NCBI GenBank assembly: GCA_016187385.1
Contig: JACPJU010000001.1
Coordinates: 8,348 to 72,347, forward strand
Origin: Candidatus Aenigmatarchaeota archaeon
GTDB taxonomy: Archaea; Aenigmatarchaeota; Aenigmatarchaeia; CG10238-14; SCSR01
Length of the DNA: 64,000 nt
Direction: 5' to 3'
Shown here: one piece after another, positions 1-64,000 of the stretch
Position numbering within the stretch: position 1 is the first letter of the stretch
How the letters are laid out: each line of letters begins with the position of its first letter
Position numbers and translations under genes: made by a program
Notes under the pieces: generated by a model
Seen by the model: the letters and a program-made list of their open reading frames with translations, nothing else
The model's database searches: none
Told to the model about the DNA's origin: nothing

Positions 1-44
1 AGATACCAAAGAAGGAATAAAATGGAAATTTGTTGAATAAACCA

Positions 45-52
45 ATTTAAAC
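45..52 (+). promoter_or_regulatory. Putative archaeal TATA-like box (TTTAAACC) upstream of the primase start
   Basis: A/T hexamer 'tttaaa' about 50 nt upstream of the ATG at 101. Spacing to the start codon is loose, so this is weak. Confidence 0.2.
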
Positions 53-100
53 CCTTCCCCTCAATATATTTTCGAGGAGTGAATCTTCTCAAGGCATACC

Positions 101-1393
101 ATGGCCGTTGATTTCAAGCGCATCTGGAGTTACTATTCCCGCGAATCTGTTCAAAAGGCTCTTGTGGAAGCAGGCAAGGACAGGGAAGTGGTTTCTGTTT
201 TTCAGGACGGAAGCTTCGGTAAGCGGCCAGACATCATACAATACCCGACAGACGTAGTTCAGGCTGTTTCTGACGGTACGGTCGCTTTCCACGGCTCTGT
301 GGAGAGATGGAACAATCCGATGAACTTGAGCGTCGGCATGTACAAGCCTGACATGGACAACCTAAGAAAAGGCTGGGACATTATTTTTGATCCTGATGTC
401 AAGGACTTTGAAATCGCTAAACTGGTCGCGAAACAGATAATACAAATACTAGAAAAGCACAATGTCAAAAATTACTCTGTTAAATTCACGGGTGGCAAAG
501 GGTTTCACATAGGCGTTTGTTTCGAATCCCTGCCGGAAAGGATAAATCTTCAGCCGGTAAATACATTATACCCTTCGCTGTTCCAGAATGTGGTAGAGTA
601 TGTCAAGTGGTATTCTAGAGATGAGTTAAAGGAAAAATTGTTGGCTCTGGATGATCCCGAGAACTTGGCCAAAAGAGTCGGCAAATCGCTTAACGAGATA
701 ATAACAGAGAATGAACTTGACCCGTTCAAGATAATCTCGATGGATGTGTTCGGCTCGCGGCATCTTTTTAGGCTTCCTTATTCTCTACACGAGTCGACTT
801 TGCTTGTCAGCATGCCTGTAAAAGTTGAGAAGATAGAAAAATTCAAAAAGGAAGATGCGTCGACTGAAAAGGTCAAGATTGATGAAAAGTTTCTTGTGCC
901 TTTGGTAAAGAATGACGGCGAAAGTTTGATAGTCGAGGCGTCGGACTGGGCAAGCAAGTATAAGATTGAAGTCAAGACTGAATTCCAGCAAAGGAAATTT
1001 GTAAAAATCAGTGAAGTTCCTGAAACGTTTTTCCCGCCATGCATCAGGCAGTTATTGCAAGTTGGACTGGCTGACGGCAAGAAAAGAGCTTTGTTCATTC
1101 TTATCACATTCATGAGAAACATGGGATGGTCTGACGAAAAGATACAGGACAAGGTAGTCGAATGGAACGAAAAGAATATACCACCGTTGAGGTCTAACTA
1201 TCTACGTTCGCAATTGAGATGGCATTTCAGGCAGGACAGAAATCTGCTGCCGCCGAACTGCGTTAATGATGTGTTCTACAAGCAACTCGGACTCTATGAC
1301 ATGTGCTGCAAGGAGATAGATCATGCGAACATCAAGAACCCTGTTAATGTGCCATTAAGGAGATTGAAAGAAAGGAAACAAGTGGTTAAATAA
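101..1393 (+). CDS. priSL: DNA primase, fused small (PriS) and large-subunit C-terminal (PriL-CTD-like) domains
   Basis: N-terminal half has the archaeo-eukaryotic primase catalytic motif (KFTGGKGFHIGVCF, i.e. SGxxGxH-like, plus acidic DxD-like residues). C-terminal part has FPPCIRQLL, which resembles the conserved PPC(M/I) motif of the PriL/PRIM2 C-terminal domain, plus extra Cys residues (NCVND...DMCCKE). 430 aa, which matches the compact fused primases reported in nano-sized archaea. Confidence 0.7.
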   Translation: MAVDFKRIWSYYSRESVQKALVEAGKDREVVSVFQDGSFGKRPDIIQYPTDVVQAVSDGTVAFHGSVERWNNPMNLSVGMYKPDMDNLRKGWDIIFDPDVKDFEIAKLVAKQIIQILEKHNVKNYSVKFTGGKGFHIGVCFESLPERINLQPVNTLYPSLFQNVVEYVKWYSRDELKEKLLALDDPENLAKRVGKSLNEIITENELDPFKIISMDVFGSRHLFRLPYSLHESTLLVSMPVKVEKIEKFKKEDASTEKVKIDEKFLVPLVKNDGESLIVEASDWASKYKIEVKTEFQQRKFVKISEVPETFFPPCIRQLLQVGLADGKKRALFILITFMRNMGWSDEKIQDKVVEWNEKNIPPLRSNYLRSQLRWHFRQDRNLLPPNCVNDVFYKQLGLYDMCCKEIDHANIKNPVNVPLRRLKERKQVVK

Positions 1394-1425
1394 CGTTTGG
1401 GTTTTGGGCTTAGGATTTTTGTTCG

Positions 1426-1441
1426 TGTCCCATATGGGATA
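1426..1441. promoter_or_regulatory. Near-perfect 16-bp palindrome TGTCCCATATGGGATA (one mismatch to TGTCCCATATGGGACA at 4585-4600)
   Basis: Read directly. Core TCCCATATGGGA (1428-1439) is a perfect palindrome. Confidence 0.5.
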
Positions 1442-1443
1442 TT

Positions 1444-1457
1444 GTAGTACGTACTAC
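1444..1457. promoter_or_regulatory. Perfect 14-bp palindrome GTAGTACGTACTAC
   Basis: Read directly. Related AGTACGTACT core recurs at about 3307-3318. Confidence 0.45.
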
Positions 1458-1507
1458 ATGTGTGGATTGCGGTATAAGACGCCTCATATCTCTGCGATCT
1501 TGTCTTA

Positions 1508-1523
1508 TGTCACACGTGTGACA
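1508..1523. promoter_or_regulatory. Perfect 16-bp palindrome TGTCACACGTGTGACA (identical copy at 4632-4647)
   Basis: Read directly. CACGTG core flanked by TGTC/GACA arms. Sits in the intergenic space between the primase and the next ORF. Confidence 0.5.
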
Positions 1524-1618
1524 TTATCAAATCGACAAGAATATCCTATATGCATCAATTACTTTAATGCAAACCCGACCTGTAAATCTTTATAAATTTA
1601 TTTTATTGATTGTAATCC

Positions 1619-2155
1619 ATGGAAGGGGAGATACTTGACTTTATTGCACAAAATAGATTGATAGTTGCTAGTCTGGGCTTGCTAGCTTTGGGGGGTGCAT
1701 TATATTTACGAAAAATGAATCGTTCTCAAAGAATCACCGTATCCAATAATCTGTCACAAGCTTCGACTGTAGAAAAAGTTGATGAAGTAAGAGTTGATGA
1801 TGAGGAAGAATTGCAAGTAAGAGACATTTCCCAGTTATTAGCACAAAAACTGGATGACAATAGTTATGAGCTGGTTGCTAAAGTCGACAAGGTTTACAAC
1901 AGTCCAAGAGGTTATATAGGCCTATTGTCAGATCATGAGGCAAAAATACCTTTCATTTATGAAAAACATGAAGGTGATGACGATAGTTATTATGCTATCG
2001 CCGGACTTTTATTGCACGAATCATTGGATAGCCGGTCTGATTTAGAATTAAACGGCACTGTCAAATCTCCTTATACTGATGATACATCGCGAACTTTCCG
2101 TATAGAATATATGAAAGGGAAAATCGCTGGCATGGATTACGAAGTCTCACTCTAA
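1619..2155 (+). CDS. Hypothetical protein with N-terminal transmembrane helix
   Basis: 178-aa ORF. Hydrophobic segment LIVASLGLLALGGALYL near the N-terminus. Acidic C-terminal region. No recognisable family. Confidence 0.4.
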   Translation: MEGEILDFIAQNRLIVASLGLLALGGALYLRKMNRSQRITVSNNLSQASTVEKVDEVRVDDEEELQVRDISQLLAQKLDDNSYELVAKVDKVYNSPRGYIGLLSDHEAKIPFIYEKHEGDDDSYYAIAGLLLHESLDSRSDLELNGTVKSPYTDDTSRTFRIEYMKGKIAGMDYEVSL

Positions 2156-2219
2156 TTGATGCTTACCGAGGCTGATAAAATCTATTTAACTTTTCTAATT
2201 TTCTATATAAAATGAAAAC

Positions 2220-2741
2220 ATGCCAGAAGAAACAATCACTTTCGAGCTTATCCGAAAGGTGCATCTGGAAGAACAGAAATCGCCTACATTGACCAGAATA
2301 CCGACGAATTTCTTCCATGCGACCTCGAATTACATCAACCAGAAGAAACAGTTGGACATCGACGACAGGAAGGCATCCCTTGAATTAAGAAGCGTCGAAA
2401 GACTGATAGAAGACATATTCAACAGGAGGGAAAGGAAGATTCTGAACGCCGCCATAATTTCTGCTAGAACAGGATTGCCTCCGGAAAATCTTTCGGAAGA
2501 GGAAAGACCGTTCTACAATTCAATTGTAGCCATGGTAAAGAACAGGAGACATGAACTTCTGTCTGTTATGATGCCTGACAAGAGAAAAGAATCCATGGCA
2601 ATCTTCAAGGAGGACACTCCGGAATTTGTCGGAAGCGACGAGCAGACTTATGGACCTTTCAAGATAGGGGATACGTCCAAGCTTCCTGAGGACGACATGA
2701 GAATCCTTCTCGAAAGGGGCGTGGTAGAAGAGCTTAAATAA
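2220..2741 (+). CDS. Putative GINS subunit (Gins51/Gins15-like). Assignment rests on gene context more than on sequence.
   Basis: 173-aa helical, charged protein located between the primase and rpl44e. In many archaea gins15 lies next to priS. No strongly diagnostic motif seen. Confidence 0.3.
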   Translation: MPEETITFELIRKVHLEEQKSPTLTRIPTNFFHATSNYINQKKQLDIDDRKASLELRSVERLIEDIFNRRERKILNAAIISARTGLPPENLSEEERPFYNSIVAMVKNRRHELLSVMMPDKRKESMAIFKEDTPEFVGSDEQTYGPFKIGDTSKLPEDDMRILLERGVVEELK

Positions 2742-2772
2742 CTTTTAAAATAAATCTTTACAATTGATTTAA

Positions 2773-3054
2773 ATGAAATTCCCCCAGACTCTTAGGACAT
2801 ACTGCATATACTGCAAAAAACATACAATGCATACAGTAGAAATATCCAAGAAAAGGACCAGAGGGTCAATGACACAAGGTCAAAGGAGATATCAACGTAA
2901 ATTAAAGGGGTATGGAAGCTTTCCACGCCCGAAACCAGATCATGAAAAGGTCACGAAAAAAGTTGACTTGAGATACAAATGCAGCGAATGCGGCAAGAAG
3001 CATATGAGAGGTCAAGGATGGAGAGCGAAGAAATTCGAGTTGGTGAAAGGGTGA
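2773..3054 (+). CDS. rpl44e: Ribosomal protein eL42 (L44e)
   Basis: 93 aa. Motifs TYCxxCKKHTxH ... [10 protein letters not shown] ... GWRAKKFEL are typical of L44e zinc-ribbon proteins. TTTTAAAATA box about 30 nt upstream. Confidence 0.9.
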
Positions 3055-3065
3055 AAGAATTGATC

Positions 3066-3236
3066 ATGCCAAGAAGCAAGTTTGTCAAGGTTACATGCAG
3101 GAAATGCAGAAACGAGCAGGTAATATTCAACAAGGTTTCTACTGTTGTGAAATGCTTGAAATGTCAGAATGAGCTGGCGACTCCTACTGGCGGGGACGCT
3201 GAAATTAAGGGAAAAGTTACGAAATCTTTGATGTAA
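3066..3236 (+). CDS. rps27e: Ribosomal protein eS27 (S27e)
   Basis: Internal Met of ORF 2979..3236. Sequence FVKVTCRKCRNEQVIFNKVSTVVKCLKCQNELATPTGG is the C4 zinc-finger S27e signature. The usual rpl44e-rps27e gene pair. Confidence 0.85.
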   Translation: MPRSKFVKVTCRKCRNEQVIFNKVSTVVKCLKCQNELATPTGGDAEIKGKVTKSLM

Positions 3237-3250
3237 AATTTATATACTAG

Positions 3251-3275
3251 CTGCAAAAAAAAGTTTTTGCTGTTT
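3251..3275 (+). terminator. Hairpin GCAAAAA-AAAG-TTTTTGC followed by a T-rich run, downstream of rps27e
   Basis: 7-bp stem with 4-nt loop read directly, followed by TGTTTAT. Archaeal terminators are oligo-T based. Confidence 0.3.
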
Positions 3276-3401
3276 ATCCAAAATATATTATCATCTATGC
3301 GACAAATGTAGTACGTACTCAAAGTCGCGAATTAAGTATGAACAAATAGGAAGGTAAGCGTACGAAGAAGGACTTAAATACCTTACTATCAAGTAATAAA
3401 T

Positions 3402-3833
3402 ATGAAATTTCCAAAAACTTCTGGTTTCAAAAGAAGACAAGAATTAGTCAGACAAATTATCGAAGCTTATAAACAAAAAGCAATAAAATTGGCTTATCAG
3501 CTTGGTGATTTAAGAGACATCAGGAGTGATTATAGAGAATCAGTAGCAAATTATAGACCAACTGAAATTTTAAGTAATCCGCCATTGCAAGACGTGTTTG
3601 GGCATTATGATCAAAAAACTCAACAGCGTATAGGCACCGGACTTATACAAGCTATCTTATTCGCCCCAGACGAGGCTATGGCAGAAGCTGAATGGTACGA
3701 AAAACTTGTTGATTCTCCTCGATTATATTTTGTAACTGGATCTGATTTACAAGAAGTTCTTGAAAGATTACCCCTTACAAAAAAACCAAAATCTTTTACA
3801 TATTTGAGAAACCAGCGTCCGCCGACCGTATAA
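3402..3833 (+). CDS. Hypothetical protein
   Basis: 143-aa ORF with no recognised motif. Confidence 0.4.
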   Translation: MKFPKTSGFKRRQELVRQIIEAYKQKAIKLAYQLGDLRDIRSDYRESVANYRPTEILSNPPLQDVFGHYDQKTQQRIGTGLIQAILFAPDEAMAEAEWYEKLVDSPRLYFVTGSDLQEVLERLPLTKKPKSFTYLRNQRPPTV

Positions 3834-3910
3834 ATTAACATCTAAATCGAAACAAATTCTACCATGTCTAAAACCTTATCTTTTTAAAACGCGAAATATT
3901 AGTAGATATA

Positions 3911-4465
3911 ATGTTCTGGAGCAAGAAGAAGTGCAGGAACTGCGATAATGAAGTCAAATCCGACTGGATGTACTGCTCTAACTGCGGGATAGACTTGACA
4001 GAAAAGAAGCATATCCATAGCGAGATTGACAAGGATTTCCGAAGGATCGACAAATTGTTCGACGGCAGGGAGCCAAAGTTCATTTTAAAGCCATCGCTAA
4101 AGTCCAAAGGCATCAGCATAACAATAACTTCTGATAATATGACTCCGCCAAAGATTGAGGTTATGTCATCTGGCGAGTTTAAAAGAAAGTCACAGATTGA
4201 GGAGCCAAAGCCTGTAAGAATACCAAAGGTTACAGAAGAGCCTCACACGAAGATTGAGAGAAAGCATGACAAGCAGATCATTACTGTTGATATGCCTGAT
4301 GTGAAGAGCCTTGATGATATAGAACTCAAACAGCTTCACCAGAGCATTGAGATAAAGGCATTCGCAGGGGACAAGGCATACTTTAAGCTGATTCCTATAC
4401 CAATGAACGCAACCGTCAACAATGAATTCAAGGACGGCGTGCTAAAGATTGAAGTTGTGAAATGA
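3911..4465 (+). CDS. Zinc-ribbon protein with C-terminal Hsp20/alpha-crystallin-like region
   Basis: N-terminus CRNCDNEV...YCSNCG (two CxxC pairs, zinc ribbon). C-terminus ends ...EFKDGVLKIEVVK, which resembles the terminal beta-strand motif of small heat-shock proteins. Confidence 0.35.
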   Translation: MFWSKKKCRNCDNEVKSDWMYCSNCGIDLTEKKHIHSEIDKDFRRIDKLFDGREPKFILKPSLKSKGISITITSDNMTPPKIEVMSSGEFKRKSQIEEPKPVRIPKVTEEPHTKIERKHDKQIITVDMPDVKSLDDIELKQLHQSIEIKAFAGDKAYFKLIPIPMNATVNNEFKDGVLKIEVVK

Positions 4466-4509
4466 TTATCTCATCTGACTGATATGTCTTTTTGGTTATC
4501 GAAAAGGTT

Positions 4510-4525
4510 TGTCGCATATGCGACA
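4510..4525. promoter_or_regulatory. Perfect 16-bp palindrome TGTCGCATATGCGACA
   Basis: Read directly. Confidence 0.5.
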
Positions 4526-4538
4526 TGTACAACCTCCC

Positions 4539-4556
4539 ATGTAAAACGTTTTACAT
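4539..4556. promoter_or_regulatory. Perfect 18-bp palindrome ATGTAAAACGTTTTACAT
   Basis: Read directly. Confidence 0.45.
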
Positions 4557-4584
4557 ATTTGGAAAATTGTCTGACGCCATGCAT

Positions 4585-4600
4585 TGTCCCATATGGGACA
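4585..4600. promoter_or_regulatory. Perfect 16-bp palindrome TGTCCCATATGGGACA
   Basis: Read directly. Confidence 0.5.
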
Positions 4601-4631
4601 TTATTCTTCGCGATACAATCACAACATTAAT

Positions 4632-4647
4632 TGTCACACGTGTGACA
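4632..4647. promoter_or_regulatory. Perfect 16-bp palindrome TGTCACACGTGTGACA (second copy)
   Basis: Read directly. Identical to 1508-1523. Confidence 0.5.
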
Positions 4648-4661
4648 CACAAAGAACGCCA

Positions 4662-5357
4662 TCAAAAAATCAACTTTATAAAAACCGCGAAAATTAAAAT
4701 TGTCCCCAAATCTGCTATTGATGTCATAACCGGCAAAACAAGGTTGTTGGGATCCTCCTTCCGTGAATAGACATAGTATACAGCAAAAGCCGCGATTACA
4801 ATGATCAGGCTGACCATCGACAACGTTGTGAACAATGAAATCTGCAGCACTTTTAAAACGGAAGCCAAAGTCAATGAGAATCCATTCAGATAAGCTATCA
4901 AGGAAGAAATCGCGCTTATGTAAAATGCGGAAAAAATAGCCACAAGTGCTATTGTTCTTATCAGTTTTCTGATGTCTTCATCCATCCACCAATCGCGCTT
5001 CGTGCCTTTCGTGAAAACCAGTGTAGACAGTCTAGAAACCATAATCATGCTGTAATCCCCAATCATGTCATTCAATGCGGGCAACAGAATAATCAACGGT
5101 AGAAAAGCTATGAACGATGATTGAATTTTCTGCAGGCTTATCCCGCTTATGGTGCTGAAAAGAAACGCCAGTATCAATGCCAAGAGACTCTCTCTAAGTA
5201 TGACAGACACTATGTTTGACTTGGGTCCGTATTCTTTCATGTAGAAAATGGTTCTGTGCGAAATTTTGTGTTTGCGGTGAATCTTATGAATGAGAGGGTT
5301 ATGCTCATGTCTTTTCAATCTTGCCAATTGTTTTCTGAGTTTTGATGATAATTTCAT
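4662..5357 (-). CDS. MgtE-like divalent-cation transporter membrane-domain protein
   Basis: Multi-TM protein with DPNNLVLPVMTSIADLG, matching the D-P-(D/N)-N-x(3)-P-x(2)-T-x(3)-D-x-x-G signature of the MgtE/SLC41 integral-membrane domain. Start overlaps the stop of the upstream paralog (ATGA). Confidence 0.55.
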   Translation of the reverse strand: MKLSSKLRKQLARLKRHEHNPLIHKIHRKHKISHRTIFYMKEYGPKSNIVSVILRESLLALILAFLFSTISGISLQKIQSSFIAFLPLIILLPALNDMIGDYSMIMVSRLSTLVFTKGTKRDWWMDEDIRKLIRTIALVAIFSAFYISAISSLIAYLNGFSLTLASVLKVLQISLFTTLSMVSLIIVIAAFAVYYVYSRKEDPNNLVLPVMTSIADLGTILIFAVFIKLIF

Positions 5358-5896
5358 ATAACCGCCACAGCCGCCAAAAGTGAAAGAATCGTCACAATAT
5401 CACCGGATGTTGTAACATAAGGACCCATTATGTTGTTGGGATCAAAACCTCGCTTGAACAACCAAAATGTCAGAAAAACTGTCATAGGAATTTCTATGAT
5501 GTTTGACAGGACAGCAGCGAATATGGAAATCAATATTATCTTTGGGTAGTCAACGCCAGAAAAAACATAGTTCGCCAAATAGGCAACCGACCCTAGAAGA
5601 AGACTGGTTATTAACGTCAGCAGAATAGCTACTTTGATGTTTTCTACTGTAATCCTGTTTATTGGTTTTCTGGATTTTATCACGCCCAAATGCAACCCTG
5701 CGCTTAACCTCGCCGCCAGACTCCCGCTCACATTGCCCCTCATATCCAAAAGACCCGGAAGCAATATGAAAAATCCTGGTATCAGATAAATCTTGTCAAG
5801 AGCTACCGCAAGAAAATATCCGGCTATCAAGCCGCCTGTGATCGAAATTAATTGGGTGGAGAAAATTTCTTTGAAGTCCTTTGCGAAAATCTGCAT
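5354..5896 (-). CDS. MgtE-like divalent-cation transporter membrane-domain protein (tandem paralog)
   Basis: Contains GFDPNNIMGPYVTTSGDIVT, the same MgtE TM-domain signature. Four or five hydrophobic segments. Confidence 0.55.
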   Translation of the reverse strand: MQIFAKDFKEIFSTQLISITGGLIAGYFLAVALDKIYLIPGFFILLPGLLDMRGNVSGSLAARLSAGLHLGVIKSRKPINRITVENIKVAILLTLITSLLLGSVAYLANYVFSGVDYPKIILISIFAAVLSNIIEIPMTVFLTFWLFKRGFDPNNIMGPYVTTSGDIVTILSLLAAVAVI

Positions 5897-5911
5897 AATA
5901 TTTATTGCGTT

Positions 5912-6937
5912 TTATCTGTTAAAATCAATTCCGTCTACAGACACCATTGTACCTTCCATACCAAACTTAACGCCTAGAATCTTTTCTGTCACAGCAATAT
6001 TTGTTCTGCAGTGTTCTGTAATTTCTTCGACTTTAATTTCTGATTTTCCTTTTGCCAATGCGATAAATGGAATTATTTGATCAGCCATCCATTTGTCCAA
6101 AGCCGCATTGGATTCCATGGATTTAATCAATTCGAATGAAGCTTCTTCACCAACTTTCTGGGCGGGCTTGCCTATTTCTCCAATATTATCAGAACCTATG
6201 ACAGAATTTCCACAATCAGCCCACAGTGTTATTGAAGTTCCAGGCGAGGCTGTATCGACAACTCTCTTTTCTATCTGTGCATCTGGAAAGCTGTTTTCAA
6301 CTAATGCCTTCTTTGCGCCATTCGCCTGTCGTTTGGCTATGTCTTCCGGCAGCGACCCGACAACCGAGATTCCTTTTATGTGATTGATTTTTCCTCTTTC
6401 TGTCAGCTTGACCGGATTCAATTTTTTCACAGGTTTGAAAATTATTTTTACTTCTCCTTGACCTTTCGAATAAAATCCTTCCCTTATAACTTCCATGCGA
6501 GGCAATGGTAAACCCAATCTGTTCAATATCGGGAATGTTACATGTTCGAGATAATGAATGTTCGGAGCACCCAATCCAGCAGTGCCACCTGTGATGTCTA
6601 AAGTTATTTCATTGTCTGCAAAAATCAGCAATGGTGATAGCGTCTGAAGCAACAGCCCGATAGAACCGGCTGTTCCTATATCTATCTTTCTGCTTCTGAT
6701 GTTGTGTGATTTTGGTATGAATTCTATTTCTGTAGAATGCAACTCCAGTCCTCTGACTTGAGCATTTGTAAACTCTCCCGCTATCTTCACTCCTGTAAGA
6801 TGCTGCGCCTGCAATCCTGGTTTGGGTCTGTTCTTTCTTATGTTGATTATTTTTATTGGTTTGAGTGTTAATGCAGACAATGCGATAGAAGTTCTCAATA
6901 CTTGACCGTAACCTATGGAGCCGTCGATTGTTATCAT
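5912..6937 (-). CDS. rtcA: RNA 3'-terminal phosphate cyclase
   Basis: 341 aa. N-terminus MITIDGSIGYGQVLRTSIALSALTLKPIKIINIRKNRPKPGL closely matches the RtcA consensus (IDGS.GEGGGQ.LR...AL... I.NIRA.R..PGL). Conserved HLTG. Confidence 0.85.
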   Translation of the reverse strand: MITIDGSIGYGQVLRTSIALSALTLKPIKIINIRKNRPKPGLQAQHLTGVKIAGEFTNAQVRGLELHSTEIEFIPKSHNIRSRKIDIGTAGSIGLLLQTLSPLLIFADNEITLDITGGTAGLGAPNIHYLEHVTFPILNRLGLPLPRMEVIREGFYSKGQGEVKIIFKPVKKLNPVKLTERGKINHIKGISVVGSLPEDIAKRQANGAKKALVENSFPDAQIEKRVVDTASPGTSITLWADCGNSVIGSDNIGEIGKPAQKVGEEASFELIKSMESNAALDKWMADQIIPFIALAKGKSEIKVEEITEHCRTNIAVTEKILGVKFGMEGTMVSVDGIDFNR

Positions 6938-7007
6938 AATAGCCTTTTATTAATTCTACAGAAGATTTCTTTAACCTTTAAATATAAGATCGGTATCTTA
7001 TAAAATT

Positions 7008-7445
7008 ATGGAGCCTGTTCTTGTCTTTCTCATAGTTTATGTTGGAATGATTGCCAATGCCTTTTGGGAGTCTTATGTCGAAGGTAGGGATGCCTGGGAC
7101 AAAGGAAAATTAGGGTGGAAGATAAGAATCGGCAGGTATGTTTTTACAGCTTATCACTTTTATCTTTTCTGGGTTATGTGGCCGATTCTTCTTAGCCTTC
7201 CCCTTGTGCTCTACGGATGGGATACGAGATTATTTGGTGTTCTGATTAGCGCGTATTTCTCTGGACTAGTATTGGAAGATTTCATGTGGTTTGTAGTAAA
7301 TCCTGCTGTCAAGCTGTCAGAGCTCAATTCAAAATTTGCCGATTACTATCCGTGGTTGAAAATATGGAAATTCGAGGTTCCTTTGCTTTACATCAGTGGA
7401 ATATCAATAGCCATACTGTCTTGGTATCTCATATGGAGAGTATAA
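7008..7445 (+). CDS. Hypothetical integral membrane protein
   Basis: 145 aa, four hydrophobic segments, Trp/Tyr-rich. Confidence 0.4.
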   Translation: MEPVLVFLIVYVGMIANAFWESYVEGRDAWDKGKLGWKIRIGRYVFTAYHFYLFWVMWPILLSLPLVLYGWDTRLFGVLISAYFSGLVLEDFMWFVVNPAVKLSELNSKFADYYPWLKIWKFEVPLLYISGISIAILSWYLIWRV

Positions 7446-7502
7446 TAGAAGAATTTTAGAGGGCGCCAAAATAAAGAAAGTGTTCCACCGAGCGACGCGA
7501 AT

Positions 7503-7742
7503 TTAAGCAGTTTGAGCTTCAAACCGCTCTCTGAGAGAAGCATCGATTTTTTCTCTTCTAGTCTCATCTAAAAGTTCTATTGTAAGAGTTATACTCGAAT
7601 ATCCACGTAAGCGTTGCCAAAAATTCTTATTTTCAAAATTATAAGCTTCAATTGTACCGGCGTCTTGAAGACCCAACAGATAGTTGCCTACAAATATACC
7701 GTTTCTCCACATCGAAGTAGGTATCTTATATTTAAGTTCCAT
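7503..7742 (-). CDS. Hypothetical protein
   Basis: 79-aa ORF, no motif. Confidence 0.3.
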   Translation of the reverse strand: MELKYKIPTSMWRNGIFVGNYLLGLQDAGTIEAYNFENKNFWQRLRGYSSITLTIELLDETRREKIDASLRERFEAQTA

Positions 7743-7840
7743 AATTTACTTTTCACCTTTAATCTATTTATAAATCGCATAATAGAGCGAAGTGGAACAC
7801 AAAATAATATCTGTGCCCTTCGAAAATTGAAACTAAAACT

Positions 7841-8479
7841 TCAGCCTATAACCCGTGATAACAAGGCAATGTTCAAGATTCCCAGGAAGCTGAACAGGAA
7901 TGAGAAGAACAGAACTTTCTTCGCATCATAGCGAGCAATAGCCCACAACACGGACACGAAAACTTCTGTGGGCAACGGCAGTGAAACAAGTATGCCGGAA
8001 ATGGCGGGTATCGCCGCTTGCAGGAACTTTGATCTGTATACTCTCTGGTTGAGCCTGTGCTCAAATCTTTCAACATCGAATCCCATCTCGCGGGAAAAGA
8101 TGAACTTTACCTCTTCCAAGACATCCTCTTTGATGAATCTATATATGAGAAAATTGCTTATCATGGCGCCTAATCCCGCTATCAATGCTATTAGAACCGG
8201 ATTGAAGCTCTTGGAAATAACGAATATTGCGACTGCTGATGCAGCTGTCAACGCGCCGTAAGAGAATAAAAATCCAAGTAGGAGAGCACTCAAATATCCA
8301 AATTGAGCTAGGAATTCTGTTACCGCATATATCAGACCTGAATGCGCGAGGAAATATGCAAATACCAGTCCCAAAACAAGAATAATGATATTTTGATGCA
8401 TGAAATGGAACTTTATCAGGCTGCCCATGAAAGTATTGACTTTTCTAACCCGCTGGCTATCCTTGTAGGAATATTTCAT
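7841..8479 (-). CDS. Integral membrane protein (DedA/TVP38-like topology; family uncertain)
   Basis: 212 aa, multiple TM helices, Gly/Ala-rich re-entrant-like segments. Confidence 0.35.
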   Translation of the reverse strand: MKYSYKDSQRVRKVNTFMGSLIKFHFMHQNIIILVLGLVFAYFLAHSGLIYAVTEFLAQFGYLSALLLGFLFSYGALTAASAVAIFVISKSFNPVLIALIAGLGAMISNFLIYRFIKEDVLEEVKFIFSREMGFDVERFEHRLNQRVYRSKFLQAAIPAISGILVSLPLPTEVFVSVLWAIARYDAKKVLFFSFLFSFLGILNIALLSRVIG

Positions 8480-8529
8480 ACCTTATCTATTGGATTAGTA
8501 AAGAGATTAATTTTTAAATAAGATTGCCA

Positions 8530-8808
8530 CTAGCTTTTTTTCTTCCAGACAGCATTGGTTCCTTTGATTTCAAGTCCCATCTGTTCGATTTCCTTTTCTG
8601 TGTAGACTCTTTTGGTGACTTTGAAGTCTTCCGGCGGCTTCAGCACAGCTTCTGTGGGACAGACAGGTACACAGCTCCAGTCGTCCTCGCATTTTTCAAC
8701 AATCAATTCTGCGATATTGTCCTCGTCCATCTCCAAAGCCTTGAAGGGGCATACAGCCACACAGGCACCGCAACCAATGCATTTTTCCTGGACTATTATC
8801 GGCGGCAT
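8530..8808 (-). CDS. 2x[4Fe-4S] ferredoxin
   Basis: CIGCGACVAVCP and C..D.SCVPVCP: two CxxCxxCxxxCP-type clusters. Confidence 0.8.
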   Translation of the reverse strand: MPPIIVQEKCIGCGACVAVCPFKALEMDEDNIAELIVEKCEDDWSCVPVCPTEAVLKPPEDFKVTKRVYTEKEIEQMGLEIKGTNAVWKKKS

Positions 8809-9060
8809 GTTTTATTAATAACTGTGTTATGTTTAAATAATTTCAATTGATATGAAAGATAGTATGAAGAAAAGATTTGTAATATGCGAAATCAATGAAG
8901 AATATCTGGAGAAGGTCAAGAAGCAGATGAAAAATCAAAAGATGCCTCTGCCTAAGGACGATATGAATATAACAATAGCACACAAACCCCTTGTTAGTAT
9001 ACAATCTGATGACTTGTGTGATTGTAAATTATGTAGAAAAATAAGAGAAAACTTGTAGTT

Positions 9061-9339
9061 TCACCAAAACTTTATTGGTTCCCTATATCCATAATTCCTT
9101 AATATTTCTGCGACATCATCTTGTTTGTCATAAGGAACTGAAAGTACTGACACGTCTGTTAATCTTGTTCTATCGTTCGTCAAATGTCCGACATAAAAAC
9201 AGGCTATTGTGCCTCCTCTAACTAAACCTTCTTTACTTCTTAGTCCCTTTTTTTCAAGTACAAATACCCTCCCATAAGGTGTTTCTATCGGATTCACATC
9301 TCCTGAGACTCCCGGTATAGTGAAAATGCCTCTTGCCAT
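9061..9339 (-). CDS. Hypothetical protein
   Basis: 92-aa ORF. Adjusted start would give good coding length. No motif. Confidence 0.35.
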   Translation of the reverse strand: MARGIFTIPGVSGDVNPIETPYGRVFVLEKKGLRSKEGLVRGGTIACFYVGHLTNDRTRLTDVSVLSVPYDKQDDVAEILRNYGYREPIKFW

Positions 9340-9347
9340 ATAATCAC

Positions 9348-9632
9348 TTAACTTGTTTCAATCTCTCTTAAAATTTCCTTGGAATACTCGTTCAATTTCT
9401 TTGACAGGTTAATCTTGGCTCTTATCAGTTTCTGCTTTGTTTCTGGATCATTGCCTTTAGTCTGTTCTATAGTGTGCAAAAATACAAAAGCTGACTTTAA
9501 TTCAAGCCAAAAGAAAGCCCTTTCCAACGCTTTTCTAGCCTGAGAAATGTCGTTAGTGAACAAAGCCCTGTCCTTCCACATCTGGTAGTTTTTGCCGCAT
9601 GTGTCTATCTGAGTTACTATTGTCATAACCAC
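9348..9632 (-). CDS. Hypothetical protein
   Basis: 94-aa ORF, helical. Confidence 0.35.
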   Translation of the reverse strand: MVMTIVTQIDTCGKNYQMWKDRALFTNDISQARKALERAFFWLELKSAFVFLHTIEQTKGNDPETKQKLIRAKINLSKKLNEYSKEILREIETS

Positions 9633-9728
9633 TATATGGTAGTAACTTATATTTAAGCTTTGTGGTGTTTAACTATTTATAAGTGATGAAACAATAAAGA
9701 TTTAAATAATTAACTGTCCATCTATAAA

Positions 9729-10004
9729 GTGAATAAAATGCCTGAGTTTATAACAAAAGAAGAAGTTGATTCGTGGTATAAATCTGCTATGGATGGAATA
9801 GGAAGGGTTGCAGCACTTCATTATAAACAATCGCCTGACAAACCTACTGGAAGTTCTGATTATATTGTAGCTGCACATTCACTTGGGAAAACTTATACAC
9901 GTGCTTATGAACTATTAGGAATTGCAGAACAACCAACGCTAATAACTTGGGAAGAAGCATTCAGCAAACATCGATCCAATGTAGATTTAAGTAGTTTGAG
10001 ATAA
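9729..10004 (+). CDS. Hypothetical protein
   Basis: 91-aa ORF. Confidence 0.35.
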   Translation: MNKMPEFITKEEVDSWYKSAMDGIGRVAALHYKQSPDKPTGSSDYIVAAHSLGKTYTRAYELLGIAEQPTLITWEEAFSKHRSNVDLSSLR

Positions 10005-10015
10005 ATGATGATAGT

Positions 10016-10354
10016 ATGTATATCCACAGCTATAGAAATGGTCAACAAACCCTAGTCGGTCGGGATAATTTACTACTTGGACAGCGATTTACTTCACAAG
10101 ATAAGTGGGAAATTTTTGCTAATCCTCGATATAAAATGAGTTATGGAAGAATGAGAATGTCTGGAAACATATACGAACCAGTCCCAGAAACAGTAACCGG
10201 GGATCCTTCTGTAGGACTAAGTCCTATAATGGATATCGATAAATTTGATCCAGGGACCCCATGGTGGGAAATATACAGAAACGACCTTGTAATTAAAAGA
10301 ATCGAAGAAGCACCCCCAGAAGTAATTGAACAACAGAAGAAAACAATCCAATAG
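10016..10354 (+). CDS. Hypothetical protein
   Basis: 112-aa ORF, Trp/Tyr/Pro-rich. Confidence 0.35.
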   Translation: MYIHSYRNGQQTLVGRDNLLLGQRFTSQDKWEIFANPRYKMSYGRMRMSGNIYEPVPETVTGDPSVGLSPIMDIDKFDPGTPWWEIYRNDLVIKRIEEAPPEVIEQQKKTIQ

Positions 10355-10430
10355 TTTCTTTTAAAGTGCAGCTTGTGTACTATCTCATTCGTCGACGACT
10401 GTATATTTAAAGCATTTAGGAAATGGTAAT

Positions 10431-10646
10431 ATGGAAAAGTTAATTTATTCAGCCTATGAACTTGCAGATATAAAGAAGAGGCTTTTGGGAAAAGAACCTA
10501 TACCACTATGGGATGTTGTCTTCGGATTCGGTGTGGAACAGAGAGAAAATCGGACAATCAGGGAAATTCTGGACAAGTGTGGACAAAACATTGCCATAGG
10601 TCCGTTAAATGGCAAATCCGGCATTGTAATTTATTCCCTGTTATAG
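10431..10646 (+). CDS. Hypothetical small protein
   Basis: 71-aa ORF. Confidence 0.3.
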   Translation: MEKLIYSAYELADIKKRLLGKEPIPLWDVVFGFGVEQRENRTIREILDKCGQNIAIGPLNGKSGIVIYSLL

Positions 10647-11903
10647 ATTGAATATCCTGTTGTTAGCCAATGGTGCTGTAGCGTCGAATCCTTGTTCATT
10701 CAACTCTCGAGCGAAATCTTCCGTGTGCTCGCCGTGGACACAGAATATCTTCTCAGGATTCACATGTTTTATGAACTCGAACAGATCGTCCCTGCTGGCA
10801 TGACTGGAGAAATTGAGTTTTTTGACATCCATGTGAACCTCAAGGTCTATGTCTTTGTTGATGTACCTGCCAGTTTCGAGTAATGTTTTCCCGGGCGTGC
10901 CTTCAACCTGAAATCCGCTCATAGTCAGGCTGCAGTTTTTCTTGTCGAACAATTTCTGGATATACCACACAATAGGTCCGCCTTGGAGCATGCCTCCTGT
11001 TGACAGAATAACGCCAGGCTGCTTGATTATTTTCTTTCTCATTTTATGGTCTGCGACATACTGGGCTTTTTCAAGCGCCTTGTCCAGGCTTTTAGGATCT
11101 TTCAGCAGGTTCTTGTGCTGGTTTATAATCGTGATTGCCTTTTTTGCCATGCCGTCCACATACAGAGGATAGTCTATCCCGTTACTATCCAATACAAGTA
11201 ATAGTTCATCAATTCTTCCGACGGCAAAACCTGAAATAAGCGCAACACCGTCCCTGGACAGGGTATCGCGAACTGTTCTGACCAATTCCTTTTCCTGCAA
11301 TTTTCTGTCAGGATGCTCACGGTCTGAATACGTGCTTTCCGTCACCATCACATCAACTTCAGGCAGTTTCAAATCAGCACCTTTAACCAATTTTGTGTCA
11401 GTGGTTTTGTAGTCTCCTGTGTAAAGAATCTTTTTACCGCCTGCGTCAAGATAAGTCAGAGCACTGCCCGGTATATGGCCTGCATCGAATAACGTGGCTT
11501 TGGTGTTGTGGACTTTGAATGGTGATCTGAAATTAACTGGAACGAAACTGTCCAATGTTGCTTCCACGTCATTTCTTGAAAATGGCAGTTCCACGCCCTC
11601 CTCGCGGCTGATCTTTATCGAATCCAGCCACAGCAATCTTGACAATGGTTTTGTCACACCTTGTGAGAATATAGGACAATTATTTTTTTTGGTGCTGAAA
11701 ATTGGAATAGCGCCGACATGATCCAAATGGGCATGCGAGATTATTATGGCGTCCACCTTTCCCTGCACTGGTATGGGAAACAATGGCGGGATTTCCTGGA
11801 CTTTTGTCCCATAATCCATCAAAATCTTTTCGCCACCTGTGTCAACCAAGACAGAAGAACAACCTATCGACGCCATTGCGCCATGGAAAGAAACTTGAAC
11901 CAT
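10641..11903 (-). CDS. Metallo-beta-lactamase / beta-CASP ribonuclease (aCPSF2/RNase J-like)
   Basis: ISHAHLDHVGAIP (HxHxDH motif). Downstream motifs D..H.PGSA, HASRDDL (beta-CASP motif B-like) and CVHGEH (motif C). 420 aa, no KH domains. Confidence 0.8.
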   Translation of the reverse strand: MVQVSFHGAMASIGCSSVLVDTGGEKILMDYGTKVQEIPPLFPIPVQGKVDAIIISHAHLDHVGAIPIFSTKKNNCPIFSQGVTKPLSRLLWLDSIKISREEGVELPFSRNDVEATLDSFVPVNFRSPFKVHNTKATLFDAGHIPGSALTYLDAGGKKILYTGDYKTTDTKLVKGADLKLPEVDVMVTESTYSDREHPDRKLQEKELVRTVRDTLSRDGVALISGFAVGRIDELLLVLDSNGIDYPLYVDGMAKKAITIINQHKNLLKDPKSLDKALEKAQYVADHKMRKKIIKQPGVILSTGGMLQGGPIVWYIQKLFDKKNCSLTMSGFQVEGTPGKTLLETGRYINKDIDLEVHMDVKKLNFSSHASRDDLFEFIKHVNPEKIFCVHGEHTEDFARELNEQGFDATAPLANNRIFNL

Positions 11904-11988
11904 TTATGAATATTTGTATCGAAGGTTAATAAACATGACTAAAATATTTATATATCGGAAATATACATTGAATATATAAGGTGTATAT

Positions 11989-12225
11989 ATGCCCAAAGCC
12001 ATGATAAACATATCAGATAGAGCAAATAGGGTGCTGAATATTATAAAAGCGAGGTATGGTTTGAAAGACAAGTCTCAAGCTATAAACAGAATGACTGAAG
12101 AATTTGGGCAGATACTTCTGGAACCACAGTTAAGACCCGATTATGTTAAAAGGTTAAGGAAAATCGAAAGTGAAGGTACAATTTCTGAAGAGGAGTTTGA
12201 GAAGAAATTTAAAGTGAAGCTATAA
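11989..12225 (+). CDS. Putative antitoxin partner of the RelE-like toxin
   Basis: 78-aa charged protein. Its stop overlaps the start of the toxin gene (ATGA at 12222-12225), the usual type II TA arrangement. Confidence 0.5.
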   Translation: MPKAMINISDRANRVLNIIKARYGLKDKSQAINRMTEEFGQILLEPQLRPDYVKRLRKIESEGTISEEEFEKKFKVKL

Positions 12226-12491
12226 TGTTTTCTGCTGAATTCTCCAAAGAGCTGACAAGAAAACTAGAGAAACTTCAGAAAAGAAACAAAGTCTTGTTCG
12301 ATGTTATAATAGATAAGATAAGGGGGATTAAAGAAAATCCAGAACACTACAAACCATTACGACACGACATGAAAGGTCTCAGACGGGTTCATATCATGAA
12401 ATCTTTTGTGCTTATATTCAGAATAGATTATGCTAGTAATAAAATAATTTTTGAAGATTTTGATCATCATGATGAGATATATAGAAGATAA
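12225..12491 (+). CDS. RelE/ParE-family toxin
   Basis: 88 aa. ...HYKPLRHDMKGLRRVHIMKSFVLIFRIDYASNKIIFEDFDHHDEIY matches the RelE/YoeB consensus (KPL...L.G..R.HI...FVL.YRI....I.FL.F.HHD.IY). Confidence 0.7.
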   Translation: MFSAEFSKELTRKLEKLQKRNKVLFDVIIDKIRGIKENPEHYKPLRHDMKGLRRVHIMKSFVLIFRIDYASNKIIFEDFDHHDEIYRR

Positions 12492-12598
12492 GCTGATGCG
12501 ATAGATAGCTTTTCCTGTCCGCATGATTTATAAACATATTATGTCATAATAAACTGAAGTGAGATGATGAGAAGCCAATACACGGTGAAAAGTGGCCA

Positions 12599-12889
12599 AT
12601 GGGTGATGGATCGCCAATTCGTAGCGATCTTTCTAGCCTGAAGAAAGTCATACTCAAATCCCTTACTAGAAATCAGATTTTGCTTCTGAATGAAATAGAG
12701 AGTAATTCTACAAAAACTATTACAGCTCTAGTCAGCACAATATCAAAGAAATCCAAGATACCTATATCCACTCTGAAATTAAATGCACGTCTCTTGAAGG
12801 ACTTGGAACTCATTAACTACTCAGTTTCTGAACCTGTTGAATTAAGCGATTCTGGTAGGCTTGTTTTAACTTTGTTGGAGAGTGGATGA
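12599..12889 (+). CDS. Winged helix-turn-helix DNA-binding protein
   Basis: 96 aa. Predicted recognition-helix segment SKKSKIPISTLKLNARLLKDLELI fits an ArsR/MarR-like wHTH. Overlaps the start of the next gene. Confidence 0.45.
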   Translation: MGDGSPIRSDLSSLKKVILKSLTRNQILLLNEIESNSTKTITALVSTISKKSKIPISTLKLNARLLKDLELINYSVSEPVELSDSGRLVLTLLESG

Positions 12890-13958
12890 CATGAGTATAC
12901 AAAATTTATCCGAATTATCTGTAGAAGAAACTGCGGATAGTCTCAGACGATTGAAAACGCTTAATGCGGAAAGATACGATTTAAAACTAGAACCGTTATC
13001 TCATCCACTTTTAGACGGGACATTTTTGAAAGAAAGAGACGCAGTTATTCCATACGGACTTGACGGATTCAATAAACAAAATGCCGTTGTATTCACAGGG
13101 CAATGTCTGCTTAAACATGATGAAGATCCGGAATGTCCTGTTACGTTAGAAGACATGTTGGAGATATTAAAACTTAGGGACTTTCTCCAAAAGACACAGC
13201 TTCCTGCGGTATGCATGATTCCAGATAGTATATACCTTGATAAGAAATTCTTAGATCCGTGGTTTGGTGGTCATACTGATTTGAAAGAAATCCGCGAAAG
13301 AGTGGAAAAATTCGCTGATCTCTACACAAATGTCAGAAGAAAATTAACACCATCTGTTAAGCATATAAGGACAAGTGAAATTGAAGAAAAATTAAATGGC
13401 GCTAGAAATAGACTAAGTTTACCTCTATTGATACCAAAAATAAGGCAGGTTTATGGCGGTAGGTTTCTAAAAAACAAAGAGCACACACATCCTCTAAGCC
13501 AAACCATACTTGAATATGGTATGGTATCATTAATTTTACGGGATAGAGCTGGTTACACTAACAGAGAACATATTATAGTCTTCTCAGAACCAGATGAAAT
13601 ATGCAGTGTCAAGGCTACTGAATTAATTCTTGCAGAAAGAGGAGATAGGCTAAGGGCAAATAATGTTAAATCAGTAGGCCTAATAGGTCAGATACCTTTA
13701 CCTCCTTTGTATTACCCACCAGATCTGGAAAAGAACCGTATGTATGGAGCACCTAGGAAATCTAGAATTCATGTGAATGAACCAGATGAAAATATTAGAG
13801 GGAAACTTTTAGAAAATCCCTCTTTCGCATTACTTGCAGTCTACATGTCGCCCGCTACTGATCAGGATGAACTTGATTACTTGAGAGTTTATGGGACGAA
13901 GGGAGATGTTGCAGACATTTTAATAGGCCAAATTAGGGACTTTAGGAGATATTTGTAG
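12882..13958 (+). CDS. Hypothetical protein (358 aa), operonic with wHTH, Nif3 and SET genes
   Basis: Long ORF with consistent codon usage and no family recognised. Start overlaps the wHTH gene and its end abuts the Nif3 gene. Confidence 0.5.
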   Translation: MDDMSIQNLSELSVEETADSLRRLKTLNAERYDLKLEPLSHPLLDGTFLKERDAVIPYGLDGFNKQNAVVFTGQCLLKHDEDPECPVTLEDMLEILKLRDFLQKTQLPAVCMIPDSIYLDKKFLDPWFGGHTDLKEIRERVEKFADLYTNVRRKLTPSVKHIRTSEIEEKLNGARNRLSLPLLIPKIRQVYGGRFLKNKEHTHPLSQTILEYGMVSLILRDRAGYTNREHIIVFSEPDEICSVKATELILAERGDRLRANNVKSVGLIGQIPLPPLYYPPDLEKNRMYGAPRKSRIHVNEPDENIRGKLLENPSFALLAVYMSPATDQDELDYLRVYGTKGDVADILIGQIRDFRRYL

Positions 13959-13966
13959 GTGACTCT

Positions 13967-14719
13967 ATGCAGCGAGATAAAATCATTGAAAACTTGGAAC
14001 AGCTAGCACCACCGATACTTACCGATATGGACAATATAGGATTGATTGTCGATGGTAAAAATGAGATTGAAGTTATTGGTGTTACATTAGATTTCTCTAT
14101 GAACGCGATAAAGAAGGCGATAGAAAAAAAATGCGATTTGTTAATAGTGCATCACGGGCCAGAATTTAAAGAAGATAAAGAAAATGAATACATTAAGAAA
14201 AAACTTCAACTCGCCAAAGAAAATGATCTTTCAGTATTTAGAATGCATTTGAATCTGGATTTTGTTAAAAATGGACTTATGGATAGCTTTTGCAAGCTTA
14301 TTGGTCTGAAAGGGAGACCGGAAATTGTAGTTTACAAGAATACTAAGATAAAAGGCGGTGTATACTTGGCTAAAGATAACCTTACGCTAGATGATTTGAT
14401 TGAAGGGATTAAACATCTAAACCCAAAGTCGATAAGAATAGCGGGTGTCAAAAAAGGTGTTTATAGAAAAATTGCAGTAACTACTGGTGCTGGGTTTATA
14501 CCAGAATTTCTTGACCAGTTAAAACCCGATGTTTTCATTTCTGGAGAATTAACACAAGAAGCAATAAGAACAGCTGAAGATTTAGGAATTACTTTAATCG
14601 AAGTCACACATTACTTGGAGAGCAAAGCATTGGAAATATTTTCTAATAAGCTGAAGGGGATTTTGCCATTAAAGATTGAGTTCATAGATTTAGGTGATAG
14701 TTTGGAAGTGGTGAAATGA
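13967..14719 (+). CDS. Nif3 (YqfO/YbgI) family dinuclear-metal-centre protein
   Basis: 250 aa. CDLLIVHHGP matches the Nif3 DLLI(T/V)HHP motif. C-terminal GEL(T/S)..E / H..E metal-ligand region (ISGELTQE...VTHYLES). Confidence 0.7.
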   Translation: MQRDKIIENLEQLAPPILTDMDNIGLIVDGKNEIEVIGVTLDFSMNAIKKAIEKKCDLLIVHHGPEFKEDKENEYIKKKLQLAKENDLSVFRMHLNLDFVKNGLMDSFCKLIGLKGRPEIVVYKNTKIKGGVYLAKDNLTLDDLIEGIKHLNPKSIRIAGVKKGVYRKIAVTTGAGFIPEFLDQLKPDVFISGELTQEAIRTAEDLGITLIEVTHYLESKALEIFSNKLKGILPLKIEFIDLGDSLEVVK

Positions 14720-15144
14720 AAATTAAGATAGTTAATGGCGTTGATAATTTAGGTAAACGGCTTATTGCTATTGAAAAAGTAGCAAAAAATGAAGTTATAT
14801 GTAAACTAAAAGGAAAACTTCTAGATAAACCAACTTGGCAAACTTTACAAGTAGGTCCAAATAAACATTTAAAAAATCGCATTATTGATTATCTTAATCA
14901 CTCATGTAATCCAAACTCTTTCGTCGACACAGAAAAATTAGTCTTGGTAGCTAATAGAACTATTAAACAGCTTGATGACATAACTATAAATTATCTTTTG
15001 ACTGAATGCGAATTAGCCAGTCCATTCAAATGTATGTGCGGTAGTAGAAAATGTTTCAAGGAAATAAAAGGTTACAAATTTTTGAATTCCAATAAGAGAC
15101 TGAACATACCTTATTTATTAAAATTAAAAAGTAAACTACAATAG
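14716..15144 (+). CDS. SET-domain protein lysine methyltransferase
   Basis: 142 aa. NHSCNPN is the SET AdoMet-binding signature (NHSCxPN). ITINY corresponds to the ELTFDY motif. Post-SET Cys cluster CMCGSRKC. Start overlaps the Nif3 stop. Confidence 0.8.
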   Translation: MKIKIVNGVDNLGKRLIAIEKVAKNEVICKLKGKLLDKPTWQTLQVGPNKHLKNRIIDYLNHSCNPNSFVDTEKLVLVANRTIKQLDDITINYLLTECELASPFKCMCGSRKCFKEIKGYKFLNSNKRLNIPYLLKLKSKLQ

Positions 15145-15152
15145 AGGTTAAG

Positions 15153-16244
15153 ATGGACCTAGAAACACGATTAGAGCTTGTAAAGGGTGTCGGAGAGGAA
15201 ATAATAACCGAAGATGAACTAATAGAACTTTTAGGAACTAAATTACATCCGATTGCTTATGATGGTTTCGAGCCTAGTGGGCTAGCACATCTTCCGTTTG
15301 GTGTTTTCCGTCCTTTGTTACTGAAAGACTTGTCCAAAGCAGGCGTTCGTTTCAAGCTATGGCTAGCGGATTCTTTCGCATGGATAAACAACAAGATGGG
15401 CGGGGACACAAACAAAATAAGAAAAGTGGGCGAATACTTTATCGAGGTTTGGAAGGCTGCAGGCGTTAAAGAAGGGAGAGACGTCCAGTTTCTTTGGGCT
15501 TCCGATGCATTCTCCGACAAGGAATACTGGAAGAAAGTTATCCTGATTGCAAAGAACACTACAGTGAGCAGAGCCAACAGGGCATTGACAATAATGGGAA
15601 GGAAAGAAGGCGAAATGCAGGAAGTAGCGCAGTATTTCTACCCCATGATGCAGGCTGCCGATATCTTTTATCTGGATGCAGACATATGCCAGCTGGGACT
15701 GGACCAGAGGAGAGCCAACATGCTTGCACGCGACATTGCCGAAAAAAAGAAATGGAAAAAACCAGTTGTCGTCTCTCATCATATGCTCATGGGACTGGAA
15801 GGTATAAAACAACCGGAAGGATATGAAGAAAACAAACAGATGGACATAGAGATTTCCTCAAAGATGAGCAAGTCCAAGCCGCATACCGCAATATTCGTAC
15901 ACGATTCGAAGGAGGAAATAAAGAGGAAGATAAATTCCGCATTCTGTCCCGAAAAAACTGTAGAAGGAAATCCTATATTAGATTATTCAAAACATCTGGT
16001 GTTCAGAAGATTCAAGTCGATGAAGATAGAGCGTGATAAGAAATTCGGCGGTGACTTAGAATTTGATGATTATCAGGAATTGGAGAAAATGTTCAAAGAT
16101 GGAAAACTGCATCCGATGGATTTGAAGAATTCTGTCGCGGATTATCTGGACCAGATGATAGCACCAATTAGAGAACATTTTGAGAAGAACAGGAAAGCTA
16201 AAGAGCTTTATGATTTTGTAAGAAAGCAGGAAATTACACGATAA
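15153..16244 (+). CDS. tyrS: Tyrosyl-tRNA synthetase (archaeal type)
   Basis: 363 aa. AYDGFEPSGLAHL (HIGH-region equivalent), KMSKS motif (SSKMSKSKP). C-terminus KFGGDLEFDDYQELEKMFKDGKLHPMDLKNSVADYL is near-identical in pattern to the archaeal TyrRS C-terminus. Confidence 0.9.
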   Translation: MDLETRLELVKGVGEEIITEDELIELLGTKLHPIAYDGFEPSGLAHLPFGVFRPLLLKDLSKAGVRFKLWLADSFAWINNKMGGDTNKIRKVGEYFIEVWKAAGVKEGRDVQFLWASDAFSDKEYWKKVILIAKNTTVSRANRALTIMGRKEGEMQEVAQYFYPMMQAADIFYLDADICQLGLDQRRANMLARDIAEKKKWKKPVVVSHHMLMGLEGIKQPEGYEENKQMDIEISSKMSKSKPHTAIFVHDSKEEIKRKINSAFCPEKTVEGNPILDYSKHLVFRRFKSMKIERDKKFGGDLEFDDYQELEKMFKDGKLHPMDLKNSVADYLDQMIAPIREHFEKNRKAKELYDFVRKQEITR

Positions 16245-16274
16245 GTTTTTATATTTAATATTCGAAATAGTGAT

Positions 16275-16604
16275 ATGGCTGTAGAGTCAGTATACATTTC
16301 GCTAGAAGGCTTGGCAGAGGCTATGAGAGGCAAAATGTCTATTCATGATTATTTTGTAGATGTAGTCGATGCCAGAAGAAATGGCTTGGGGTCTATCCAA
16401 GTCTATAAAGGAAATGAACCTCCTGTAATGGAAGTAAGATATAGATTCTCTTTAAGGGAAGAGCCGCTTTCTCATATAAGACATCCACACGTTTCGTCTT
16501 CTTCTGAATTTGATATTTGGTTTCCAGATAAGTTGGAAGAAGATAAGAAGCAATTGTTGAGAAGCGCATACAACGACGCATTAAAATCATATGAAAGCCG
16601 GTAA
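16275..16604 (+). CDS. Hypothetical protein
   Basis: 109-aa ORF. Confidence 0.35.
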   Translation: MAVESVYISLEGLAEAMRGKMSIHDYFVDVVDARRNGLGSIQVYKGNEPPVMEVRYRFSLREEPLSHIRHPHVSSSSEFDIWFPDKLEEDKKQLLRSAYNDALKSYESR

Positions 16605-16895
16605 TTATTTCGTAAATTTGTGAAAATATTTCTTGTCTACGCATCCATCAACAACTTTAATACCGTCTTTTCTAAGCATCTTGGTTTTTGTTTCCAAACC
16701 ACCTTCCCCGCTGTATCCGCACAATTTACCTGATGACGATACGACTTTGTAGCATGGGTAAACAATAGGGTAAGGATTACTTGACATGATTCTACCTATA
16801 GCCCTAGGTGATGTCTTACATAGTCTGGCTAGAGTTCCATAGGTCGCAACCTTGCCTTTTGGTATTTTCTTCAACAGCAGAAGCGCTTTGTGCAT
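16605..16895 (-). CDS. Methylated-DNA-protein-cysteine methyltransferase (Ogt/MGMT) C-terminal DNA-binding domain protein, standalone
   Basis: 96 aa. IPKGKVATYGTLA and PCYKVV match IP.G...TYG.lA and the PCHRV(V/I) active-site motif, with the Cys retained. No N-terminal domain. Confidence 0.7.
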   Translation of the reverse strand: MHKALLLLKKIPKGKVATYGTLARLCKTSPRAIGRIMSSNPYPIVYPCYKVVSSSGKLCGYSGEGGLETKTKMLRKDGIKVVDGCVDKKYFHKFTK

Positions 16896-16930
16896 ATACT
16901 ATTTTAAGTCTAATTTAGTAAATGTAGTTT

Positions 16931-18217
16931 ATGCTGGACATCAAATCAGTCAGGGAGAACCCGCTTTCAATCAAGGAGAATCTTGAAAAAAGAAAAGACC
17001 CGGCAAAAATAAAGCTTCTCGACGAACTGCTGAAGGTTGACATAGAATGGAGAAAGCTTCAGACCGAAACAAACAAACTAAGACAAAAAAGAAATCAATT
17101 GAGCGTAGAAATCGCCAAACAAAAGAAACTTGGAAAACCAGCGAAAAAGGAACTTGCCGAAGCGAAGAAGGTTGATGCTTCAATAGGGAAATCCGAGAAA
17201 AAACTGTCACAACTCGAAGCCAATGAAAAATCTCTATTGATGAACATCCCGAACATGCTTCACTGGAGCGTGCCTATTGGCAAGGATGACTCGGATAATG
17301 TCGAAGTCAGAAAATGGGGTGAACAACCGAAATTTGATTTCGAACCAAAAGACCACTTGACAATTCTTCAGAATCTTGACTTGATAGATGTTGAAAGAGG
17401 GGCCAAGATAGCGGGCGAGAGATTCTATTACATGAAAGGTGACTTGGTTCTCTTGGATATGGCACTGCAAAAATTCGCATTGGACGTCCTGAGGAAGAAA
17501 GGTTTTACAATTATTTCACCCCCGCTGATGATTAGAAGGAAACCGTACGAAGGTGTGACGGATTTAACAGATTTTGAAATGGTTACATACAAGATCGAAA
17601 ATGAGGATGCGTATCTGATAGCCACGAGCGAACATCCGATAGCTGCAATGTTTCTGGACGAAGTATTGGATGTCAAAAAACTTCCACTGATGTTTGCCGG
17701 AGTCTCTCCATGTTTCAGAAAAGAAGTCGGTACACATGGAAAGTATACAAAGGGTTTATTTAGAATGCATCACTTCAACAAAGTCGAACAATTTGTTTTC
17801 TCTCTACCTGAACAATCATGGAAGTTGCACGAAGAAATCCAAAGGAATTGCGAGCTTTTGTATCAATCGTTGGGGTTGCATTATCGTATTGTCAATGTCT
17901 GCACTGGTGATATTGGTAGCATAGCCGCGAAGAAATATGACACAGAAGTTTGGATGTCTGACGGGCAGTTTAGAGAAGTTGGTAGCAATTCTAATTGTAC
18001 AGATTATCAGGCCAGAAGACTGGGAATAAGATTCAGAGAAGGCGAAGGTAAGCCCGTGAAAGGATTTGTACACACTCTGAATAATACTGCATTAGCAACA
18101 AGCAGGGTAATGATTGCCATAATAGAACAATTCCAACAAAAGGATGGCAGCGTTGTTATTCCCAGGGTGTTGAGACCATACATGTTCGGAATCGAAAAGT
18201 TGGAAAAGAAACGATAG
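16931..18217 (+). CDS. serS: Seryl-tRNA synthetase
   Basis: 428 aa. N-terminal coiled-coil arm (LDIKSVRENP...KLRQKRNQLSVEI). Class II motifs, e.g. FRKE (motif 2 region) and GLGxxR-like motif 3. Confidence 0.9.
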   Translation: MLDIKSVRENPLSIKENLEKRKDPAKIKLLDELLKVDIEWRKLQTETNKLRQKRNQLSVEIAKQKKLGKPAKKELAEAKKVDASIGKSEKKLSQLEANEKSLLMNIPNMLHWSVPIGKDDSDNVEVRKWGEQPKFDFEPKDHLTILQNLDLIDVERGAKIAGERFYYMKGDLVLLDMALQKFALDVLRKKGFTIISPPLMIRRKPYEGVTDLTDFEMVTYKIENEDAYLIATSEHPIAAMFLDEVLDVKKLPLMFAGVSPCFRKEVGTHGKYTKGLFRMHHFNKVEQFVFSLPEQSWKLHEEIQRNCELLYQSLGLHYRIVNVCTGDIGSIAAKKYDTEVWMSDGQFREVGSNSNCTDYQARRLGIRFREGEGKPVKGFVHTLNNTALATSRVMIAIIEQFQQKDGSVVIPRVLRPYMFGIEKLEKKR

Positions 18218-18218
18218 T

Positions 18219-19355
18219 ATGAGAAGAACTTTCTACATTCTTCTTGTTGCAGTTTTTGCAAGTCAACTCACTATTGGTGTTGTTAATGTTATCTTGCCGC
18301 TCTATTTCCGAAGCTTGAAAATGGACATGACAAACTTGAATTTAATTTTCACCGTTTTTGAATTCACACTGCTCTTCGCGATGGCATTCATTGGCAAAAT
18401 ATCCGATGTTATTGGAAGGAAATATATTGTTGCATTCTCGCTTTTGCTACACACCATAGTATCTTATCTTAATGTCGTGTCAACGAAAATTCTTGAATTT
18501 GCCGTGTTGCGCGCAATAAGGTCTTTTGCGACAGTTACAGACAATGTAGTTGCACCAGCTTACGTCGCAGACATCTTCAGAAACGGGCGAGGAATGAAAA
18601 TCGGCTTCTTGAATGCGTTCAGGCATTCCGGAGTTGCTATAGGAGGTCTGATAGGTGGTGTCATTTTTGGGTTGCTCGGATTCAAATATGCATTCTATCT
18701 GACATCGGGAATTACATTTATGGTTTTCTTATTTTCTGTCACATTAATGAAGGAGCCCGTCAAAGAAATTCCGAAAGTCAATTTCAACAGGAATTTGTCG
18801 AAGGACCTCATAAGACTTGCATTAGTAAGCGTGATAATATGGGCAGGCGTTAGGGCAATAACACCGACACTATTTCCTGTTTATATTTCAGAGGTATTCC
18901 ATCAATCACCAGCTATAGTCGGTCTTATTATCGGTGTTGGAACTCTGGGATTCTCTTTGTTCAATATTGTTGGCGGTAAGATGATACATTCTTTAGGTAT
19001 CAAAAAAACGACCTTGATCTCCATATCAATATACGCGGTAGCTTCTCTGATGTTATATTTCTCAAATAATTTGATACTATCATCCATCCTATTCTTCATT
19101 GTGATGTCTGCATTCGGATTGAGCAATACTGGATTTTCAACATGGTCTGTTCTTCTTTCGCGCGACCATAAAAGGGCCCAGGACATTGGCATATACAGGA
19201 TGATTGCCGGCATAGGCGCGATTCCGGGACTTTTAATAAGCGGCTTGCTAGCTGACTTTTTTGGGTTTAAGTCTGTCTTTCTATTCGCGGCGATTGTTTT
19301 CATAGCTTCGTTGGTTTCGACCAAGATATTTTTGCAAGATGTTAAAACAGTCTAG
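18219..19355 (+). CDS. MFS-type transporter
   Basis: 378 aa, about 12 hydrophobic segments. GRKYIV (MFS loop 2-3 G-R-[KR] motif). Confidence 0.7.
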   Translation: MRRTFYILLVAVFASQLTIGVVNVILPLYFRSLKMDMTNLNLIFTVFEFTLLFAMAFIGKISDVIGRKYIVAFSLLLHTIVSYLNVVSTKILEFAVLRAIRSFATVTDNVVAPAYVADIFRNGRGMKIGFLNAFRHSGVAIGGLIGGVIFGLLGFKYAFYLTSGITFMVFLFSVTLMKEPVKEIPKVNFNRNLSKDLIRLALVSVIIWAGVRAITPTLFPVYISEVFHQSPAIVGLIIGVGTLGFSLFNIVGGKMIHSLGIKKTTLISISIYAVASLMLYFSNNLILSSILFFIVMSAFGLSNTGFSTWSVLLSRDHKRAQDIGIYRMIAGIGAIPGLLISGLLADFFGFKSVFLFAAIVFIASLVSTKIFLQDVKTV

Positions 19356-20229
19356 TCAGAAGGAAAATCAGATCTCCATAAAATAATGTGGTTAAAATCG
19401 CTAACGGGAATGCCGCTGCAAATGGCACACCAAGTTTTATGTCAACGTATTTTTTGCCGGATTTTTTCAATGATTTGATTTGCTCGGCTGTGACGCCAAC
19501 CAGTTTTTTCTCTCCCAACAACATGTCGCCAACCTTCAAGCCCGAGACAGGAACTTTCTTTCTGAATCCATACGATTCTATAGATTTGGCGAATCTCCAA
19601 ATGATGTACATAGCAAAACAGGCAAGCAAAGGATAAACAGAAATATACAGAGCTCGCTCAAAATCAAACGAACCATATAGAAGTTTTGTAATGTTGACGC
19701 TGCCAACATAAAATAAGACGAACAATCCTACAGAACCCATTACAAGAATGTTCATGCTGGCTTTCAAATCTTTTACAAATCCGAAAATTACTTTTCTGTT
19801 TCTCAGAGCATAGACAAGACCGTATAACAGCATGTAAACAGCACCCACGATGAACAGATTGACCAGATAACTTATGGGAAACGGAAGTATTGTTTTTGAA
19901 AATACGCTCGGCACAAACGGCAAAATGAAACCAACCGACGACAAAATCAACGAATCGGCGCCTCCCCATTGTCCTGTGTAATACATGAAACCGCCGAATG
20001 CGAGAAAACCAAGACCATAAATCAAGCTCCACAATACAGGCCAGTAGCTTCCTTCGGCGATGGACAAGTAGCCGTTGAACAGCAATCCGAAAGCTATCAT
20101 AACATAGAGAAGTTGGTCAGGAACTTCTGTTGTCTTCAAGTCCCATATTGCAGCTATTGTTGTTCCAGTAAAAGCAACTGCTAGAGGAATATATTCGACG
20201 ACCATCAAGATAACTTGAATTTTTTTCAA
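19342..20229 (-). CDS. A24-family prepilin/preflagellin peptidase-like membrane protein
   Basis: Polytopic membrane protein with conserved Asp in TM1 (AAIWDLKTTEVPD) and a GGADxxIL motif (GQWGGADSLILS), as in PibD/FlaK. Confidence 0.55.
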   Translation of the reverse strand: MKKIQVILMVVEYIPLAVAFTGTTIAAIWDLKTTEVPDQLLYVMIAFGLLFNGYLSIAEGSYWPVLWSLIYGLGFLAFGGFMYYTGQWGGADSLILSSVGFILPFVPSVFSKTILPFPISYLVNLFIVGAVYMLLYGLVYALRNRKVIFGFVKDLKASMNILVMGSVGLFVLFYVGSVNITKLLYGSFDFERALYISVYPLLACFAMYIIWRFAKSIESYGFRKKVPVSGLKVGDMLLGEKKLVGVTAEQIKSLKKSGKKYVDIKLGVPFAAAFPLAILTTLFYGDLIFLLTRLF

Positions 20230-20298
20230 TATATTGATGATGGTTAGTTCTACAAATCTTTTTTAGTTTAACTGACTCTATAAGATTAACAGTTAAGG

Positions 20299-20874
20299 AT
20301 GTTGCATATGAGTACTCTGACAATGTTAAAGGAACATCTAGAATCCCTTTCCGGGATCGAAACTGTTAATTTTCGTCAAGAAAACCATTATCCAAAGACT
20401 GATGGTATATGGACAGAATTTGTCAGGATCGATGTTGTTCCGTCTGGGCTTTTTAAAAATGGTGTATACAGGGAAAATGAATTAACAGAACTGGCCAAAA
20501 AATTGGTTCCTCCTAATTTACAACCAAACGATGAGATTGGGTGCAGAGCAGAACTTGGGACACTAATATACCCAAAATTATTTTTCGATGAAGAAATTCC
20601 GGGAGAAGAACTCGATGGAAAATATGACAGTTCAGGACAATATCTTAGAAGAATTGTTGTAACAGGTTATCCACATATGAAAATCGCCGAAGAAGCTTCA
20701 CGAAGTATATGGTATAAATATGCATCTAGGATTCCTGAAGATGTTCTGGCAACTTATGATCATAAACGAAGAATTTACATACCAAGCTTAAACTTGCAAA
20801 CACAACCAGAAACAAAGTATGTTGCACGATTTGAAATTTTAAAGAGGATTAGAGGACTCTTGCCAGCACATTAA
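20299..20874 (+). CDS. Hypothetical protein
   Basis: 191-aa ORF. Confidence 0.4.
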   Translation: MLHMSTLTMLKEHLESLSGIETVNFRQENHYPKTDGIWTEFVRIDVVPSGLFKNGVYRENELTELAKKLVPPNLQPNDEIGCRAELGTLIYPKLFFDEEIPGEELDGKYDSSGQYLRRIVVTGYPHMKIAEEASRSIWYKYASRIPEDVLATYDHKRRIYIPSLNLQTQPETKYVARFEILKRIRGLLPAH

Positions 20875-21177
20875 CCGTATCTCTTGAATCCAAGACTGGA
20901 AGCTATCTCGCGTATGCATCTGCGGCAATAGTACAAATCATACTTCCTGATAACGCCGCGATGAGTTTTACATCTTCGGCATTCACGAGTAGCTTTCCCG
21001 AACTTCTTGGTCGTTTAACCACCTGTATTGCCAAGAACAGTGAGAACTTCCATGTTGCCTGTGAATTCCAATTCCATTATCTTTTCGAAAACACGGGTAT
21101 AAGTTTGCGGGAAATCCTTGTTCCATTCGGCCTGTCTCAAAATAGAGCCGCTGACTTCAATTACCATATCCATCAAT

Positions 21178-21684
21178 TCACTCAACATTAACACCTCTCC
21201 GCTTAAGCCAATTTATCGCGTCTTCTTTATAAATCTTATGCGACTTGCCTATTATACTCTTTTTGATCCTGCGCTTCTTGATGTGGAAGCCGGGTCTTTC
21301 CAAAGTCACTGCAACATCCAGACCAAACATCCCTATCTGCGGAGAATAACGAACATTTGGAAGATCTATGTATTCGCGGACTCCAAGATTGATGTTGCCA
21401 GAGCTGTCGACATTGGAATTCTTAACATTGTTGTCAAAAGCTTTCAATGTTCTTTCGAAAAATTCTTCCGCAGGTTTCTTTCTCAATGTAACCTTGACTC
21501 CGAGAGGCTTCCCCTTGGGGATTCCGAATGTTGATCTCTTTTTTGATTTCGTAATTACAGGTTTCCTGTTTGTAAGCATCTCCAGAAGCTTCTGCGCTTT
21601 CTCTATCTTCTGCTTGTCGTCACCGCATCCTATGTTCAAAGTGATTTTTTCAATTCTGATCTGACGCATTGGATTTTCCTGCAT
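21178..21684 (-). CDS. rpl5: Ribosomal protein uL5
   Basis: Start placed at the internal Met (MQENPMRQIRIEKITLNIG), matching the archaeal L5 N-terminus. The ORF extends upstream in-frame to 21780 and would overlap rps4e. Confidence 0.85.
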   Translation of the reverse strand: MQENPMRQIRIEKITLNIGCGDDKQKIEKAQKLLEMLTNRKPVITKSKKRSTFGIPKGKPLGVKVTLRKKPAEEFFERTLKAFDNNVKNSNVDSSGNINLGVREYIDLPNVRYSPQIGMFGLDVAVTLERPGFHIKKRRIKKSIIGKSHKIYKEDAINWLKRRGVNVE

Positions 21685-21692
21685 ACAATACC

Positions 21693-22388
21693 TCAAGCGA
21701 TTTTCATAACAGGCTTGTCCTTGCCCACAACAATGAAGCTGCCCCTTTCGATTATCTTTTCTTCTTTGCCGATCTCGCACAACACTTTAGGCGTTTGTTT
21801 CATGCCGCCTTTAATCAAGTCTTTCACTTTAGCAAGCTTTCCCACATTCTCGCCCTTGACGACCAATCCCGTATTTCCTTTCGTCAGAGGCAAGTGATCG
21901 ATAATTTTGAGTGACGGTAACTCCAAGAGTAGCGAATCCCCTGTCTTATAATTGCCATCGGCTACTAAAATATTTTTACCGTTGTCGAGATTGAGCTGGA
22001 CTTTGCCTTTTTCCAGGACTGTTTTGTTTTTGATCTTGCAGATTTTCATTGATTCTTTTTCATTTATTTCAATTATTTCCAAACCTTTCGGTGTTGGTAT
22101 GACGCGATAACTTTTTTTCAAGCTCGGGATTGAAACCAAGTCGAACAATCCGACTGGATAACCGTAATCTTTTCTTCTCTTGCCGTCGACAAACAGTTCG
22201 CCTTTTCTTATGATTTTTTTGGCTTCTGATGTCGTGTCAGCTATTTTCAGAATGCTTGTAAGGATTATGGACAAAGGTATTGAAGAGAATTTTGGATGGG
22301 GTCCTGGCCTAGGTGTGACTACCCATTTGCTTTCTTTTCTTTTTACCCCCCAAAATTTGGGCGCTAGCAATCTTTTCAAGTGTGGCAT
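21693..22388 (-). CDS. rps4e: Ribosomal protein eS4
   Basis: MPHLKRLLAPKFWGV...: typical S4e N-terminus with S4 and KOW-like regions. Start trimmed to the conserved Met. Confidence 0.85.
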   Translation of the reverse strand: MPHLKRLLAPKFWGVKRKESKWVVTPRPGPHPKFSSIPLSIILTSILKIADTTSEAKKIIRKGELFVDGKRRKDYGYPVGLFDLVSIPSLKKSYRVIPTPKGLEIIEINEKESMKICKIKNKTVLEKGKVQLNLDNGKNILVADGNYKTGDSLLLELPSLKIIDHLPLTKGNTGLVVKGENVGKLAKVKDLIKGGMKQTPKVLCEIGKEEKIIERGSFIVVGKDKPVMKIA

Positions 22389-22499
22389 GCTTTTCAACAA
22401 TTTATTTCAGATATTTATATTGTTTTTATAACATTGAGTGAAAGGCTAGATTTATAAACATTTAAGGGACCTGGAAAACAATTAATTATTTAGAGACTG

Positions 22500-23435
22500 A
22501 TGGGAATACGGGAGCATTTTCATTTCAAAGACACGGCAAAAATTTATATATTGACATGGCAGTTTATTCTGTTGAGATTCGCCTTGATGCTTGTCTTCAT
22601 TGGCATAGCAGTTTTCTATTTTTCTTCTATCCTAGGCGTGGTCTTGAGCCAGATTGGAGTAGATTCGATATTCAAGGTTATATTGTCAGTAGGCAGCATT
22701 TCCACTGCGACATATCTCTATTATCATATTTACAAGCTGTTTTCAAGATACATATTTTACATTGTTAAAAGTGCTCACATCGCGTTAATAACCGATTATA
22801 TCCAGAATGGCAGAACACCCAAATTAAATCAGCTGTTCCAAGGATTCAGGCTGATGAAGGACAGGTTTTTATCGATATCATTGCTTTTTGTTGTTGACAG
22901 GGTTTTAGAAGCTGTGTTGAAGGAAGTACATCAAAGAATAATGAAATTCGGCGCTGACCTCAAGCTGCCGAAAGCATTGACTTACATCATCAGCGGCACC
23001 ATTCACACTGCAACGAACTATGTCGACGAAGCTATACTTGCATATATGTTCACGCGAAAAAACGAGAGTGCGTGGAAGTCTGCTAAGGATGGTTTGATTC
23101 TTTATGTCAAGAATTGGATGTGGATTTTAGCGACTGCTGCTATACTGTCAGCTATTGTATATGGAACGATGGCATTCTTTGGAGTTTATGTATACTTTGA
23201 AGGCATACCATTCAACTCGGCAGGCGTAATCTTGCAATCCATCTATGGCGTAATGACAGTCGGTATAGTTATTCTTGCATATTCTGGAATAGTCCAGCCT
23301 TTTATGGAAATATCTATCATAGTCACTTATCTGAAAGAAATCAAAGGCCAAACACCAGACAGCAAAACATTCCAATGGGTAAAAAACAATTCAAAGAATT
23401 TCTCACGATTGTTAATGCCAAAATTGCCTGTGTAA
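22500..23435 (+). CDS. Hypothetical polytopic membrane protein
   Basis: 311 aa, at least 6 hydrophobic helices. Opposite strand to the flanking ribosomal genes. Confidence 0.4.
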   Translation: MGIREHFHFKDTAKIYILTWQFILLRFALMLVFIGIAVFYFSSILGVVLSQIGVDSIFKVILSVGSISTATYLYYHIYKLFSRYIFYIVKSAHIALITDYIQNGRTPKLNQLFQGFRLMKDRFLSISLLFVVDRVLEAVLKEVHQRIMKFGADLKLPKALTYIISGTIHTATNYVDEAILAYMFTRKNESAWKSAKDGLILYVKNWMWILATAAILSAIVYGTMAFFGVYVYFEGIPFNSAGVILQSIYGVMTVGIVILAYSGIVQPFMEISIIVTYLKEIKGQTPDSKTFQWVKNNSKNFSRLLMPKLPV

Positions 23436-23461
23436 GAAAACATTAAATTATCAAAGGTTAC

Positions 23462-23800
23462 TCACACAGATATTAATTCGAGTTCTGGATCTTGGGCAAC
23501 ACGACCATATATTTTATATTGCCCGTGTCTTAGTTTTATAAATAAATCAACAAATCCTATTTCCGCATCTTCTCTAGAATTCCAATAAATTTGATTTATG
23601 CCATGAGGGAGGGGTTGCCACAAGTCATGTTCAGGGAGAGTGTAGAATGGTACATATGGTTTTATTGGGTCAGAGCCAGGCGGACTTGGATCCCATTCCC
23701 CTAAATGAAGCAATAAATATGTTATAGCTGTATTACCTTGAAGCGTGCCATAAAACTTAGTTGGATCTAAATCGACTCTTTCTGTTCTCAGCGTTCTCAT
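23462..23800 (-). CDS. Hypothetical protein
   Basis: 112 aa, Pro/Trp-rich. Confidence 0.35.
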   Translation of the reverse strand: MRTLRTERVDLDPTKFYGTLQGNTAITYLLLHLGEWDPSPPGSDPIKPYVPFYTLPEHDLWQPLPHGINQIYWNSREDAEIGFVDLFIKLRHGQYKIYGRVAQDPELELISV

Positions 23801-23854
23801 AGTTTATTATTTGAGTGATAATTTTATAAGCTTTTTTGCATCATTCAAAGTTGT

Positions 23855-26800
23855 TTATCCTGTTAGTGGCTTGAACACTTTAACAAAACCAGCTGTTATT
23901 GGATTAGTTGCATTTGTGGCATTCTGGACTACTTCAGATGGTATCGTTATCGCTTGCTCTTGCTGCAGATACTTGGAAAGTATAGAATTTATGAAATCTA
24001 TTATGAAAAGTAGCATTTGCTTGAGTCCGCCCACTTCTTCTTTTGTTTCCTTCACTTCCTTCTTAAGCTCGTCCAACTTTTGAATCATAAGCTCTAGGGC
24101 AGCGGGCGAAATGCCTGAACCTTGGCACGGAACTTTTGTTGCACACTTGTCGACACACGCCTTCAAATCAATCTCTGTCGCAGTGCCTTTGCTGATAGCT
24201 TCCTCGGCTTTCTCAAGAGTTGATGTACATGTGTTGATGCAATCATCATCTGTTACAAAATTAAAGCATTCCCCGACTGGCGTAGCCGCAACAGGCGTAC
24301 ATACTTTTTGAATGCAGTTCTCGCCGCATGAAACTTCCTTGCACGCTGACTCGAAAGGCGTGGACGGTACATAACCTTGGTATTCATATCCTTCCTTGTA
24401 TTGCAGGACAACACCTTGGACTACTTCGGCCTTTTCATAAGAAGTGCTGCTGGCTTCCAAATGAATTATGTATTTTCCTTCCGTACATTCGTATTTGCTT
24501 ATGAATTGATTGCCTGTGTATCTTTTCAAGCGATAGTCGTAGTATAAGGTGAATTGCTTGACGCACCCTTTGAGTTCTTCTGTCGGGCTTAGGGTGCCGT
24601 CGATTGCAGCGAATTCCACAGATTTACCATTTTCATCCTTCACTTCAGCGTACATAACAAGATTGGCAGCGTCTACTTGGCTGTCCATACGGAATCCTGT
24701 TTCAATAAAGAGCTTGGCCAGTGCTAAATCAAATTCTTTCAATATCTCCGCATCGGCATAACCTGGAGCATTCACTGTCAATTTCAAAGCATACTCGCCT
24801 GTTGAACATTCTGATGGTATGTACGGGCTGTCCAAGAAATATCTTTGAATGAATTCACCTTTGTATAAGACAGGTTTCACCGGCGACAGATAGATTCTGC
24901 ATACAGAAGGCTTGTAGAATCCTTCCTTGGTAGCTGGTTCTGCAAATAACGGAAACACTTCTCCGGAAACCCAGGCGTCTTTCGCAACAGTTCCATTTGG
25001 ATACGTGACTAGAATCTTCATGTACATCCTATCGTTTGGCTTGTAGCTGGTTTTGTCCAGCGAAACTTCGACATTCAGTTTCTGCTTGGTGATTTCTATA
25101 GCTTTTGTAAGCACGATCTCTTCGGGATGTTTAGAGATTTTAATTTCCATGGTGTAATTGCCGACAGCGAACCAATCCTCGACTGTCCAAGATTCTATTT
25201 CATAAAAGCCGTCTTTGAATGTTGTTGACAGGTATCGAGTGGCAAATCCCTGCGGGTCTTTTACTTGTATGCCGACTGAAGCATCTTTAACTGTTTCACC
25301 GTCTTTATCGTAAACTTTTATTCTTCCTTTCAAGACATCCTTCGGGCTTAGGACATTCTTTTCGAGCACAACATCGGCATTCAAACCCCTCTTGCCTACA
25401 GTAATGGTTGTGCTGGCGTTTGCTTTCTGCTCTTTCCATGTCGTGCTGACTGTGAACTGATATTTCTTTCCCACGCTGTCATAGTCGAGATAATATTTGT
25501 AAATGTACACATCACCGAGTATGGAGGGATATATGACCTGTAAAAGCTTGCCGGTGTCTCCGTCGCGAAGCTCGCCTGTAAGATACAAATCTTTGATGGC
25601 ATTTCCCAAGGCATCTTTCGCTGTTACAGTCAATGCTACAGAATCTCCCGAGAAGTAATCTTTTTTATCTGCAGTTATCGTGAAGGTTTGTATCGTCGGT
25701 TTGATTACTTTCAATGAAGCGTCTGCGCTTGTGGTTTTGAAATCAGAGTGAGAAACTTCTATGGATAAAGTATAATCGCCTGTTGAGATGCTCTCGCTGA
25801 GATAGTATGAAGCCTTGTAGCAATCGCATAGGGAAGAATAGAAGAAATAGAGATTGTATGTTTTTGGTCCAGTAAGGTTGCCTTTTATGTAAGCGTCTGT
25901 GACAAGCTTGCCTGAAGCGTCTGTTACAGTAATTTTAGGATCTAGGAATTCGTTAGGATAATATGTCGTCTTTGGTAAGTTGATTTTTATTTGTATAGAT
26001 TGCTTGCCGCTTGTGACAGCTACGCTCGTGCCTTTACCGACATTGCCAGCGTCGTCCTTGCATTCAAAATAAATATTGTGAGTGCCTTCCGGCAAGCCAC
26101 TAGCAAATGTGTAAGACGCTGCTCCGCTAGAAACTGTTGCTGTGTAGTTGGCGTCATTCTTTACAAGCTTGCATTCTTTGACGCCTATGTTGTCCGAGAC
26201 TGTTGCTGAAAAGGTTGATTGTTTGTTTGGTGTTACTGAAGTTGGGCTGGCGCTTCCGACAGCAGGAGATGTTGTGTCTGATGGTTGCGTTATTTGCGTT
26301 GCCAAAGTTGTAAAAGTGTTATCACCTGACACGCCTTGATTGTTTGAAACGTCCTTCGACTTTACTCGATAATGGTAAGTTGTTGATGAGGATAAGCCGG
26401 TCAAAGTAAATTTATGCGATGTCTTCAGGGTAGAATTGCTACCAACACTTCCGTAGTTCGTGTCTTTTCCATATTCCAATTCTGACGTAGCGCTTTCGTC
26501 TGTTGTCCACGATATGGCTGCAGATTCGTTTGTTATGCTTGATGCGGAGATGGATGAAATAGATGGTGCTGTCGTGTCTGATGACGGCGATGCTGTAGTT
26601 GCGAATGACGAACTTGCTGTTGCTTGAACACCGGAAGCGTCTCTTGACTTGGCCCGGTAATAATATGTTGTCGATGAAGATAAGCCGGTCAAAGTAACTG
26701 TATGGGATGTTGTCATGCTTTCGTTAGTGACATTGGTGCCGTATGTTGTGTCTTTGCCGTATTCGATTTCTGTAGTCGAACTGTTATCGGTTGTCCAAGT

Positions 26801-26914
26801 TATAGTCACTAATTCGTGTGTTGCAGTTACAGAAGACGGTGGTATGATGCTTAAAGCCAAGACCGTGGGGATAACTGAAAGAAATAGGAATATAAATACC
26901 AGTATCTTTTTCAC
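23855..26914 (-). CDS. Large secreted or surface multi-domain protein (signal peptide, 2x FN3-like repeats, multiple Ig-like beta domains, C-terminal Cys-rich module and coiled coil)
   Basis: 1019 aa. N-terminus MKKILVFIFLFLSVIPTVLALS is signal-peptide-like. Two about 95-aa repeats with TITWTTD...EIEYGKDTTYG...TTYYYRAKSRD (FN3 / purple-acid-phosphatase-N-like). A long Thr/Ser/Val-rich beta region. C-terminus has more than 15 Cys in about 90 aa, followed by a heptad-like KLDELKKEVKETKEEV and a hydrophobic stretch MLLFIIDFINSIL. Confidence 0.7.
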   Translation of the reverse strand: MKKILVFIFLFLSVIPTVLALSIIPPSSVTATHELVTITWTTDNSSTTEIEYGKDTTYGTNVTNESMTTSHTVTLTGLSSSTTYYYRAKSRDASGVQATASSSFATTASPSSDTTAPSISSISASSITNESAAISWTTDESATSELEYGKDTNYGSVGSNSTLKTSHKFTLTGLSSSTTYHYRVKSKDVSNNQGVSGDNTFTTLATQITQPSDTTSPAVGSASPTSVTPNKQSTFSATVSDNIGVKECKLVKNDANYTATVSSGAASYTFASGLPEGTHNIYFECKDDAGNVGKGTSVAVTSGKQSIQIKINLPKTTYYPNEFLDPKITVTDASGKLVTDAYIKGNLTGPKTYNLYFFYSSLCDCYKASYYLSESISTGDYTLSIEVSHSDFKTTSADASLKVIKPTIQTFTITADKKDYFSGDSVALTVTAKDALGNAIKDLYLTGELRDGDTGKLLQVIYPSILGDVYIYKYYLDYDSVGKKYQFTVSTTWKEQKANASTTITVGKRGLNADVVLEKNVLSPKDVLKGRIKVYDKDGETVKDASVGIQVKDPQGFATRYLSTTFKDGFYEIESWTVEDWFAVGNYTMEIKISKHPEEIVLTKAIEITKQKLNVEVSLDKTSYKPNDRMYMKILVTYPNGTVAKDAWVSGEVFPLFAEPATKEGFYKPSVCRIYLSPVKPVLYKGEFIQRYFLDSPYIPSECSTGEYALKLTVNAPGYADAEILKEFDLALAKLFIETGFRMDSQVDAANLVMYAEVKDENGKSVEFAAIDGTLSPTEELKGCVKQFTLYYDYRLKRYTGNQFISKYECTEGKYIIHLEASSTSYEKAEVVQGVVLQYKEGYEYQGYVPSTPFESACKEVSCGENCIQKVCTPVAATPVGECFNFVTDDDCINTCTSTLEKAEEAISKGTATEIDLKACVDKCATKVPCQGSGISPAALELMIQKLDELKKEVKETKEEVGGLKQMLLFIIDFINSILSKYLQQEQAITIPSEVVQNATNATNPITAGFVKVFKPLTG

Positions 26915-26964
26915 TATCCCACTAGAAACTAATTTGGATTTTCTTATAAATAAGGTTAGAAAGA

Positions 26965-27372
26965 TTATTTGGACTGAACTGTGGATGGTTGCTCTGTGAC
27001 TATTTTGACTCCTTTCCTTTCTATTATCTTTTGTCTTTTCTTGTCATCAAGATTCAAGCTTATTATCTTGAGCTTGCTCGGACTCAACGAAATCTGGGCT
27101 TCAGTACCAACGGTTCTCTTTCTTGTCACGCCTTCGAGATAAACGCGATATTTCTTGAAATTGACTCGTGCTATCTTTCCTGTCTTACCTTTCAGTTTTC
27201 CGCTCATCACCTGGACCTCATCGCCTTTCCTTACTGGCATTGCCCTTCGCTTGTATTTTTCGCGCAATTCTTTTGACAAATGGGATGATAATATCTTTCT
27301 TTTGAGATGCAACGGTGCTGTGTGCAAGAACTTTCTCTGCTTCCCTGGTTTTTTTGATTTTGGTCGTTTCAT
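26965..27372 (-). CDS. rpl24: Ribosomal protein uL24
   Basis: KOW motif region PVRKGDEVQVMSGKLKGKTGKI. Position is downstream of rpl14, as expected. Confidence 0.85.
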   Translation of the reverse strand: MKRPKSKKPGKQRKFLHTAPLHLKRKILSSHLSKELREKYKRRAMPVRKGDEVQVMSGKLKGKTGKIARVNFKKYRVYLEGVTRKRTVGTEAQISLSPSKLKIISLNLDDKKRQKIIERKGVKIVTEQPSTVQSK

Positions 27373-27771
27373 TTACACCACTATAGTCGCAATTTTTCCG
27401 ATGGTAGAAAATCTCTCCACGACTTCCTTTGCTATAGGACCCTTGACTTCGGTTCCTTTAGGAGCTCCTTTTTCGTCTGTCAGCACGGCTGCATTGTCCT
27501 CGAAGCTGATTCTCATGCCGTCTGGTCGCCTGAATTCCTGTCTCTGCCTTACGATGACACCATTGAACATTTGCTTCCTGACTTTGGGGTCGCCTTCCTT
27601 CACAGAGACTTTTATCAAGCTGCCAATGCCTGCTTTGGGCATTCTCTTTCTCCTGCCTTTGTAACCTGAAACAGAAATTATCTGCAAGAGCTTGGCGCCG
27701 CTGTTGTCAGCACATGTTAGGTAACTACCAACATTCAGTCCTTTTGTGACAGAAGCCTTGATGCCTTTCAT
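27373..27771 (-). CDS. rpl14: Ribosomal protein uL14
   Basis: 132 aa. CADNSGAK and the remaining pattern match the uL14 consensus. Confidence 0.9.
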   Translation of the reverse strand: MKGIKASVTKGLNVGSYLTCADNSGAKLLQIISVSGYKGRRKRMPKAGIGSLIKVSVKEGDPKVRKQMFNGVIVRQRQEFRRPDGMRISFEDNAAVLTDEKGAPKGTEVKGPIAKEVVERFSTIGKIATIVV

Positions 27772-28121
27772 CCGCCCACCTTTTCAATGACAATGAAGTG
27801 CTTTGTTTTGCTTATCGGGCGGCATTCAGCCAGTGTCACGATATCTCCTTCTTTTGCGTCGATGCAAGTTGGATTATATGCTGTGATTTTCGAATGTCGC
27901 CTCTCGTATCTTTCGTATTTCGGCACAAAATTAAGATACGATCGTGAGATAATGGCTGTTTTCGTGGCTTTGGCGGAAACCACCTTGCCTTTGATGATGT
28001 TGCCTCTGACAGGAAGTATTCCGTGCCAGCAACATTTTGGATCTGAACATTCTTTTGATGGCGGTTTTGCGTCCACGCCAATGTTTCTCGCTTTCATTCT
28101 ATCAGCTTTATTAATTAACAC
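27768..28121 (-). CDS. rps17: Ribosomal protein uS17
   Basis: GKVVSAKATKTAIISRSYLNFVPKYERYERRHSKITAYNP...GDIVTLAECRPISKTKHF is S17-like. Confidence 0.85.
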   Translation of the reverse strand: MLINKADRMKARNIGVDAKPPSKECSDPKCCWHGILPVRGNIIKGKVVSAKATKTAIISRSYLNFVPKYERYERRHSKITAYNPTCIDAKEGDIVTLAECRPISKTKHFIVIEKVGG

Positions 28122-28147
28122 AAGATATGTTTTTATTCTTTTTTAAA

Positions 28148-28432
28148 CTACCATTTCGGGAGTTTTTTCTTTATCCTGTCTTCCGGCCTGGAGACGAGCA
28201 GTTTGCCGTCGATCTGTATCTTGGTTTTGTTGGGCAAGATGAACAGAAATACAGAGTTTTCTTTTATCGCAGTTCTTTCTTTTCCGTCTTTTGTTTCTAT
28301 TTTCAGGGTGTTGTAGGTTTCGTCTATGACAGTTCCCACTAATCCCTTTTGCGTGGAATCTGTGGATTTGTTTATTTTCACCTTCAATCCAATCAGTTCA
28401 TGCCTTACGAGATTGTGTGGTGTTATTGGCAT
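28148..28432 (-). CDS. rnp1: RNase P protein component 1 (Rpp29/Pop4)
   Basis: HELIGLKVKI...GLVGTVIDETYNTLKIETKDGKERTAIKENSVFLFILPNKTKIQIDG...RPEDR fits the Rpp29 Sm-like fold consensus. Canonical position upstream of rps17. Confidence 0.75.
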   Translation of the reverse strand: MPITPHNLVRHELIGLKVKINKSTDSTQKGLVGTVIDETYNTLKIETKDGKERTAIKENSVFLFILPNKTKIQIDGKLLVSRPEDRIKKKLPKW

Positions 28433-28476
28433 ATTGTTATTATCGAGAAAGTAGGATAAAAATGATAACGTAAAGT

Positions 28477-29022
28477 TTATTTGAGAGAGTTTGGGGCTTT
28501 TGTTTGATTTTGTATTGATTCAAGATCTAATAAATCAGGGAGTTTGCTATTAATCCTGCATCTGATTACTCCATCTTCTGTGGGGATTAGAATCCCGCTA
28601 TCTATTGCTTTTTTCCAGGTCTTTTCGCTGACTTTGCTCATAAACATGGATTGGAAAGCCTCTTCATACCCATTATTCAATCCCCAGTATAAAGTTCTTA
28701 GACACAATTCATATCCAGGCGTTCTTGGTTGACCTGATTGGCTGGTTAATCTGTAAAATCTTAAATTCGCAGAAAGGTTATTTGCCCAAAAATCTTGAAA
28801 TGTCATTATGTTGCCATCAAACTTTTGAGCCTCGATTTGTGCAATAAGCGAATTATCCTCAAAAATAAAATATCTAGGCGCGTCTAAAGCATGTTCTCTA
28901 AATGTCGCTAAGACGTCATATGGGGATATCTTTCCCTTATGTTCATATCTAGGCTGATCCAAGACGCTTTGACATTGTCTAATTGTTAATTCTGCTCCTT
29001 CATATATCCGAAAATGTCCCAT
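28477..29022 (-). CDS. Hypothetical protein
   Basis: 181-aa ORF between rnp1 and the divergently transcribed rpl30 block. Confidence 0.4.
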   Translation of the reverse strand: MGHFRIYEGAELTIRQCQSVLDQPRYEHKGKISPYDVLATFREHALDAPRYFIFEDNSLIAQIEAQKFDGNIMTFQDFWANNLSANLRFYRLTSQSGQPRTPGYELCLRTLYWGLNNGYEEAFQSMFMSKVSEKTWKKAIDSGILIPTEDGVIRCRINSKLPDLLDLESIQNQTKAPNSLK

Positions 29023-29184
29023 TTTACCACTAAATTTTTATTTTATAATTTCCGTTTTCGCGCCACTCTTGCTCGAACTCCGAAACGATTTCGCCAGTTC
29101 GATATCTCAATGTCACCGGCATATCATTTACTTAAATCAAAAACTTTAAAAAAGATTAATTAACATAATCCTACAAGTGAAACT

Positions 29185-29643
29185 ATGCTAAGTGTGGTAA
29201 GAATCAGGGGAACGGCCGATTTGTCTAATGAAGTCCGCGATACGCTGAAATCACTTGGATTGAACGCCCCCAACCACTGTGCTCTAGTCCCGGAAATGCC
29301 CGCATACAAAGGAATGCTCGATAAGGTGAAGGATGTTGTCACTTATGGCGAAATTGAAAAGAAGATGCTGGTGGAAATGCTGAAGAAAAGATTGAGGATG
29401 ACTGACGACAAAAAAGTGAATGAGAGCACGCTGAAAACAGTTACAAAGTTCAATTCTTATGACGAGTTTGCGGACATGTTGATTCAAGGGAAAGCGATGC
29501 TGAGCGACTTTAAGAAACTGCAGCCGATATTCAGACTAACGCCTCCATCAAAAGGCTTCAGGTCTATAAGAGAACATTATCCTAAAGGGGACTTGGGCTA
29601 CAGGGGAACCGCAATCAACAGCTTACTGAAAAGGATGATTTGA
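29185..29643 (+). CDS. rpl30: Ribosomal protein uL30
   Basis: MLSVVRIRGTADLSNEVRDTLKSLGLNAPNHCALV is the uL30 N-terminal signature. Confidence 0.85.
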   Translation: MLSVVRIRGTADLSNEVRDTLKSLGLNAPNHCALVPEMPAYKGMLDKVKDVVTYGEIEKKMLVEMLKKRLRMTDDKKVNESTLKTVTKFNSYDEFADMLIQGKAMLSDFKKLQPIFRLTPPSKGFRSIREHYPKGDLGYRGTAINSLLKRMI

Positions 29644-30081
29644 ATGGTTGTGAATAAAAGAAAGAAGCACACAAGATTCAGAGGGAACAGGCATTACCAC
29701 GGCTCCCACAAGAAGCACAAGGGTGCTGGAGGAAGAGGAGGCAGGGGAGATGCTGGCCTGCACAAGCACAACTGGACATGGACAGTGAAATACGACCCTC
29801 ATCATTATGGAAAAAGGGGATTCAAGCGCCACCCCTCTGTTGTCAGACATTTGAAAACCATAAACTTAAAAGACATCGACTCGATGGTGGACAAGCTGGT
29901 GGAGAAGAAACTTGCGGGAGAGGAAAACGGAAAAATAAAAATCAATCTCGAAAAGATAGGATACGACAAGCTTCTGGGCGCTGGAAGAATAACAAAGCCT
30001 ATTATTGTCGAATGCAAATATTTCTCTAAGAATGTCGAAAAGAAATTGGAACAAGCCGGCGGTAAGCTGGTCAAATTGTAG
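29644..30081 (+). CDS. rpl15: Ribosomal protein uL15
   Basis: RKKHTRFRGNRHYHGSHKKHKGAGGRGGRGDAG is the Gly/Arg-rich uL15 N-terminus. Confidence 0.85.
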   Translation: MVVNKRKKHTRFRGNRHYHGSHKKHKGAGGRGGRGDAGLHKHNWTWTVKYDPHHYGKRGFKRHPSVVRHLKTINLKDIDSMVDKLVEKKLAGEENGKIKINLEKIGYDKLLGAGRITKPIIVECKYFSKNVEKKLEQAGGKLVKL

Positions 30082-30091
30082 GTTTTGAATC

Positions 30092-31516
30092 ATGGATGAA
30101 GAACAACCAGAAAAGAAAGATTTGGCGACAAGGCTTGTAAGATTCTTCCCTGCTATCGCCAAGCCTGAATACAAGCAGGACCTGAACGCCAGGCTCAAAT
30201 GGACCGGAATAGCCCTATTATTGTTTTTGCTGCTTTCTCACATCATCATGTACGGCATAGACAGGTCGGCTTCTTTCGAGCAGTTCAAGTTCTTTGAAAT
30301 CGTGCTCGGCTCGAAGTTCGGAAGCTTGATGACGCTTGGCATAGGTCCAATAGTCACGGCAGGTATCATCATGCAGTTGTTGACAGGATCGAAAATTATT
30401 AATTGGGACACGACAAAGCCAGAAGGCAGGAAAAAGTTTCAGACATGGAACAAGCTTCTTGCGGTCATACTCGCATTCGCAGAAGCGGCGGCATTCGCAA
30501 TGTCTGGTGCACTGCCTATCACTGGTGGGCTACCGATAATGCTATTCGTGATTGTCCAGTTGGCAGCAGGCGGTATAATTGTGATACTTCTTGACGAACT
30601 GGTGAGCAAGTGGGGATTCGGTTCCGGTATAAGCCTTTTCATAGCAGCGGGTGTTGCAACGCAGGTCGTGATAGGATTGATAAGTCCCCTTTCAATTGGA
30701 GGTGTGACAGCTGGCGCTATACCAGGGTTCATATTGAGCTTGATAGGAGGTGATATTGAATTGGCAGCAAGATACATGCTTCCTGTTCTGACCACTACCG
30801 CGATATTTTTGATTGTGGTTTATGCCCAGCACATAAAAATCCAGATACCACTGACATTCTCAACGATGAGGGGATTCGGAAGGACATGGGACCTTAAACT
30901 GCTTTACACGAGCAATATTCCAGTCATCCTGACAGCAGCTTTGATAGCGAACATACAACTGCTTGCAAGATTCGGCACGGCTCCGACGCCAGACGGACTT
31001 ATTTGCGGACCGCTTGCATGCTTCGACCAAGCGGGGAATGTGGTGAGTGGTATTGTATATTTCTTATCGGTGCCAGGCGGCGGCATCTTCAACAACAGCC
31101 TTTTGTTCCAGATAGTTTCCGGCACTGTGATTCCGGGTGAAATCCTGCGGGCGTTGACGTACACGCTATTCCTTGCGATAGGGTCTATGACATTTTCCAT
31201 TTTCTGGGTCAATACTGCTGGAATGAATGCGGAAAGCGTTTCAAGGCAACTGGACAGCGCAGGCATGCAGATTCCCGGCTACAGAAAGGACACAAGAGTC
31301 ATGCAGGCTGTTCTGAACAGGTATATACCCCAGCTGGCTGTTCTCGGCGGTTTAGCCATAGGCTTGCTGGCTGCAGTGGCAGACCTGACAGGTGCGATAG
31401 GAACAGGAACCGGAATACTTTTAACTGTTATGATCGTTTATAATTATTACGAACAACTTCAGCGCGAGAAGCTTGACGAAGCACATCCGTTGATAAGGAA
31501 GATTGTAGGCGAGTGA
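30092..31516 (+). CDS. secY: Preprotein translocase subunit SecY
   Basis: 474 aa, 10 TM helices. Canonical position after rpl15. Confidence 0.9.
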   Translation: MDEEQPEKKDLATRLVRFFPAIAKPEYKQDLNARLKWTGIALLLFLLLSHIIMYGIDRSASFEQFKFFEIVLGSKFGSLMTLGIGPIVTAGIIMQLLTGSKIINWDTTKPEGRKKFQTWNKLLAVILAFAEAAAFAMSGALPITGGLPIMLFVIVQLAAGGIIVILLDELVSKWGFGSGISLFIAAGVATQVVIGLISPLSIGGVTAGAIPGFILSLIGGDIELAARYMLPVLTTTAIFLIVVYAQHIKIQIPLTFSTMRGFGRTWDLKLLYTSNIPVILTAALIANIQLLARFGTAPTPDGLICGPLACFDQAGNVVSGIVYFLSVPGGGIFNNSLLFQIVSGTVIPGEILRALTYTLFLAIGSMTFSIFWVNTAGMNAESVSRQLDSAGMQIPGYRKDTRVMQAVLNRYIPQLAVLGGLAIGLLAAVADLTGAIGTGTGILLTVMIVYNYYEQLQREKLDEAHPLIRKIVGE

Positions 31517-31517
31517 A

Positions 31518-32009
31518 ATGGTATTTGAATTCACGGGCAAACTTATAGACCCCATATTTGCACCTTTGCTAGTTTTCGATCCTTATCTATCCATATTCCT
31601 CTTTTCGGTCTTTATTTCGGCAGTCATTTTCGGAATAAACAAGCTGATGATAAACAAAAAGGTTGCGAAAGAGATAAAGGAGAAGCTTACGAACATACGC
31701 GAGAATCTGACCAAGGCACAGAAGGAGGGGAAGAAGGACGAGATAAACAAATTCCTGAACGAGTACATGAAGACCAACAACGAGTACATGCAGCAGATGT
31801 TCAAGGTAATGATAGTGTCCTTAGTTGTTGTTATTGTTTTCTTTCCGTGGGGTTCATACAGGTTTGGTGATGCTGTTGTGGTGACGCATCCTGTTGTGCA
31901 AGCTTTGAACTCGTTGCCTCTGATCAGCCTTCTGCCGAACTGGGTTGTGTGGTATGCGCTTGTTTCGGTTGCAGTAAGCTGGACATTGAGGAAATTCTTG
32001 GGTGAGTGA
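31518..32009 (+). CDS. DUF106 / archaeal YidC-Oxa1-like (EMC3/Get1-type) membrane protein
   Basis: 163 aa. TM1, then a charged coiled coil (KKVAKEIKEKLTNIRENLTKAQKEGKKDEINKF), then two more TM segments. Sits in the conserved secY-(adk)-DUF106-rpl34e neighbourhood. Confidence 0.55.
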   Translation: MVFEFTGKLIDPIFAPLLVFDPYLSIFLFSVFISAVIFGINKLMINKKVAKEIKEKLTNIRENLTKAQKEGKKDEINKFLNEYMKTNNEYMQQMFKVMIVSLVVVIVFFPWGSYRFGDAVVVTHPVVQALNSLPLISLLPNWVVWYALVSVAVSWTLRKFLGE

Positions 32010-32258
32010 ATGAAAAAAGTCAAGAGAAGGGTTACTTCAGGAAAAGTCAGGATTCATGTAAAGCGCGAGAAGACTGCTTTGCACAGATGCGCGAATTGCA
32101 AAGGCATTCTCCATGGCATGAAAAGATTGATGCAGAGCCGTGTGAGAAAGCTGGCTAAAAGTGACAGGAGACCTGACAGGCCATATGGCGGTTATCTCTG
32201 TTCCAACTGCACAAGGGAATTATTCAGGGAAAGGGCTAGAGTTTCAAATGATATTTAA
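32010..32258 (+). CDS. rpl34e: Ribosomal protein eL34
   Basis: RCANCKGILHGM...YGGYLCSNC is the eL34 zinc-binding pattern. Confidence 0.85.
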   Translation: MKKVKRRVTSGKVRIHVKREKTALHRCANCKGILHGMKRLMQSRVRKLAKSDRRPDRPYGGYLCSNCTRELFRERARVSNDI

Positions 32259-32284
32259 ATGTCAGTTTATTTTAGAAGTTGATT

Positions 32285-33559
32285 TTATTCTCTAATAACT
32301 ACTGCTTCTTTACCGTTACTGATTATTCGCACTCTATCTCTTACAGATTCGGTCGTTTGATACATTTTTTGATACCATAAGTTACTTTTTAATATTGACA
32401 CATCCGCTTTCTTTATTAATCTCATTAAACCGTGTACTAGGAAATTGTCGGCTCGCCCAATAACCAATGCTCTCATATTCGGAACGCTTAAATCTACGTC
32501 GTACTCCTCTTGGTGTGCGGAAGATGTCATGAAACAATATCTTTCTCTACCCAGCATTTCAGATGAGGATGAGTAATGAATTTTCATTACATTAGCTGAA
32601 CCATATAATATAATATCTGCATTCCCGCCGAGAATTGAAGACATTCCTAAATTAGTCAGGTTCATTTTTAAATCATCATCAACTCCTTCAAAAGTTATTT
32701 CAGGTTCTTCGAACCCTCCTAATTTCGATGCAACCTGTAACACCTCCCATTTGCCCAGTCCTCTTATCACCGGTAGCACAATTCCTTGGGGAGGAGTTAT
32801 ACCAAAAACTATGTCAGCATGTAAAACATTTGCACCAACCGATGGCAATTGAAAATCTGCCGTTTCAATTCTTTTGAATGGCCTGACTTGGTATAATTCA
32901 AACGGGTCATAACCAAATTCGACAAATAGACTTTGTCCGTCTGCAATTTCTTTTAAACTTTCTAATTGTCTATATCTATCTACTAAAAACTTCGCATCTT
33001 CATCTGAGATTCCACGGCTAATTATTTCGTGGTTTTCACTTTCGCCTTGGACTTTTTCATCAAATAAATATCTTTTATGTTGACGGGAATATTCACCCCT
33101 GCCTTCGAAATAAGATATGAAAATCAAATCAGGATTATTGGGATGCCTCATCATAGCCCCGCAATAACCTGAAGGCGACTGTTCTTGTATAACAACATTA
33201 ATTTGTTCATCGATATGGAACCCGTTCTGTCTGGCGTATTCAACTGCTCTTTCACTAGTTGCACTTTTTTCAACTTGCCTAATTGCATCCTCTAAAGAAC
33301 ATTTATCATAAACATCAGGAACGGAATCGAAAATACCCTCGAAATCACTGTATTCATATGGTGAAGAGGAACGAACAATAACAGGCTTTTTCATGCGATG
33401 AAAACGGTGTAAAACACCGCTCAAGCCAGCTCCATATTCTTTTATCACATAATTTGGGATAGGGATGTCTGGAAGTTTATCTCTCACATAATTAAGTATT
33501 GCACCCTTTCCTCCGTATTGGGTTATTTCAGATGCAGTCAACATAGAAAAACCTATCAA
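32285..33559 (-). CDS. PEP-utilising-enzyme-like (PPDK_N-type ATP-grasp) domain protein
   Basis: 424 aa. N-terminal YGGKGAILNYV resembles the GGK(G/S)ANLxEM nucleotide-binding motif of PEP synthase / pyruvate phosphate dikinase N-terminal domains. The rest is not recognised. Confidence 0.35.
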   Translation of the reverse strand: MIGFSMLTASEITQYGGKGAILNYVRDKLPDIPIPNYVIKEYGAGLSGVLHRFHRMKKPVIVRSSSPYEYSDFEGIFDSVPDVYDKCSLEDAIRQVEKSATSERAVEYARQNGFHIDEQINVVIQEQSPSGYCGAMMRHPNNPDLIFISYFEGRGEYSRQHKRYLFDEKVQGESENHEIISRGISDEDAKFLVDRYRQLESLKEIADGQSLFVEFGYDPFELYQVRPFKRIETADFQLPSVGANVLHADIVFGITPPQGIVLPVIRGLGKWEVLQVASKLGGFEEPEITFEGVDDDLKMNLTNLGMSSILGGNADIILYGSANVMKIHYSSSSEMLGRERYCFMTSSAHQEEYDVDLSVPNMRALVIGRADNFLVHGLMRLIKKADVSILKSNLWYQKMYQTTESVRDRVRIISNGKEAVVIRE

Positions 33560-33578
33560 ATATTACAAATTTAAGCAT

Positions 33579-33917
33579 TCAAAAACTCTTAAAATCGTCT
33601 AAAAATTCACTCCTATTATAATATTCTTCTCTTGCGTGCGCAAGCTCCAGTTCTGCGTATCCATCTCGAATAGCCAGCCAAGCGGAATAGAATCGTTCAA
33701 CCGCAATTCCTGCTAAACACGCTGTAAAGATCATCTTAGGATTGTCACTAAATGGTGTTAATATAGCAGATACTGCAGTTATGCCGCCTATCCTGTATAA
33801 ACTTCCCATCACGATATCATAAGGCGAACGAACTCTTCCTCGAATCTCAGTTATGTGATTTTTCAATTCATTTATGGATAACTCTGAGAAATCATATCCT
33901 TTTCTATAAAACATCAA
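33579..33917 (-). CDS. Hypothetical protein
   Basis: 112-aa ORF with one hydrophobic segment. Confidence 0.3.
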   Translation of the reverse strand: MMFYRKGYDFSELSINELKNHITEIRGRVRSPYDIVMGSLYRIGGITAVSAILTPFSDNPKMIFTACLAGIAVERFYSAWLAIRDGYAELELAHAREEYYNRSEFLDDFKSF

Positions 33918-33983
33918 TGAGACACCAGGATTCTTTATGATTTATAAATCTAATAAAGATATAAAATATTGAATATTATGGCA

Positions 33984-34325
33984 ATGGAAGTAGGAATGGT
34001 GTGCATGAAGGTTTCCGGCAGGGAAGGCGGAAATATTTGCACGATTGTAAAGAAAGTTGATAAGAGTTTTGTCGAGATTACTGGTCCTAGGCTAGTTACT
34101 GGTGTGAAGCGCAGGAGATGCAATATAGCACATTTGGAGCCTGTCGGTATGTTCATGGAGATTGGTGAAGGTGCCAATGATGAGGATATAATAGAGGCTT
34201 ATAAGAAGGCTGGTGTGATTACAAAGTTCAACTTGAAACTACCTTCCGCTGCCGAATTAAAATCTGTTAAAGAGAAGGTTGAAATCAAGAAGGAAAAGAC
34301 TGAAGCTAAAACCAAAGAGAAGTAA
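33984..34325 (+). CDS. rpl14e: Ribosomal protein eL14
   Basis: MEVGMVCMKVSGREGGNICTIVKKVDKSFVEITGP...GVKRRRCNIAHLEP matches the eL14 consensus (GrVC.k.aGreaGk.c.IV...d..fvlvtGp...gVkRRr.N..HLE). Start chosen at an internal Met of ORF 33969. Confidence 0.8.
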   Translation: MEVGMVCMKVSGREGGNICTIVKKVDKSFVEITGPRLVTGVKRRRCNIAHLEPVGMFMEIGEGANDEDIIEAYKKAGVITKFNLKLPSAAELKSVKEKVEIKKEKTEAKTKEK

Positions 34326-34352
34326 TATAAACTCTCAAACAATTTAAATTTC

Positions 34353-35309
34353 ATGTGGTTGACCAAATCAGACGAAGAGACAAATCCTGAATACGGAAAA
34401 TATCCTAAAGACAGGAATATAAACGAACTGATAGATTCTTCTGTACTAATTGTTGACAAGCATGCAGGTCCCACATCGCATCAAGTGACTGCATGGATAA
34501 GAGACATTTTTAATGCCAAGAATTGCGGGCATTCTGGAACTTTAGATCCTGGTGTGACAGGTGTTCTTCCCGTAGCTTTGGGAAATGCAACAAAGGTCAT
34601 GCCTGTATTGACGGGATTAGATAAAGAATACGTTGGGACAATGCATCTGCACAAGGAAGTTCCTGAAGACATGCTGAGAAATGTGATAGTTGAGAGATTC
34701 ATAGGGAAAATAAGGCAGCGTCCGCCAGTGAAATCTGCTGTAGCCAGAATTGAAAGGGAGCGCGAGATTCATTTTTTCGATATATTAGAAATTGACGGAA
34801 AGGACGTTTTGTTCAAAGTCGGCTGCGAAGCAGGGACATACATAAGAAAACTGTGCCATGACATCGGCAGGGCATTGAATGTTGGCGCGCATATGTCAGA
34901 ATTGAGAAGAACTAAAGTCGGGAATTTTACGGAAAATGATGCTCATTCGTTGGTTGAAGTTAGAGATGCGTATGAAATCTGGAAAGAGAATAATGATGAG
35001 GCTAATCTAAGAAATATATTGATCCCTGTGGAATATGCTACACTGCATACGAAGAGAATTTTTGTGAAAGACTCTGCCGTAGCTTCGCTTTGCAACGGAT
35101 CTCCGCTATATCCGAGGGGGATAACTAGAATACAGGAAGGTATTATAAGGGGTGAGACAATCGCTGTCATGACATTGAAAGAAGAATTGATTGCATTGGG
35201 TATAGCTAAGATGACGAGCGACGAAATGTTCAAGAGAAAGACTGGAGTTGCGTGCAGGATTGACAGGGTGCTAATGCCAATGGAATTATATCCGAAGTGG
35301 GATAGATAA
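34353..35309 (+). CDS. cbf5: tRNA/rRNA pseudouridine synthase Cbf5 (TruB family, with PUA domain)
   Basis: HSGTLDPGVTGVLPVALGNATK contains the TruB catalytic Asp motif (GTLDP). C-terminal PUA-like region. Adjacent to rpl14e, as in most archaea. Confidence 0.85.
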   Translation: MWLTKSDEETNPEYGKYPKDRNINELIDSSVLIVDKHAGPTSHQVTAWIRDIFNAKNCGHSGTLDPGVTGVLPVALGNATKVMPVLTGLDKEYVGTMHLHKEVPEDMLRNVIVERFIGKIRQRPPVKSAVARIEREREIHFFDILEIDGKDVLFKVGCEAGTYIRKLCHDIGRALNVGAHMSELRRTKVGNFTENDAHSLVEVRDAYEIWKENNDEANLRNILIPVEYATLHTKRIFVKDSAVASLCNGSPLYPRGITRIQEGIIRGETIAVMTLKEELIALGIAKMTSDEMFKRKTGVACRIDRVLMPMELYPKWDR

Positions 35310-35310
35310 A

Positions 35311-36159
35311 TTATTTTCCTGTACCTAATCGCATTTTTCTCATAGTGTATCCAATCGGATCAGCCGCCGTAAAAAAATTAAGAAAGTTTTGAGCTAGAAA
35401 TAGTGGTTTACGTAAAGCCATAGAGACTTTTTCACGATAGAAATCAATTGCTGAAGCGTTATTAGTGTAATTCGTACCATCGTATGTGGGAACGTCTTTT
35501 AGAAAAAACGCGAACATTTTATCGAATTTGGATTTATTTGCTTCGTATGTTGATCTTATTTTACTTGGGTCTTCAAACCTGACATCTGCTTCATAACTTA
35601 CACCAACATATTTTAAAGCGAAATCTTCAAAAGTGAAATTTCTAGGAAGGAGAGAAATCACTCTAAAAAGATTTTCTTCTCGTAGATCACTAATTACATC
35701 GATTGAATCGTCTTGAGAAAGACCACTTCCTGGGATTTGAAATACCGCCAAAGGCTTTGTCAATCTGAAACCAATGTATTTACTGAAAGAATATGTTTCA
35801 CTCGTGAATTGGGCTTTAGATATAACACCGATCTTTATTTTTCCGCCGTCCAAATGGTAAAAGTTAGGACTCAGTCTATTCAAAAAAGTTTGTACTTCAA
35901 CAGATCTTGCAGGTTTGACATAGGGTGTTTGAACAACCCATTCATTTTCATTGTAGAATTGCCTAGGGTCATCAACAACAACTATAAAGTCTTTCATACT
36001 ATCGGGTTTTTGTGTGCCATAAACCCAAGAACCATATCCTATAATTAACGAAACATGGTCTCCTAATCTATTATGGAGGTCTTTTGCGGTTTTAGCCAGT
36101 TCAGAAGAACCTTCTAATGTCATGAATTCATTGTCAAAAAGTAATTCCTCATAATTCAA
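35311..36159 (-). CDS. Hypothetical protein (possible nucleotidyltransferase fold)
   Basis: 282 aa. GYGSWVYGTQKPDSMKDFIVVVDD resembles a GS...D.D NTase signature. Family unclear. Confidence 0.3.
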   Translation of the reverse strand: MNYEELLFDNEFMTLEGSSELAKTAKDLHNRLGDHVSLIIGYGSWVYGTQKPDSMKDFIVVVDDPRQFYNENEWVVQTPYVKPARSVEVQTFLNRLSPNFYHLDGGKIKIGVISKAQFTSETYSFSKYIGFRLTKPLAVFQIPGSGLSQDDSIDVISDLREENLFRVISLLPRNFTFEDFALKYVGVSYEADVRFEDPSKIRSTYEANKSKFDKMFAFFLKDVPTYDGTNYTNNASAIDFYREKVSMALRKPLFLAQNFLNFFTAADPIGYTMRKMRLGTGK

Positions 36160-36230
36160 TATTCCACCAAAACTTCTCTTGAACTTTAGACATTAAAAGG
36201 TTTATAAACCAAAAAATGTAGTGAGGTTTT

Positions 36231-36518
36231 ATGAAAATTTCTGATATAAGACTGGGAGTAAGCGGGATTATTATAGAAGCCAAAATAGTTGAGGTGGGTG
36301 AGCCCAGAACGGTCAATACAAAATACGGACCGAGAAATGTGGCTGATGCTATTTTGGAGGACGGCACTGGACAAATAAAACTTTCATTGTGGGAGGACCA
36401 AATCGATTCTGTTTCTGTCGGAGACAAGGTTGCTGTCAGAGGGGCTTATGTCACGCAGTTCAGAGACACGCTCCAGTTGAACATACCGAAAACTGGGAAA
36501 TTGGAAGTTGTCAAGTGA
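36231..36518 (+). CDS. Single OB-fold ssDNA-binding protein (short SSB/RPA-like)
   Basis: 95 aa. ...AILEDGTGQIKLSLWEDQIDSVSVGDKVAVRGAYVTQFRDTLQLNI fits the archaeal RPA OB-fold pattern (DeTG.i..tlW......l..Gd.v.i..a.v). Confidence 0.65.
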   Translation: MKISDIRLGVSGIIIEAKIVEVGEPRTVNTKYGPRNVADAILEDGTGQIKLSLWEDQIDSVSVGDKVAVRGAYVTQFRDTLQLNIPKTGKLEVVK

Positions 36519-36595
36519 TTTCTTTAAATAATAAAAACATCTTTTAACGATAATATACACATAGGCTCAAGAGCTGACAACAAGATGATGTGAAT

Positions 36596-36717
36596 GCTGG
36601 AGTTGGACAACCTGGTCGTCCACTGGTCTTGAGTCTGACAGCTGGTTATTGTGACAAGTTATCAGAATGATAACCAGCACCCGCAAGGGTATGTGGGTTC
36701 AAATCCCACCTCCAGCG
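36596..36717 (+). tRNA. tRNA-Ser (anticodon UGA) with a 38-nt intron at the canonical 37/38 position
   Basis: Folded by hand. Acceptor GCTGGAG/CTCCAGC (7 bp). U8. D-stem GGAC/GTCC with GG in the loop. Anticodon stem CTGGT/ACCAG. Loop CU-UGA-G. Intron about 36634-36671 carries GCTGGTT, complementary to the 3' anticodon-stem/exon, which fits a bulge-helix-bulge splice structure. Long variable arm CACCCGCAAGGGTAT (type II). T-arm GTGGG-TTCAAAT-CCCAC. Discriminator G. CCA not encoded. Confidence 0.7.
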
Positions 36718-36933
36718 TTTTTACCTTTAAATACTTGAAGGTAGATGAAAGGTTAATATAAAATCGAAATCAAATCTAACTAAACGAATGCTGAGGAGGA
36801 AAAACTAAAATGGCATTTAAAAGCTATAACGATGAAGACGATGATGATTGGGGAGAAGACGGCGAATCGTCTGAAGACGAAGAAGAATTCTGAAAAAATA
36901 ATTCTGCAATGATTTTTCTTTTCTTTTTTATTT

Positions 36934-37692
36934 TTGTCAATCAGCCCAGCACATATAAACATAAGCTTTCAAATACTAAATAAAAATATGGAAGAAGGAC
37001 AGAAAGAACTTGTTCTCAAGTCGGCGAGAATTTCTTATTTAGGCAATTATATAATCGCGCTTTTGACTATAGTTTTTCTCGTCCTGCTTTATTTCCAATT
37101 CGGTATGACATTTTCACTGACCCCAAAGACTCAATCGGAATTGATATCCACGCTTATTCTTTTGGGAATTGCAGGCATAGCCTCTTTCATGATAGAACAG
37201 CCTGAATGGGACAGGTTGAGGCATTATTTCATAATAACGATGAACGAAGTCATCAAACACGAAGGGATTATAAACAAGCACAAGGTTATACTTCCTTATG
37301 CGACTGTGGCTGACATCAGCGTCAAGAAAAACTTTCTTGGAAGAATTCTTGATTATGGCGACTTGACCGTGAGCTCGTTCAAGACTGGCAGTGACATGAT
37401 GATGAAGGGTGTGAGGAGTCCTGAAAAATATTATACCATGATTCAGAACAGGGTCAATCTCATAAGGGAAGGCCAACTCCAGATGTTTGGCAAGAAAGGT
37501 CAGAGAGACGAAGAAGAGCCTGCAGAAAGCAGAGAAGAATTGGAAGACAGAAAGAAAGAATTGGAAGACATGATAGAGGAAACTAAACAGTCTTTCTACA
37601 ACAGGGAAATTGACGAGAAGCAGTTTGAAAGCACGATACAGAAGTTCCAGCAAGAGATTATCGAGATTGACGTGAAGCTTAAGAAAAAGTAG
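36934..37692 (+). CDS. Membrane protein with bacterial-type PH (bPH_2/DUF304-like) domain and acidic coiled-coil tail
   Basis: Two TM helices, then a DUF304-like segment (PYATVADISVKKNFLGRILDYGDLTV), then a Glu/Lys-rich C-terminus. The probable true start is the internal Met at 36988. Confidence 0.45.
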   Translation: MSISPAHINISFQILNKNMEEGQKELVLKSARISYLGNYIIALLTIVFLVLLYFQFGMTFSLTPKTQSELISTLILLGIAGIASFMIEQPEWDRLRHYFIITMNEVIKHEGIINKHKVILPYATVADISVKKNFLGRILDYGDLTVSSFKTGSDMMMKGVRSPEKYYTMIQNRVNLIREGQLQMFGKKGQRDEEEPAESREELEDRKKELEDMIEETKQSFYNREIDEKQFESTIQKFQQEIIEIDVKLKKK

Positions 37693-37715
37693 AAAATAAA
37701 CCATAATTATGGAAA

Positions 37716-38615
37716 ATGCTTTGGGTGGTAACTGTTCCTATTAATGCGAGCGCGGAATACTTCGAAGCTGAGAAAAGATATTTGGAAGCCAAAAATAGAG
37801 AAGAGAAGATTGCAGCGTTAGAAGAAATGATTAGAAAATCGCCGAAACACAAAGGAGCACACAACCTGCTTGCTGATTTGAAAAAGAGATTGTCAAAATT
37901 AAAAACCGAGAATAAATCAAAGGCTTCTAGCAAACCTAGATTTTCCATTAGGAAAGAAGGCGCTGCTCAGATATGCATAATAGGTTTGACCAATTCCGGT
38001 AAGAGCACATTGTTGAATGCGTTGACAAATGCTCATGTAGAAGTTGGAGATTATGAATATACTACAAAAGAACCGAGAGTTGGCATGATGCTCTACGATG
38101 ACATGCAGTTTCAGTTGATAGAAATACCTTCTTCATTTGATTCGGAATCTGTAGGTCTCATACATTCATGCGATTTAATCCTGGTTTTATTGGATTCGAC
38201 ACGAAATATTGATAAACAAAAGAAAGAATTGATGAAATTTTTGGAATACAATAGGCTCGATTCAAAGAGATTGATTTTTGTCAAAAACAAAAGCAAAGTA
38301 TGTGGACTGGATCAGAGTATAGTTTGCATAGATGCCCAATCAAAAATAGGCATGAAAGAATTGAAAGAGAAGATTTGGAATACTCTCAACCTGATAAAGA
38401 TATATGCAAAATCCCCAAATAAGCCGAAGGCAATTCCAGCACTAGCATTGAAAAGAAATTCTACTGTATCGGACTTGGCAAAGGAAATTCATAAAGATTT
38501 CTTGGAGACATTCAAATTTGCGCGGATATTTAATTCAACGAAATTCTCTGGTAAGAAGGTTGGTTTAGATTATAAATTGCATGATAATGATATAGTAGAG
38601 ATACATACGGAATGA
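37716..38615 (+). CDS. DRG/Obg-family GTP-binding protein with C-terminal TGS domain (G motifs partly degenerate)
   Basis: N-terminal helical region like archaeal DRG (IAALEEMIRKSPKHKGAHNLLADLKKRLSKL). P-loop GLTNSGKST. C-terminal TGS-like region KKVGLDYKLHDNDIVEI. The G3 and G4 motifs are weak. Confidence 0.55.
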   Translation: MLWVVTVPINASAEYFEAEKRYLEAKNREEKIAALEEMIRKSPKHKGAHNLLADLKKRLSKLKTENKSKASSKPRFSIRKEGAAQICIIGLTNSGKSTLLNALTNAHVEVGDYEYTTKEPRVGMMLYDDMQFQLIEIPSSFDSESVGLIHSCDLILVLLDSTRNIDKQKKELMKFLEYNRLDSKRLIFVKNKSKVCGLDQSIVCIDAQSKIGMKELKEKIWNTLNLIKIYAKSPNKPKAIPALALKRNSTVSDLAKEIHKDFLETFKFARIFNSTKFSGKKVGLDYKLHDNDIVEIHTE

Positions 38616-38619
38616 TTCT

Positions 38620-39900
38620 ATGGTGAAGGTTTATGGAGAATTTTATGGATGTTCAGCAAACAAAGCCGATTATGAGATAATGATTGGACTATTGAAGGAT
38701 GCTGGGATGGAAATTGTCGACTCTCCTAAGAATTCTGATATCAACTTGATAACGACTTGCGCTGTTAAAACGCCAACAGTTAATAGAATGATTTTCAGGT
38801 CAAATGAATTGACGAAGTTTAACAAACCGTTAATTGTTGCAGGATGCCTGTCGAAAATTGAAAAGGAAAGGCAATTAATAGAAAAGATAAATCCCAAAGC
38901 CAGTTTTGTTGGTCCCGATTCTATAACAAAAATCGTGGATGTCGCACATGCGACATTAAATGGAGAGAAAGTTCTCTCTTTAGAGAGGGTGTACGAAGAA
39001 AAAGTTGGTTTACCACACCTAAAAACAAATCCAATAGTTGATATTGTTGAGATAAATAGCGGCTGTCTTTCTTCTTGCACCTTTTGCGCAACAAAATTGG
39101 CTCGCGGTAATCTATACAGCTACAGACCTCATTCCATAAGGGAACAAATAAAACAATCGATAAAAGAAGGTGTAAAAGAAATCTGGTTGACATCACAAGA
39201 TTCATCGGCTTATGGAAGAGACATAGGAACTAACCTACCGGAATTGCTCGATTCGATAATTAGAATAGACGGAAATTTCTTTGTCCGAGTGGGAATGATG
39301 AATCCATTGCATTTCAAGAAAGTCGAGATAAAAGATTTAATCAATGCTTACAAGAATGAAAAGGTTTTCAAATTCCTGCACTTGTGCGTGCAGTCGGGAA
39401 GCAATAAAGTTTTGAAGATAATGAAGCGCGGTTATACAGTTGAAGAGTTTGTTTATTACGTTGAACGGTTCAGGGAAGAAATACCGGAATTGACATTAAT
39501 GACTGACATCATAACAGGCCATCCTGGTGAGGATGAAGAAGACCATGAACAAACTGTCGAATTGATAAAAGAAATCAAGCCAGATCTGACTGTTTTATCA
39601 AAATTCGGTGCTAGACCGGGGACACAGGCTGCAAAGATGGGACAGACACCCCAGAAAGTGGTTAACGAAAGGAGCAAAGAATTGTCAAAGATTATTAGAC
39701 ACGTGTCTTATGAAAGAAACAAAAGATGGTTAAGGTGGGAAGGTAAAGTTTTGATTGATGAGAAAGTCGAGGGTGCTGTTGTCGGGAGAAATTATGCATA
39801 CAAGCCTATAGTCATAAAAGAAAATCTTGGATTGGGTTCTACAGTCAATGTGAAAATATCTAAAGTTACTCGATATGCGTTGACAGGAAAATTGGTTTAA
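38620..39900 (+). CDS. Radical-SAM methylthiotransferase (MiaB/RimO/MtaB family, archaeal tRNA t6A37 methylthiotransferase-like) with C-terminal TRAM domain
   Basis: N-terminal MTTase domain with three Cys (YGCSAN, TTCAV, GCLS). Radical-SAM CLSSCTFCATK (CxxxCxxC). C-terminal TRAM-like beta region. Confidence 0.85.
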   Translation: MVKVYGEFYGCSANKADYEIMIGLLKDAGMEIVDSPKNSDINLITTCAVKTPTVNRMIFRSNELTKFNKPLIVAGCLSKIEKERQLIEKINPKASFVGPDSITKIVDVAHATLNGEKVLSLERVYEEKVGLPHLKTNPIVDIVEINSGCLSSCTFCATKLARGNLYSYRPHSIREQIKQSIKEGVKEIWLTSQDSSAYGRDIGTNLPELLDSIIRIDGNFFVRVGMMNPLHFKKVEIKDLINAYKNEKVFKFLHLCVQSGSNKVLKIMKRGYTVEEFVYYVERFREEIPELTLMTDIITGHPGEDEEDHEQTVELIKEIKPDLTVLSKFGARPGTQAAKMGQTPQKVVNERSKELSKIIRHVSYERNKRWLRWEGKVLIDEKVEGAVVGRNYAYKPIVIKENLGLGSTVNVKISKVTRYALTGKLV

Positions 39901-40928
39901 TCTATGATGACTGTTTCCAGTTTTGCAAGATTGCAGAAATCCGTTGAATAGGTATATGCGCCGGCATTCAAAAAAGTAATTGTATCGCCTATTTTTGGAT
40001 TGTTCAAGTAAACTCTATATCTGAATATATCCATGGAATCTGGCGTGTAGCCTTTAATCAAATATGGTGTGCCTTGCTCAAGTTCTCCTTCAATTAAAAG
40101 CTTAATGTTGGCAACAATTGTGTCCATTGAAGAATTGTATACAGAACAATTGACTACGATTGTATTGTCATGAATACCGATTATTTTCGCTTCAAGTTTT
40201 ATACAAGGTCCAGCGACGAATCTTCCAGGTTCTATAATCATTTTCACATTATAGCCATTCAACCATTCTTTCAATTCCTTAATCTTGCTGAAGACATGAG
40301 GAAGGACGTCGACATTATAATTTTTGTACTGTATAGGAATTCCGCCCCCGATATTCAAGATGTCTATTTGTTTCAGGGTGTCCTTATGTAGAACTTCGCT
40401 CAATTCTTCCTTCAGAGACCATTCGCTTATGTTCTGTGTTTTTCTATTGAAATGAACTCCCAAGTTGTCTATTTTTCTGTTCTGTCTTAATTGCGGTATC
40501 AGATTGTTTATCTGCTGTGAAAACATGCCGAAAACATAATATTTTTCAGTCCTGATTGTATGCTCTTTCATTCTCATTCTTAGAAGAATGTTTATTTTGT
40601 CGTCTCTGCTTTTCATGAATTCAATCAATGAGTTCAAATCCACTTCGTTATAAACTATAAACGACCTGACTCCTTTTTCAAATAATTGATTAAGCTCTTC
40701 GTTGCTCCAGCTTTGACCTACAAACCACACCTTGTTTTTGTCTTTCACATTATCGAGATATTCCATGAAATGTACGGTAAACCAAGAATCTGTATTCTCT
40801 TCCAGTAATTTTCCCACGACAGGGTTTGTTTTCAAACTGTATGAGATATTACCGGAAATATTCTTGACCGCATTGTACTGTTCCAAAAGTTTCGACTTGC
40901 TCAAAACGAATCTTGCTTTATTTGTCAT
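39897..40928 (-). CDS. PLP-dependent fold-III decarboxylase (Orn/Arg/DAP decarboxylase family)
   Basis: 343 aa. YSLKTNP (PLP-Lys, compare YAVKCN). NIGGGIP (GGG motif). EPGRFVAG (EPGR motif). NCSVYNSSMD (active-site Cys region). NAGAYTYS (GAYT motif). Substrate not determinable from sequence. Confidence 0.7.
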   Translation of the reverse strand: MTNKARFVLSKSKLLEQYNAVKNISGNISYSLKTNPVVGKLLEENTDSWFTVHFMEYLDNVKDKNKVWFVGQSWSNEELNQLFEKGVRSFIVYNEVDLNSLIEFMKSRDDKINILLRMRMKEHTIRTEKYYVFGMFSQQINNLIPQLRQNRKIDNLGVHFNRKTQNISEWSLKEELSEVLHKDTLKQIDILNIGGGIPIQYKNYNVDVLPHVFSKIKELKEWLNGYNVKMIIEPGRFVAGPCIKLEAKIIGIHDNTIVVNCSVYNSSMDTIVANIKLLIEGELEQGTPYLIKGYTPDSMDIFRYRVYLNNPKIGDTITFLNAGAYTYSTDFCNLAKLETVIID

Positions 40929-41889
40929 TGATGATTCCTTTCCGGGAAAGTTCTTCCAACGCCCTTACCATCGCTAAAGGAAATGTTATTGTAACATCGC
41001 CTATGACAGTAGCGACATCGGAATTGTCTTTTATCTTGCCCCAGCTTTTCGCTTCCCTTGTTGTCGCACCGCTCATGCTTCCAGAGAATTCACGTGATGT
41101 TGTCATATAGACTGCGTAGTCCAGTCCGCCATTAATGAGGCAGGAAAGTATGGCATGATGCTTTGATACTCCGCCACCAAGTGCTATTATCCCCTTTCTG
41201 TCGTCTATGCTTGTCGAGGAAAGTATGTTTGAGAAATCTTTTACGACATCGACTATGAAATCGGGGTTCTTTTGCTGGAACATGAACAGATGAAAACCGA
41301 GAGCACCGTCCGTGATAGCTGGGCAGAATATCGGGACATTGTTTCTTGCGGCCTGATAAAGAATAGAATCATTGTCTTCCAACATCAAACCAATTTCTTT
41401 CAACATATCGGAAACAGCCCATCTCTTTTGTTTTTCGTATAATTTCTGTAGCATTCCTCTGATTACGTTCTCGAATTTTTCATAGCTTTTGTTTGTTATG
41501 AGCAGGTTGCCTATTCTGTTCGTACCCTTTTCGTGCAATTCGATATCATCAGCATTAAACTCGCCTATGATAAACTGTTCGCCGTAAGCTCTCATAATGT
41601 CTTCTTCTATACTGCCTACTGTTGTCACGATTACGTCCGCCATTTTAAGTTTTATCAACTGTGAAAAGAAACCCCTCAAGCCTGAGGTGACCATGTTGGA
41701 AGTGAATGTAAAGAATATTTTGGCTCCAGATTCTTTCATTTTTATGATTGTCTGGGATGCCTTTTCCAGTTCTATGCTCTGGAATCCAACGCTACTCATG
41801 CCTTTGACTAGGTCATCGACAGACATTCCTTTTGTCCATTTTAAATCTTTAACATAAACCATAGAAATCAACGGGGGATTCAGTAGCAA
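40918..41889 (-). CDS. dys: Deoxyhypusine synthase
   Basis: 323 aa. Typical DHS pattern ...FTSNMVTSGLRG...GGGVSKHH... The probable true start is an internal Met near 41862. Confidence 0.85.
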   Translation of the reverse strand: MLLNPPLISMVYVKDLKWTKGMSVDDLVKGMSSVGFQSIELEKASQTIIKMKESGAKIFFTFTSNMVTSGLRGFFSQLIKLKMADVIVTTVGSIEEDIMRAYGEQFIIGEFNADDIELHEKGTNRIGNLLITNKSYEKFENVIRGMLQKLYEKQKRWAVSDMLKEIGLMLEDNDSILYQAARNNVPIFCPAITDGALGFHLFMFQQKNPDFIVDVVKDFSNILSSTSIDDRKGIIALGGGVSKHHAILSCLINGGLDYAVYMTTSREFSGSMSGATTREAKSWGKIKDNSDVATVIGDVTITFPLAMVRALEELSRKGIINDK

Positions 41890-41970
41890 AAAGCCGATCT
41901 TAAATGTAAATGAGCTTCTCAGATATGGATGAGATTATATCCCCTTATAATTCAATTAATGACAAATCAT

Positions 41971-42798
41971 TTAAATCTTATGCAAAATCTCGAATACTGA
42001 CCTTGCGATTAAAAATTCGGATATCTCATTGTCTTGAGAATTAAGGCAACATACGTCAATCCCGACTATCTTTCCGTTTACTGATTGCATCATTTTTTGA
42101 AAGTTGTTGAAAAATATGCCGTCTGGTTCAGGCATGTCGACGGCAGGACATATACTAGGATCGAAAACATCGACATCAAAAGAAATGTAAACTCTTGAAT
42201 TTTTGGTGAATTCTTTTATCTGTTCTAGAACTTCCTGATTTTCGATTATCTTCCTGCTGGTGAAATATTTTATTCCGGATTTCTTCAAATCATTGAGCTC
42301 AAATTCGTCGCAAGACCTGACTCCAAGCAACATTATGTTTTCTGGTTTGATGAACTCAGAAACCCTTCTTAGCCATGTTGCGTCATTTATATTAGGGTTG
42401 TAAAAACCTTCATTCATCTCCCTTATTTTTTCATCGTCATAAGAATTCTTGAAATCTCCGTGTGCGTCAAAAACAACCAATTTCACGTTTTCAAAAGCTT
42501 TCAAGGAATAGAGTGAAAGTAAATGATTACCGCCCAATATTAAAGGGGGTTTGTTCATTTGTAGTATTTTCTTTGTTTCCTCTGTAATTCTGTCCAAGGA
42601 TGTTAATTCCATATCGCCTGAATCGTGAAGTTTCACATTTTCAAGCAGGTTCACTCCAGAATCCAAGTCCATGGGCTCTACAAATTGGCTGACATAACGC
42701 AGTGATTGTAGAGATTTGTTGGGATTTTTTCCCAGAGGCACGCCGAACGCTACTACATTGGATTCGTCCAGATTGAAGTCGAAACTTGCGAATTTCAT
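41971..42798 (-). CDS. speB: Agmatinase / ureohydrolase (arginase family)
   Basis: LILGGNHLLS (GGDHS-like). VVFDAHGDF (DAH.D). ISFDVDVFDPS (SxDxDxxDP): the binuclear-Mn ureohydrolase motifs. Confidence 0.8.
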   Translation of the reverse strand: MKFASFDFNLDESNVVAFGVPLGKNPNKSLQSLRYVSQFVEPMDLDSGVNLLENVKLHDSGDMELTSLDRITEETKKILQMNKPPLILGGNHLLSLYSLKAFENVKLVVFDAHGDFKNSYDDEKIREMNEGFYNPNINDATWLRRVSEFIKPENIMLLGVRSCDEFELNDLKKSGIKYFTSRKIIENQEVLEQIKEFTKNSRVYISFDVDVFDPSICPAVDMPEPDGIFFNNFQKMMQSVNGKIVGIDVCCLNSQDNEISEFLIARSVFEILHKI

Positions 42799-42844
42799 AA
42801 TTCTAATGAGAAGGAAAGGATTAAGAGTTTGACTATTCAGACCC

Positions 42845-43285
42845 TCAGTAAGAACAGGCTTCTAGATCGTCGCTCAATCTAGGAATAAACGCCATGAATT
42901 TTCTTATATCCCTAGTCGTTCTCCTGTACTCCTCCTCCCTACCAAGGGCTATATCTGTATCGCCACATGCGATAAGTGTTTTTTCTGGTTGGTAAACGCC
43001 ATCATGAAAGATCCAGCAGTATTTGTCGGGATTTCCCGGCCATTCCGAAATACCGCCATACCCGAAAACCTCCGCAATTTTTGTCCCATTGTCGCCCCAT
43101 AAAGCGACTATCAGATAATCAGCATTTCCTACCAAGTACCTGTTTTCATACAAAGTATCTCGCGCGTGTCTTTCTGCAGCATGTGTAGTCAAGTAAGTGT
43201 CTTCAAAGCCGGCTTTGTGCATATATAATTTTGTAGGCTTGATTGCACCATTTAATATAAATCTAGCAACAAATCCCATATCCAA
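42845..43285 (-). CDS. Hypothetical protein
   Basis: 146-aa ORF. I considered and rejected an AdoMetDC/pyruvoyl-decarboxylase assignment (see noticed_but_rejected). Confidence 0.35.
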   Translation of the reverse strand: MDMGFVARFILNGAIKPTKLYMHKAGFEDTYLTTHAAERHARDTLYENRYLVGNADYLIVALWGDNGTKIAEVFGYGGISEWPGNPDKYCWIFHDGVYQPEKTLIACGDTDIALGREEEYRRTTRDIRKFMAFIPRLSDDLEACSY

Positions 43286-43388
43286 TCAGTCAAATAGTAA
43301 TCTTGTGAATATTTAAATCTTCAAGAGTCTATGAACCTCTGTACTAACCACTGAAGTAATTTATAAATGTTAATGGTATAAGTATAAT

Positions 43389-43595
43389 ATGGGAGCTTAT
43401 GAAATTGCATATTTAGACCCAGATTCTAGAAAATTGCTTTCAATGGGAGAACGCAATCGAAGATTTAGAGAAATTGCAAGAGAATATCTGGAAGGAAGAA
43501 TCAGTTACGAAACCATGAGCGATAAACGCGACTGCCTTTACAAGCCACAAATGGTACCAATTACTAAAGACAATAATCGGACTGTTGTTGTATAA
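43389..43595 (+). CDS. Hypothetical small protein
   Basis: 68-aa ORF. Confidence 0.25.
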   Translation: MGAYEIAYLDPDSRKLLSMGERNRRFREIAREYLEGRISYETMSDKRDCLYKPQMVPITKDNNRTVVV

Positions 43596-43606
43596 TCTTT
43601 CAGAAT

Positions 43607-43668
43607 TGCTTCTTCACCATGCTTCTGACAACCTTCATGACATCCTGTGCGTCTATCCTTCCGCATGT
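43607..43668 (-). pseudogene. Duplicated 3'-terminal fragment of gatE (encodes ...GRIDAQDVMKVVRSMVKKQF*)
   Basis: About 58 nt at 43610-43668 match 44459-44516 (the real gatE 3' end) with 4 mismatches. Reverse-complement translation reproduces the GatE C-terminal peptide with two substitutions. Confidence 0.55.
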
Positions 43669-43683
43669 AAGAATTATTCACGA

Positions 43684-43974
43684 TTATCCTGTTGCAACTA
43701 ATTGAAATTTCTCTTTTAGTTTTTCGTTACTTGCTAGCTTTCTTTCGAACATCTCCTCTATATCCTTGCCGGTAGGAGCATATAGTATATTGCCATCACT
43801 ATCTATGACCATTTCGCCTATAGGGAAGACAGCAACTTTCGACATATGAAATACAGGAACTATCCATATACCAACTTTACTATCAAAAATAGGCTCGCCT
43901 GGACCTATCAAGTTTCCTATATTTTCGATTAAATACCTATCTGCCTGTTCATAAGCTTCTTCTTTTGTTATCAT
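43684..43974 (-). CDS. Hypothetical protein (cargo of the gatE-3'-end insertion)
   Basis: 96-aa ORF whose start overlaps the stop of the upstream peptidase gene (4-nt overlap). Confidence 0.4.
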   Translation of the reverse strand: MITKEEAYEQADRYLIENIGNLIGPGEPIFDSKVGIWIVPVFHMSKVAVFPIGEMVIDSDGNILYAPTGKDIEEMFERKLASNEKLKEKFQLVATG

Positions 43975-44450
43975 TTAATTTCACTCCCCAAAATGAAAAT
44001 TAATCTAAATTTGCTATTCCATGCTCTGGTAAATGTTTCCAAGTCAACCTCTTTATTTTCTCCTCCAAACTCTTGATCAGGATCGTTTATAACTATGTTT
44101 TTATTTGTAATATCCTTTACTATGATGTAATGACCATGTTCGGATTCTGGCAAATTATACAAAACACTTGGTTTAACTAAGACTATAGGATAAAATCCTT
44201 TATTGATATATCTTTGCAATTCTTCAATTGTGGAGCCGAAATGGAAACTATATTCAACATTGTAATTTTCACAAATAGTTTTCATCATGTTAGGTGATAC
44301 ACCTTTTCGAGGACTAAAATTTATTATTTCAGCCAACCGATATTCATTTATTTTTATATCCATATATTCTAGAATCATTCTTAGACACGCTAAAGAGCAT
44401 GTAAAGGGAGTTTGCTGTTTATAATAAGGAAACTTTTCCACAAAAATCAA
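43971..44450 (-). CDS. Papain-like Cys peptidase, C39-like domain protein
   Basis: 159 aa. QQTPFTCSLACLRMIL (Q...C nucleophile region typical of C39 / C39-like_2) and ...HGHYIIV (catalytic His). Confidence 0.5.
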   Translation of the reverse strand: MIFVEKFPYYKQQTPFTCSLACLRMILEYMDIKINEYRLAEIINFSPRKGVSPNMMKTICENYNVEYSFHFGSTIEELQRYINKGFYPIVLVKPSVLYNLPESEHGHYIIVKDITNKNIVINDPDQEFGGENKEVDLETFTRAWNSKFRLIFILGSEIK

Positions 44451-44454
44451 TAAT

Positions 44455-45912
44455 TTACTTCTTCACCATACCTTTGACAACCTTCATGACATCCTGGGCG
44501 TCTATCCTTCCGCGAACCTTGCTCATGACAATGCCGTAAACCTTCTCGAAAGGCATGTTAGCGGATTTGTCCAGAACCTCTTTTGTGATGTCCTTAACCT
44601 CACCGGCAGTCGCAGGTTTCAGATTTAATTCCTTCAACGCCTCTTCAACGCCATCCTGCGGATAAGTCGCAAGATACTTCACTATCTGTGGTATAGCTTC
44701 CTTAACAAATTTCTTCTTGTCCAGAGCATCGAAAAGTTCCATAAATCTGTTCTCGGGTATCCTTTCAATCTCGACCTTCTCTCTTCTCTGCAGGTCTTTC
44801 AATATTGAAACAAAAGTATTAGCGACAATCGTGGGATCGACCTTCGTCTTGTCGACAATTTCCTCGAACAGATCCAGATATTCTGAATTCAGAATTTCCG
44901 TAGCCAAGCCTTCAGGCAGTTTCATCTTTACCTTGAACCTTTCCACTTTCCTTGTCCACGGCTCTGGCAGGTCTCTTCTTATCTTGTCCGTATATTCATT
45001 GGAGATTGATATCGGGAGCAAATCAGTTTCAGGATACATCCTTTCGGCGCCAGGCAATGGTCTCAGGAATTTTGTTGTCCCGTCCGGATTGAATGCGCGC
45101 GTTTCTTCCTTCACCTTTTCAGACAACTGCCTTCTGACTTCCAGTTCGATAACCTTCGACAATATTCCAAGTTCTTGTATGCCTTTGATTTCAATCCTCG
45201 GACCGTTCTTGATGCTTACGTTCATGTCCTGCCTTATGGAGCCTATGCCGTGCTTTGTCTTTCCTGTCGACCTTGTCATCACGCCGATGAGATAAGCTAT
45301 CTCCTGTATCTGTGCTGGCGTGTAACCTTCCAGTACACCAGTTCCAATTTCAACGAGAGGTATTCCCAATCGATTGAGACGATAAGTGACATTTCCGTTT
45401 TCATCGCCGACAATTGCAGCAGCATCCTCTTCCACGCTGACCTGCGCTATCGGAATCTTCTTTCCTTTGTAGACAACATGACCGTTCAATCCGATGATTG
45501 CAGTCCTCTGGAATCCTGACGTGTTGCTGCCATCGATAACAACTTTTCTCATTATCTGGATTTCATTCGGAATTTCGCAATTCAACAGCAAAGAGATTTG
45601 CAACGCAAGATCAAATGCTTCTGGATTTATTTTGTGTGGTGGCTCTTCGTCTAATTCGACAAGGCATGACTCATTATTGAAAACTTGGTAAATGAACGCC
45701 CTATCCCTCAGGTATTCGAATTCTGCTGCCGCGTCAATCCCGCCCATTTCGCTTGCGACTGGATGAAGCTTGCGGCTCACAGTGTTTGTGGGTGTTTTCT
45801 CTTTCATTGATGTCGAACAATTACAGAACAATTTGTGTTGTGTATCTAGCTGCACATGAAGTTCCAATCCGATCTTCAGTCTCAAGTTTTTGTAATTAAG
45901 AGCCTTTTCCAT
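44455..45912 (-). CDS. gatE: Glutamyl-tRNA(Gln) amidotransferase subunit E
   Basis: LRLKIGLELHVQLDTQHKLFCNC (GatB/E N-terminal signature) and C-terminal GatB/YqeY-like helical domain. Paired with the asparaginase-like GatD, hence GatE rather than GatB. Start set to the internal Met MEKALNYKNL so that it abuts gatD. The annotated ORF extends to 46008. Confidence 0.8.
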   Translation of the reverse strand: MEKALNYKNLRLKIGLELHVQLDTQHKLFCNCSTSMKEKTPTNTVSRKLHPVASEMGGIDAAAEFEYLRDRAFIYQVFNNESCLVELDEEPPHKINPEAFDLALQISLLLNCEIPNEIQIMRKVVIDGSNTSGFQRTAIIGLNGHVVYKGKKIPIAQVSVEEDAAAIVGDENGNVTYRLNRLGIPLVEIGTGVLEGYTPAQIQEIAYLIGVMTRSTGKTKHGIGSIRQDMNVSIKNGPRIEIKGIQELGILSKVIELEVRRQLSEKVKEETRAFNPDGTTKFLRPLPGAERMYPETDLLPISISNEYTDKIRRDLPEPWTRKVERFKVKMKLPEGLATEILNSEYLDLFEEIVDKTKVDPTIVANTFVSILKDLQRREKVEIERIPENRFMELFDALDKKKFVKEAIPQIVKYLATYPQDGVEEALKELNLKPATAGEVKDITKEVLDKSANMPFEKVYGIVMSKVRGRIDAQDVMKVVKGMVKK

Positions 45913-47273
45913 TATCCCACCGAAGTTCTTTCGCTTATTTCGCCTGCATAGCTCGTTGTCATCATTTCTTTGATCTTGTTCATGTCTTTCGTGTGGCCAA
46001 GAACCCACATCAATTTCACAAGCGCAGTCTCAGGTGTCCAGTCTGCATAATTGCCAATAACTCCTGTAGCATTCAGCATCCTTCCAGCTTCGTAGATGTT
46101 CAAATCGAGCCTTCCATGGATTGTTTGAGGAGCTATGACAACAGGAATCCCGGAATCTATCAGATTTTTGATGTTCGGTATGATGCTTTGTGCGAATTTG
46201 TCGCCTGTCGGATTTGCGGGCACGTTTCCTATTCCGGTAACAGCAAGAACAACACCGTCAAAACTGCTCAAGGAATTAATGAACTCCGGCTTGATGCCAG
46301 GATATATATAAACCAATGTCACATTCGAATTCATTTGGTCGTCCAACTTTACTTTTTTCTTGTCCTCTCTTTTCTTGTAGTCGGTCCTCATATATTCAAT
46401 CTTTTTATCAGGATATGTTATCTTTGCCAGAGGCCGGACATTTATGCTCCTGAAGGCGTCCCTTCGTGAGGTGTGCAGTTTCCTTACCTTTGTTCCATGG
46501 TGGACATAACAAAAATCATCTGTCGTGTTGCCGTGCATGACCACAACCACTTCAGCTATGTCTGACTCTGCCGCAACCGTGGCTCCGCAGACAAGATTCA
46601 CAAGATTATCACTGCTTCCCCTGTCGCTGCTTCTCTGGGCACCGACCAGAACAACTGGGACTGACAGGTCTCGGAGCATGAAGCTCAGTGCAGCTGCCGT
46701 GAAGTGCATCGTATCTGTACCATGCATGATAACAACGCCCTTGGATCCAGACTCGATTTCTTTCACGACTTCTTTCGCTATTATCTTCCAGTGCTCAGGA
46801 GTCATGTCTTCTGATAAAAGGTCAAACAGCTTCCTGCTTTTGATGTTCGCGACATCTTTCAACTCAGGAAAGGACAAAAGAAGGTCTGCGGGAGAAAATG
46901 CGGGAAAAACAGCTCCTGTTTTGTATTCCACCCTGGATGCAATAGTACCGCCAGCACCTAAAATGGAGATAGTCGGCTTTGAAGGGTCTTTCCTGACAGT
47001 TATTGTCGACGGCTTGAACTTGATCGGCTTGCCTCTCTCCAAGAGCTTGATTTTTACATCCTTGTCGTATTTTACCCCTATGTTGTAGCCGTTTGGGAGC
47101 TTTATCGTCAAGGAGGAAGGATCGCCCAGCCCTATCCTAGGCATAAGTATACCCGCATACTGGATTTTACCATTAATTACAGAAATTTTATCTCCAATCT
47201 TTATCTTTTTGCTTTTCAGCAACGATTCGATTTCTTGAGAATACAAGGTTTTCCCAATATAATTATGTTTCAA
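45912..47273 (-). CDS. gatD: Glutamyl-tRNA(Gln) amidotransferase subunit D (asparaginase-like)
   Basis: ILGAGGTIAS (GGTIA asparaginase motif 1) and HGTDTM (motif 2). N-terminal GatD-specific domain. Confidence 0.85.
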   Translation of the reverse strand: MKHNYIGKTLYSQEIESLLKSKKIKIGDKISVINGKIQYAGILMPRIGLGDPSSLTIKLPNGYNIGVKYDKDVKIKLLERGKPIKFKPSTITVRKDPSKPTISILGAGGTIASRVEYKTGAVFPAFSPADLLLSFPELKDVANIKSRKLFDLLSEDMTPEHWKIIAKEVVKEIESGSKGVVIMHGTDTMHFTAAALSFMLRDLSVPVVLVGAQRSSDRGSSDNLVNLVCGATVAAESDIAEVVVVMHGNTTDDFCYVHHGTKVRKLHTSRRDAFRSINVRPLAKITYPDKKIEYMRTDYKKREDKKKVKLDDQMNSNVTLVYIYPGIKPEFINSLSSFDGVVLAVTGIGNVPANPTGDKFAQSIIPNIKNLIDSGIPVVIAPQTIHGRLDLNIYEAGRMLNATGVIGNYADWTPETALVKLMWVLGHTKDMNKIKEMMTTSYAGEISERTSVG

Positions 47274-47333
47274 AGATATAAAATAGTAGGATTTTAAGAC
47301 ATATTTTGAAGTAAATAGACTCTAAATTGCTTT

Positions 47334-47573
47334 TCACCTTCTGATTTTTTCTATAATTGCGTTTATCTCATCTCCAGTAGGTTCTGGTCCGTACCTGCGT
47401 GATGAAATAACAAACACATTGTGTCTATCGCGTCTGCGACCTCTCAAATTGCTTATGAGTGATTCCGCAGGACCTGTAAAATAGATATTTTTTCCACTGT
47501 CTTCTATACGACCCGAGTATCCTTTTTCATTTCTGCTTATATAAGCAACAAGAATATGCTCGTTTCTTTGCAT
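47334..47573 (-). CDS. Hypothetical protein
   Basis: 79-aa ORF. Confidence 0.35.
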   Translation of the reverse strand: MQRNEHILVAYISRNEKGYSGRIEDSGKNIYFTGPAESLISNLRGRRRDRHNVFVISSRRYGPEPTGDEINAIIEKIRR

Positions 47574-47580
47574 ATTATCA

Positions 47581-47694
47581 TTATCGTGCTTTCGAGCGTC
47601 TCCACCATTTGTGAAGGTTTTGCTTTTCCAGAATCATTCTGAATTTTTTCATGCCCTGCCTTACTCCGCGGAATCTTTTCTTGATGGTTACCAT
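47581..47694 (-). CDS. Possible 37-aa highly basic small protein (MVTIKKRFRGVRQGMKKFRMILEKQNLHKWWRRSKAR), small-ribosomal-protein-like composition
   Basis: Translated by hand from the reverse strand. Lys/Arg make up about 38 percent. Immediately upstream of the 79-aa gene on the same strand. Weak resemblance to the C-terminus of eL39 (..RRxWRRxKL). Confidence 0.2.
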   Translation of the reverse strand: MVTIKKRFRGVRQGMKKFRMILEKQNLHKWWRRSKAR

Positions 47695-47754
47695 GATAAT
47701 AATTTGATTTTATATAATTTCTTGTTATTGGTGCTCATATGAACATAATGCGGT

Positions 47755-48339
47755 TTAATCGATTTTCAACTCACTTAAAAATATTTTCAGGGATTCCAGC
47801 TCAATACCTTTCAGTATGTCAAGCAGTGAATCGATAATCGGTTTGAAGTTTTTATTTCCAAGAGAATATTCTTCCAAGCTGTAAACCAATGCTTCGAGTT
47901 TGTCGGCGGCATTGACGATTTTTCCCTCGATGGTGCTGTCTTTTGCGTCTTTCCAGATATTTAGATATGAATCGGAAAATTCCGGCATATCCTTCAAAAG
48001 CTCTTTGCAGAATTCCAAGCTCATCGCCTTCATTTTTTCCGAAAATCCCGGCTCGCTGTATTTGAAACTATAGATCACATCCCCTGTTAGAGCTTCCTCT
48101 ATGTCATGCATAATTGCCCGGCGCAGAACCTTTTCTACATCAACTTTGTTTCCCGATTTAATTTCCATATCCGCAAGAATCATTGCGTAGAAAGCCGCAT
48201 GAAAGCTGTGCTCGGCGACATTTTCGTCCTTCAATCGCCTCAATGTGCTGAAGCGGACTACCTTGTCGAGATTTCTCAAGTTGGACAGAAATTTTTTGAT
48301 GTTTGGTGATTCAGTTGTCATAAAATCAATTGCCTTCAA
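47755..48339 (-). CDS. HD-domain phosphohydrolase (YfbR-like 5'-nucleotidase family)
   Basis: ENVAEHSFHAA (H...H of HD motif I), IMHDIEE (HD dyad), later D residue. 194 aa. Confidence 0.7.
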   Translation of the reverse strand: MKAIDFMTTESPNIKKFLSNLRNLDKVVRFSTLRRLKDENVAEHSFHAAFYAMILADMEIKSGNKVDVEKVLRRAIMHDIEEALTGDVIYSFKYSEPGFSEKMKAMSLEFCKELLKDMPEFSDSYLNIWKDAKDSTIEGKIVNAADKLEALVYSLEEYSLGNKNFKPIIDSLLDILKGIELESLKIFLSELKID

Positions 48340-48345
48340 ACAAAT

Positions 48346-48615
48346 TTAAAAGGAGTTTTCACTTTCTACAAAAATCATTCTCAGCCTACTCATCAGTACC
48401 CATGTTTTAGTGACATTTTCAAAATCATCATACTCGATACAACTTCCGTCAGGTAAGTGATATGTAATTTGTTGTCTGGTTGACTCTCCCTGAAAACCCA
48501 AGAATTCTTCTTCATCTTCGAGTGGATTGACATTCAAATAAACAGCATTTGTCGGAATGTTAAGTGTGATTCGTGGGCCCCTTCGTTCAATCTTAGGTAG
48601 GTTTACCTTTTGCCC
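48346..48615 (-). CDS. Hypothetical protein (start trimmed to avoid overlap with pyrG)
   Basis: ORF 48346..48750. Its upstream part overlaps the pyrG 3' end in another frame, so an internal Met (MGQKVNL...) is the more plausible start. Confidence 0.3.
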   Translation of the reverse strand, partial: GQKVNLPKIERRGPRITLNIPTNAVYLNVNPLEDEEEFLGFQGESTRQQITYHLPDGSCIEYDDFENVTKTWVLMSRLRMIFVESENSF

Positions 48616-48649
48616 CATGTACACCTCCGGTATTGAAAAATCGAATGTG

Positions 48650-50365
48650 TCATGATACATAATTATTGACCATGACGTGAACAAATCCCATAAACAATGG
48701 GTTGGGTTCCAATGGGCGAGATGTAAATTCAGCGTGGGCTTGTGTGGCAATAAAAAATTTATGATTTGGTAATTCTATAAACTCAACCAAATTTCTTTCT
48801 TCATAAACACCCGATAATGACATGCCATTTTCTTCAAGCGTCTTATGAAATTCAGGGTTCAATTCCCATCTGTGACGATGTCTTTCAATAACAACATCCT
48901 TGTTGTATAAATTTCTGACTAGAGAACCTTCTTTTAATTTTGCAGGATAGCCGCCAAGCCTCATTGTTCCCCCCATCTCGGAATTTTTTAGCTTATCCTT
49001 CTGTTCTGGTATAATGTCGATGACAGGGCAATCTGTACTGGGATTGACTTCTGTTGTGTGCGCTGTTTTCAGTCCGCAAACATTTCTCGCAAATTCCACT
49101 ACAGCCAACTGCATGCCGTAACACAAACCAAGATAAGGAACGTTTCTCTCTCTTGCATATTTTATAGCGGCTATCTTGCCTTCAATGCCTCTCTTGCCAA
49201 ATCCGCCAGGAACTATCACGCCATCAACGTTCAACAGCGATTCCTCCACAGTTATTTTTCCATCTTCTATGTCAGTAGCTTCTATCCATTTTATTCTGAC
49301 ATTGACACCGAAATACGGTGCCGAATGTTCGAGCGCTTTTACAATGCTCAGATACGAGTCATGGACGTTTGTATATTTGCCTACTATGCCGACGACAATA
49401 TCCCTGTTTCTACCTTTTATTTTGTCGACAAAACCTTTCCAGTTTTCAAAATTCAGAACAGTATTGCCATTTCCTTTTGGAGAAATATTCAAAATTGATA
49501 ATATCTCATTGTCCAATCCCAAATCACGAAGAATGAGCGGTATACCATAAACATTGGAAAAATTGTACAGATTGTATACACGATCCAAATCTACATTACC
49601 AAAGATGCTGATCTTTTCCTTAATCGAATATGGTATTGGTGTCTGGGACCTGCATATCATGACATCAGGTTGTATGCCTAGTGCCATTAACTGCCTGAGT
49701 CCTATCTGTGCCGCCTTGCTTTTGTATTCGTGGAGTGAATCCGGTTCGATTATATAAGTGACATTTATGAACATTACATTTTCTTTCCCTTCTTCATATC
49801 GCAATTCACGCATGGCTTCTACGAAATATGAATTTTCAAGATCTCCTACAGTCCCGCCCACTTCTACCAGAATTATATCAGCGTTTGTTTTTACAGCCAG
49901 TTCTCTTAAGAAATTTTTAATCTCGCCTGTTACGTGCGGGATGAACTGGACATCGCGACCAAGGTATTTTCCTGTCCTTTCTTTGTCGAAAATCATCTTG
50001 AATATCTTCCCAGCAGTAAGATAGTTGTCTTTTGTCAGGTTCGCATGCAATGCCCTTTCGTAAGAACCTAAATCTAGATCGCATTCTGTCCCGTCTTCTA
50101 AAACAAAGACTTCACCGTGGCGGTAGGGATTCAATGTGCCAGCATCGTAATTCAGATAACCGTCAAATTTCACAGGAGATACTTTAAGCCCGTGACAGCT
50201 CAATAATGTCGCTAATGCACCTGAGAATGTTCCCTTGCCGACGCCAGACATGACGCTGCCTGTCACGACAATGAATTTAGCCTTTCCAGGTCGGTACCCG
50301 TCAGGAACAGATGAATAAGTCTCGTGTTCGATTGTACTTTCAGCTAATGTGTTTTCGAGCGACAC
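48650..50365 (-). CDS. pyrG: CTP synthase
   Basis: 571 aa. KFIVVTGSVMSGVGKG (P-loop region of the synthetase domain). C-terminal class-I glutamine amidotransferase domain (GLCYGMQ, HRHRWE). Confidence 0.9.
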   Translation of the reverse strand: MSLENTLAESTIEHETYSSVPDGYRPGKAKFIVVTGSVMSGVGKGTFSGALATLLSCHGLKVSPVKFDGYLNYDAGTLNPYRHGEVFVLEDGTECDLDLGSYERALHANLTKDNYLTAGKIFKMIFDKERTGKYLGRDVQFIPHVTGEIKNFLRELAVKTNADIILVEVGGTVGDLENSYFVEAMRELRYEEGKENVMFINVTYIIEPDSLHEYKSKAAQIGLRQLMALGIQPDVMICRSQTPIPYSIKEKISIFGNVDLDRVYNLYNFSNVYGIPLILRDLGLDNEILSILNISPKGNGNTVLNFENWKGFVDKIKGRNRDIVVGIVGKYTNVHDSYLSIVKALEHSAPYFGVNVRIKWIEATDIEDGKITVEESLLNVDGVIVPGGFGKRGIEGKIAAIKYARERNVPYLGLCYGMQLAVVEFARNVCGLKTAHTTEVNPSTDCPVIDIIPEQKDKLKNSEMGGTMRLGGYPAKLKEGSLVRNLYNKDVVIERHRHRWELNPEFHKTLEENGMSLSGVYEERNLVEFIELPNHKFFIATQAHAEFTSRPLEPNPLFMGFVHVMVNNYVS

Positions 50366-50432
50366 AACAAAGTAGACTTCTGAAATTTATAAGCTTTTAT
50401 CCTGTCTACTACAATTTAGATTTTGTTGGAAG

Positions 50433-51125
50433 ATGCTAGAAGATATTGTTCTTTGGCGACCTTTGTATTATGTAAGCATTGCCATGTACATTTCAGCTTT
50501 AATTTTGCTTCCTTTCAGCTTCACGTGGTCTATAATAACGATTTTCGCTCTTATTTCACTTTGGAGCAGAATACCAGGATCTATTTTATACATTTTTCGT
50601 CAATTGGCATTGAACGATTTTTTCACTTTTATTGTTGCTGTTAATATAGGAGGGTTTGTTGGTGGTTTATTTGGAGTGTTTTCTTTTTTATTTTCACGGA
50701 TATTCTTACATGACGAAGAATTTTTAACTGATATATACGAATCAATAGCGATTTTTTCGGGTGCCCTACTTGTACCATTGATAGTTGATTACGTGGGTAG
50801 TGTTAATATTACATCATTTCTCATTTACGAAGGAATTCTTTATTTTATTTACTATTCGATTGTTTTGCTATTTCATAGGGACTGGATAAGTGAAGAGTTG
50901 GTTGAACTTCCTTTCGGTATTTTCTTCGACTTCTTTATGAATGGGTTTTTTATTGTAGCATTCGGGAGCATACTATCTGATTTGATGTCGAAAGGAATAA
51001 CTTCCGGTTGGCCATTATTTATTTTTACTAGTATTATCTTGTTTTTTATTGTTTTAGCTAAAATTGAAAAGTTATTAGCAAAAATTCCTTTCTTCAAAAG
51101 TTTTAAAAGAAAATCGGAAGAATAG
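50433..51125 (+). CDS. Hypothetical polytopic membrane protein
   Basis: 230 aa, 6-7 TM helices. Confidence 0.4.
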   Translation: MLEDIVLWRPLYYVSIAMYISALILLPFSFTWSIITIFALISLWSRIPGSILYIFRQLALNDFFTFIVAVNIGGFVGGLFGVFSFLFSRIFLHDEEFLTDIYESIAIFSGALLVPLIVDYVGSVNITSFLIYEGILYFIYYSIVLLFHRDWISEELVELPFGIFFDFFMNGFFIVAFGSILSDLMSKGITSGWPLFIFTSIILFFIVLAKIEKLLAKIPFFKSFKRKSEE

Positions 51126-51140
51126 AAATAGTTTTGTGTT

Positions 51141-52283
51141 TTATCGTCCGAAAACTATCGAAACAACATCCTTATTTTTCAGCTTATGGTCTGATGATAA
51201 TCTCAACTTTGTCCTCGCATCTATTCCTGTTATGAATTTTTCTCCGAGTTCTGTGTGAACCTTGAACGCGAACTCTTTCGTAGTGGTTCCTTCTGGAACA
51301 AGAAATACATCTGGGAGAATATTCTTGTCCTTATCAACCAGTTTGTTGGCGTCAGTTACAGGATAAACTGCAATGTAATTCAAAATTTCAAACACAGATG
51401 TATTCAAGCATTTCTGAACACCTGTAGAACCATATCTGTCAATAACTTCCCTTTTAATAAACTCAAATGCCTTCTGCTGTGGGGTATCCAAATTTCCAAT
51501 CACTTCAAAACCATTACCTGTATGGTAATCCACCAGTTTCCTTTCTTCCGCTTTCTTCAACGCAATCTCAGATTCAGCACTTACTGGAATCACTGTATAA
51601 TCATTCTTCAATCTCTCGAAGTTTTTTCGTGCTGGAGGCAAGTCGATCTTGTTGGCTGCGATTATTATTGGTTTGGACAATTCCCTTAAGATTTTAGAAA
51701 AACTTTTCACGTCATCAATAGAGGATTTTTCAAGAGCATCTGACAGGTTTTGTTTTGTAACCTCCAATCCGCTCAATTTCTCATGCAGAAGATTAATAAG
51801 GTCAGCTTTGGAAGAAGGTAGCTTGAGTTTTTCTATGTTTCTTTTTATAACATCTTCGAACCAAGAGTTGATTTCATCTTCTAGAAATTCTATTTCTTTT
51901 TGCGGGTCAAATCCTTCTGTAGGCTTTCCTTCTTCGTCTGTCAGTCCAGAAGCATCGACAATCTGAACTAAAATCGAGGCTTGTCTTATTTCATCAAGAA
52001 ATTTATTTCCGATACCTCGACCTTCGTGCGACCCGGGGATTAATCCGCCTACATCGACCAGTTTAACAGGGACGAATCTTTTGCCGTCTTTACAGTGTCC
52101 GTGCTTAGGCTTACATTGAATATTAAACTCTCTACAAACACAATCGATTGTCACATGAGCCATGCCGGCATTTGGCTCTATTGTCGTGAATGGTATCGGA
52201 GATGTTTTGACGTCTATCATCGTAGCTGCTTTGAAGAAGGAACTTTTTCCCGATGAAGGCTTGCCCACCAATCCTATTATCAT
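51141..52283 (-). CDS. ychF: YchF/OLA1-type Obg-family GTPase/ATPase with C-terminal TGS domain
   Basis: MIIGLVGKPSSGKSSFFKA (P-loop, YchF-like). NKID (AANKIDL) G4 motif. C-terminal TGS region (KDVVSIVFGR). Start set at the internal Met. The ORF extends to 52376. Confidence 0.7.
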   Translation of the reverse strand: MIIGLVGKPSSGKSSFFKAATMIDVKTSPIPFTTIEPNAGMAHVTIDCVCREFNIQCKPKHGHCKDGKRFVPVKLVDVGGLIPGSHEGRGIGNKFLDEIRQASILVQIVDASGLTDEEGKPTEGFDPQKEIEFLEDEINSWFEDVIKRNIEKLKLPSSKADLINLLHEKLSGLEVTKQNLSDALEKSSIDDVKSFSKILRELSKPIIIAANKIDLPPARKNFERLKNDYTVIPVSAESEIALKKAEERKLVDYHTGNGFEVIGNLDTPQQKAFEFIKREVIDRYGSTGVQKCLNTSVFEILNYIAVYPVTDANKLVDKDKNILPDVFLVPEGTTTKEFAFKVHTELGEKFITGIDARTKLRLSSDHKLKNKDVVSIVFGR

Positions 52284-52335
52284 ATGAATAAACTGTTTGA
52301 GAAAAGAATTAAAAGCGTTAGTCACAATTAGATTT

Positions 52336-53064
52336 ATGCCTGCCATAGAAATCAGAAAAATTTCCAAGAAATTCAAAGTTTACGGAAATGAATTTTACGC
52401 TCTAAAAGACGTATCTATTGACATAAAAGAAGGTGAGATATTTTCTCTTATAGGTCCAAATGGCAGCGGCAAGACAACTTTGATTAACATAATTTTAGGA
52501 TTATTGATTCCCGACACAGGGTATGTGAAAATTCTAGGTAAACGTGTTGAAGATGAGAGTTCTCTGGAAAAAATGAACTTTGTGTCACCCGAAGAAAGAT
52601 TTCACTGGGTTCTGTCAGCTAACGATACATTAAATATTATGGGCAAAATTTACGGTTTGGACAGAGCTACAAGAAAGAAAAGAATCACTGGATTAGTTGA
52701 ATTATTCGGTTTGGGTAATGTTCTAAATAGGCGTTTTGATGGTCTATCAACAGGAGAAAAGATGAGACTTGCTTTGGCGAAGGCACTACTAAACGAACCC
52801 CAGATTCTTCTGTTAGATGAACCCACACTTGGATTAGATCCAGACATATCGATTAAAATCAGGGAGGAAATTAAAAGAATAAACAAATCTTATGGAACAA
52901 CTATTTTACTCACATCACATTATATGAAAGAAGTAGAGCAATTAGCAGACAGGGTTGCATTTATCAAAAATGGCAAAATAGTGCAAGTAGGTAAGACAAA
53001 CATGATTAGAAAAAAAGGTCAAAGCTTGGAGGAGTATTTTGTAGAAAAGGTTGAAGAGGGATGA
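52336..53064 (+). CDS. ABC transporter ATP-binding protein
   Basis: Walker A GPNGSGKTT. ABC signature LSTGEKMRL. Walker B ILLLDEP. H-loop. Start at an internal Met of ORF 52297. Confidence 0.8.
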   Translation: MPAIEIRKISKKFKVYGNEFYALKDVSIDIKEGEIFSLIGPNGSGKTTLINIILGLLIPDTGYVKILGKRVEDESSLEKMNFVSPEERFHWVLSANDTLNIMGKIYGLDRATRKKRITGLVELFGLGNVLNRRFDGLSTGEKMRLALAKALLNEPQILLLDEPTLGLDPDISIKIREEIKRINKSYGTTILLTSHYMKEVEQLADRVAFIKNGKIVQVGKTNMIRKKGQSLEEYFVEKVEEG

Positions 53065-53843
53065 AACTAAATAGAATTCTTGCACTGATGTATATGGATT
53101 TTTTAATTTTCTTTAGAGTGAAATGGAAATTAGCAGAAATATTTTTCTTCCCGATAATTACGGTGCTTATCTGGGGTTTGTTCTCTGTATTCATGCAGAG
53201 GTTTGCTGTTGAAGCTGGTCTTATCGTAGTTATAATGAATCTGTTTTGGAGTTTTGCACATGTATCACAGACATCAACTAACATTGCTATGCTTGAGGAT
53301 GTATGGTCAGGAAGTTTTAAACAGCTTTTTGTGTCTGGTATCACTAAGTCAGAATATATAATAGCAAGATTGATATTCTCGTCCTTTGTCGCCATTCTGA
53401 TACTCTCGATAATATCTATAATGGCATACTATATATTCAACATAACATTACTAGCAGAGAATTTCTTTACGTTTTTAGAATTGATTTCGATAACATTGAT
53501 AGCGTCTATGGCTCTGTCGGTTATTATCGCGTCGCTTATTATTAGTTGGGGTAAAGAATATGGTTTTCTTGCATGGACTATATTACAAATTTTTATTTTG
53601 TTGTCGGCGCCTTTCTATACTGTAGATGTGCTCCCACAGACGATACAATATATTTCATATGTTATGCCATATACAAATGTTTTTGAAACAACTAGGAACT
53701 TGATAACAACGGGCTTTGTGGATTCTACCGTGATTTTGAAAGGGTTCATTATAGCTGTTTTATATCTTTTTCTTTCATTTCCGCTGTATAATTTTGCATT
53801 CAACAGAGCAAGAAAAAACGGAGTTCTTGTGAGATTGAATTAG
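53061..53843 (+). CDS. ABC-2 type transporter permease
   Basis: 260 aa, 6 TM helices. Start overlaps the ATPase stop. Confidence 0.7.
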   Translation: MKLNRILALMYMDFLIFFRVKWKLAEIFFFPIITVLIWGLFSVFMQRFAVEAGLIVVIMNLFWSFAHVSQTSTNIAMLEDVWSGSFKQLFVSGITKSEYIIARLIFSSFVAILILSIISIMAYYIFNITLLAENFFTFLELISITLIASMALSVIIASLIISWGKEYGFLAWTILQIFILLSAPFYTVDVLPQTIQYISYVMPYTNVFETTRNLITTGFVDSTVILKGFIIAVLYLFLSFPLYNFAFNRARKNGVLVRLN

Positions 53844-54205
53844 CTCTTTGCTATTATGTAAATCTCTTTTACCATCTTCTCTATATTTTGTATCCTTTGG
53901 TTCAGGATATCGTGACCTATCTTCAGGTTATCCATCTGTGTAATCAACAAATCTATCTTGGCCTTCAGACTTTCAGCAGAAACTGTTTCATTAGTAAGAT
54001 TCATTTTAGGTTTTTCCATCTCATATGAATAAGATTGTACAGGCGGACTTTCTGTCGGCGCATCGAATCTGGGATTTTCAGTGAATCTTGATTGGGGGCT
54101 GTCCGCATAAGGCGACCTCCTTTCAGAAAACGGCGGTAGATTGTCAGTAACTTCCTGTGCTTCCTTTTTTCCTGGAATTAGATTTTTGATAAATCCGAAT
54201 ACCAC
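53840..54205 (-). CDS. Hypothetical protein, Pro-rich N-terminus and C-terminal coiled coil
   Basis: 121 aa. C-terminus LKAKIDLLITQMDNLKIGHDILNQRIQNIEKMVKEI is heptad-like. Confidence 0.35.
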   Translation of the reverse strand: MVFGFIKNLIPGKKEAQEVTDNLPPFSERRSPYADSPQSRFTENPRFDAPTESPPVQSYSYEMEKPKMNLTNETVSAESLKAKIDLLITQMDNLKIGHDILNQRIQNIEKMVKEIYIIAKS

Positions 54206-54209
54206 AATA

Positions 54210-54725
54210 TCACCTCATTACAGTTTCTGGCGCTATGCCGAGAGTCTTTTGGATAGCTCCAGCCAAATCAGTTGTTTTGATCCTGCATTCCTCTATCAGA
54301 TTCCTCCTCACATCGTTGTACAATGTCCTGAAGTAAAGCCATCTCATAGCTTTGGATATAGAACTCATTTCAAGTATTGTATTTTCAGGCGATTCTGTTC
54401 TCAGGATGGATCTCAGTAAAACAGTCATCTCCCCGTCTTTGTTCGGGTCTGATGGCTGCTTGCCCTGCATTATGACTTCCGCATAAACAACTGACCAGTA
54501 ATCATAACTTTTCTTTACTATAAACCGCGAGAAGAATTCCCTCGGCTCGCTTGTGATGTCCCATCTGAATTCCCTTTCCCAGACATCCTTTCCTCTGACA
54601 TCGAATATGTTTCGCAGAAAGGTTCCAACAGAGCCGTAAACTTTGAAAGGATTCGGACCTTTGAAGTCTATCCTCAATTGTCTGTCAGGCGCAAGGCAAT
54701 CGTCTTCCAAAACCCACATAGGCAT
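54210..54725 (-). CDS. Uncharacterised protein, paralog A (GPNP / REFRWD / EECR motifs)
   Basis: 171 aa. Shares GPNP, REFRWD and EECR motifs with the adjacent 175-aa ORF. Confidence 0.45.
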   Translation of the reverse strand: MPMWVLEDDCLAPDRQLRIDFKGPNPFKVYGSVGTFLRNIFDVRGKDVWEREFRWDITSEPREFFSRFIVKKSYDYWSVVYAEVIMQGKQPSDPNKDGEMTVLLRSILRTESPENTILEMSSISKAMRWLYFRTLYNDVRRNLIEECRIKTTDLAGAIQKTLGIAPETVMR

Positions 54726-54730
54726 TTACA

Positions 54731-55258
54731 TCACATCTTCGGTAGCAGGTTGAAGAACGATTTTATTTCATCGCTGAAATGCAACAAAAGCTCCCTGCAT
54801 TCTTCAACGTACCTTTTTCTTATCGACTGGTATATGACCTTGTGGTAGAATGTCCTGAACATTTCATAAAGCAGGCTTCTCTGCCACACCGTGTCTTGGG
54901 GATATTCTGTTCTTATCTTGCCCTCGAATCTTATCCTTACATTCCCTTCTTTGCCAAATTCCTTGCTTGGGTGTATTGTTCCGTCGATTTCTATCGTTAT
55001 GTCCTGGAATGTGTGCGTGTCCAAGTCTTTTATGGTCTCGAACCTGACATGGAAGCTCTCGCCGCCGGGAATCTTGTCCCACCTGAATTCCCTTTCCTGG
55101 ATTTCCCTTTCCGTGATGCCGAACAGGGAAGAAAACAATTTCCTGATGTATTCGTAGACATACTGCGGATTCGGACCGCTGTATTCAAGCACGGCCGTAG
55201 GTCTTGGAACCAGACAATAATCATGAATCAAAATTCTTGTTCTTGCGAATACTGGCAA
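54731..55258 (-). CDS. Uncharacterised protein, paralog B (GPNP / REFRWD / EECR motifs)
   Basis: 175 aa. Tandem paralog of 54210..54725. Confidence 0.45.
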   Translation of the reverse strand: MPVFARTRILIHDYCLVPRPTAVLEYSGPNPQYVYEYIRKLFSSLFGITEREIQEREFRWDKIPGGESFHVRFETIKDLDTHTFQDITIEIDGTIHPSKEFGKEGNVRIRFEGKIRTEYPQDTVWQRSLLYEMFRTFYHKVIYQSIRKRYVEECRELLLHFSDEIKSFFNLLPKM

Positions 55259-55301
55259 ATAACCACTAAATTAAATATGTCTCTTTAGACTAAATATAGA
55301 T

Positions 55302-55475
55302 ATGGTGTTCACGCGGTTGTTGGGATGGGGATTGATTATTACTGGTTTGTTTTTTGCGGTAGCAATGCCCGCAGTTGGAAAACAGGGTTACATGCCTGAC
55401 ACATTCGCCAACAGCATAGTTCTGATCGGAGCTGTCCTAACTGGAATCGGGATTTACTTGGTAGTTAAAACTTAA
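55302..55475 (+). CDS. Possible 57-aa two-TM membrane peptide (MVFTRLLGWGLIITGLFFAVAMPAVGKQGYMPDTFANSIVLIGAVLTGIGIYLVVKT)
   Basis: Hand-translated, below the ORF-track length cutoff. Two hydrophobic helices. Lies just upstream of the two large unknown genes. Confidence 0.25.
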   Translation: MVFTRLLGWGLIITGLFFAVAMPAVGKQGYMPDTFANSIVLIGAVLTGIGIYLVVKT

Positions 55476-55503
55476 TGAAAGATAAAACACATAATAATAA
55501 TGT

Positions 55504-57273
55504 ATGTCCAAAGTTGTAACTGACCCTATTTTTAATAAAGAGCCTGGTATGGGGTTGAATGCGAATCCATTCGAAGGAGAAATGCATATAGACTTGACGG
55601 CCCCCATGGGTGCGTTGTCGGGATTGTACTACGGACTTATGTTCCAGCTCGGTAAAGTCGGTTTCGCTACTTACAAAATCGAGGAAACGATCGACGTCAC
55701 TCCCGTATTCAAACAATATTACGATCTTACAATTCAACAAAAGCAGGCACTGGAAGCACAAGTGAAAGCCGGTCTTGGACAGATAGCCACGTCCATTCAC
55801 GATTACGAATTGATTTGGCACGACCTGAGAAAATACAAGGAATTCATGGATTATTACACAAAGATTGAACAGGGAAACAAGCTCGCGAAATCAAAAGATA
55901 AAAAAGAGAAGGAAGAAGGAGAGAAACTGAAAAAGGAAGGTCTGCAACTTCTAAGATCCGTTTTTATCGACCAGGTGGACGCGCATACAGGCGAAGGCAT
56001 AGCTTTGCGAACAATAACCCAGAGATGGCCGACCATAATCGTAGATTTCATGAGACTTGATGATAGTGATACTGACCAAAGAAAACTGGCTGAAAGGTAC
56101 CATATAACAGAAGCAGAAGGCGCTGTTCTTTCGACTAAAAACAAACTTTTTATTGAATGGAGGGATAATTTATTCAAACCGACATTGAGCGATAGATACA
56201 AACAAATACTACGACTAGTCGAAGCCCGTAAAACTTCCATAGAACAGTATACGGAAATGCTCAAGCCTGTAATCGGCAGATACAAATTAATTAATGACGC
56301 ATTGGAAAAACCGGAAGGTAGAACATTTGGACTGACAACTTTCTTTCAGCCGGGGGCACAAGCTTACTCGCTGGATTATAGTAGAATATGGTCTTTCATG
56401 CCGTTTGCGCCGGCCGAAAAATACAAGGTAACTAGGGATTACTTGGACGAGATCCCATTAAGTCGGACAGGCTTCACCAAAAGTGAAATCGACGAAATTA
56501 AAAACGGGTTTGAAAGAGCGGGAGACAAGTTGCCTAAATCGGTTTCTGCATTACCAGTCGAGCCGTCTATAGACAAAATTGTTAGGGACAGTGTAAAAAA
56601 AGTTGAAAAGGAATACAATGTAAAACTGACATTTAAAGATGTTTTTGATGCCAGGAACAATCTAGTCAAACTTTTTACATCCAGATCCATGCAGGTAGTG
56701 GGCGGAAAAAATGTCGGGCATGGTGGTACATGGCTTTTCAGCCCATATTTCATTTTTATAGACATGCCGTTTCTTCGATTTGTATACCATTCACCAGGCG
56801 GCGGGGAGTTTGAAGACTTGATGGTTGACAACATGACAGTCAAGAACAGAACTCAGAATGTAATTATTGTTACTTTGCTGGAGGTAATAGCACGGGAAAA
56901 ACAATTGGAAAATTACATCAGCCGGCTTTTGGGCGAGATGGGCGTAGTTAAGACCAAAGAAGGTTCTGTTTTGAAGACTATTGAAGATATGGCGAAAGAT
57001 CAGTATCCGGAATTTTTCGGCGGTGAAAGACCAACGGAAAAACCGAAAGGCAAAGAAATGACAGAACCGCTTAAGAAAGCACAGCATGCACTAGGTGATA
57101 TTTTGAGCAGCTTTGGACTGCGTTTCGACTGGCTTAGGGCAAGGGGACCTTATGAGTTCGCGATGGACGACAGGATAGCAGAAATGTTCCAGGTAGAGAC
57201 AATGGTGCAGGGTTATCTTTATGTCTTGAGATATCTGCAGCGCGGTGTCAATGTGCCCGGAATAAGGTTGTAG
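55504..57273 (+). CDS. Large hypothetical cytoplasmic protein (589 aa, no Cys, no recognisable motif)
   Basis: Long uninterrupted ORF. No signal peptide. Gly-rich segments VVGGKNVGHGGTW and HSPGGGEF that do not fit a Walker A. Stop overlaps the next start (TAGCATG). Confidence 0.5.
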   Translation: MSKVVTDPIFNKEPGMGLNANPFEGEMHIDLTAPMGALSGLYYGLMFQLGKVGFATYKIEETIDVTPVFKQYYDLTIQQKQALEAQVKAGLGQIATSIHDYELIWHDLRKYKEFMDYYTKIEQGNKLAKSKDKKEKEEGEKLKKEGLQLLRSVFIDQVDAHTGEGIALRTITQRWPTIIVDFMRLDDSDTDQRKLAERYHITEAEGAVLSTKNKLFIEWRDNLFKPTLSDRYKQILRLVEARKTSIEQYTEMLKPVIGRYKLINDALEKPEGRTFGLTTFFQPGAQAYSLDYSRIWSFMPFAPAEKYKVTRDYLDEIPLSRTGFTKSEIDEIKNGFERAGDKLPKSVSALPVEPSIDKIVRDSVKKVEKEYNVKLTFKDVFDARNNLVKLFTSRSMQVVGGKNVGHGGTWLFSPYFIFIDMPFLRFVYHSPGGGEFEDLMVDNMTVKNRTQNVIIVTLLEVIAREKQLENYISRLLGEMGVVKTKEGSVLKTIEDMAKDQYPEFFGGERPTEKPKGKEMTEPLKKAQHALGDILSSFGLRFDWLRARGPYEFAMDDRIAEMFQVETMVQGYLYVLRYLQRGVNVPGIRL

Positions 57274-57274
57274 C

Positions 57275-59098
57275 ATGCCTTATGAAATTGCGATGTCAAG
57301 CGGTCTTGGAAGTATAGGCAGAGACCCCAATCTGATGGGTATTGGAAAAAAGATACCTTCAATTCTTACATATGGTTTGAATGTCGTGCAGGTCGACTTG
57401 GAGACTTTTACAACCGCCGAACTGTTCGAGCCGGAAGTAGAAAATCTGGTGAAGAGATTTGTTGACGATCTGAAAATCAAATGGGTGATGCACGGCGAGA
57501 TCGGACAGTCTGTCGCTTTCGAAACTGCCCTTCAGCAAGTGTGGAGACAGGCGCACAGGAAACTGCACCAGTACATGGATTCCCTTTATGACAAGTTCGT
57601 CAAGCCGAAGGACATGAAGAAATATCTGCCTGGCTACATTGACTTTCATATTTCAAACATGATGTCCATTGGATATTTTGCGGAGAGATTTCGAGTGGCG
57701 GGAGTTCCTATGCTTGACTTTAACGGAAATAATTCTTGGACAGAACTCTTGGATAAGAATCAAAAATTGAAAGATTGGTTCAAGAAAGAAATACTGCTTT
57801 TGGTTTATGGTAGAGAAGTTCCTATAGCTGTCACGAGTACTGAAGATGTGAAAGAAAGAATTCGTTTTAACATGATGAGAGAAATTTTTCAGAGATACGC
57901 TGATGAACACAGAGAAGAAATTAATAGGATTGCTCAAGAGTTATCGGCTCGGGGTATTCAACCAACAGAAAACGCTTTAATGCAAGAATTTTTCAACCGC
58001 CATCATGAACTGAGACCAAGCGAAGAACAAGTACTCGACAGCATATACAGAGAATGGGAAGAAGCAACTGCAATAAGGTATGTAAGAGGTGCGATCACAG
58101 ACGAAGAACTTGCATATGTTGTAATCGCAAAATATCTTGAGTTTAGTAAGAACGATCCAAAAGAGCCACTTTGGAAATTGTTTTTCGGTGATAAGGCTAT
58201 GGGAGATTTAGAAGCACAATGGAAAACAAAAAAGCTTGTAAATAAAAACGGTGAGATCTATCTTGATCCAGAAATAGTAGCGATAGTCGCGATTAGATAC
58301 ATATTCGGGCATTTTGGGGCTATCCCATTACCGGAGTACATGTCTGAAATGCAGAAAAAATTTCCCGAAAGATCAAAAGACCCGTTCTATGGAAAAACTG
58401 CAATTGACAAGTTAAAAATAATCGGCGTACAACTAGCGTTTGAAAATCCGGAAATAGGAGAAGGCCAGATAGAAGGTTTGCAGAGAATCATCCGTGCAGA
58501 ACACATGTATTACTTTGCCAAGGCAGCCGAGCAGGTCTTCAAAACAGACCGCATGAAACTTTTGATAGATTTCAATCACTGGCTGCACAATACAGTAGAC
58601 CCAGGTAAAGAATTCGACATCATGAAAAGGATCGGACCAGACTTTGGAAAATATGTAAAGGCGGCTCACGTATACGAACCGTTGCCGATACACCAGCACG
58701 GTCCATTTGACTTGCCATCGGACCAGCAGTTGAAAGTGTACAAATGGTTATACCAATTGAGACAACTCGGATTCAAGGAAGGTTATCTTGTTTTTGAGCG
58801 CGGTGGTGGACAGACACCTCTGGAGGTTTCTAGAAGCACCGTACTAGCATTTCGTGAAATTGCAAAAAATCTGGACAAAGATGTTGACCCGAAAAAGCTG
58901 CCGTTGGAATTCTTTGGTGTGTCGCCAGAAGGCATACTATCACCAGAGAGACAGATAGTTATTATCCGTGATCATGCGAGGGATCCGTTGAAGGGATTGA
59001 TTATCGCGCCTGAAGAAGAACATACCGCATTGGGTAAGGAAGCTCTAGCAAAGCCAGGAATGACGCCCGAGAAATGGAAGAAGGAAGAACTACGATAA
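57275..59098 (+). CDS. Large hypothetical cytoplasmic protein (607 aa, no Cys, mostly helical)
   Basis: Long ORF, translationally coupled to the previous one. No recognisable catalytic motif. Confidence 0.5.
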   Translation: MPYEIAMSSGLGSIGRDPNLMGIGKKIPSILTYGLNVVQVDLETFTTAELFEPEVENLVKRFVDDLKIKWVMHGEIGQSVAFETALQQVWRQAHRKLHQYMDSLYDKFVKPKDMKKYLPGYIDFHISNMMSIGYFAERFRVAGVPMLDFNGNNSWTELLDKNQKLKDWFKKEILLLVYGREVPIAVTSTEDVKERIRFNMMREIFQRYADEHREEINRIAQELSARGIQPTENALMQEFFNRHHELRPSEEQVLDSIYREWEEATAIRYVRGAITDEELAYVVIAKYLEFSKNDPKEPLWKLFFGDKAMGDLEAQWKTKKLVNKNGEIYLDPEIVAIVAIRYIFGHFGAIPLPEYMSEMQKKFPERSKDPFYGKTAIDKLKIIGVQLAFENPEIGEGQIEGLQRIIRAEHMYYFAKAAEQVFKTDRMKLLIDFNHWLHNTVDPGKEFDIMKRIGPDFGKYVKAAHVYEPLPIHQHGPFDLPSDQQLKVYKWLYQLRQLGFKEGYLVFERGGGQTPLEVSRSTVLAFREIAKNLDKDVDPKKLPLEFFGVSPEGILSPERQIVIIRDHARDPLKGLIIAPEEEHTALGKEALAKPGMTPEKWKKEELR

Positions 59099-59136
59099 GG
59101 CTTGCTTTAAAGAGTTTTCTTCCTTATTTTTAACTT

Positions 59137-59736
59137 ATGATAAGGGCTGTCATATTCGACTATGGTGGGGTATTGGGTTCCTCAGGTAATTTTTACGAAG
59201 ATGTAGGAAAATTTCTTTCAAGAAGTCCGTCTGAGATACAAGAGGCGACAAAAAGACTTGTGCCGTTATTCCAACGTGCGGAGATTGGCGAGTTGGAATT
59301 TTGGCGATATTTATCTGGAGCATTGAACGTGCAGTTACCTTCAGGGTACAGAAGTAAGCTTGAAGAGTGGTATGCTAGAGAATCTTTTGTCAATAAGGAA
59401 ATGCTTGAACTAGCGGATAGATTAAGGGTGAATGGTTACAAAAGAGCTGTGTTATCAAACACACTATACCCCCATCTGACAAATTGGAAAAGCAAGATTC
59501 AGAAACATATCCCGATAATCATAGCCTCGTGCGAGGTAAAAATGAGGAAGCCAGAAGGCAGGATTTTTAGATTGGCTATGAAACGGCTTGAACTAAAGAC
59601 GCAAGAAGGAATTTACATAGACGACGATGAAGAATTTCTGCGGGCTGGAGAAAGAATGGGGCTGATTCCAGTACATTATATAAATCAACAACAAGTGGAA
59701 TCTGAACTTGAAAACTTTGGAGTAAATATCAGATAG
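59137..59736 (+). CDS. HAD-superfamily hydrolase (subfamily IA-like)
   Basis: MIRAVIFDYGGVLG (DxDGT-like motif I: FDYGGV). Later S/T motif II (LSNT). K...DD motif (GIYIDDDEE). Confidence 0.75.
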   Translation: MIRAVIFDYGGVLGSSGNFYEDVGKFLSRSPSEIQEATKRLVPLFQRAEIGELEFWRYLSGALNVQLPSGYRSKLEEWYARESFVNKEMLELADRLRVNGYKRAVLSNTLYPHLTNWKSKIQKHIPIIIASCEVKMRKPEGRIFRLAMKRLELKTQEGIYIDDDEEFLRAGERMGLIPVHYINQQQVESELENFGVNIR

Positions 59737-59793
59737 ATTTCATCACTTCTAAGTAACAGTAACCTTTATATATAATCAAATCAAGAGATATTT

Positions 59794-60645
59794 ATGCCTT
59801 TCGAAAATCTGGAAGAAGAGCTTGAAGACGTGGAACTTGTCAAGAAGGAACTGAAACCAGTTCAACACACAGACCAGAAGGAAGTTATAGAGAAGGCCAT
59901 CCAGTTTACCAATTCTGCAAGACAACAGTATGGCGAGTTGATAAAGTCTGTACTTATCTTTGGTTCTGCGGCCAAGGGCACGATGGTCAAAGGTTCTGAT
60001 ATCGACTTGTGGGTTATCGTCGACGACACAGCCACAAAAGCTACAGATGACTTGAACAGGATAATCGACCACCTGTACATGGTCGCAACCGAGATCAAGA
60101 ACATCCACATACAGGTTCACACATTGACGGAATTCTGGCAGTCTATAAGAATGGGTTCGCCTGAGTTTTCCAACTTTCTCAGATACGGCCTGACCATTTA
60201 TGACACAGGATTCATCAAGCCTATACAGAGAATGCTTCAGATGGGATTGATTCCTCCAAGCGATGAAACCATAAGCCTGAAGGCTAGAGCCGCGAGCACG
60301 AGATACAAAAAAATAAAGCTGGACATAAAGGCAATGGTCTTTGAATTGAGGTATACGGCCTTGGATATTGTCCAGGCTGTTATCATGTACTATTACAAGG
60401 AAACACCCGACTACAAGAAGGCTCCTGAATTTCTTGAAAAGCTTGTGAAGGAGAAGAAGCTGGAGAAGGTATACATAGATAAGTTTGTGGGACTGGATAA
60501 ATTATGGAAGGATATTGATCACGGCGAGATAAAGGAAGTCGGAACGGAGCAATTGGAAAAGGCTTTGGGACTGGCTAAAGATGTGATTGAAAGGATGAAG
60601 AAATTGCTTCCGAAGGATTTTGTCGGTGAGGAAGCAGTGATGTGA
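59794..60645 (+). CDS. Nucleotidyltransferase-domain protein with helical C-terminal domain (KNTase/HEPN-like)
   Basis: LIFGSAAKGTMVKGSDIDLWVIVDD is the minimal NTase GS...D.D motif. C-terminal region paralogous to 61117..62361. Confidence 0.55.
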   Translation: MPFENLEEELEDVELVKKELKPVQHTDQKEVIEKAIQFTNSARQQYGELIKSVLIFGSAAKGTMVKGSDIDLWVIVDDTATKATDDLNRIIDHLYMVATEIKNIHIQVHTLTEFWQSIRMGSPEFSNFLRYGLTIYDTGFIKPIQRMLQMGLIPPSDETISLKARAASTRYKKIKLDIKAMVFELRYTALDIVQAVIMYYYKETPDYKKAPEFLEKLVKEKKLEKVYIDKFVGLDKLWKDIDHGEIKEVGTEQLEKALGLAKDVIERMKKLLPKDFVGEEAVM

Positions 60646-60649
60646 TAAT

Positions 60650-61108
60650 ATGAGAGATTACGAGAGTTATTTTGATAAAGAAAAATCTAATAATAGAAGA
60701 GATATTGAAGAACTTTATAGAATTATTCATATTCCTGAAAATAATAAAGAGAGTTTTAAAAAAATAAAAATTCCAGAATCTATTAAAACAAATGAACCGA
60801 AGAATACGAGAGCTGAAGAATATTTCAGAAACGCACAAAAGTCTTTAGATGAAGACGGTTTAGATGTAAATTCTTATCAGAGGTTTGGATGCTGGGTGAG
60901 AGCTTACGGATTTGGCAGGGGTTTGAGACTTTTCGACGATTCAATAAGAAAGTCTCCAATTGTTCAAAACGATATGTTTGAAGATCCGTCAACTTTAAAA
61001 GATTACGCAGTTGTAATTCGCCCAAGTGGGACGACAGTTAAGTCGAGAAATCAATTTACACAGTTTCTAGCATCTGGATATGCCAAGCCTGTAATTTATA
61101 AAAATTAA
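60650..61108 (+). CDS. Hypothetical protein
   Basis: 152-aa ORF between the two NTase paralogs. Confidence 0.35.
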   Translation: MRDYESYFDKEKSNNRRDIEELYRIIHIPENNKESFKKIKIPESIKTNEPKNTRAEEYFRNAQKSLDEDGLDVNSYQRFGCWVRAYGFGRGLRLFDDSIRKSPIVQNDMFEDPSTLKDYAVVIRPSGTTVKSRNQFTQFLASGYAKPVIYKN

Positions 61109-61116
61109 GTGATTAA

Positions 61117-62361
61117 ATGCCGAGAAAAAAGAAGGAAGACAAAGAGATTGAGAAGATTGAAAGTCTTGCACCAGTAACAGAACCGAAACTCGAAACAAAA
61201 GAACAGAGAATCGAAGTCGTGAAGAATTACGCCAAAAAAGTTCTTGACAAATACGGAAAATACGTAAAAGCCATTGTAATGATGGGCTCTGTTGTCAGGG
61301 AAGAGTTCAAGCCGAAAAGCGATGTGGATGTTTTCGTTGTTGTAGATGATGCGACATTCCAATTAACAAATGAAATGCTTGACAAGATCGATGCAGACTT
61401 GCTAAAGTTGACAGAAGAAGTTCCTGAAGCCTGGATAACATTAAAGGATCCCAAAGGAAGGGAAGATAAAATATGCTTGTTATCAGTGCAGCCTATCTAC
61501 ACGCTGACAGAGTTCTGGGATTATGCTCGTGTTGCTCATCCTATAATTTATAATTTCATCAAGGAAGGTGTGCCTGTATACGACACAGGATTCTTCGCGC
61601 CAATCAAGAGATTGCTCGAGATGGGAAGGATACCAGCAACAAGAGAAGCCATAGAAAGTTACATGGAAGGTGCGCCAAAGAAACTGAACAGAGCCAAGAC
61701 AGTCAAGCTGTTAATGCTCGCAGAAGATTGCTATTATGCCATGCTCAATTCAGCGCAGGCTGTTCTCATGTTCATGGGATTGGCGCCGCCTGTACCTAGC
61801 AAGTCTTACGACGAGTTTGTGACATATCTTGTAAAGCCCGGCATTATCGAACAGGAATATGCCGATTGGTTGAAAGAAATTATAGAAATCAGGAAGAAGA
61901 TAGAGCACAAGGAATTGATGGATGTTAGTGGTGCTTTCGTGGACGAATGGATTGAAAAGGCAGAGAAATTTGTCGACAAGATGTTTGGGTTGCTCAATGC
62001 CTTGGAAATAAGGAAAAAAGAAAAGATTCTTGATACTACACACAAGGTCATGTACAAGGCTGTTGTCACGGCATTGAAGAGTCTGAAAAAAATGCCTGAA
62101 GATGCGAAAGACGAGGACGTTGTCAAGAATGTGGGAGACATATCCGAAGCTTTCAGAAAAGAATTTATTGATAAAAGACTGGTTGAACCTTATTATTCTG
62201 ATATTTGGAACAGGATAGAGAAAATGAAGAAATTGTCAGATGACAGAAAAGTAATGGAGATTCCTGACAGGGAAGTTTATGAAATGAGGGAATATGTCAG
62301 GAAGCTTATTAGGGATCTGGCTAGAGTATTGAAAGATAAAGAAATAAGCAAGGAAGAATAA
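61117..62361 (+). CDS. Nucleotidyltransferase-HEPN fusion protein (paralog of 59794..60645, with extra C-terminal helical extension)
   Basis: MMGSVVREEFKPKSDVDVFVVVDD (NTase motif). Downstream EIRKKIEHK gives an R-x4-H HEPN-type motif. Shares TEFW...Y(D/G)TGF..PI.R(L/M)L(E/Q)MG..P with the upstream paralog. Confidence 0.55.
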   Translation: MPRKKKEDKEIEKIESLAPVTEPKLETKEQRIEVVKNYAKKVLDKYGKYVKAIVMMGSVVREEFKPKSDVDVFVVVDDATFQLTNEMLDKIDADLLKLTEEVPEAWITLKDPKGREDKICLLSVQPIYTLTEFWDYARVAHPIIYNFIKEGVPVYDTGFFAPIKRLLEMGRIPATREAIESYMEGAPKKLNRAKTVKLLMLAEDCYYAMLNSAQAVLMFMGLAPPVPSKSYDEFVTYLVKPGIIEQEYADWLKEIIEIRKKIEHKELMDVSGAFVDEWIEKAEKFVDKMFGLLNALEIRKKEKILDTTHKVMYKAVVTALKSLKKMPEDAKDEDVVKNVGDISEAFRKEFIDKRLVEPYYSDIWNRIEKMKKLSDDRKVMEIPDREVYEMREYVRKLIRDLARVLKDKEISKEE

Positions 62362-62372
62362 AGTCATAAAGT

Positions 62373-63164
62373 ATGTCAATCAAATTCGGCTCGATAACAA
62401 ATCCTTGGGTCGATATTATAGAGGAATTGAAACTAATTTCTAAGTTAGAATTCGATTATGCGGAGGTCGGGATAGAACTCCCGGAAGGCTCTCCTGAAAT
62501 CCTGTTGAGAAGGAAGAAAAGGATTCTTAAACTATTGGACTCATTCAAATCGGAACCAATTGCGCATACTGCGTGGTGGGTTGATTTTGGAAGCGGTTAT
62601 GATATAGTAAGGAAAAGCTGGATAGAAGAAGCCAAAAATATGATTGATGTAGCGAAAATATTGAAAGCCAGCAAAATAAATTTCCATTTTTATTCCATAG
62701 GACTGGTGGAAGACTACAAGCCGTACCACAAAGAAATTCTTGAAAATATTGTGAAAAGTCTGAGAGAAGTTGTCAAATATGCCGATTCAAAGAAAATGAT
62801 GGTTATGTTAGAGAATTCCCCTACCAAAAGGTCAAATGTTGGGATAAAAGAATACAAATATGTTTTGGACAATGTTCCTAATTTAAGAGTCCATTTTGAT
62901 ATTGCGCATGCTTTTGTCGAGAATGGCATGAAAGGGATAAAGGACTATATGTTCACGTTCAAAAACAAGATAGAACACATCCATATCCATGATAATCACG
63001 GTGATGCAGACGAGCATCTCTCTCTAGGTCAAGGCAACATAAACTTTGAACAGGTTGCAAAATGGCTGAAGCAAACAGATTACAACAAAACAATAACTTT
63101 TGAAGTCTTCACGAGCAAGGAAGCCGCCAAAGCTTCTATGATGGGATTTAGAAAGTTAATTTAA
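62373..63164 (+). CDS. Sugar-phosphate isomerase/epimerase (xylose-isomerase-like TIM barrel / AP-endonuclease-2 family)
   Basis: 263 aa. ...MVMLEN (E metal ligand). HFDIAH. HIHIHDNHGDADEHLSLGQGNINF matches H.HD....D.HL..G.G.i.f. Confidence 0.75.
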   Translation: MSIKFGSITNPWVDIIEELKLISKLEFDYAEVGIELPEGSPEILLRRKKRILKLLDSFKSEPIAHTAWWVDFGSGYDIVRKSWIEEAKNMIDVAKILKASKINFHFYSIGLVEDYKPYHKEILENIVKSLREVVKYADSKKMMVMLENSPTKRSNVGIKEYKYVLDNVPNLRVHFDIAHAFVENGMKGIKDYMFTFKNKIEHIHIHDNHGDADEHLSLGQGNINFEQVAKWLKQTDYNKTITFEVFTSKEAAKASMMGFRKLI

Positions 63165-63188
63165 AGCTAAATGACTAACAGGTAATAA

Positions 63189-63560
63189 ATGACATCTATA
63201 CTTGCAATTCCGAAGGAACTCGAAGAGTTATTTGATGCTTCGATTTATGATATAGAGGAAAAATTCCATACTGCACAGAATTCTAGACATGAGTCAGTTC
63301 TTAGAAAGAGGCACAATGTCCTAAATAAGTTGTATACTGTGCTTATGAGAAATCAAGATTACTTCAGACACTCAGATTTTATTATCGATTCGGCTGGACG
63401 GTTGGGGATAGACCTGTCCTATTTCAGAAGATATGAGTCCTCTGATCAGAAATTATTACTTCTACAAACTGATGCCACAATAGCCGCAGTAGATTATAAA
63501 ATGTTTGTCGATCCAAGAATCGATAAAAACAGAAAAGAAGAAATATTCGCAGATATTTAA
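63189..63560 (+). CDS. Hypothetical protein
   Basis: 123-aa ORF. Confidence 0.35.
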   Translation: MTSILAIPKELEELFDASIYDIEEKFHTAQNSRHESVLRKRHNVLNKLYTVLMRNQDYFRHSDFIIDSAGRLGIDLSYFRRYESSDQKLLLLQTDATIAAVDYKMFVDPRIDKNRKEEIFADI

Positions 63561-63567
63561 AAAATAG

Positions 63568-63864
63568 TTATCTAAATAAATAAAAAAATCCCTTCTGCAA
63601 CAGGAATCCGATAAAAATTATATCAAGAACTATACTGGAAAACCAACCCATTACTGGAAAGAATAGGTAAATTCCAGCTACTGCATCCAGCGCACTTAGA
63701 GGATTCTGTTTCATGAAAGCGAAGGCAACGCCTTTAATCACAAAAAACCCAACCGCAACCAAAGCATACGATTTGGGGAAAGCACCTTCTGTCAGCAGAT
63801 AGACTATAATAACCAATATAGCCGAAAGGTGCAAGATGGCAGTTATCTTGTGTTCTATTCCCAT
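63568..63864 (-). CDS. Hypothetical small membrane protein
   Basis: 98 aa, three hydrophobic segments. Confidence 0.3.
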   Translation of the reverse strand: MGIEHKITAILHLSAILVIIVYLLTEGAFPKSYALVAVGFFVIKGVAFAFMKQNPLSALDAVAGIYLFFPVMGWFSSIVLDIIFIGFLLQKGFFYLFR

Positions 63865-64000
63865 ACAGATCTTATCTAGAAATCCATTCTTTTTCTTTTA
63901 TACCTTCTTTTTTATTTGTCCATCGAGCTAGAGCAAACAGCAAATCTGACAACCTGTTAATATAAGGAATTACATTCTCGTTTAAATTGTTTTCCTTTGA

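What the first reader, a model, noticed from the sequence alone, without database searches (positions are those of the whole stretch)
43607..44520. Two-gene cassette (C39-like peptidase plus 96-aa partner) bracketed by a duplicated gatE 3' end
This geometry is what site-specific integration into a gene's 3' end leaves behind, but here it is only about 0.85 kb with no integrase.

- The last about 58 nt of gatE (44459-44516) recur at 43610-43668 with 4 mismatches.
- Reverse-complement translation of the distal copy gives ...GRIDAQDVMKVVRSMVKKQF*, versus the real ...GRIDAQDVMKVVKGMVKK*.
- Between the two copies lie exactly two overlapping minus-strand genes: a papain-like C39-like peptidase and a 96-aa unknown.
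- Integration into a 3' end classically gives an attL that restores the gene from the element-borne copy and an attR that carries the displaced original copy.

The likeliest readings are the remnant of a degraded integrated element, or an unusual small insertion.
Basis: seen in the sequence. Interest (0 to 1): 0.65.

Follow-up and report, generated by a model that had tools for sequence, protein, structure and literature searches.

The report
Mobile two-gene cassette duplicating gatE's end
A 790-base, two-gene module (a small cysteine peptidase and its partner protein) has inserted at the very end of an essential gene in a tiny DPANN archaeon and copied that gene's last 59 bases on both sides. 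The same module sits at other places in related genomes with the same kind of local duplication and no integrase or transposase, so it looks like an unusual small mobile element, not the wreck of a larger one.

Summary
Bases 44455-44513 (the last 18 codons plus stop of gatE) recur at 43606-43664, 54/59 identical, with no third copy and none expected by chance.

Between the copies lie 790 nt holding two overlapping minus-strand genes:
- a stand-alone C39-like cysteine peptidase (pep);
- a 96-aa partner (p96).

The host is an Aenigmatarchaeota (DPANN) genome. Cassette-less relatives (GatE 68-72% identical) run gatE straight into agmatinase and have no second gatE end.

The pep-p96 pair occurs in at least seven other contexts in related archaea. 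At four further loci it is again bracketed by a 30-41-nt duplication of whatever host sequence is there:
- gatE 3' end, with a different cassette subtype;
- the overlapping SepF/glyS ends;
- a promoter plus start codon;
- the 3' end of a convergent gene (borderline).

No context holds an integrase or transposase. The inserts have no terminal inverted repeats, no shared att core and no room for an attC.

Between two lineages the cassette is 97.5% identical while its flanks are 74-81% identical, which indicates recent spread by homologous recombination.

Best reading: a promoterless mobile protease/partner cassette whose insertion duplicates tens of bases of target, so abutting essential genes stay intact. 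The "degraded integrated element" reading is not supported. The insertion chemistry is inferred, not shown.

The parts
44455..45912 (-). gatE (485 aa, short form), the target gene, intact
   Evidence: Pfam GatB_N 4.2e-56 and GatB_Yqey 1.9e-11. gatD lies immediately upstream.
44455..44513 (-). Proximal repeat copy: the functional last 18 codons plus TAA stop of gatE
44442..44454 (-). 13-nt leader between the gatE stop and the probable GTG start of pep. There is no room for a promoter, which implies read-through from gatDE.
   Evidence: Sequence. The leader and start resemble those of L186 (TGATACTTGTGGAAAG against TGATTTTTGTGGAAAAG).
43971..44441 (-). pep: stand-alone C39-like cysteine peptidase (156 aa from GTG 44441; 159 aa if TTG 44450)
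   Evidence: Pfam PF03412 57.3 bits and PF13529 57.3 bits. Q9, C15, H104, N119, D120 and D122 are invariant in 26 homologues. Model pLDDT 92.6; Foldseek matches PeiR, ComA-PEP, PCAT1 and LahT at TM 0.7-0.79.
43684..43974 (-). p96: 96-aa partner protein of unassigned fold. Its start overlaps the pep stop (ATGA).
   Evidence: Eight close homologues, usually next to pep. Profile search finds 56 representative clusters, including a pep-p96 fusion, P0174. Model pLDDT 84.8 with no significant fold match.
43665..43683 (-). 19-nt tail of the insert after the p96 stop
   Evidence: Too short for an attC. No terminal inverted repeat with the 5' end.
43606..43664 (-). Distal repeat copy: dead gatE 3' end (K->R, G/S, stop TAA->CAA, one synonymous change)
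   Evidence: No start codon upstream: in-frame TAA and TGA precede it.
43389..43595 (+). p68: convergent small ORF. Its stop lay 10 nt from the original gatE stop before the insertion, so the site had almost no free intergenic DNA.
   Evidence: No family hit. Absent from relatives.
42845..43285 (-). p146: a further lineage-specific ORF between gatE and agmatinase. Not part of the repeat-bounded insert.
   Evidence: Absent in L087 and L187, where gatE abuts agmatinase. No family hit.
41971..42798 (-). Agmatinase, the gene that directly follows gatE in cassette-less relatives
   Evidence: Pfam Arginase. L087 is 68% identical and starts 4 nt after the gatE stop. In L187 it starts 3 nt after.

Best explanation
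**What it is.** A promoterless, roughly 790-bp two-gene cassette has been inserted exactly at the end of gatE. It encodes a stand-alone C39-like cysteine peptidase and its cognate ~95-aa partner. The pair is most likely a protease with its inhibitor, immunity protein or substrate, behaving as a selfish or conflict module.

**How the repeat arose.** The insertion duplicated the resident last 57 nt plus stop codon of gatE. This is a long target-site duplication, as produced by a staggered break with fill-in or by a replication template switch.
- The upstream copy keeps gatE intact and lets the cassette be read through from the gatDE transcript.
- The downstream copy is a dead remnant that has since drifted: its stop codon is lost and it carries K->R.

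**Why here.** In these very compact genomes neighbouring genes abut or overlap. Only insertions whose duplication spans a gene end or start leave both neighbours intact, so survivors sit at gene boundaries.

**Spread.** Once in place, the cassette passes between related lineages by ordinary homologous recombination in its conserved flanks.

**Shown:** the insertion, the locus-specific duplications at several loci, the absence of integrase, transposase, terminal inverted repeats (TIRs) and a shared att core, and recombinational spread in one lineage pair (L171/L176).

**Inferred:** how the break or duplication is made, which enzyme does it, co-transcription with gatDE, and the protease/partner biology.
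For: 1. **Repeat and insert geometry.**

2. **Empty sites.**
- L087 (GatE 68% identical), L187 and L188 (72%) have gatD-gatE followed within 3-4 nt by agmatinase.
- None of these, nor L088 (where a convergent radical-SAM gene follows gatE), holds a second gatE end within 2.5 kb downstream (0.7 kb in the short L188 contig).

3. **The same cassette family at other loci, with locus-specific flanking duplications.**
- L186: the gatE 3' end, ~30 nt, z = 7.7, around a different subtype (pep only 47% identical to the window's).
- L171 and L176: 35/32 nt, with 22 nt perfect in L171, spanning the SepF stop and the glyS 3' end; z = 12.3 and 8.5.
- L173: at least 41 nt of promoter-like sequence plus ATG, z = 14.8.
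- L172: ~35 nt of the 3' end of a convergent gene, 5 of 1000 shuffles reach the score.

4. **Both window copies come from the same lineage.** They are 92% identical to each other and 64-79% identical to relatives' gatE ends. No GatE above 72% identity exists among 5.8 billion proteins.

5. **Drift is mostly in the dead copy.** The functional copy keeps the clade-typical K, and the dead copy has lost its stop.

6. **No conventional machinery or ends.**
- No TIRs.
- A tail of 0-19 nt.
- No integrase or transposase domain in any context table.
- No tRNA gene in the window.

7. **Foreign composition.** GC is 31.8%, the 0.5th percentile of the window.

8. **Recent recombinational spread.** Between L171 and L176 the cassette is 97.5% identical (third codon positions 95-97%). 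Flanks are 74-81% identical (third positions 59-63%). The high-identity tract runs from about 176 to about 1180.

9. **The two genes work together.** They are adjacent or overlapping in most contexts and fused in P0174.
Against: - No insertion chemistry or enzyme is identified. Target duplications of 30-59 nt are far longer than those of ordinary transposons.
- The repeat copies are not identical (54/59 in the window). One copy could therefore have come in with the DNA from a close, unsampled relative rather than being duplicated in place.
- At the G/S codon it is the dead copy that keeps the clade-typical Ser.
- Three loci (L170, L178-L185, L175) show no flanking repeat. This needs the assumption that it decayed.
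- The window and L186 insertions at the same gatE site share a similar 5' leader. They might be one old event with later exchange of the cassette body, which would lower the count of independent events.
- All comparison loci are metagenomic contigs, some only 1.4-2.8 kb long.
Confidence: 0.55

Rival explanations
1. Homology-driven integration with a donor-borne copy. The cassette arrived on DNA that already carried a gatE 3' end. This could be a circle excised by recombination between the flanking repeats in another cell, or a linear fragment with one-sided homology. It was integrated by the host's RadA recombination (Campbell-type single crossover, or homology-facilitated illegitimate recombination). 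One repeat copy would then be the donor's and the other the recipient's, and the 5 mismatches would be donor-recipient divergence.
For: - The copies differ at 5 of 59 positions.
- The functional proximal copy carries the atypical KGM, while the dead copy keeps the clade-typical Ser.
- A divergent cassette occupies the same gatE site in L186, with a similar 5' leader.
- Homologous recombination demonstrably moves the cassette with its flanks between lineages.
- Both repeat copies share lineage-specific variants in L171 against L176. This suggests continuing exchange between the copies.
Against: - It does not explain how each new locus (gatE, SepF/glyS, the L173 promoter, L172) first acquired its own host-derived repeat.
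- It needs a donor within about 8% DNA divergence, and none closer than 72% GatE protein identity is known.
- The L171/L176 exchange tract extends about 150 nt beyond the repeat into glyS. That fits a double crossover in the flanks, not a crossover confined to the repeat.
Confidence: 0.25
2. Remnant of a larger integrase-borne element that integrated into the gatE 3' end (attL/attR) and then lost everything except two cargo genes.
For: - The geometry matches: direct repeats of a gene's 3' end bracket low-GC foreign DNA.
Against: - At five loci the unit between the repeats is the same gene pair (with one extra p96 gene in L173), flush to within 0-19 nt of the repeats.
- The repeats are unrelated sequences at different loci, so there is no common att.
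- No integrase remnant appears in any context.
- No pep or p96 relatives were found in IMG/VR viral contigs, and no p96 relatives in GenBank phages or PLSDB plasmids.
Confidence: 0.05
3. Retro-insertion. A leaderless bicistronic pep-p96 transcript was reverse-transcribed and inserted by target-primed synthesis, which typically gives variable, long target duplications and gene-flush boundaries.
For: - Insert boundaries lie 0-19 nt outside the two ORFs.
- The insert carries no promoter.
- Duplication length varies from about 30 to 59 nt.
- There are no TIRs.
Against: - No reverse transcriptase is seen near any copy.
- No A-rich 3' tail.
- No precedent in archaea for processed gene insertion.
- The boundaries are equally well explained by streamlining.
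Confidence: 0.05
4. The pair is an old, vertically inherited part of the gatDE neighbourhood, and the repeat is an unrelated local duplication.
For: - Two lineages have pep-p96 right after gatE (the window and L186).
Against: - The closest relatives lack it.
- The window cassette is 78% identical to cassettes at the SepF/glyS locus but only 47% identical to the one at gatE in L186.
- Its composition is foreign.
- The repeat boundaries coincide with the cassette boundaries at five loci.
Confidence: 0.05

Closest known systems
Integrase-mediated genomic islands and proviruses that integrate into the 3' end of a tRNA or protein gene (attL/attR)
   Same: Direct repeats of the target gene's 3' end bracket foreign, compositionally distinct DNA, and the target gene stays intact.
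   Different: No integrase. Only 790 nt long. The flanking repeat is a different host sequence at each locus, so there is no element-borne att core. In one case the repeat is a promoter plus start codon rather than a 3' end.
IS1634 / IS1549 (IS1634 family), which create long, variable-length direct repeats (8-514 bp) on insertion (PMC2266710, citing Vilei 1999 and Plikaytis 1998)
   Same: Long target duplications whose length varies from copy to copy. The mechanism is unexplained there too.
   Different: Those elements encode a DDE transposase and have terminal inverted repeats. This cassette has neither.
Campbell-type insertion-duplication and homology-facilitated illegitimate recombination (my own knowledge of the bacterial transformation literature)
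   Same: Integration that needs only host recombination and leaves a duplicated stretch of homology on both sides of the insert. Homologous-recombination spread of the cassette with its flanks is seen here.
   Different: It requires the incoming DNA to carry the host segment already, and does not explain the first arrival at each locus.
Co-transcribed papain-like protease / cognate inhibitor or immunity pairs (staphopain-staphostatin 1pxv; CdiA-CT/CdiI 8ssm; toxin/immunity pair 9l5u)
   Same: The pep model matches these proteases (E = 1e-4 to 1e-5). It is a small protease followed by a small overlapping partner gene, and the pair is fused in some genomes.
   Different: The p96 fold matches no solved inhibitor or immunity protein. 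Toxicity and neutralisation are untested. No secretion or delivery domain.
C39 bacteriocin-processing peptidase domains of PCAT/AMS ABC transporters (ComA, PCAT1, LahT)
   Same: The same fold and the Gln/Cys/His/Asp-Asn set.
   Different: Stand-alone, about 155 aa, with no transporter nearby. The partner has a conserved G-x-G at residues 24-26, not a canonical double glycine, and its N-terminal helix is modelled as part of a globular fold.
CRISPR repeat duplication by Cas1-Cas2, and casposon insertion (14-15-bp duplications) (my own knowledge)
   Same: Staggered integration that duplicates tens of bases of target.
   Different: No Cas1 or casposase, no TIRs, and the insert is about 0.8 kb. This is an analogy of geometry only.

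Membership tests
Peptidase C39 / C39-like (Pfam PF03412, PF13529) | Sequence match above the curated threshold | tested here: met
   57.3 bits against cut-offs of 22 and 24.
Peptidase C39 / C39-like | Catalytic Cys and His, with the oxyanion Gln and an Asp/Asn, conserved | tested here: met
   Q9, C15, H104, N119, D120 and D122 are invariant in 26 homologues.
Peptidase C39 / C39-like | Papain-like C39 fold | tested here: met
   Model pLDDT 92.6. TM 0.76-0.79 to PeiR, 3erv and ComA-PEP, E down to 3e-8.
Peptidase C39 / C39-like | N-terminal domain of, or adjacent to, a peptide-exporting ABC transporter, and cleaves a double-glycine leader | tested here: not met
   Stand-alone, with no adjacent ABC transporter: the only one within +/-10 kb lies about 8 kb away, beyond gatD and pyrG. 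The partner has G-x-G, not GG. Cleavage itself cannot be tested here.
Site-specific integrative element (tyrosine/serine integrase, att in a gene's 3' end) | Integrase gene in or next to the element | tested here: not met
   None within +/-10 kb of the window copy or in any other context.
Site-specific integrative element | The same att core flanks copies of the element family | tested here: not met
   The repeats are gatE, SepF/glyS, a promoter, and another gene's end: unrelated sequences.
Site-specific integrative element | Direct repeats bracket the element and the target gene is restored | tested here: met
DDE transposon / insertion sequence (including the IS1634 type with long repeats) | Transposase gene | tested here: not met
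   The only genes are pep and p96.
DDE transposon / insertion sequence | Terminal inverted repeats | tested here: not met
   End-against-end alignment scores 12-16 against a null of 13-15, at five inserts.
DDE transposon / insertion sequence | Target-site duplication | tested here: met
   30-59 nt at five loci. This is much longer than usual and comparable only to IS1634/IS1549 (PMC2266710).
Integron gene cassette | attC recombination site (at least ~55 nt, imperfect palindrome) at the 3' end, and an array next to intI | tested here: not met
   Only 0-19 nt between the p96 stop and the host repeat. No intI and no array.
Toxin-antitoxin-like / protease-inhibitor two-gene module | Two small, co-directional, overlapping genes that co-occur and move together | tested here: met
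   4-nt overlap. The pair is conserved in at least six contexts, and a fusion (P0174) exists.
Toxin-antitoxin-like / protease-inhibitor two-gene module | One product is toxic and the other neutralises it by binding | not testable with these tools
   Needs expression experiments or a model of the complex.

The most novel reading that the evidence does not exclude
The pep-p96 pair defines a new kind of recombinase-less mobile element in DPANN archaea.
- It enters new sites with target duplications of 30-60 nt. These would be made by host repair or replication, or by an unrecognised activity of its own two proteins.
- This allows insertion between abutting or overlapping essential genes.
- It then spreads across lineages by homologous recombination.
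- It favours the flanks of highly conserved tRNA-charging genes (gatE, gatD, glyS, alaS).
Probability: 0.3. Interest if true: 0.8.

Novelty: new variant of a known kind. Interest (0 to 1): 0.62.

Why it matters
- **How compact genomes gain genes.** DPANN archaea have tiny, gene-dense genomes, and how they acquire genes is poorly understood. This cassette shows a concrete route. A small module lands at gene boundaries, and a long duplication of the target keeps both neighbours intact. The module then travels between lineages on conserved flanks without encoding any recombinase.
- **A possible missed class.** If this is general, a class of mobile DNA escapes every integrase- or transposase-based detection tool.
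- **A warning for annotation.** A duplicated gene 3' end does not by itself indicate an integrase-borne island.
- **An uncharacterised gene pair.** The stand-alone C39-like peptidase and its private partner are candidates for a new conflict or addiction module. They lie next to tRNA-charging genes more often than expected.

Tried and rejected
- **Third repeat copy or other repeats of this kind in the 64 kb:** none. The only other repeats are low-identity tandem paralogues.
- **tRNA or Rfam element at the site:** none.
- **Virus or plasmid carriers:** pep and p96 are absent from IMG/VR. p96 is absent from GenBank phages and PLSDB plasmids.
- **Protein family libraries:**
  - PHROGs gave only marginal hits.
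  - PADLOC gave none.
  - NCBIfam gave only sub-threshold C39 hits for pep.
  - phmmer of pep against PDB sequences gave none.
- **Terminal inverted repeats:** none.
- **p95 C-terminus of L186 derived from a longer decayed gatE copy:** rejected, because the same C-terminus is conserved in L173 at an unrelated locus.
- **Extension of the L171 repeat by a further ~17 nt:** about 11/15 identity in AT-rich DNA, so not claimed.
- **Closer relatives of the host to catch the pre-insertion allele:** none above 72% GatE identity.
- **Literature:** no paper found on this pair or on such insertions in Aenigmatarchaeota.
Full report
**Observation**

The repeat exists and is not chance.
- Window 43606-43664 and 44455-44513 are 59-nt direct copies, 54/59 identical, 849 nt apart.
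- A degenerate pattern of the repeat hits only these two sites and none in 100 shuffles.
- The flank-against-flank alignment scores 93 against a null of 16.4 +/- 2.3.
- The proximal copy is the true end of gatE (...VMKVVKGMVKK*). The distal copy reads ...VMKVVRSMVKKQF* and has no start codon upstream.
Everything else it described is correct.
- The arrangement is identical in six independently assembled Logan contigs.

**Anatomy (minus strand)**

The gene order is:
1. gatD, 45912-47273.
2. gatE, 44455-45912.
3. A 13-nt leader.
4. pep, 43971-44441. The probable start is GTG, giving MEKFPYYKQQ..., by comparison with L186. A TTG at 44450 is the alternative.
5. p96, 43684-43974, overlapping pep by ATGA.
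6. A 19-nt tail.
7. The dead gatE end, 43606-43664.
8. 10 nt, then the stop of the convergent ORF p68 (43389-43595, plus strand).
9. p146, 42845-43285.
10. Agmatinase, 41971-42798, followed by deoxyhypusine synthase and a decarboxylase.

The insert between the copies is 790 nt. Its GC content is 31.8%, the 0.5th percentile of 790-nt windows in the 64 kb (median 39.5%). It has no room for a promoter of its own.

**Host and empty sites**

- The genome is a Candidatus Aenigmatarchaeota MAG (locus tag HYW24_, 786-kb contig).
- No GatE more than 72% identical exists among 5.8 billion proteins.
- The nearest relatives are L087 (68%) and L187/L188 (72%). They have gatD-gatE followed within 3-4 nt by agmatinase.
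- Neither they nor L088 (where a convergent radical-SAM gene follows gatE) hold a second gatE end within 2.5 kb downstream (0.7 kb in the short L188 contig).
- So the repeat goes with the cassette. It is not a conserved downstream element.
- These empty sites also lack p68 and p146. About 1.65 kb is therefore lineage-specific here, and the dead gatE end lies in the middle of it.

**The cassette elsewhere**

Searches with p96 and pep and the contigs that encode the hits give eight contexts.

| # | Locus | Context | Flanking duplication |
|---|---|---|---|
| 1 | Window | gatE 3' end | 59 nt |
| 2 | L186 (GCA_053529715.1) | gatE 3' end; different subtype, pep 47% identical to the window's | ~30 nt of the gatE end: AGATTGTAAAAAGCATGATGAAATAGGATTTA against AGATTATTAAAAGCATGGTGAAATA--ATTTA, z = 7.7 |
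| 3 | L171, L176, L177, L175 | SepF -> pep -> p96 <- glyS | L171: 35/32 nt, 22 perfect. L176: same place, more mismatches, pep frameshifted. L175: decayed |
| 4 | L173 | pep plus two tandem p96 genes of different subtypes | at least 41 nt of promoter-like sequence plus the ATG of the downstream gene, z = 14.8 |
| 5 | L172 | Truncated pep plus p96, upstream of a divergent gatD | ~35 nt of the 3' end of a convergent gene, decayed; 5 of 1000 shuffles reach the score |
| 6 | L178-L185 | TctA -> pep -> p88 -> alaS | none |
| 7 | L170 | Between a zinc-ribbon gene and an Mrr-like gene | none |
| 8 | L167-L169 | p96 alone, in a toxin-antitoxin-rich island | not tested |

At locus 3, one copy supplies the SepF stop codon and the other the glyS end. 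These two genes originally overlapped tail to tail.

Across five loci, then, the same unit is bracketed by a duplication of whatever host sequence lies there. Each duplication spans a gene end or start that both neighbours need.

**What it is not**

- No context table contains an integrase or transposase domain.
- The five inserts have no terminal inverted repeats.
- The repeats share no core sequence.
- Insert boundaries lie 4-17 nt before the pep start and 0-19 nt after the p96 stop. This leaves no room for an attC.
- There is no tRNA gene in the window and no Rfam hit at the site.
- No viral contig carries pep or p96, and no phage or plasmid record carries p96.
- It is not plausible that five separate larger elements each decayed to the same gene pair, flush with their att sites. 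I therefore reject the "degraded integrated element" reading.

**Origin of the two copies**

- The copies are 92% identical to each other and 64-79% identical to relatives' gatE ends. Both are equally distant from those relatives. Both therefore come from this lineage's own gatE or from a very close relative's.
- Against the clade consensus (...VMKIVKSMMK*):
  - the dead copy has changed K->R and lost its stop;
  - the live copy has Ser->Gly;
  - one change is synonymous.
- Most drift is in the dead copy, as expected if both were identical at insertion. The Ser/Gly site leaves room for a donor-borne proximal copy.

**Spread**

- L171 and L176 share the SepF/glyS insertion. Their flanks are 74-81% identical (third codon positions 59-63%). 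The cassette is 97.5% identical (third positions 95-97%).
- The high-identity tract runs from ~25 nt inside SepF to ~150 nt inside glyS, then falls to ~80%. This is a recent recombinational import of the cassette with short flanks between diverged lineages.
- The window's cassette is closer to those at the SepF/glyS locus (78%) than L175 is to L171 at that same locus (71%). It is far from the cassette at gatE in L186 (47%). So the cassette has changed locus, or been exchanged, rather than descending with gatE.

**The genes**

pep:
- It is a stand-alone C39-like peptidase, above Pfam thresholds.
- The Gln/Cys/His/Asn-Asp set is invariant.
- The model is confident (pLDDT 92.6). It matches PeiR, a Bacillus C39-like protein, ComA-PEP, PCAT1 and LahT.
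- More weakly, it matches papain-like toxins that come with immunity or inhibitor partners.

p96:
- It models confidently (pLDDT 84.8) as an N-terminal helix, a five-stranded sheet and two C-terminal helices.
- It matches no family or solved fold.
- Its family is small: 56 representative clusters among 1.84 billion proteins.
- The family includes P0174, in which a C39 domain is fused to a p96 domain. The two proteins therefore act together.
- A conserved G-x-G at residues 24-26 follows the N-terminal helix. This resembles a double-glycine leader only loosely.
- I infer a protease with a private inhibitor, immunity protein or substrate. This part is untested.

**Mechanism**

Best-supported model (confidence 0.55):
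- A mobile, promoterless cassette inserts with a duplication of tens of bases of target, by staggered break and fill-in or by a replication template switch.
- In a genome where neighbours abut (10 nt between the gatE and p68 stops here) or overlap (SepF/glyS), only such insertions spare both genes. Survivors therefore sit at gene boundaries, co-directional with an upstream gene that can drive them.
- The cassette then spreads by homologous recombination in the flanks.

Main rival (0.25):
- Host-recombination (Campbell-type or one-sided-homology) integration of DNA that already carries the host segment.
- It explains the mismatches and same-site recurrence, but not first arrival at each new locus.

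Retro-insertion of a leaderless transcript and vertical ancestry are minor alternatives.

**Comparison with what is known**

- The geometry mimics integrase-borne islands in gene 3' ends, but fails their defining tests (integrase, common att).
- The only transposable elements known to make long, variable duplications are IS1634 and IS1549, at 8-514 bp and with an unexplained mechanism (PMC2266710). They have a transposase and inverted repeats, and this cassette has neither.
- I therefore rate it a new variant of a known kind (a small mobile or selfish gene cassette). There is a real chance (~0.3) that it represents a distinct, recombinase-less class.

**Limits**

- All comparison loci are metagenomic, and several are short.
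- The number of truly independent insertions is at least three (gatE, SepF/glyS, L173) and at most five.
- No enzyme or intermediate has been observed.

Noticed in passing
window 42845-43595: Two further ORFs lie between the dead gatE end and agmatinase: p68 (plus strand) and p146. They match no family and are absent from every relative examined. GC is 38.5% and no flanking repeat was found. Together with the cassette they make about 1.65 kb of lineage-specific DNA at this spot, which suggests an insertion hot spot.
   Followed up: partly
L186 and L176 (both from GCA_053529715.1): One related genome carries two cassettes of different subtypes. One follows gatE (pep 47% identical to the window's). 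The other lies between SepF and glyS (78% identical) and its pep is frameshifted.
   Followed up: partly
eight cassette contexts (window, L186, L172, L171 group, L178 group, L170, L173, L167 group): Five of the eight contexts lie directly next to tRNA-charging genes: gatE 3' end twice, gatD 5' end, glyS 3' end and alaS 5' end. With about 24 such genes in about 850, a rough binomial gives p ~ 3e-4 even after dropping the one locus found through GatE. The cause could be a functional link, or a preference for highly conserved flanks that allow recombination between lineages.
   Followed up: partly
L173 499-1098: Two p96 genes of different subtypes (101 aa type A, 97 aa type B) sit in tandem after one pep. 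The second starts immediately after the stop of the first. p96 may therefore also move or be exchanged on its own. It occurs alone in L167-L169.
   Followed up: no
L171 176-1180 against L176: A recombination tract of about 1 kb is 97-98% identical. It covers the cassette, both repeats and ~150 nt of glyS, inside flanks that are 74-81% identical.
   Followed up: yes
window 43606-43683: The dead gatE end is in the same reading frame as p96, separated from it by two stop codons (TAA, TGA). This is probably coincidence (1 in 3).
   Followed up: no
window 44455-45912: This GatE is a short form of 485 aa. It lacks the inserted PF02938 domain that is present in the 615-626-aa GatE proteins of other Aenigmatarchaeota listed in the same search.
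   Followed up: no
window 26346-26715 and 54557-55123: Two low-identity (76-78%) direct repeats of 82 and 49 nt, spaced 288 and 518 nt apart. They look like tandem small paralogous genes and are not of the same kind as the gatE repeat.
   Followed up: no
window 1-64000: ARAGORN finds no tRNA gene anywhere in the 64 kb.
   Followed up: no
P0193, P0208, P0209: The p96 domain also occurs fused to other modules: DUF928 plus TPR, and a weak NitrOD2 hit. It may therefore be a more general adaptor or partner domain.
   Followed up: no
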